From Cenarchaeum symbiosum A (GTDB lineage Archaea; Thermoproteota; Nitrososphaeria; Nitrososphaerales; Nitrosopumilaceae): DNA of 24,000 nucleotides. Position 1 is the first letter of the stretch. Each line of letters begins with the position of its first letter. Below, piece by piece: positions 1-24,000 of this stretch. The translations under genes were made by a program, and so were the position numbers. The notes beneath the pieces were generated by a model. The model was not told the DNA's origin, made no database searches, and worked only from the letters and a program-made list of their open reading frames with translations. The stretch is from positions 470,154 to 494,153 of the forward strand of contig DP000238.1 in NCBI GenBank assembly GCA_000200715.1, read 5' to 3'.

Positions 1-32
1 AAGTATTTGCTTTATATACATAATGCATAATG

Positions 33-40
33 CTTATAAT
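33..40 (+). promoter_or_regulatory. TATA-like box (CTTATAAT) for hairpin RNA copy A
   Basis: The block AATGCTTATAATCCAT (29-44) is conserved with 310-325 upstream of copy B. The box centre lies about 26 nt upstream of base 62, the first paired base of the hairpin. The same spacing is seen at other promoters in this window. Confidence 0.45.
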
Positions 41-61
41 CCATCTAGGTGTGGGTATGCT

Positions 62-123
62 GCCTGCACCGAATCCCTTGGACCAGCTGAGCTGGGGAGT
101 CAAGGGTTGATGTGAATGCAGGC
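62..123 (+). ncRNA. Candidate structured small RNA, copy A (62-nt three-tier hairpin, class unknown)
   Basis: The lower stem is 62-68/117-123 (GCCTGCA/TGCAGGC), the middle stem 75-80/101-106 (CCCTTG/CAAGGG), and the apical stem 83-87/91-95 (CCAGC-TGA-GCTGG). An asymmetric internal loop (CCGAAT versus TTGATGTGAA) is rich in GA steps. A paralog 281 nt downstream has substitutions that preserve the pairing. Confidence 0.4.
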
Positions 124-313
124 ACTATGCTAAATCAAGATAGAAGGTGCACGAGCAGGTTGTTTGCCATACACGATGATCCATTCCGCGCTTGTTCTTT
201 ACTGTTTCTAGGTGCGGTCCGGCAGATGGCTGAATCTAGGCAATGTAATTGAATAATTATCTGTCATCAAAACATGCGAGTTAGCTATGCAGCCTATTGC
301 ACATCGGGGAATG

Positions 314-321
314 CTTATTAA
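314..321 (+). promoter_or_regulatory. TATA-like box (CTTATTAA) for hairpin RNA copy B
   Basis: The block AATGCTTATTAACCAT (310-325) is conserved with copy A. It has the identical 33-nt offset from the start of the block to the first base of the hairpin (343), while the 17-nt spacer in between has diverged. Confidence 0.45.
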
Positions 322-342
322 CCATTCAAACCCACGCATTTT

Positions 343-404
343 GTCTGCACCGAATCCTCTGGACCAGCTGAGCTGGGGAATCAGGGGTTGATGTGAATGC
401 GGGC
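343..404 (+). ncRNA. Candidate structured small RNA, copy B (paralog of 62-123)
   Basis: This copy has the same 62-nt length and architecture as copy A. Of the 6 differences, 5 fall in stems and keep pairing: C-G to U.G, U-A to U.G, C-G to U.G, and one full U-A to C-G covariation. The sixth is in a loop. The U.G pairs exist only if the + strand is transcribed. Confidence 0.4.
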
Positions 405-506
405 AGCATCTTATGTACCACTGCTGTGCCGCCTCGGTACCCCTGCTATACCGGGGGCGCCGCCTGCGCCAAATGCTAAATGAGGGTGCCGCCCCGCGGT
501 GTACAG

Positions 507-890
507 ATGCAGACGCTTGGCGCGTACGTCCGCGACATACTGGTCCAGATAAAAGAATCCCACGGCGCAATCTCCTCCCTTGAGGACAAGCCGGGCGACC
601 TAGACGTGCTAAAGAGGGAATGGGGGAGGATAGACGGCCTTGTGGGCACGCTTCCCCGGCGCATGGACGGGCGGGGCGCACTGCCAGACATCTACAAGAG
701 GATCCGCAAAAAGTGCGCCTACTATTCAGAGAACTATTACTTTTACCGGGAGATGGAGATAATGTCGGACCTGTACGGGGCAGACCCTGGAAGACTCCGC
801 CACATGCGCCTCAAGATATTAGAGTCGCTTGCCGACAACAGGTTCATGGAGACGGTCTCCGAGGGAATAGACGAGCTGGAGGGGGCGTAG
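507..890 (+). CDS. Hypothetical protein (127 aa from ATG 507; the track ORF starts at 480)
   Basis: The frame is open, and codon usage resembles the neighbouring genes (ATA for Ile, GC-rich third positions). A TATA-like CTAAATGA at 476-483 is centred about 27 nt upstream of ATG 507, and the ATG at 480 lies inside that box. I recognise no family. Confidence 0.5.
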   Translation: MQTLGAYVRDILVQIKESHGAISSLEDKPGDLDVLKREWGRIDGLVGTLPRRMDGRGALPDIYKRIRKKCAYYSENYYFYREMEIMSDLYGADPGRLRHMRLKILESLADNRFMETVSEGIDELEGA

Positions 891-896
891 ACGGCC

Positions 897-902
897 AAAA
901 AA
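897..902 (-). terminator. Oligo-T tract (T6 on the minus strand) downstream of uvrC
   Basis: A6 on the + strand at 897-902 reads as T6 on the minus strand, about 80 nt past the uvrC stop (983). Archaeal termination typically uses oligo-T tracts. Confidence 0.3.
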
Positions 903-982
903 TGCATAATCTGCGGGTGCAGGGACCACCGCCTGGTCGGGTGCGCGCGGCACCGCGCAGGCAGGTGCAGCTGCCGACAAGA

Positions 983-2578
983 CTAGCCGGACTTTATCGC
1001 CATACTGCGCAACTTCCTGTTGTATTCTACGCCAAAGCGGTGCGCCTCGTCCCTTGCATGGCGGAGCACTCCTAGAGCGGGACTCGTCCGCGGCAGCACC
1101 AGCGGCTCGGGGCTGCCCGGCCGGAAGACCTCTTCGTTTTTCTTTGCAAGCGAGACGCACGGTATGCGGGCGGCCATCCCCTTTAGAGCCCCGAGTGCCG
1201 CGCCTAGCTGGCCCTTGCCGCCGTCTATCAATACAAGGTCGGGCGCCGTTCCGCCGCCGCCCAGCAGCCGCATGTACCTGCGCCTTACCACCTCGGCAAT
1301 CATGGCATAGTCGTCCCTGCCGCTGACGGTCCTTATCTTGAACTTTCTGTACCCCGAACGGTCGGGCGCCCCGTCGGAGAGCCTCGACATTGCGCCCACC
1401 GCAAAGTCGGCCCCGTGGTTTGATATATCAAAGCACTCTATGGTCCTTGGCGGGCCGCCAAGGCCGAGCGCCTCGCCGAGCTCCTCTAGAGCAGGCTCCG
1501 TACCGCTGGTCTGCATCAAATCGATGTTCCGCAGTATCAGCTCTATCATCTTTTTGCGCCTGCCGCGAGACGGGGATACTATCGAGACGCTCCGGCCGGC
1601 GGCATCTGTTAGCGCCTTTTCAAGCGCGCCCTTTTGTGGCGGCTCCTCGCTGGTCACCACGTACCTTGGCGTCTTGTGTGTGGTGTAATACTGGTACAAA
1701 AAGCTGCCCAGTGTGTTGTCCGCAACAAGGTCAAAGGAGAACCTGTCCCTGTCCCGGATCACCCCGTTTACCTGTCTCAGCGACATGACCAGCGCCGACT
1801 GGTCCCACACCCTCATTCCAAAATAGTCCTCGTCAGGCGATACCCGTGCATACTCCATCTTCTGGTCGGTCCTGAGGCTTCCCAGGCGCCGCAGCGTGTC
1901 GCGTATTTCCATGGCCCGCTCATAGTCCTGGCTCTCAGACGCGCGGCCCATCTCGTCTTTCATCTTGGTCGCAAACTTTTCAGTCTCGGCCCCTCCCTTT
2001 AGCACGGACTCTAGATCCTTGATGTGCCCCGCATAGTCTTTTTTTGCCGAAGCTATCTCGCAGGGCGCCTCGCAGTTGCCGAGATGGTACTCGAGGCACG
2101 CAGTCTTTGGCAGCGTCTTGCATATCCTCACCTTGAACGACTTGCGGAGCGTGCCTATCGTCAGAAGCTTTGAGCTGCCGTGCGTAAACGGGCCGTAGAT
2201 CCTGCCCTTTCCGATGAACTTGCCGCTCCTCATCCGGCGCGCAACAAGCAGGCGCGGCAGCTCCTCGTCTGTGACCCTCAGATAGGTGTACCTCTGCTGG
2301 TCCTTGAGCTCTATGTTGTACATGGGCCTGTACCGCTTTATCAGGTTGGACTCCAGCACAAACGCCTCGCCCTCGCTGTCTGTCAGCACAAACTCTATGT
2401 CGGCTATCTTTTCGACTAGCTTTTTTGTCTTGTAGTTCTGGGCTCCCGTAAAGTACGAGCTGACGCGGTTCCTCAGGCTTTTTGCCTTGCCGATGTATAT
2501 TATGTTCGCCTTTGAATCCTTCATAAGGTACACGCCGGGCTGCGCGGGCACGGCGGCCCTCTTGTGGTCGTATTTCAT
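983..2578 (-). CDS. uvrC: Excinuclease ABC subunit C (UvrC)
   Basis: The 531-aa product has an N-terminal GIY-YIG signature (GVYLMKD...IIYIGKAKSLRNRVSSYF), a UvrBC-type central region and a C-terminal endonuclease/HhH region. Its ATG overlaps the uvrA stop as ATGA (2575-2578). Confidence 0.93.
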   Translation of the reverse strand: MKYDHKRAAVPAQPGVYLMKDSKANIIYIGKAKSLRNRVSSYFTGAQNYKTKKLVEKIADIEFVLTDSEGEAFVLESNLIKRYRPMYNIELKDQQRYTYLRVTDEELPRLLVARRMRSGKFIGKGRIYGPFTHGSSKLLTIGTLRKSFKVRICKTLPKTACLEYHLGNCEAPCEIASAKKDYAGHIKDLESVLKGGAETEKFATKMKDEMGRASESQDYERAMEIRDTLRRLGSLRTDQKMEYARVSPDEDYFGMRVWDQSALVMSLRQVNGVIRDRDRFSFDLVADNTLGSFLYQYYTTHKTPRYVVTSEEPPQKGALEKALTDAAGRSVSIVSPSRGRRKKMIELILRNIDLMQTSGTEPALEELGEALGLGGPPRTIECFDISNHGADFAVGAMSRLSDGAPDRSGYRKFKIRTVSGRDDYAMIAEVVRRRYMRLLGGGGTAPDLVLIDGGKGQLGAALGALKGMAARIPCVSLAKKNEEVFRPGSPEPLVLPRTSPALGVLRHARDEAHRFGVEYNRKLRSMAIKSG

Positions 2579-5394
2579 GCCATGAACTTTTTGAGGTACC
2601 TCCCCGTGTGTGTGGCCGTGGCGGCCACCTGGACTGGCGTGCCCTGGGCCACTATCCTGCCGCCGCCGTCCCCGCCTTCGGGCCCGAGGTCTATGACCCA
2701 GTCCGAGTTGCGTATTACATCCATGTTGTGCTCTATGACCACTATTGTATTCCCAAGGTCCGCCAGGCGGTTGAGCACATCGAGCAGCTTTTGCACGTCC
2801 GCAAAGTGCAGGCCCGTCGTCGGCTCATCCAGTACGTATACGGTGCTGCCGGTGCTCCTCTTGGATAGCTCTAGCGCCAGCTTTACGCGCTGCGCCTCGC
2901 CGCCGGACAGCGTAGTAGACGGCTGCCCGAGCTTTATGTAGCCGAGCCCCACGTCGCGGACCAGCTCAAGCTTTCTTCTAATCGCAGGGACGTTCCCGAA
3001 AAAGTCGAGCGCCTCGTCGACGGTCATCTCCAGGACGTCCGCTATGCTCCTGCCCTTGTACAGCACGCCGAGCGTCTCGCTGTTGTACCTTCTCCCCTTG
3101 CACTCGTCGCACCTCACGTACACGTCCGAGAGAAACTGCATCTCTATCCTTTTTACGCCGTCGCCCTCGCACGCAAAGCACCTTCCCCCCTCCACATTGA
3201 ACGAAAACTGCCCCGGCTTGTACCCGCGCTGCCGCGATAGCTCCGTCCCCGTATACAGGACGCGCATCGGGGTAAACGCCCCCACATAGGTGGCGGGGTT
3301 CGAGCGGGGCGTCCTCCCTATGGGCGACTGGTCTATGGCTATCACCTTGTCGACCGAGCTTGTCCCAGAGACCGACTTGTGCCGGCCCGGGCGCCTCCTC
3401 GAACCGTGCAGCCTCCTTTGTAGGGCCTTGAGCAGTATCTCGTTTACCAGCGTGGACTTGCCCGATCCCGACACGCCGGTCACGGATATGAACAATCCTA
3501 GCGGGAACTTGACATCTATCCCCCGCAGGTTGTTCTCTGACGCGCCCTTGACTGTGACGGCGCCCTTCTCTACTCTTCCCTTCTCCCCCACCGTAATGAG
3601 CGATTTATCCTTGAGGTACCTCCCCGTGACAGAATCATGCCCGTCTAGTATCTCTTTTACAGTCCCCTCGAATACTATGCTGCCCCCGTGCACGCCGGCC
3701 CCGGGGCCAAGGTCAATTATCCAGTCCGAGCTCCTGATCACCTCTTCATCATGTTCCACCACTATGACCGTGTTGCCGAGCTTCTTGAGGCCCTCGAGCG
3801 TCTTTATCAGCCGGGCGTTGTCCCTCTGGTGCAGGCCTATTGTCGGCTCGTCTAGCACGTACAGGACACCTGTCAGGTTGGAGCCTATCTGGGTGGCCAG
3901 CCTTATCCTCTGCGATTCCCCCCCGGAGAGCGTCGAGCTGGTCCTGTTCAAAGTGAGATAGTTGAGCCCCACGTTGCGCAAAAAGCCGAGCCTTGATCTT
4001 ATCTCCCGCATGAGATCCCTCACTATGTGCTGTTCGGTCTTGGATAGTTTGAGCCCCTCAAAGAATGTGTGGCAGCCGTCTATAGACAGATCGCATATCT
4101 CCATTATGCTCTTTGCGCCGACCTTTACTGCTAGCGCCTCCGGGCGGAGCTTTCTGCCCTTGCAGGAACTGCAGGGGGTCTCCCGCATGAACTGCCGCAG
4201 CCACTCCCTCTTGGATTCGGATTCTGTATACATAAAGCCCCTGTGCAGCCACTGTATCACCCCTTCGTAGGGCACTCCACCCCTGCTCCACCTTCCCTCG
4301 TGCGCGGCGGGGTCTGTCATGTCCACGCTAGATAGGTCGTCGGTCCCGTAGAGAAGGGTGTCGAGCGCCGCCTTTCCAATCTTGCCCACCGGAGTATCGA
4401 GGCCAAAGCCGTACTCTTTTCCAATCTTTCTTATCATGCCGCTAAGATGCTGCGAATCCTGCACGTTCCAGGGCGCTATCGCCCCGTCGAGTATGGATAG
4501 CGACCTGTCGGGTATGACCAGCTCGGGATCAAATACCACCCTCGTGCCAAGCCCGCTGCACGTATTGCACATGCCAAACGGCGAGTTGAACGAAAATGTC
4601 CTCGGTTCCAGCTCGCCTATGCTTATCCCGCAGTGGGGGCATGCATTGTCCTGCGAGAATATCCTCTCGCCACCGTCGTGTGCTACTAGCACGCGCCCGC
4701 CCGACGCGCGTATCGCAGTCTGTATCCCCTCAAACAGCCTAGAGCGCTCGGAAGCCTCTGCGCGCAGCCTGTCGACAGCTATCTCTATGTTGTGCCATTT
4801 CTGCCTGTCCAAGGAGGGAAGCTCGCCGTCTGCCTGGTATACCTCGCCGTCTATCCTGATCCGGGAGTAGCCGTCCATCCTCACCTTGTCCATGAGCTTT
4901 TCATACGTGCCCTTTTTGCGGCTGATAAGCGGTGCCAGTATTGTAAGCTGCCTGCCGGCAAACTCCTGCAGGACCGTATCGGTTATGGTATCCACCGACT
5001 GGCTCGATATCGTCCTGCCGCATTTTGTACAGTGGGGCACGCCCACCCTGGCAAAGAGCAGCCTCATGTAGTCGTATATCTCGGTGGTGGTCCCGACAGT
5101 CGAGCGGGGGTTCTTGCTGGTGGTCTTTTGCTGTATCGATATGGCCGGGCTGAGGCCCTCTATCGAGTCCACCTCGGGCTTGTCCATCATGCCGAGAAAC
5201 TGCCTTGCATATGACGAGAGCGATTCTACATACCTGCGCTGCCCTTCCGCATATATCGTGTCAAACGCCAGCGTGCTCTTGCCCGACCCTGAGAGGCCGC
5301 TAATCACCACTATGCTGTTCTTGGGTATGTCGACATCTATGTTCCGAAGGTTGTGGTGGCGCGCCCCCCGCACGCGGAGCATCTCACCTGCCAT
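2575..5394 (-). CDS. uvrA: Excinuclease ABC subunit A (UvrA)
   Basis: The 939-aa product has two ABC ATPase modules (GLSGSGKSTLAFDT and GVSGSGKSTLV Walker A motifs; LSGGE signatures) and Cys-rich zinc modules (CPHCG, CNTCSG, CEGDG...CDEC), which is the typical UvrA layout. Confidence 0.96.
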   Translation of the reverse strand: MAGEMLRVRGARHHNLRNIDVDIPKNSIVVISGLSGSGKSTLAFDTIYAEGQRRYVESLSSYARQFLGMMDKPEVDSIEGLSPAISIQQKTTSKNPRSTVGTTTEIYDYMRLLFARVGVPHCTKCGRTISSQSVDTITDTVLQEFAGRQLTILAPLISRKKGTYEKLMDKVRMDGYSRIRIDGEVYQADGELPSLDRQKWHNIEIAVDRLRAEASERSRLFEGIQTAIRASGGRVLVAHDGGERIFSQDNACPHCGISIGELEPRTFSFNSPFGMCNTCSGLGTRVVFDPELVIPDRSLSILDGAIAPWNVQDSQHLSGMIRKIGKEYGFGLDTPVGKIGKAALDTLLYGTDDLSSVDMTDPAAHEGRWSRGGVPYEGVIQWLHRGFMYTESESKREWLRQFMRETPCSSCKGRKLRPEALAVKVGAKSIMEICDLSIDGCHTFFEGLKLSKTEQHIVRDLMREIRSRLGFLRNVGLNYLTLNRTSSTLSGGESQRIRLATQIGSNLTGVLYVLDEPTIGLHQRDNARLIKTLEGLKKLGNTVIVVEHDEEVIRSSDWIIDLGPGAGVHGGSIVFEGTVKEILDGHDSVTGRYLKDKSLITVGEKGRVEKGAVTVKGASENNLRGIDVKFPLGLFISVTGVSGSGKSTLVNEILLKALQRRLHGSRRRPGRHKSVSGTSSVDKVIAIDQSPIGRTPRSNPATYVGAFTPMRVLYTGTELSRQRGYKPGQFSFNVEGGRCFACEGDGVKRIEMQFLSDVYVRCDECKGRRYNSETLGVLYKGRSIADVLEMTVDEALDFFGNVPAIRRKLELVRDVGLGYIKLGQPSTTLSGGEAQRVKLALELSKRSTGSTVYVLDEPTTGLHFADVQKLLDVLNRLADLGNTIVVIEHNMDVIRNSDWVIDLGPEGGDGGGRIVAQGTPVQVAATATHTGRYLKKFMA

Positions 5395-7333
5395 GCCCTC
5401 TCTCCATGCCCTCGCGGAGCCTCCTTATCTGGTCCCTGCACTCTATGGCCTTTTCAAAGGAGAGCTCTTCGGCGTGCCTCTTCATGGATGCCTCGAGCTC
5501 TATTATCTCCCGGGATATGTCATGCGGGGACTTGTGCTTTACATCGTCGAGCTTTACTGTCTGCTCGGGTATCGCCTTTGTTATCGATCTTGGGGTTATG
5601 CCGTGCTGCACATTGTATTCCGACTGCCTCTCCCTGCGCCGTGCAGTCTCGTCGAGCGCGTTTTTCATGGACGCGGTAGTCCTATCTGCATACATTATCA
5701 CGCGGCCAGCCGAGTTGCGCGCCGCCCTGCCAAACGTCTGTATCAGGCTTGTCATGTTCCGCAAAAACCCCTCCTTGTCAGCATCCAGTATGGCGACCAG
5801 CGAGACCTCGGGTATGTCGAGGCCTTCCCTGAGCAGGTTTATCCCCACAAGCACGTCAAACTCGCCGAGCCGGAGCTGCCTTATCAGCTCGGTCCTCTGC
5901 AGGCCCTCTATCTCGGAATGCATGTACCTGACGCGGACCTTTCTTTTGGAGAGAAACTCTGCGAGATCTTCCGCCATCCTCTTTGTAAGGGTGGTGACGA
6001 GAGCGCGCTCGTCCCTTTTTGCGCACGCCCCTATCTCGGAGACCAGGTCGTCCATCTGCCCCTTTGTGGGGCGTATCTCGGCCACCGGGTCAAGCAGGCC
6101 CGTGGGCCGTACCAGCTGCTCGACTATCTCTGCGGACTTTGTCCTCTCGTATTCGGAAGGCGTAGCCGAGACGAATATTACATTCTTTAGATACCCTTCA
6201 AACTCCTCGAACTTTAGGGGCCGGTTGTCATATGCGCTAGGCAGCCGGAAGCCGTACGTGATAAGCTCGCCCTTTCTGGAATGGTCCCCCTTGTACATGC
6301 CGTGCAGCTGCGGCAGCGTCACGTGCGATTCGTCTATGACCAGCAGAAAGTCGGGGCCGAAAAAGTCCAGCAGGCAAAATGCGGGCTCCCCGGGCTTGCG
6401 GCCGTCGAAATGGCGCGAATAGTTCTCTATGCCGGAGCAGTAGCCGAGCTCCTCTATCATCTCCAAATCGTAGGAGGTCCGCATCTCGAGGCGCTGCCGC
6501 TCTAGCTCGCGCAGCTCCGGCAGGCGCGACTTGAGCTCCGACTTTATAGACCCGAGCGCCCTCTTTCGCGCGTCCCCCGCTATCAGGTAGTGCTTTGCGG
6601 GAAAGACTCTTATCGTGCCAACCCTCTGCTTTTCATCCATGGTCATCCTGTCAAGAACGCTTATCCTCTCGACCTCGTCGCCAAACATCGATATGCGGAC
6701 GACATCCTGCGAATAGGCGGGTATCACATCTATGGTGTCGCCCCTAACCCGGAAGTTGCCGGGGGCAAGCTCCACATCGTTGCGCTCGTACCTTGCGTCT
6801 ACAAGCCTCCTTATCACGTCGGCCCTGCCCGCACCCCTGCCCTCTTCCAGGGTGATGGCCATCTCGTCCCAGTCGTCGGGGTTGCCCAGCGAGTATATGC
6901 AAGATACCGTCGAGACCACTATCGTGGGCTCGCCGGAGAGGAGCATCGCTGTGGTCTCGAGCCTCATCTTTTCTATCTGCTCGTTGACGACCGTGTCCTT
7001 TTCTATGTAGGTGTCAGTCTGCACCATATAGCTCTCCGGCTGGTAATAGTCATAGTATGAGACAAAATATCCCACGTTGTTCCCCGGAAAGAACTGCTTG
7101 AGCTCCGCGTAGAGCTGAGCGGCAAGCGTCTTGTTGTGGGATATTACCAGCGTGTTTTTGCCGGTCCTTGCGATCACGTTTGCGACCGTGAATGTCTTGC
7201 CCGAGCCCGTCACACCAAGGAGCGTCTGCAGGGATTTTTTCCGCACGCCGCTTGCCAGCGCGTCTATGGCCTCCGGCTGGTCGCCAGTCGGGGCAAACTC
7301 TGAGACAAGATCAAACTTGCGCACCTGCTGCAT
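5384..7333 (-). CDS. uvrB: Excinuclease ABC subunit B (UvrB)
   Basis: The 649-aa product has helicase motif I (GVTGSGKTFT), DESH (VIDESHVT), the UvrB beta-hairpin region and a C-terminal UVR domain (ELSFEKAIECRDQIRRL). It overlaps uvrA by 11 nt. Confidence 0.96.
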   Translation of the reverse strand: MQQVRKFDLVSEFAPTGDQPEAIDALASGVRKKSLQTLLGVTGSGKTFTVANVIARTGKNTLVISHNKTLAAQLYAELKQFFPGNNVGYFVSYYDYYQPESYMVQTDTYIEKDTVVNEQIEKMRLETTAMLLSGEPTIVVSTVSCIYSLGNPDDWDEMAITLEEGRGAGRADVIRRLVDARYERNDVELAPGNFRVRGDTIDVIPAYSQDVVRISMFGDEVERISVLDRMTMDEKQRVGTIRVFPAKHYLIAGDARKRALGSIKSELKSRLPELRELERQRLEMRTSYDLEMIEELGYCSGIENYSRHFDGRKPGEPAFCLLDFFGPDFLLVIDESHVTLPQLHGMYKGDHSRKGELITYGFRLPSAYDNRPLKFEEFEGYLKNVIFVSATPSEYERTKSAEIVEQLVRPTGLLDPVAEIRPTKGQMDDLVSEIGACAKRDERALVTTLTKRMAEDLAEFLSKRKVRVRYMHSEIEGLQRTELIRQLRLGEFDVLVGINLLREGLDIPEVSLVAILDADKEGFLRNMTSLIQTFGRAARNSAGRVIMYADRTTASMKNALDETARRRERQSEYNVQHGITPRSITKAIPEQTVKLDDVKHKSPHDISREIIELEASMKRHAEELSFEKAIECRDQIRRLREGMERGHGR

Positions 7334-7357
7334 TGCGCACGCCTGCCTTCGTGCGGG

Positions 7358-7365
7358 ATTTAAAG
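7358..7365 (-). promoter_or_regulatory. TATA box (CTTTAAAT on the minus strand) for uvrB
   Basis: The box is centred about 28 nt upstream of the uvrB ATG (7333), consistent with a leaderless transcript. Confidence 0.45.
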
Positions 7366-7405
7366 CATGGCGGGGGCCCGGGGCGCGATCAGCTGCCGGC
7401 CCCCG

Positions 7406-8452
7406 TCAGCCGGCGGCGCTGATTCTCTTGTTTGCGGCCCTGCAGTACCCTGCGTTGAGCTCTATCCCCATGAATGACCTGCCAAGGGATCTTGCCGCGA
7501 CCCCGGTGGTCCCGCTCCCCATGTAGGGATCAAGCACGACAGCACCTTTTGGCGTCAGCAGCCGTATAAACTCGGCAATTATCCCCACCGGGTATATCGC
7601 GGGGTGCGCATTCCACCTTATGCTCTCCACCTGGTGGTGTATCACGTCCCTCTTTATCGGGTTGCCCCTCATGCGTATTATCGTAAAGCCGTTGTCCCTG
7701 AGCTGTATCTGCCTGCCGCCTGCCTGGCCGCCAAACGCAGGCGAGTGTATTCCCCGTATCTTCATCCTAAACCCCGCTATCGCCCCGCTCTTTGTCTCTT
7801 CTATGGCCTCTTGCAGGGCCTTTTGCGCGCGCCTCTTTTGTACAGGCTCAAGCTCCGAGGACTCTATTAGCTTTTTGTAGCCCTCTCCCACCCTTGTATT
7901 CTCTGGGGGTTTTTTCACACCTGTCTCGGGCCTCTGAAAGTCGTCTATGTTGTAACAGTACGAATCCGACTTGGCAAAGTGAAAAAACGGCTCTGTGCCG
8001 CTGACCAGCCGCCGCTTGAACTGCCGCGGCGTCGGGTTTGTCTTGACCCATGTGGTGTTGTTTACCAGCCTGACTGCGCCGCTGCCCGTAGCCCTGATTG
8101 CAAACCGGTACGGGACTAGCATGAGGCTGCCTTGAGAGTACTTGTCGCCCATGTTGAATACTATGCTGCCGGTCTCTTTGGTCACCCGGACGCACTGCTC
8201 AAAGACCTGCATTATAGAATCAATGTACGCCTCTACGTGCCCTTCATTGCCCGTCCTGCCGCCCCCATAGTCCCTCTGCTGATAGTATGGAGGGGATGTT
8301 ATCACAAGGTCGACAGATCCGCTTGGCACGTCTTTTAGCATTTTCGCGCTGTCGCCGCACCGCACTGTATTGAGAAACGGGGCCAGAGAGCCCCGGACGG
8401 ACTGCCTGTTGGCCGCTGGCACCATGCCCGTTGGGCGAGCTTTGTTATTCAA
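7406..8452 (-). CDS. DNA methyltransferase, N4/N6 (beta-class) family with an SPPY motif IV; likely N4-cytosine specific
   Basis: Motif IV (DLVITSPPYYQQRDY) precedes the AdoMet motif I (VLDPYMGSGTTGVAA), which is the beta-class order. SPPY is the form usual in m4C enzymes. The track ORF starts at TTG 8452; an in-frame ATG at 8425 (MVPAAN...) is an alternative start. Confidence 0.85.
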   Translation of the reverse strand: MNNKARPTGMVPAANRQSVRGSLAPFLNTVRCGDSAKMLKDVPSGSVDLVITSPPYYQQRDYGGGRTGNEGHVEAYIDSIMQVFEQCVRVTKETGSIVFNMGDKYSQGSLMLVPYRFAIRATGSGAVRLVNNTTWVKTNPTPRQFKRRLVSGTEPFFHFAKSDSYCYNIDDFQRPETGVKKPPENTRVGEGYKKLIESSELEPVQKRRAQKALQEAIEETKSGAIAGFRMKIRGIHSPAFGGQAGGRQIQLRDNGFTIIRMRGNPIKRDVIHHQVESIRWNAHPAIYPVGIIAEFIRLLTPKGAVVLDPYMGSGTTGVAARSLGRSFMGIELNAGYCRAANKRISAAG

Positions 8453-8484
8453 CCTTGTGCGGGGGCCCCCGGTGCCCCGGCGCG

Positions 8485-9117
8485 CTACCAGGAGGGCTCG
8501 TCCCTCATGACTGGCCTGCCGTCCACCACCTCAAAGCCCATGATCTTTAGAGCAGAGGCGGCAGTATCCGAGCCCCTGTCGAGTATCTTGGCTGCAAGCT
8601 CCGCGCGCTCTTTGGTGTCAAGGTGCTGGCCTATCTTGTATTTTCCCCGCATGCTGTGCGGCACCACCTTGATTATCTCCAGGTGCCCGAGCACCTCGTC
8701 TCCGGGCTTTACAGGGTCGTACCTGCCTTCTGGCTGGTACTTTGCCATCAGCCCGTTGAGCGCTGCAGCCTTCTCTGCTGTATCGTCTATTAGCTCCGCC
8801 CTGCCCTTTATGACCACGCTGACATACAGTGTATCGGCGACTGATGCGTCATGCGGATCCTCAAAGTAAGAGGGCAGAAACTCCACCTCCCTGTCCACCT
8901 CAAAGCCCGCCCGGGAATCCCTCCTTATGTTGTCGAGCTTTTCGCCCTTTACGTGCGAGTGCATGTATACCGCATCTTTCATGTACACAAAGTTCATGGG
9001 TATGACCTGCGGGTATCCGTCGGCATCTACAGTTGATATGCGGCCCACGTGCTCTTCCCCGAGAAACTCGATGATCCTCTCCTCTGAGCGGATCTCCAGC
9101 CTGCCTAGCAGCTGCAT
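8485..9117 (-). CDS. Pyridoxamine 5'-phosphate oxidase-like / flavin-deazaflavin split-barrel family protein
   Basis: The 210-aa N-terminal region (EFLGEEHVGRISTVDADGYPQVIPMNFVY...VYMHS) is typical of PNPOx-like FMN/F420-binding split beta-barrel proteins. Its ATG lies 3 nt after the stop of the upstream gene. Confidence 0.7.
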   Translation of the reverse strand: MQLLGRLEIRSEERIIEFLGEEHVGRISTVDADGYPQVIPMNFVYMKDAVYMHSHVKGEKLDNIRRDSRAGFEVDREVEFLPSYFEDPHDASVADTLYVSVVIKGRAELIDDTAEKAAALNGLMAKYQPEGRYDPVKPGDEVLGHLEIIKVVPHSMRGKYKIGQHLDTKERAELAAKILDRGSDTAASALKIMGFEVVDGRPVMRDEPSW

Positions 9118-9120
9118 GGC

Positions 9121-10293
9121 CTATTTCTGTTCGCGCAGGTGGGGCATTACATGCGTGGCGAACTTGTCGATGCTGCCGAAATAGTCCTTGCCCCAGAACC
9201 GTATCACAAAGTGGTTTACGCCCGCCTTGAGGAAGCGCTCAAAGGTGGGTATGACATCATCGGGCGTCCCTATCGCGGTGGACGAGCGCGCCACGCCGTC
9301 GGGTATCCTGGTGGCAGCCTCCCTCATCTTTACTATCCATTCCTGGTTGGACATTGAATACTCTGTAAAGTACTTGACAAAGTCAAAGCCCTCTATCTCC
9401 TTGAGGTTGTGCACCCTGAGCACCTCGGGCTTGAAGAGGCTCACCTTGACTGCCTCTTTCATCCTTGCCCACGATTCTTCGGCATCTTCTGAAAAGTACA
9501 CGTCTATGTCGAGCGCCATCTGAAAGTTCTCCTTTTCCTCTTCGGTCCTGTCGTGCTTTTTCATCGAATCCACTATCTGGCCCCTGTGGTCCTCGAATAG
9601 CTCCGGCGTGTACCCTATGGGGAGCCACCCGTCGCCGAGCTTGCCGGTCAGCATGAGGGTCCTCTTGCCGCCGGACGCCATGTACGTGGGCGGGTGCGGC
9701 TTTCTTATGGGCGGCGCCTGCAGGCAGGCCCCCTTGAGGTCATAGTACTTGCCGGAATAGTCGACTGTATTATCCGGGCTCGAGCTGTACAGCGCCTTTA
9801 TCACCTCTATCTGCTCCTCCCACTTGGAGACCGGCTTTTCAAATGGAATGCAGAACTCTTTTAGATTCTGCGCCTCGCCGGCGCCTATCCCGAGTATGGC
9901 CCTTCCCTTGGAGACCCTGTCCAGGGTTATGGCGGCAAGGGCTATGTTGGAGGGGTGCCGCCTTATCGCATCGGTCACACATGTGCCTATCTCTACATTG
10001 TTGGTTATCGCCGCTATCGCCGAGAGCATGACCCAGGGGTCGAGCACTATGGCCTTTTTCCACTGGGGGACGTTTGTATGGTCCATGTAGAATATCGAAT
10101 CATAGCCGGTCTTGTCGGCAAGTATGCATGCGGTCAGTATCTGGTCTTCTGTATACCCGGCCCTTGCCACGTTGAGGCCGTTTTGTATGCCGAACTTTAT
10201 CCTGTTCATGTACCCTTGGCTGCTGTACTTCTGTGGTAAATAAGTTTGGCTGGGATTCAGGCTCTCATCCGTAAATGGCTTGGCATCAGGCAC
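9121..10293 (-). CDS. Luciferase-like monooxygenase (LLM) family oxidoreductase, possibly F420-dependent
   Basis: LLM/TIM-barrel hallmarks are present (KFGIQ N-terminus, FYMDH, GRAILGIGAGE). The track start is GTG 10293, 7 nt after the upstream stop. ATG 10209 (MNRIKFGIQ...) gives the canonical LLM N-terminus and is the more typical start. Confidence 0.8.
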   Translation of the reverse strand: MPDAKPFTDESLNPSQTYLPQKYSSQGYMNRIKFGIQNGLNVARAGYTEDQILTACILADKTGYDSIFYMDHTNVPQWKKAIVLDPWVMLSAIAAITNNVEIGTCVTDAIRRHPSNIALAAITLDRVSKGRAILGIGAGEAQNLKEFCIPFEKPVSKWEEQIEVIKALYSSSPDNTVDYSGKYYDLKGACLQAPPIRKPHPPTYMASGGKRTLMLTGKLGDGWLPIGYTPELFEDHRGQIVDSMKKHDRTEEEKENFQMALDIDVYFSEDAEESWARMKEAVKVSLFKPEVLRVHNLKEIEGFDFVKYFTEYSMSNQEWIVKMREAATRIPDGVARSSTAIGTPDDVIPTFERFLKAGVNHFVIRFWGKDYFGSIDKFATHVMPHLREQK

Positions 10294-10300
10294 GGGATGC

Positions 10301-11245
10301 TCAGAGGTCGCCTGACTTTATCCGCTCGAGGCACTTTATCACGTCCTGCTTTGCTATGGGGACGGGGTTGGGATCGAGGTGCCCCTTGTCGGTCATTACC
10401 ACGTCTGCCGCCTCTGATATGTCCGCCTTGAGATCGAGCCTCTCAAAGCCGAGCTTTTCCATGCATTCCTTGAACCGGCCGTAGAACTTTGAGTTGTTGT
10501 GCTTGTGGGCTACAGTAGTGCATGACGAGAGAGAATATCCGTGGGGGACGCCCTCGTTGGAGAATACGTATGATAGCGCGTGGCCAAGCGTGGTCGAGCA
10601 GTTCCCAAAGCCCATCCCGGAGAGCATCGAGCCGTACGGGTATTCCTTGGTGTTGCCGCTCATTATCGCATCGTACAGTATGTTAAACGCCCTCTCGCAT
10701 AGGCCCCTGGTATAGTCGTTTCCGAGCTTGCTGTCGTACCCTTCGGTGGCCTGGGCGCACGCGTCGCATACGGAGTTGTTTACTATCTGCTGGGGAGTCC
10801 CGTCGAGAAAGTACGAATCCACCACCGCCATGTCTGCGAGGAACCTGTCCTCGCGGAGCAGCTTCTTTTTTCCGTCAAACTTTAGCACGCAGTAGGTGGT
10901 CATCTCGGCGCCCGTGCCAAAGGTTGTCGGTATGAGGATCTTTTCGACGCCAAAGTCGCGCGCCGAATACTTTACAACGTCAAGCGAGCTTCCGCCGCCG
11001 AGGCCTATCAGGACCGACGGCTTTTTGTCCTTGAACTCGGCTATGAGGGCCTGCGAGTCCTCGACCGACGGCTCGGGGTTTACCTTGTCGTACAACATGT
11101 AGTCCTTTATCTCCATTTTTGCCAGCCACTTTTCAGAGAGGGCGGGCGCTGCGGTGGTCACGACTAGCGCATTGGCTGGGTACTCTGTCTCTGCGAGCGC
11201 GTTTTCGCCAAAGTTGATCATCTTTGGGATTCGTACAGTGTGCAT
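10301..11245 (-). CDS. Iron-containing alcohol dehydrogenase family protein (short form, 314 aa)
   Basis: The product has the GLGGGSSLDVVKY dinucleotide-binding loop, IPTTFGTGAEMT, DACAQATEGY and LGHALSY...VPHG metal-ligand regions characteristic of the Fe-ADH family. Confidence 0.8.
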   Translation of the reverse strand: MHTVRIPKMINFGENALAETEYPANALVVTTAAPALSEKWLAKMEIKDYMLYDKVNPEPSVEDSQALIAEFKDKKPSVLIGLGGGSSLDVVKYSARDFGVEKILIPTTFGTGAEMTTYCVLKFDGKKKLLREDRFLADMAVVDSYFLDGTPQQIVNNSVCDACAQATEGYDSKLGNDYTRGLCERAFNILYDAIMSGNTKEYPYGSMLSGMGFGNCSTTLGHALSYVFSNEGVPHGYSLSSCTTVAHKHNNSKFYGRFKECMEKLGFERLDLKADISEAADVVMTDKGHLDPNPVPIAKQDVIKCLERIKSGDL

Positions 11246-11267
11246 GGGGAATAGCCGTGGGGGATTG

Positions 11268-11276
11268 TTATTATAT
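11268..11276 (-). promoter_or_regulatory. TATA box (ATATAATAA on the minus strand) for the Fe-ADH gene
   Basis: The box is centred about 27 nt upstream of ATG 11245. Confidence 0.45.
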
Positions 11277-11367
11277 CATGCTATGGGCGTGCGGGAACAG
11301 CCTGCATGATGGGTTGTCTGCGGGGTCCTGGAGGCCGGTTTGGCGCGGCTGTCATGCCGCGGGCGGC

Positions 11368-11550
11368 CTACCTTCTCCTTCTTCTCTGTCCCGGCTTGTT
11401 CTGGCCGGGGAAGCGGTTTAGGACCAGACGTTTTCTATAGTTGCTCCTGTTCTGGACGCTTGCGTTGGTGCCGGTCTTTTTTCTTCCCTCGATCTTGGGC
11501 GTCTGGCTTCTGACCTTTCCGGCCTTTGTAAGCGATCCGTGAGTTGCCAT
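11368..11550 (-). CDS. rps30e: 30S ribosomal protein S30e (eS30)
   Basis: The 60-aa basic protein begins MATHGSLTKAGKVRSQTPKIEGRKK, matching the conserved HGSLxKAGKVRxQTPK core of eS30. Confidence 0.85.
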   Translation of the reverse strand: MATHGSLTKAGKVRSQTPKIEGRKKTGTNASVQNRSNYRKRLVLNRFPGQNKPGQRRRRR

Positions 11551-11572
11551 GATAATACGGTCCGCCGGTGCG

Positions 11573-11580
11573 ATTTATAC
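11573..11580 (-). promoter_or_regulatory. TATA box (GTATAAAT on the minus strand) for rps30e; near-palindromic and so possibly bidirectional
   Basis: The box is centred about 27 nt upstream of the rps30e ATG (11550). Read on the + strand (ATTTATAC), it sits about 24 nt upstream of the hairpin that starts at 11600. Confidence 0.45.
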
Positions 11581-11599
11581 ATTTGGAACAGGGCTGTGG

Positions 11600-11652
11600 G
11601 TGCCTGGCTGGGCAAGGCCCGGCTTCAGGCACGGATTGCACCCTTGTTTTTT
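11600..11652 (+). other. Strong 14-bp hairpin followed by a T6 tract (terminator-like element or roughly 50-nt small RNA)
   Basis: GTGCCTG-GCTGGGC-AAG-GCCCGGC-TT-CAGGCAC (11600-11632) folds as 7+7 bp with a 2-nt bulge. A T6 tract follows at 11647-11652. No + strand gene lies upstream of it. Confidence 0.3.
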
Positions 11653-11684
11653 CCCACGCCTGAACTTACATGACATACGTGAAG

Positions 11685-11693
11685 TTTTTTATA
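11685..11693 (+). promoter_or_regulatory. TATA box (TTTTTTATA) upstream of the 47-codon ORF
   Basis: The box is centred about 27 nt upstream of ATG 11716. Confidence 0.35.
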
Positions 11694-11715
11694 CCGAAAG
11701 AATACACACCTATTG

Positions 11716-11859
11716 ATGGATGACAGCACCAACCCTCGAGATGAGGCGCCAGGAAACACACCCGGATCAGACAAGGATGTCAAAAAGGGTAAAGAACAAG
11801 TCGTATATTTCGACGGCACAGAGGAATTTATGACTGTGGTAATTCACGTTCCACCCTAG
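11716..11859 (+). CDS. Small hypothetical ORF (47 aa), absent from the ORF track
   Basis: Hand translation gives MDDSTNPRDEAPGNTPGSDKDVKKGKEQVVYFDGTEEFMTVVIHVPP followed by a stop. It has an ATG with a canonically spaced TATA box and lies in the low-GC islet. I recognise no homology. Confidence 0.25.
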   Translation: MDDSTNPRDEAPGNTPGSDKDVKKGKEQVVYFDGTEEFMTVVIHVPP

Positions 11860-11924
11860 TTTGCTTGCAGCACCGTGAATATTTGCAGGCTAGTGACGTC
11901 CAAAAGACACAGTCTGCATGATTT

Positions 11925-12365
11925 TTATGTATTCGGCAGGTATAGGACTCTCGACGACCTTAAATCGGACAGATAGATCCGATCTCCTTTGGGATCAAAG
12001 AGACTAGTCCGTGATATCCTGTTCAGATTTAAGTGAAAGACTATTCCCACGTTGTTGTCCAAGGTGTATTCCGACGCTTCGTACGACATTGTCTCATACC
12101 GGCATACCCTCTTTTCAATATTTTCCATTAATTGTGACGGGGTATGAGGTGTTTGATCTTTTTCTCCTTGTTTGGAAGTGTGACATAGTACAACTCTCAT
12201 ATTGTGGATATCGCAGTGATACGCCACTGCCCCCAAACTGTCGGTTTCCACCCAGACGGACCTCAGCGTATTGCGTGTCTTTAACTTGGTACCATCTTCC
12301 AATTCATATACATTCCACCTCTCCTTAACCACTTCAAAGTCGATGTATCTCCTTTCTTCAGTCAT
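11925..12365 (-). CDS. Hypothetical protein (146 aa) in the low-GC islet
   Basis: This is an ATG-initiated ORF with a TATA box at the right spacing. Individual 60-nt lines inside it count about 38-42% GC, against about 60-68% in the flanking genes. I recognise no family. Confidence 0.55.
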   Translation of the reverse strand: MTEERRYIDFEVVKERWNVYELEDGTKLKTRNTLRSVWVETDSLGAVAYHCDIHNMRVVLCHTSKQGEKDQTPHTPSQLMENIEKRVCRYETMSYEASEYTLDNNVGIVFHLNLNRISRTSLFDPKGDRIYLSDLRSSRVLYLPNT

Positions 12366-12385
12366 AGCCGTTCAACCTATGCTTA

Positions 12386-12397
12386 AAATATAAAAAC
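12386..12397 (-). promoter_or_regulatory. TATA box (TTTTTATATTTT on the minus strand) for the 146-aa ORF; its T-run may also terminate the upstream radical SAM gene
   Basis: The box is centred about 26 nt upstream of ATG 12365. It is preceded, in the minus sense, by a small CGGGC-AGG-GCCCG hairpin (12407-12419) just past the radical SAM stop. Confidence 0.4.
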
Positions 12398-12427
12398 CCT
12401 TAGAAACGGGCAGGGCCCGCTGACGCC

Positions 12428-14152
12428 CTACCAGTACTTTGCCTTGATCTTCTCGATTACCAGCTCGTGCTCGCGGCTCTTGCGGCGCGCGTACTTTTCC
12501 ATGGCTGTAAGGGGGACGCCCCCGAGCGAGCGGGCTATCGCGTTAAAGAAGAGCTTTTTGGCGCTGTTGCCGCCGCCGGTCTTTGTCATGAACTTTTGTA
12601 TCCCGTACTTGAAGTTGTGCTGCCACGTCTTGTACATGACTCCCAGCTGCGCGGGATCCATCTCGTTGCCTATGTTGAAAAAGTCGGACTTTTCAAGCAG
12701 GCCTATCGGGACAAATGTAAGCGGGGTGGTGGTAAACATAGAGTCCGGCTGCTCGGTCTCGAGATCGCTTATCAGCTGTATGGTCTCCCACGAGTCTTCT
12801 GGCGTCTCGTCATTGTTGAGCCCCATTATCAGGGTAAACGCAGGCACCCAATAGTCCTGGTTGAGAGTCTTTACCCCCTCCTTTACCAGCCAGTGCCACT
12901 CGCTTGGCTTGTACGGCGCAAGCTTCCTGTCTGCGTACTTTTCTATCAGGCGCAGGCTGCCCGTCTCAAAGCCTACCTGTATTCCCGTCATGTTCTCGGG
13001 GCCCGATTTTATTATCTTGGACAGCATGGGTATGAGCTTTTCGTCGGCCACCGCGCCAGCGAGCGTCCCGTGTGTCGGGTTTGTATGCTTTACACCTGCG
13101 GACATTACGCCCTTGAAGAGATCAACCAGCGCGTCCCTGTTGGGCTCCATGCCCTTGCTGGTCCTGGGGTTCATCCCGTATACGAATATGTCGTCGCTGT
13201 GGATCCACGCGGAGGTCTGGCCGAACCTTTTGTTCACCTCTATCTCCCTCTTGACCTTCTCCGGGGGATAGTACCGGAGTGCCCTGAGTGTAACATCACA
13301 GAACTTGCAGCCCCTGCCGCAGCCCCTCATCACCTCTATCATGCCGTGCATGCTCGGCTCTACTATCTCGGGGATCTCATCGAGCTCCGGCCTGTCCCAA
13401 AAGTTGACAAACCTGCCGTGTATTTTCTCGCCTTCATTGTCAAACTCCTTCATGTTGACGCGGAAGTTGCCGCTCATCCTGGACTGGTCGGTATACTCAA
13501 AGTCGCCGTTTATCAGGTGCCTAAAGAACTGGCCCGCGTGGCCGTCAATCTCTGGCGCTATCCCGCCAAGCTCGCCTTCTAGCACGGCATACAGGCCGTA
13601 CTCCTTTATCTTTTCTGGAGCATAATTGTACTGCCAGGTCCCCGAGGCGCCCACTATCACCTTTGCCTTGCTGCCGGTCTTTTCCTTGGCCGCAAGTATC
13701 CTCCTGTGGATCTCCCTGTTGTAATACTCGTCGTATGACATCTGCTTTCGTCCGTACGTAAACGTCATGGTGACGGGGCCCATGCCCAGCGGGTCCATCT
13801 CGTAGGTGCCCACCGCTTCCGTCTCCGGCCCTATGAACTGCTCTATATGATCTGGATGCGCCACTACGACCTCCTCCCTCTCGAAGCCGTCGCGGAGCAG
13901 GCCTGCCTCGACCTTTCTCAGGCCGTAGGGCGCATAGTCGGCCACGCCGTTGTGGTGAGGTATGTAATTGCAGATAAAGTCAAAGAGGACCTTGGGCGTG
14001 ACCTGGTTCTTTAGTATCTTGTACCAAAAACTCTTGGGGTCGCGGTTGGGGTCGAGCGCCGGGGCGCACCCAAAGAACGTGGCAAGCGAGATGTTCCTGT
14101 ACGGCGACATCAGTGTACGATCCGCACTTAGAACAATCTTGGGGTGGCCCAT
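12428..14152 (-). CDS. Radical SAM domain protein (large, about 574 aa)
   Basis: A CxxxCxxC cluster motif sits in MRGCGRGCKFCDVT, in the middle of a long protein with an N-terminal Rossmann-like region (KIVLSADRTLMS...). The track ORF starts at TTG 14197, but that extension contains a TATA box at 14182-14188, so ATG 14152 (MGHPKIVLSADR) is preferred. Confidence 0.8.
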   Translation of the reverse strand: MGHPKIVLSADRTLMSPYRNISLATFFGCAPALDPNRDPKSFWYKILKNQVTPKVLFDFICNYIPHHNGVADYAPYGLRKVEAGLLRDGFEREEVVVAHPDHIEQFIGPETEAVGTYEMDPLGMGPVTMTFTYGRKQMSYDEYYNREIHRRILAAKEKTGSKAKVIVGASGTWQYNYAPEKIKEYGLYAVLEGELGGIAPEIDGHAGQFFRHLINGDFEYTDQSRMSGNFRVNMKEFDNEGEKIHGRFVNFWDRPELDEIPEIVEPSMHGMIEVMRGCGRGCKFCDVTLRALRYYPPEKVKREIEVNKRFGQTSAWIHSDDIFVYGMNPRTSKGMEPNRDALVDLFKGVMSAGVKHTNPTHGTLAGAVADEKLIPMLSKIIKSGPENMTGIQVGFETGSLRLIEKYADRKLAPYKPSEWHWLVKEGVKTLNQDYWVPAFTLIMGLNNDETPEDSWETIQLISDLETEQPDSMFTTTPLTFVPIGLLEKSDFFNIGNEMDPAQLGVMYKTWQHNFKYGIQKFMTKTGGGNSAKKLFFNAIARSLGGVPLTAMEKYARRKSREHELVIEKIKAKYW

Positions 14153-14181
14153 GCTACTCAAGGCAATCGATTGCAGATTGG

Positions 14182-14188
14182 TTTTAAA
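14182..14188 (-). promoter_or_regulatory. TATA box (TTTAAAA on the minus strand) for the radical SAM gene
   Basis: The box is centred about 33 nt upstream of ATG 14152, implying a very short leader. Confidence 0.35.
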
Positions 14189-14314
14189 CCTTATCAACTA
14201 GATCTCTGGCCCGCAGGCACGCCCTATCTGCCCCGATCAGGCCCTACATGACGCCTAGAAAGGCCCCCCGGGGGAAAAGGCAGCCAGATACCGCTCTACC
14301 CTGGACGCCGGGCC

Positions 14315-15097
14315 CTACACATTGCGGACCGTGCCGGACTTGTCGCGAAAGACGCTCCCAAACTCGGAATTTGCGATCAGGTGTTTGCCGTCAAAGACCG
14401 CCCCGTCGGTACATACAAGATCCTCCCCCATGCAGCAGCTCCCGCATATGCCTACACCGCACTTCATCACCCTCTCTACGCTGGCCTGCACGGGTATACC
14501 CCGTGAATCTGCCGCCCGGACCACCGCGTGCATCATGGGCTCCGGCCCGCAGGTGTACACGGCATCCGGCTTTTCATCCAGCATTCCTTCAAGCTCGTCT
14601 GTTACCCTGCCCTGTCTTCCGTACGAGCCGTCCTCGGTAGTAACCACTATCCTGTGCGGTACATCCCCTGCCAGCCTGCCGGCGAGCCCCTCAAAGAACA
14701 CCTCTTTTTCCGTCTGGGCCCCAATCAATACATCAACGTGAGAGGCGCTGCCCAGCCGGGAGAGCAGCCTCATCAGGGGAGACATTCCCGTGCCGCCGCC
14801 AACAAGCAGGGCCCTGCCCTGTGTGGCCTCAAACGCCCTCCCATAGGGCCCCCTGACTCCTATGAGGCCGCCCTTGGCCGTATCGTAGAGTCCAGTCGAT
14901 GCAGCCCCGCGCCTTCTTACAGTAAATGCCGCCATGCCGGGCTCTTCTGCCGCCATTACACTCATGGGAAGCTCCCCTGCTCCCGGCACCCAGACCATGG
15001 CAAACTGCCCCGGCAGCGCCCCCTCCATTATGTCATCCTGGAAGAGCAGCGTGCGCACGGTCGGCGTCTCGTCTATCACCCGCTCTATCTCCATCAT
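14315..15097 (-). CDS. pyrK: Dihydroorotate dehydrogenase (type 1B) electron-transfer subunit PyrK
   Basis: The product has an FAD/NAD-binding ferredoxin-reductase fold (MMEIERVIDETPTVRTLLF..., LLVGGGTGMSP) and a C-terminal 2Fe-2S motif (MKCGVGICGSCC). It lies immediately downstream of pyrD. ATG 15097 is preferred; the track's TTG 15121 would overlap pyrD by 14 nt. Confidence 0.88.
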   Translation of the reverse strand: MMEIERVIDETPTVRTLLFQDDIMEGALPGQFAMVWVPGAGELPMSVMAAEEPGMAAFTVRRRGAASTGLYDTAKGGLIGVRGPYGRAFEATQGRALLVGGGTGMSPLMRLLSRLGSASHVDVLIGAQTEKEVFFEGLAGRLAGDVPHRIVVTTEDGSYGRQGRVTDELEGMLDEKPDAVYTCGPEPMMHAVVRAADSRGIPVQASVERVMKCGVGICGSCCMGEDLVCTDGAVFDGKHLIANSEFGSVFRDKSGTVRNV

Positions 15098-15107
15098 GGC
15101 GGGCCTG

Positions 15108-16007
15108 TCACGTTCGCGCAAGACCCACCATCTCCTTTACGCTGCCAAAGCCGTTTCTCTCCATGTACCCTAAAATGCCCGCGTTGATCTCCCCGAATAT
15201 GCCTATCCTCCCGCCCGCGGCGCTCCCCACCTGTACAGCGCAGGCGCCTGCCAGCATCATCTCTATTGCATCCTCCCATGACGAGACGCCCCCGCATCCT
15301 ATAACGGGCACGTCATACTTTGACGCCAACTCCCAGACGCACCTGACAGCTATGGGCCTTATCGGCGGCCCCGAGAGCCCCCCAAAGCCGTTGCTGAGCA
15401 CCGGCTTTTTTGCCTCTACATCTATCGACATTGCACGCACTGTGTTTATTGCAGTTATCGCGTCGGCGCCGGCCTCTGCTGCCGCCCCCGCAGTCTTGAT
15501 GTAATGTGTGGACCCGAGTCCCACCTTTGCAAAGACGGGCACATCGGCTGCCCGCTTTGCAGCAGATACTATCTCGCCTACCAGCCCCGGGTCGTCGCCC
15601 ACCTCGAGGCCCACCTTTGCCACGTGAGGGCACGACAGGTTGATCTCAAATGCGGCCGCCCCGTCCCTGAACTCTTTTATCATTGATACAAACTCGGCGG
15701 GAGCAGAACCCACGAGACTTACCACCGCCGGCAGGCCCTGCCCCTTTAGCATGCCTGCAAAGGCGGAAGCACCTGGATTGGAGAGGCCGACTGCGTTGAG
15801 CCATCCGCCCCCGCCCGTCCCCGTTATGGTCGGATTGGAGTAGCCCTCCCACGGCTCGCGGCTGAGCGACTTTGTCACCACCGCGCCCGCTCCCGCCCCG
15901 AGCACTCTGCGGAACACATCAACTGATATTCCCAGTATACCCGATGCCAGCATCGCGGGCCTTTCCATGACAAGCGGGCCCACCCTTGTCTCGAGGCTCG
16001 GCTTCAC
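15108..16007 (-). CDS. pyrD: Dihydroorotate dehydrogenase catalytic subunit PyrD (class 1B)
   Basis: The 299-aa TIM-barrel protein has RPAMLASGILG, EINLSCPH, ITAINT and IGCGGV motifs typical of class 1 DHODH. The GTG start at 16007 is needed to include the conserved N-terminal strand. Confidence 0.9.
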   Translation of the reverse strand: MKPSLETRVGPLVMERPAMLASGILGISVDVFRRVLGAGAGAVVTKSLSREPWEGYSNPTITGTGGGGWLNAVGLSNPGASAFAGMLKGQGLPAVVSLVGSAPAEFVSMIKEFRDGAAAFEINLSCPHVAKVGLEVGDDPGLVGEIVSAAKRAADVPVFAKVGLGSTHYIKTAGAAAEAGADAITAINTVRAMSIDVEAKKPVLSNGFGGLSGPPIRPIAVRCVWELASKYDVPVIGCGGVSSWEDAIEMMLAGACAVQVGSAAGGRIGIFGEINAGILGYMERNGFGSVKEMVGLART

Positions 16008-16028
16008 CGCGGCCGGTGCGGCCCCTCT

Positions 16029-16036
16029 GAATATAA
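16029..16036 (-). promoter_or_regulatory. TATA box (TTATATTC on the minus strand) for pyrD-pyrK
   Basis: The box is centred about 26 nt upstream of GTG 16007. It forms a divergent pair with the nop5 promoter. Confidence 0.4.
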
Positions 16037-16081
16037 CGCTTGGGCAGCGGCCCTGCGCGCAGGCCGGGCGCCGCTGGTAGG

Positions 16082-16089
16082 CTTTTTAA
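16082..16089 (+). promoter_or_regulatory. TATA box (CTTTTTAA) for nop5-flpA
   Basis: The box is centred about 27 nt upstream of ATG 16113. Confidence 0.45.
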
Positions 16090-16112
16090 CGGAGGCATGG
16101 CGGGATCGCGCC

Positions 16113-17291
16113 ATGAACAGGGTGGTGCTCACCGAGCTTGGAATAGTGGTATACGACGGGGATAAAATCTCCAACAGGCTCCCCTTTGGGAGCCCCGCCT
16201 CCGAGTACGCGGCAATACAGGACGGCTCTTCTGGCGTGCCCGCCCTGAAGTCCTGCCTGCGCGGAACAGATGCCACGGTCAACGACCGTGCGCTCCTCAG
16301 AATACTGCGCAAGGCCTCCATGGATGTGCGCGAGTGCAGCGAGGCAGAAGCTGCAGACATCCGCTCATCAAAGCTGCAGATTCTCGAAGAGGCGGGCTTT
16401 GCCTCTGGAGAAGATGACGCCATGGACAAGCTCCGCCGCTTTGCACTGGAGCTCTCATCATTCAGGATTGCAGCAGAATCGCAGAGCCCCGACCTGCATA
16501 TAATACAGGCCGTGGGCGCGCTCGATTCTTTGGATGATGCGATAAACGCGGCAGCCTCGCACATGCGGGAATGGTACGGCCTGCACTTTCCCGAGCTCGA
16601 GAGCCTTGCCGACGGCATACCTGGATACGCGGGGATAGCTTCTGCCGGCAGGCGCGACGGCCTGTCGCGCGGCACATTCGAGGCGGCAGGATACGACGCC
16701 CGCCGCTCGGAGATGATGGATCTTGTCTGCGGAAAAAGCAGGGGCGGCGAGATCTCCGATGCAAACCTCCGGATGGTACAGGCCCTTGCGGCAGAGGTGC
16801 TAGCCTTGCACAGGCTCAGATCCGAGATGGAATCCCACATAGACGAGCAGATGAGGTCGTCGGCGCCAAACGTCACGGCCATCCTGGGGGCCACTGTCGG
16901 CGCCAAGCTGCTCTCCCGGGCGGGCAGCCTGCGCAGGCTCGCCTCCATGTCGTCGAGCACAATACAGATACTTGGCGCAGAAAAGGCGCTGTTTCGCTCC
17001 CTCAAGACGGGCTCGCAGCCGCCAAAGCACGGCCTGCTATTCCAGCACCCGCTGGTCCACTCCGCGCCCCGGTGGCAGCGGGGCAAGGTGGCGCGCGCAG
17101 TAGCGGCAAAGGCGGCCATAGCAGCCCGCATAGACTACCACACGGGCGAGCCCAACGGGGCGCTGCTCCAGTCACTGGAGGCGCGCATATCGGAGATATC
17201 AGAGAAATACAAGGACCCGCCGGAGCGGCCGCCCGCCAAGCCGCCGGGCGCGCGCAGAAAGAGGGGCGGCTTTAGAAGAAAGAGGGCATAG
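16113..17291 (+). CDS. nop5: C/D box sRNP core protein Nop5 (Nop56/58 homolog)
   Basis: The 392-aa product carries the Nop domain signature (APNVTAILGATVGAKLLSRAGSLRRLASMSSSTIQILGAEKALFR...PKHGLLFQHP...RGKVARAVAAKAAIAARID) and a basic C-terminal tail. It is followed by fibrillarin 8 nt downstream. Confidence 0.93.
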   Translation: MNRVVLTELGIVVYDGDKISNRLPFGSPASEYAAIQDGSSGVPALKSCLRGTDATVNDRALLRILRKASMDVRECSEAEAADIRSSKLQILEEAGFASGEDDAMDKLRRFALELSSFRIAAESQSPDLHIIQAVGALDSLDDAINAAASHMREWYGLHFPELESLADGIPGYAGIASAGRRDGLSRGTFEAAGYDARRSEMMDLVCGKSRGGEISDANLRMVQALAAEVLALHRLRSEMESHIDEQMRSSAPNVTAILGATVGAKLLSRAGSLRRLASMSSSTIQILGAEKALFRSLKTGSQPPKHGLLFQHPLVHSAPRWQRGKVARAVAAKAAIAARIDYHTGEPNGALLQSLEARISEISEKYKDPPERPPAKPPGARRKRGGFRRKRA

Positions 17292-17298
17292 GCGCCCC

Positions 17299-17970
17299 TT
17301 GGAGCACAACGACGGCATATTCTGGATAAGGCACGAGGGGGCCCCGCGCCTTGCCACTGAAAACATGGACCCCGGGTGCAGCGTATACGGGGAGAAGCTG
17401 CTAGACCGGGCGGGCACAGAATACCGCCTCTGGGATCCGTTTCGCAGCAAGCTTGCCGCCTGCATATACAACGGCCTCGAGCGCCTCCCCATCATCCCGG
17501 GCTCGCGCGTCTTGTACCTTGGCGCGTCCACCGGAACAACTGCAAGCCACGTCTCCGATATAGTGGGGGGCAGGGGGGCGGTCTTTGCAGTCGAGCCCGC
17601 AGGCAGGGTGGCGCGCGACCTGCTCCACAGGGTGGCCTCCAGGCGCCCAAATGTAATACCGATAATGCAGGATTCACGGAGGCCCGGCGAGTACCCTGGA
17701 ATGTACGGGGCAGCAGACGTGGTATACGCGGACATAGCCCAGCCCGACCAGACTGCAATGGCCGTGGCCAACTGTAAAATGTACCTGCGCGCCGAAGGCT
17801 CGCTCCTCCTGGTCATCAAGGCAAGGAGCATAGACTCTGTACGGGATCCCGCCGGGGTAATCCGGGAGGAGACTGCAAAGCTGGAGGCTGACTTTGGCAT
17901 ATCCCAGGCAGTAGACCTGCGGACGTACGACCGCGACCACTCGTTGGTCCACGCGGTATACCCGGGCTAG
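17299..17970 (+). CDS. flpA: Fibrillarin (rRNA/tRNA 2'-O-methyltransferase)
   Basis: The product contains PGCSVYGEKL, SKLAACI, VLYLGASTGTTASHVSDIV and YADIAQPDQ motifs. A TTG start at 17299 is required to retain the conserved N-terminus. This is the classic nop5-flpA operon. Confidence 0.92.
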   Translation: MEHNDGIFWIRHEGAPRLATENMDPGCSVYGEKLLDRAGTEYRLWDPFRSKLAACIYNGLERLPIIPGSRVLYLGASTGTTASHVSDIVGGRGAVFAVEPAGRVARDLLHRVASRRPNVIPIMQDSRRPGEYPGMYGAADVVYADIAQPDQTAMAVANCKMYLRAEGSLLLVIKARSIDSVRDPAGVIREETAKLEADFGISQAVDLRTYDRDHSLVHAVYPG

Positions 17971-18584
17971 CCGCCTGCCTCTATGAGCCGCGCGGGGCGC
18001 CAGCTCCTCCTCACAAAGGGCGGCATCGCGCCGTTCTTGTTATAGTACCCCCTGACAAAGCCTACAGTCCTGCGGTCCGACGGGTATCCACTGCCCACGT
18101 CGTGGCTTTTACGCAGCCGCTCTATCGAGCGGTCGCGGGCCACCTTTGCCAGTATGGATGCGGCAGATACTATGACAAACCTGTCGTCTGCCCGGTGGTA
18201 CGAGCGGACTGTACGACCCGACATCTCCGAGACCCTGCCCCCAAAGCGCCTTGGGTTTACATCGCACGAATCAACGTATGTCGTCCCATGGCCCAGCCGG
18301 GTTATCACGCGGGCCATGTACCTGGCCTCTAAATCGTTGAGCATGTGCCTGCCCACGCTCCGGTCCACCACGCCGGGCGGCACCCTGCTGATGTGGTACG
18401 AATCCGCCATATTCACTATCTCTGGATACAGGGATTCTCTTGCCTTGCGCGTCAGCTTTTTGGAATCGCGGACGCCCATGCTTTTGAGCTCCCGCATCCT
18501 GTTGCGCTTTATGGCCACGCCGGCTATGACGAGCGGCCCCACCAGGGATCCGCGCCCCGCTTCGTCTACCCCGCAGACCAGCAT
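17967..18584 (-). CDS. rnhB: Ribonuclease HII
   Basis: MLVCGVDEAGRGSLVGPLVIAGV is the canonical RNase HII N-terminus and catalytic DEAGRG motif. ATG 18584 is preferred over the track's TTG 18641 because a TATA box (18608-18614) lies inside the extension. Confidence 0.9.
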   Translation of the reverse strand: MLVCGVDEAGRGSLVGPLVIAGVAIKRNRMRELKSMGVRDSKKLTRKARESLYPEIVNMADSYHISRVPPGVVDRSVGRHMLNDLEARYMARVITRLGHGTTYVDSCDVNPRRFGGRVSEMSGRTVRSYHRADDRFVIVSAASILAKVARDRSIERLRKSHDVGSGYPSDRRTVGFVRGYYNKNGAMPPFVRRSWRPARLIEAGG

Positions 18585-18607
18585 GGCATGCGCCGGGGGC
18601 GCACCCG

Positions 18608-18614
18608 TATTAAA
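18608..18614 (-). promoter_or_regulatory. TATA box (TTTAATA on the minus strand) for rnhB
   Basis: The box is centred about 27 nt upstream of ATG 18584. Confidence 0.4.
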
Positions 18615-18641
18615 CCGTGTACGGGATGGCCGCACTATCAA

Positions 18642-18648
18642 CTATATT
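18642..18648 (+). promoter_or_regulatory. TATA box (CTATATT) for the Dam-like methyltransferase-trm1 operon
   Basis: The box is centred about 28 nt upstream of GTG 18673. Confidence 0.4.
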
Positions 18649-18672
18649 GGACGGGCCGCCGCTGGGGCCGCG

Positions 18673-19494
18673 GTGGAACAGTTTACGGTAAGAAACGGGA
18701 TCGGGCGGGGCGGCCCCAAGCTCATCCCGTACATCGGCTGCAAGTCGGGCTTTATGCACATCTTCGATCAGCTGGTCCCCGATGACCCGGGCCGCATATA
18801 CGACATATTTGGCGGCGGCGGAAGCTTTGCGTTTTATGCGTGCGGCAGGTTCGGCGCAAAGAAGGTGGTATACAACGACCACAACCCGGTGGTGGCAAAC
18901 CTGGTCAGGACGCTCCAGCGCGACCCCGGCGGCCTGCATGCAGAGTACCAGAAGCACTATTCCAAGTCGTCCCCAGAATACTATCTTGGCGTGCGGGACA
19001 AAGACCTGCTAGACGGGACGCGGGGCGCCGGCCGGTTCTTTTACTTGGCAAAAAACGCATTCTCTGGCAAGATAAGGTTCAACACAAAGAACAAGTTCAA
19101 CTCGCCCATGAGAAAGGGGGCCCGGTGCCCCCGCGTGGACGCGGATGCTCTCCGGTCGCTCGCCTCCTCCATATCCGGAATGGAGATCACCTGCAGGGAC
19201 TTTGCCGAGTATGATGACATATCCGGCTCGTTTGTCTACCTTGACCCGCCCTACATGAACAACCCCAACGGGCACTACAACGCAGTAGTCGGACTCGACG
19301 AGTTCTCCCGCTTTGTGCAAAAGATAGAAGGGCGCAACAGGGTCATGATCTCCGAGCAGAACGACCCGGACAGCCTGCGCCTCTCGCCTGGATATACAAT
19401 ATTCAAAGTCTCCCTGCGGCGCTCGCTCCAGTACTTTACCCAGAATGGCAGCAGCGAGATAATAGCCGTCAACTACGATGCCGGGCATGGATGA
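18673..19494 (+). CDS. DNA adenine methyltransferase, D12 class (Dam-like)
   Basis: PKLIPYIGCKSG (the N-terminal Y/W-xGxK motif), IYDIFGGGGSFAF (AdoMet motif I) and VYLDPPY (motif IV, the DPPY form used for m6A) occur in the alpha-class order. The 5' 519 nt of the track ORF (18154-18672) is antisense to rnhB and is rejected. GTG 18673 is the first plausible start upstream of the conserved N-terminal motif. Confidence 0.82.
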   Translation: MEQFTVRNGIGRGGPKLIPYIGCKSGFMHIFDQLVPDDPGRIYDIFGGGGSFAFYACGRFGAKKVVYNDHNPVVANLVRTLQRDPGGLHAEYQKHYSKSSPEYYLGVRDKDLLDGTRGAGRFFYLAKNAFSGKIRFNTKNKFNSPMRKGARCPRVDADALRSLASSISGMEITCRDFAEYDDISGSFVYLDPPYMNNPNGHYNAVVGLDEFSRFVQKIEGRNRVMISEQNDPDSLRLSPGYTIFKVSLRRSLQYFTQNGSSEIIAVNYDAGHG

Positions 19495-20629
19495 GATGCC
19501 TGCCGGGCCCGCACAGGGCTGCATAGAGACAACAGAGGGCTCCACAAGGCTGCTGGTCCCCGAGGGATCGCTTGGACCAGGCGTTCCCCCGCGCGAGCCT
19601 GCGTTTTTCAACCCGCGGGCCCGGGCAAACCGCGACACGTCCATGGCCGCATATTCGGCGCACCTGCGCGGCCTACACGATGCAGTGCTGCTTGACTGCA
19701 TGTCGGGCCTTGGAGCAAGGGGCCTGCGCGCCGCAAACGAGGTGGGCGGTATTGAGGTATGCCTCAATGATACAAACGAGCAGGCGCTAAACATTGCGCG
19801 CGAATCAGCAAAGCTCAACTGCCTTGACTGTGTGAGCACCTCCAACGCGGAAGCCTGCTCGTTTCTTGCGGAACATTGGGGCAGGGGGAAGAGGGCCGCC
19901 ATAGTCGATATCGACCCGTTTGGCTCGCCCGCACCGCATCTTGACTGCTGCCTCCGGGCCGTATCCCACGGGGGCATGCTATCCATTACCGCGACCGACC
20001 TGCAGGTGCTCAACGGGATCTTTCCCGACGCATGCCGCCGCATATACGGCGGCTCCCCCGCCAGGGCGGTCTTTGGCGCAGAAGCTGCAGTAAGGCTGCT
20101 GCTCGGCTGCCTGCGAAACGTGGCGGCCAGGCTTGGCGTCTCGTTTGAGCCGCTGCTCACCGAGAGCGACCAGCACTATTACAGGTCGTACGTCCGGGTG
20201 CTGGCCCGGCGGGACACCTCCGAGAACATGGGCTTTCTATACAGGTGTGTAACCTGCGGGGACCGCGGCGCATCACCCTCCCCGGGGACATCATGCCCCT
20301 GCGGGGGCACACTGGACATTGCGGGCCCGCTGTGGACGGGGCCGCTCTTTGAGGGGAGATTCCTCAATATGATGCTCGAAGAGGCGGGGAGGCTCCCCCT
20401 TGGAGAAAAGTGCGCAAAGAGGATAGAGACCTGCATCGGCGAGCAGGGCCTGCCTCCTGCCTACTATACCCTAGATGAGATGGCCTCGCGCTGCCGGGCC
20501 TCGCCCCCAAAGAGGGATTTTGTAATAGAGTACCTCCGGGGCAGGGGCTATTCCGCCGGGCCTACATCGTTTGACCCGTCCGGATTCAGGACCGACGCCC
20601 CCGTCTCCGAGGTTCGGGGCGCCTTTTAG
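19478..20629 (+). CDS. trm1: tRNA (guanine26-N2)-dimethyltransferase Trm1
   Basis: The product has FFNPRARANRD, LDCMSGLGARGLR, VDIDPFGSPAPHLD and ISITATD motifs plus a CxxC...CxC zinc module. It overlaps the upstream methyltransferase gene by 17 nt. Confidence 0.9.
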   Translation: MPGMDEMPAGPAQGCIETTEGSTRLLVPEGSLGPGVPPREPAFFNPRARANRDTSMAAYSAHLRGLHDAVLLDCMSGLGARGLRAANEVGGIEVCLNDTNEQALNIARESAKLNCLDCVSTSNAEACSFLAEHWGRGKRAAIVDIDPFGSPAPHLDCCLRAVSHGGMLSITATDLQVLNGIFPDACRRIYGGSPARAVFGAEAAVRLLLGCLRNVAARLGVSFEPLLTESDQHYYRSYVRVLARRDTSENMGFLYRCVTCGDRGASPSPGTSCPCGGTLDIAGPLWTGPLFEGRFLNMMLEEAGRLPLGEKCAKRIETCIGEQGLPPAYYTLDEMASRCRASPPKRDFVIEYLRGRGYSAGPTSFDPSGFRTDAPVSEVRGAF

Positions 20630-21216
20630 CCCCTGAACCCGAGGCAGACAAGGTACAGCTCGCTGCTCTGCTTGCGGCTGGCCTGGGGCTTTGTGGACTT
20701 TGTCTTGGAGAACATGTGCCCCATGTGCTCGCGAAACTCTGCCGCATACTCGCCGTCGAATACCTTGAAGACGGCGTTGCCCTTTGGCGCAAGGACCCTC
20801 CCCATGATGCGCGCGGCGGCATAATTCAGCGAGATCTGCCTTGCATGGTCGACAGACCAGTTGCCCGAGACCTGCGGGGAGAGGTCGCAGATCACCGCGT
20901 CGGCCCTGCCCAGCCTCTCTGCCACCGTCTCTGCAAGTGATTCATCCTCGACGTCACCCCTCATGGACTCTGCGTGATTCAACTCCTCCGCATACTCGAG
21001 GTCCACCCCGAGCACGGTGCCCCTGTTGCCTGCAGCTGACGCCGCCACCTGCATCCAGCTGCCCGGGGCGCACCCAAGATCGAGCACGGTAAACCCCGCG
21101 CCGATTATCCTGTACGCCTTGTTTAACTCCTTGAGCTTGTACGCGGCCCTGCTGCGGTACCCCTGCTCGCGCGCCATCTTGCGGTAGTGGTCCTTTTTTG
21201 CATCTAGGGGCCTCAT
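20626..21216 (-). CDS. rlmE: Ribosomal RNA large subunit 2'-O-methyltransferase RlmE/FtsJ family
   Basis: DHYRKMAREQGYRSRAAYKLKELN...VLDLGCAPGSWMQVA...VICDLSP are FtsJ/RlmE signatures. The start at ATG 21216 forms an ATGA overlap with the upstream gene's stop. The track's longer ORF (to 21333) is an out-of-gene extension. Confidence 0.88.
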   Translation of the reverse strand: MRPLDAKKDHYRKMAREQGYRSRAAYKLKELNKAYRIIGAGFTVLDLGCAPGSWMQVAASAAGNRGTVLGVDLEYAEELNHAESMRGDVEDESLAETVAERLGRADAVICDLSPQVSGNWSVDHARQISLNYAAARIMGRVLAPKGNAVFKVFDGEYAAEFREHMGHMFSKTKSTKPQASRKQSSELYLVCLGFRG

Positions 21217-22301
21217 TGCAGCATCTTGGGCCTCTCGCCCTTTGACGTGACCCAGTCGAGTATCCACTGGCACGTGCGGGGGTTTATCTCGCCGTCCGCG
21301 GAACACTGCTGCTCCACCGGGCATATCAGACACGGCGAGTTTTCTATCGATGCTGTGCTAATCGGGGTCTTTTTGAGTATAAGCTTGTATGTCCACCTGC
21401 CTTTCTCCAGTATCTTCTCCCTTGTGATGTAGCCTGTCCTCTCCAGCTTCAGCGCCAGCCTCGCCCCGTTCCTGCTGTTGAGCTTGAGCCTCTTCCACAG
21501 TACGTTTTGCACGGCTCCAGCTGATTCATAGGCTGCCAGCATCTCGCATACCTTGTTGGTGAGCCGGTCCATGTCGACCCTCTCTATCTGAAAGTTCTCT
21601 ATCTCCTCTCCGGAGAGGCTCTTCTCCATCTCCTCCTCGATGGTCCTCTCCCGCTCTTCCTTCTCCTTGCGGGCCTCTTCTTCTAGCTGCTTTTTTGTCT
21701 TTCTTGGCGGCTTTGGCTCGGGGGGCTTTGCCTCTGGTTTTTTTGGAACGGGCTTTGCCGCGGGTTTTGCTGCTGGCTTTTTCGGGACAGGTTTTGCCGC
21801 CGGCTTTTTTGGAACAGGTTTTGCTGCCGGTTTCTTTGGAACAGGCTTTGCTGCTGCCGGCTTTTTCGGGACAGGCTTTGCCGCGGGCTTTGTTGCATCA
21901 GGCTTTGCCGCGGGCTTTGTTGCATCAGGCTTTGCCGCGGGCTTTGTTGCATCAGGCTTTGCCGCGGGCTTTGCTGCATCAGGCTTTGCCGCGGGCTTTG
22001 TTGCATCAGGTTTTGCCGCCGGCTTCTTTGGAACAGGCTTTGCCGCTGCCGGCTTTTTCGGGACAGGCTTTGCCGCGGGCTTTGTTATATCGGGTGTCTT
22101 GGCCGGGACTGTTTTCTTGGGCTCTGCGGCCTTTTTGCCGGCGGCCTTGGCTGCCGAGCCTGCCTTTGGGGCCGCATTCTTTCCGGCGCCAGCCGGCTTT
22201 TTCTTGGCGTTGAGCTTGCTCAACTCGAGCTTGTATGCCGCCAGCTCCGCCTCGAGCTCGCTTTTGTTCTTGTCCCCCACCAGTTCGTCGTTTTTTGTCA
22301 T
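21213..22301 (-). CDS. RPC34/TFE-beta-like protein (winged helix plus 4-Cys module) with an N-terminal coiled-coil and a K/P/A-rich tandem-repeat region
   Basis: The C-terminus is [43 protein letters not shown] (winged-helix-like) followed by [29 protein letters not shown]. This Cx2Cx5Cx10C pattern with a Trp closely resembles the conserved C-terminal module of RNA polymerase III subunit RPC34/RPC39 and archaeal TFE-beta. ATG 22301 is preceded by GGTGAT. The track's GTG 22337 is only about 19 nt from the TATA centre. Confidence 0.6.
21738..22079 (-). repeat. In-frame 27/30-bp tandem repeat array encoding PAAKPVPKK / [10 protein letters not shown] / PAAKPDATK (about 12.5 units, 114 aa)
   Basis: This is read directly from the sequence. 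Five nearly identical 27-bp units (GCATCAGGCTTTGCCGCGGGCTTTGTT on the + strand, about 21873-22008) are flanked by PVPKK-type units. Confidence 0.95.
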
Positions 22302-22351
22302 ATGATCACCAGCCGGACTCCAGAGTATTCCGTGCACCTTCGGACGGAGTC

Positions 22352-22360
22352 AATATATAA
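22352..22360 (-). promoter_or_regulatory. TATA box (TTATATATT on the minus strand) for the RPC34/TFE-beta-like gene and rlmE
   Basis: This is the only A/T-rich box in the 22302-22421 intergenic region. It predicts a TSS near 22330 and a leader of about 30 nt carrying GGTGAT before ATG 22301. Confidence 0.35.
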
Positions 22361-22421
22361 GATTGCCTAGTGAACCCGCAGGAATCTGCCTGTACAGCCG
22401 GGCCCCCCGCCTGCGGCGTGC

Positions 22422-22907
22422 CTATCTGACCGTAAAAGTCCCGCTCAGCGTGATGGTCTCGGCGAGCGACTGGTCGGTTATGGCCCCCCTTATCTCGTAT
22501 ATCCCAGGCTCGTCTATCACGGTAGAGAACGCGCCGTCCACCGGCAGTGTGAAATCGCCCTCTACAAAACACTGGTCAAAGAACTCGCCCTGGGCCGCTA
22601 TCTCGGCGGTCTCTGCATTGAGTATCGTAATGTGGAGTATCCCGCAGTCAAAGGACTCGTCTATAATGTTCACCTCCAGGGATACTGCCTCGCCGGCGGC
22701 ATAGCTTGGCCTGAGGCCGAGAATGTCCACCCTGCCGTCGCCCCGGTCCGGCGGCGACGAGAGCAGCGGGCCTGTGGCCGGTCCTGCGGCGGGGCTTGCA
22801 TCCGGCCCTTCGCCCTCCTGCATGGACTGGGCCAGCACGAACCCCCCGAACACAAAGGAGAGCACCGCCGGAAGGAGGAACACGACATAGACAGTCTTTG
22901 TGGCCAT
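22422..22907 (-). CDS. Membrane-anchored or exported hypothetical protein (161 aa)
   Basis: MATKTVYVVFLLPAVLSFVFGGFVLAQS is an N-terminal hydrophobic signal or anchor. It is followed by a Pro/Gly/Ala-rich linker and a beta-rich domain. ATG 22907 is preferred because the track's ATG 22931 lies inside the TATA box. Confidence 0.6.
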   Translation of the reverse strand: MATKTVYVVFLLPAVLSFVFGGFVLAQSMQEGEGPDASPAAGPATGPLLSSPPDRGDGRVDILGLRPSYAAGEAVSLEVNIIDESFDCGILHITILNAETAEIAAQGEFFDQCFVEGDFTLPVDGAFSTVIDEPGIYEIRGAITDQSLAETITLSGTFTVR

Positions 22908-22929
22908 CGTTCTACCCCGCGCACTTCCC

Positions 22930-22935
22930 ATATAT
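22930..22935 (-). promoter_or_regulatory. TATA box (GATATATGG context on the minus strand) for the exported-protein gene
   Basis: The box is centred about 25 nt upstream of ATG 22907. Confidence 0.35.
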
Positions 22936-22988
22936 CAGCTCTAAGCCCGGCCCCCCGATGCCGCCGCGGCTGCCCTTGGGCAACTACA

Positions 22989-22995
22989 CATAAAT
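22989..22995 (+). promoter_or_regulatory. TATA box (CATAAAT) for fbp
   Basis: The box is centred about 27 nt upstream of GTG 23019. Confidence 0.35.
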
Positions 22996-23018
22996 CGGAG
23001 GCCGTGCGGGTGCCGCCC

Positions 23019-24000
23019 GTGAGGATTACCGTATCTGCGATAAAGGCGGACGTGGGCGGAATAGGCGGCCACACCCTGCCGAGCAGCGGGCTGCTGGACG
23101 CCGTCCGCAGGAAGGTGAGCTCGTCCTCCCTGCTCATAGACCACTACATCGGGTACTGCGGGGACGACGTCCACATAGTAATGACCCACACGCGGGGCAC
23201 CGACAACAGCGACATCCACAAGCTTGCATGGGATGCCTTTATGGAGGGCACGCGGGTGGCCAAGGAAGAGGGCCTGTACGGGGCGGGCCAGGACCTGCTG
23301 CGCGATTCATTTTCTGGCAACGTAAAGGGCATGGGCCCCGGCGTGGCCGAGCTGGAGTTCGAGGAGCGCGCAAACGAGGCGTTTACAGTATTTGCAGCAG
23401 ACAAGACAGAGCCTGGCGCATTCAACTATCCCTTTTACAGGATGTTCGTCGATTCACTTAGCAATACCGGCCTGATAGTAAACAAGTCGCTTGCAGAAGG
23501 CGTCGTCATAAACATAATGGATGTCTCAAAGGCCAGGACTGCGAGGCTGGTCCTCTGGGAGGACAAGCCGACAATAGAGGCAGCTCTGATGTACCCCGGC
23601 AGGTTTGTAGTATCTTCCGTAGAGACCCGGGACGGCGAGCCCATAGCATCCGCATCCACCGACAGGCTCCACAACATAGCGGGCACCTACGTGGGCAAGG
23701 ACGACCCCATCTGCCTTGTCCGGACCCAGAAGAGGTTCCCCGCTACCGAGGAGGCGGGCAGCTGCTTTAACAATCCGCATTATGTGGCGGGCAACACGCG
23801 CGGAAGCCACCACATGCCGCTGATGCCCGTGCGGCTCAACTCGCCGGCTAGCATAAACTTCTGCATACCGATAGTCGAGGCGCTAGTATTCAGCATGCAC
23901 GAAGGCAGGCTGACCGGCCCGTTCGACGGCTTCTCGACCCCCGACTGGGACGATGTGCGGAGGACCGCGACCCGGAGGGCGCACGCCATGCGGCGCCAGG
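23019..24000 (+). CDS. fbp: Fructose-1,6-bisphosphate aldolase/phosphatase (class V FBPase), 5' part; continues beyond the window
   Basis: This gene is not in the ORF track because it has no stop in the window. Hand translation of the frame from 23019 gives VRITVSAIKADVGGIGGHTLPS...DDVHIVMTHTRG...DKTEPGAFNYPFYRMF...YVGKDDPICLVRTQ...GNTRGSHHMPLMPV, with no stop through 24000. These are hallmark motifs of the archaeal bifunctional FBP aldolase/phosphatase. In-frame GTGs also occur at 23004 and 23010. Confidence 0.88.
   Translation, partial: MRITVSAIKADVGGIGGHTLPSSGLLDAVRRKVSSSSLLIDHYIGYCGDDVHIVMTHTRGTDNSDIHKLAWDAFMEGTRVAKEEGLYGAGQDLLRDSFSGNVKGMGPGVAELEFEERANEAFTVFAADKTEPGAFNYPFYRMFVDSLSNTGLIVNKSLAEGVVINIMDVSKARTARLVLWEDKPTIEAALMYPGRFVVSSVETRDGEPIASASTDRLHNIAGTYVGKDDPICLVRTQKRFPATEEAGSCFNNPHYVAGNTRGSHHMPLMPVRLNSPASINFCIPIVEALVFSMHEGRLTGPFDGFSTPDWDDVRRTATRRAHAMRRQ

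Follow-up and report, generated by a model that had tools for sequence, protein, structure and literature searches.

A hairpin element, possibly a MITE-like insertion, where transcription from two near-identical promoters of Cenarchaeum symbiosum A is predicted to begin

We have analysed a stretch of 24,000 nucleotides from the genome of Cenarchaeum symbiosum A (contig DP000238.1, positions 470,154 to 494,153, referred to below as the window), in which a hairpin element of 63-64 nt is present twice in a promoter region, each time where transcription from one of two near-identical promoters is predicted to begin. Our best explanation, which we hold tentatively and with slightly less than even confidence, is that the element is a small MITE-like insertion that is probably transcribed. 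It would be a non-coding insertion of MITE type, 63-64 bp long, with terminal inverted repeats of 7-8 bp and an internally palindromic body, that entered the intergenic region on two separate occasions and each time duplicated a target of 6-7 bp by a staggered cut and fill-in. Both insertion points would lie inside a promoter-like sequence, ATGCT/WWAT (the stroke marks the junction), 16 nt after a near-identical BRE/TATA box, and an RNA of about 63 nt, folded as a three-stem hairpin, would then be transcribed from the first bases of the element.

The evidence consists of the repeat itself, its fold, the direct repeats that flank each copy, the geometry of the promoters and a piece of extra DNA that is missing in relatives, all of which can be seen directly; what we infer is that the element is mobile and transcribed, along with any role for its RNA. 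On this reading there is nothing unusual about the type of element, and the one unexplained point is that two separate insertions have an identical promoter context. The coordinates are in Table 1.

Table 1. Positions in the window of the two units, their flanking repeats and ORF127
Feature	Position	Strand	Remarks
BRE/TATA-like box, unit A (AATGCTTATAATCCAT)	29..44	+	14/16 matches to the unit B box; putative promoter
Left direct repeat, copy A (GTATGC and T61, the latter of repeat or element)	55..61		6/7 match to 125-131
Hairpin element, copy A	61..124	+	Three stems; terminal inverted repeat TGCCTGCA / TGCAGGCA
Right direct repeat, copy A (CTATGCT)	125..131		Overlaps the promoter-like 9-mer ATGCTAAAT at 127-135
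BRE/TATA-like box, unit B (AATGCTTATTAACCAT)	310..325	+	Counterpart of the unit A box
Left direct repeat, copy B (GCATTT and T342)	336..342		6/7 match to 406-412
Hairpin element, copy B	342..405	+	Fold of copy A, with three G-U pairs and one C-G replacing U-A
Right direct repeat, copy B (GCATCTT)	406..412		6/7 match to 336-342
ORF127's own promoter (AATGCTAAATGAGGGTG)	472..488	+	Kept in orthologous loci L001 and L002 at equal distance to the ATG
ORF127, conserved hypothetical protein of Nitrosopumilaceae	507..890	+	93 homologues; no Pfam domain

The two units and their flanking repeats

The two copies of the element, each taken as 64 nt, are 91% identical, and the two BRE/TATA-like boxes, each of 16 nt, are 88% identical, with an offset of 281 nt for the elements and for the boxes alike. 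An earlier reading of this DNA from its letters alone, which we will call the sequence-only reading, had described two paralogous units of box and hairpin at this distance, and the repeats are confirmed. The AATGCTTATWAWCCAT box stands 16 nt upstream of the element in both units, and the spacers, with no indel between them, agree at 4 of 16 positions. Identity between the units is at chance level upstream of the box (8/28) and downstream of the element (5/16 and 16/60), and homology is limited to box and element. The six differences between the copies of the element are all transitions.

The element has inverted-repeat ends and no coding conservation. The terminal inverted repeat of copy A is of 7-8 bp, with 6 of 8 retained as DNA in copy B, and the body contains a perfect palindrome of 13 bp, CCAGCTGAGCTGG, and nested inverted repeats. 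There are no further occurrences of the element ends in the window. A small-protein reading was rejected, as the overlapping ORFs are in different frames in the two copies and most of the changes would alter the protein.

The direct repeats that flank each copy are a new finding, absent from the sequence-only reading. Left and right repeats agree at 6 of 7 positions within each copy and at just 3-4 of 7 between copies, and the remaining 10 bases of the spacer agree at one position. Shuffling of the flanks gave such repeats in both copies, in any nearby geometry, in none of 20,000 trials. With the element and one repeat removed the sites read as promoter-like sequence, TATGCT/AAAT at site A and CATCTT/ATGT at site B. 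Copy-specific direct repeats together with a terminal inverted repeat are, in sequence terms, the signature of insertion with target-site duplication. Since the repeats are more alike within a copy than between copies, they point to two separate insertion events; one insertion followed by duplication would give a likeness within copies no higher than that between copies, and such a history is therefore rejected. An extended stem built from the flanks was also considered, in which both copies retain just 3 of the 6 candidate pairs, and direct repetition is the stronger signal.

The earlier proposal that the units arose by segmental duplication, with a decayed ORF after copy A, is not supported, on two grounds: the regions downstream of the two copies have no significant similarity (p = 0.38), and each copy has its own flanking direct repeat, indicating two insertions. 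A decayed paralogue of ORF127 after copy A was likewise looked for, with no significant similarity found.

An alternative, in line with the sequence-only reading, is that the units are two paralogous, independently transcribed sRNA genes, derived from an old local duplication after which promoter and RNA stayed under selection and the rest diverged. The conserved GA-rich loop would in that case bind a protein or a target RNA. Retention of box and element around a spacer of the same length but little identity is the classic pattern for promoter plus gene, and gene duplication accounts for the box being at a fixed distance. However it leaves the copy-specific flanking repeats unexplained, and for this and other reasons given below we regard it as a possible but rather doubtful origin. 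The insertion model explains the flanking repeats and the restricted homology, and it is the fixed box distance that needs an extra assumption. Equal distance from box to element in both copies is unexpected for independent insertions, and would need either site-specific targeting or an older duplicated pair of promoters that offered one preferred target twice.

Ty3 inserts at RNA polymerase III start sites and Tn7 inserts at attTn7. By analogy the element would resemble both in that the distance between its insertion point, at or beside a transcription start, and a recognised sequence is fixed, but here there are only two sites and any integrase or transposase would be hypothetical. One could go further and see the element as a mobile hairpin-RNA cassette whose target is the transcription start of one type of BRE/TATA promoter, guided by the pre-initiation complex or by melted promoter DNA, with each new copy expressed on arrival; it would then be the archaeal equivalent of Ty3 with its integration at RNA polymerase III start sites. 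We think this very unlikely.

The element can be compared with MITEs (miniature inverted-repeat transposable elements), among them the MITE-like elements resembling small RNA genes that are described in Pyrobaculum calidifontis (Lui et al. 2018, PMC6009581). It shares with them a small size, the lack of coding capacity, terminal inverted repeats and direct repeats at its flanks that differ from copy to copy, and also an intergenic promoter site and a hairpin fold when transcribed. It differs in that two copies are known, in a genome with no reported IS-like transposon, and in that both are at one distance from one box, which is not a property of ordinary MITEs; nor is it related in sequence to any element described so far. 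The finding of zero IS-like transposons in C. symbiosum A (Krupovic et al. 2019, PMC6563490) means that a partner transposase would be either lost or not known.

Two further similarities within the region can be recorded. The reverse complement of spacer A (45-60) matches spacer B (326-341) at 10 of 16 positions in the same register, against 4 of 16 in direct orientation, with a core of ACCCAC against GTGGGT, and this could be chance over all registers or a small inversion. At 461-474, directly 5' of the ORF127 promoter, CGCCTGCGCCAAAT shares 11 of 14 positions with TGCCTGCACCGAAT, the 5' end of the element, a stringency at which about 3 matches are expected by chance in the window.

Promoter geometry and the ORF127 locus

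In the window ATGCT followed by an A/T-rich run is found 34-35 nt before the ATG of ORF127, of uvrB and of the gene at 10301-11245, and ATGCT is also found 32 nt before the element. As the distance from the box is like that for genes of the window, transcription is predicted to start at the first bases of the element, at 62-65 and 343-346. This consensus geometry agrees with the earlier claim that the element begins at a TATA-directed start site. The box is thus a putative promoter, and the element is probably transcribed; it has no T-rich terminator. The shared promoter form, ATGCT or ATGAT with an A/T-rich run, is seen at 30, 311, 473, 7368 (-) and about 11275 (-), and its position 34-35 nt before the ATG of three genes implies leaderless mRNAs.

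A second conserved box had also been reported as following each copy. The 9-mer ATGCTAAAT is real, at 127-135 and 473-481, but it is 3 nt after copy A and 68 nt after copy B, and does not have a common position relative to the element. The further claim that after copy B it is placed as the promoter of the 127-aa ORF fits the finding that ORF127 has its own promoter, 34 nt before the ATG and conserved in orthologues.

The window begins inside the promoter of a leftward-transcribed gene, and in relatives a PALP-domain gene is found there, divergent from the ORF127 homologue. In relatives the gap between the ORF127 homologue and the adjoining PALP gene is about 100 nt and contains no element, and in loci L001 and L002 just 30-50 nt separate the promoters of PALP and ORF127. 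In C. symbiosum this interval is longer by about 430 nt, and both units are inside the extra DNA.

Copy B reads in the direction of ORF127, whose ATG is 102 nt downstream, and no terminator-like site intervenes, as would suit a cis-acting leader: copy B would be the 5' end of a longer ORF127 transcript from the box at 310-325, its hairpin would affect stability or translation, and copy A would be a relic. However ORF127 has its own conserved promoter and can do without copy B as a leader, the short intervals of relatives could not accommodate one, and copy A is equally well preserved with no gene downstream. It is quite unlikely that this is the role of the element.

The uvrC product (983-2578, -) is 100% identical to a Cenarchaeum symbiosum A protein and the next best match is 68%, from which the lineage can be seen to be isolated in databases. 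The uvrC neighbourhoods of the two closest genomes have other genes and an intron-bearing tRNA. In the closest complete relative (L099) a 121-nt tRNA gene, presumably intron-bearing, lies at 8307-8427, two genes downstream of uvrC, with a 200-aa ORF on one side and the EF-2 gene on the other. The place after uvrC is taken in C. symbiosum by ORF127 and the two elements.

With regard to annotation, ORF127 has its 93 homologues in Nitrosopumilaceae and the protein collection has no identical entry, while an antisense 157-aa ORF at 208-681 (-) is deposited as hypothetical protein CENSYa_0541. A search with translations of the element, which cover just 18% of CENSYa_0541, found no relatives of that protein, and it seems that the public annotation called the wrong strand at 208-681 / 507-890. 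Elsewhere in the window a 1.2-kb stretch with few long ORFs includes a 60-aa ORF (MATHGSLTKAGKVRSQTPKIEGRKKTG...) at 11368-11550 (-), which we take to resemble ribosomal protein S30e. The segment at 11650-12400 has a lower GC content (0.50-0.52 per kb), and within it is a 146-aa ORF at 11925-12365 (-) behind a strong A/T-rich box at 12379-12396; this segment may be acquired DNA.

Fold of the element and comparison with known RNAs

As RNA both copies give an identical three-stem hairpin, with energies of -25.6 (A) and -21.6 (B) kcal/mol that have modest z-scores against shuffles (-2.2 and -1.3). In copy A the lower stem is formed by 61/62-68 with 117-123/124, followed by a lower internal loop of CCGAAU opposite UUGAUGUGAA (6 and 10 nt), a middle stem of 75-80 with 101-106, an upper internal loop of GA opposite GGAGU (2 and 5 nt) and an apical hairpin, CCAGC-UGA-GCUGG. 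All 19 pairs are standard in both copies: five of the six differences are in stems, where they make three G-U changes and one double change from U-A to C-G, and the sixth is in a loop. Read from the minus strand, copy B loses the fold, with C.A mismatches at three pairs, and as single-stranded DNA it folds poorly on either strand.

It had been claimed that the differences keep pairing and that the plus strand is the functional sense. The first holds, with modest statistics, and the second is favoured, since the G-U changes and the placing of the box both point to that strand. In simulations random substitutions left all pairs intact in 6% of cases when two thirds were transitions and in 15% when all were, and the shuffle control of pairing has no discriminating power with two sequences. 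The pairing-preserving changes are a hint that the RNA hairpin is important, and selection at the RNA level as judged from two copies, with p about 0.06, is only suggestive. The element has diverged about as far (6/64) as the flanking repeats (2/14), so that rates alone show no selection on it; nor does its identity being above that of the surroundings speak for selection, as there is no homology between the surroundings. Support for constraint at the RNA level then comes from the pairing-preserving pattern and from survival of the fold only as plus-strand RNA, and is suggestive.

These data bear on two of the alternatives. For sRNA genes of duplicate origin one can cite six transitions with no broken pair, loops (16 nt) and apical hairpin that are identical in both copies, and a copy B fold that survives as plus-strand RNA and not as DNA or on the minus strand. 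Against them are the weak pairing statistics (p = 0.06-0.15), the modest z-scores, the lack of a T-rich terminator and the lack of a homologue in GTDB representatives, JGI metagenomes, IMG/VR and the loci of relatives. An unclassified structured RNA behind a promoter is nevertheless plausible. The other alternative is that the element is a palindrome acting at the DNA level with no RNA role, either an operator that binds a protein or an inert, untranscribed relic of a mobile element. The 13-bp palindrome with its nested inverted repeats, the location in a divergent promoter region and an element divergence not below that of the flanking repeats all speak for this. However the asymmetric loops are unlike what a dimeric DNA-binding site needs, the DNA symmetry of copy B is gone at three pairs at which RNA pairing is kept, and there is a promoter-like box at the right distance. 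We consider a DNA-level role unlikely.

Searches for relatives of the element gave the following. Rfam 15 has no match at gathering score over the whole window, and at E values up to 10, for the window and for each copy alone, just microRNA and lncRNA noise; no family matches, and the unclassified status given to the element in the sequence-only reading stands. ARAGORN found no tRNA on either strand of the window, including with relaxed pseudogene settings. Pattern scans required exact loop sequences, for which reason copies diverged by 10% or more would mostly be missed. A loops-fixed pattern gave one match in GTDB representative genomes, in Parcubacteria, with a fold unlike that of the element; 17 pattern matches in JGI metagenomes included none (0/17) with a fold like it; and in IMG/VR one pattern gave 70 chance matches and two stricter patterns gave none. 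A covariance model built from the two copies, and run on the window and nine loci of relatives, recovered just those two. It also gave a weak match at 12266-12302 of L099 that looks like chance. When 5.8 billion proteins were searched with the translated element, so as to catch copies lying under spurious ORFs, the sole match was the overlapping CENSYa_0541, which is weak evidence on further copies. The count is two copies in the 24 kb of the window, and with just these two found among the window, the loci of relatives, GTDB, JGI and IMG/VR, the word family used earlier is not justified.

Of the known RNA classes, box C/D sRNA and the kink-turn were both suggested by UGAUG facing CCGA, with tandem G.A/A.G pairs possible in two registers. 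A box C/D sRNA would have a C box (RUGAUGA) close to its 5' end, a D box (CUGA) close to its 3' end, and D'/C' boxes in between with guides of 12 nt. In the element the order is the reverse, with the D-like CCGA 5' and the C-like UGAUGU 3'; guide regions and another pair of boxes are lacking, neither RUGAUGA upstream nor CUGA downstream is present, and the class was rejected. The window has a UGAUGA C-box-like match to SNORD37 at 244-274 (-), with E = 3 and no D box, which we attribute to chance. The complement of the 3' loop is not found elsewhere in the window.

In the case of the kink-turn, or L7Ae platform, all registers of both internal loops were gone through by hand. In none does a 3-nt bulge lead into tandem G.A pairs and from these straight into a helix; either there is no bulge next to the G.A pairs, or the strand that ought to lack a bulge has 5-7 bases too many. 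When CCGA is paired with either GA of UUGAUGUGAA, 5-7 extra bases are always left on the straight strand. The upper loop, GA opposite GGAGU (A) or GGAAU (B), has no NNNGA strand, and the essential G is replaced in copy B. The earlier suggestion of a kink-turn or L7Ae-binding site is thus not sustained. The statement that the element is not a canonical C/D sRNA, an H/ACA sRNA or a tRNA is in agreement with the ARAGORN result and with the hand checks of the boxes.

The nearest comparison is perhaps with single-hairpin archaeal box H/ACA guide RNAs, which the element resembles in size, in having a lower stem, large internal loop and upper stem, and in its predicted independent transcription. An atypical guide for pseudouridylation would hold Cbf5 by lower stem, pocket and upper stem and so position a target uridine, and target sites in rRNA or tRNA, with complementarity in two parts around a uridine, would resemble 5'-UUCACAUCAA-UN-AUUCGG-3'; the window itself contains neither rRNA nor tRNA. 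The range for the lower stem that closes the large internal loop is 7-9 bp (PMC4652768), and the element has 7-8 bp closing its loop of 6 and 10 nt, followed by an upper stem of 6 bp and then GA on the 5' strand. Atypical H/ACA RNAs are also known in related archaea, but these forms still have a kink-turn (PMC11077068), and in the element the upper loop has GGAGU/GGAAU instead of NNNGA, giving no kink-turn or K-loop. An ANA box is expected 14-16 nt from the pocket-closing pair (PMC7991803, PMC4652768), but there is none here: the stem is followed by ACU (A) or AGC (B), at 17-18 nt, which is also the wrong ruler distance. The 3' side of the pocket is long, 10 nt against the usual 5-6 nt (PMC4652768), and there is no Rfam match. 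Of the explanations discussed this is the least probable, and we give it next to no weight.

Significance

As there are two copies, either of the two readings, insertion or sRNA genes, is a lead rather than a result. If the sRNA reading is true, then an uncultivated sponge symbiont has a lineage-specific structured RNA of unclassified kind. If the insertion reading is true, a genome reported to be free of IS still has traces of a small mobile element, which has landed twice at one position with respect to a promoter; it would offer a lead on target choice by mobile DNA in archaea, and also on how new small RNA genes gain their promoters. The shared promoter form should in addition be useful for re-annotating start codons in C. 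symbiosum A.
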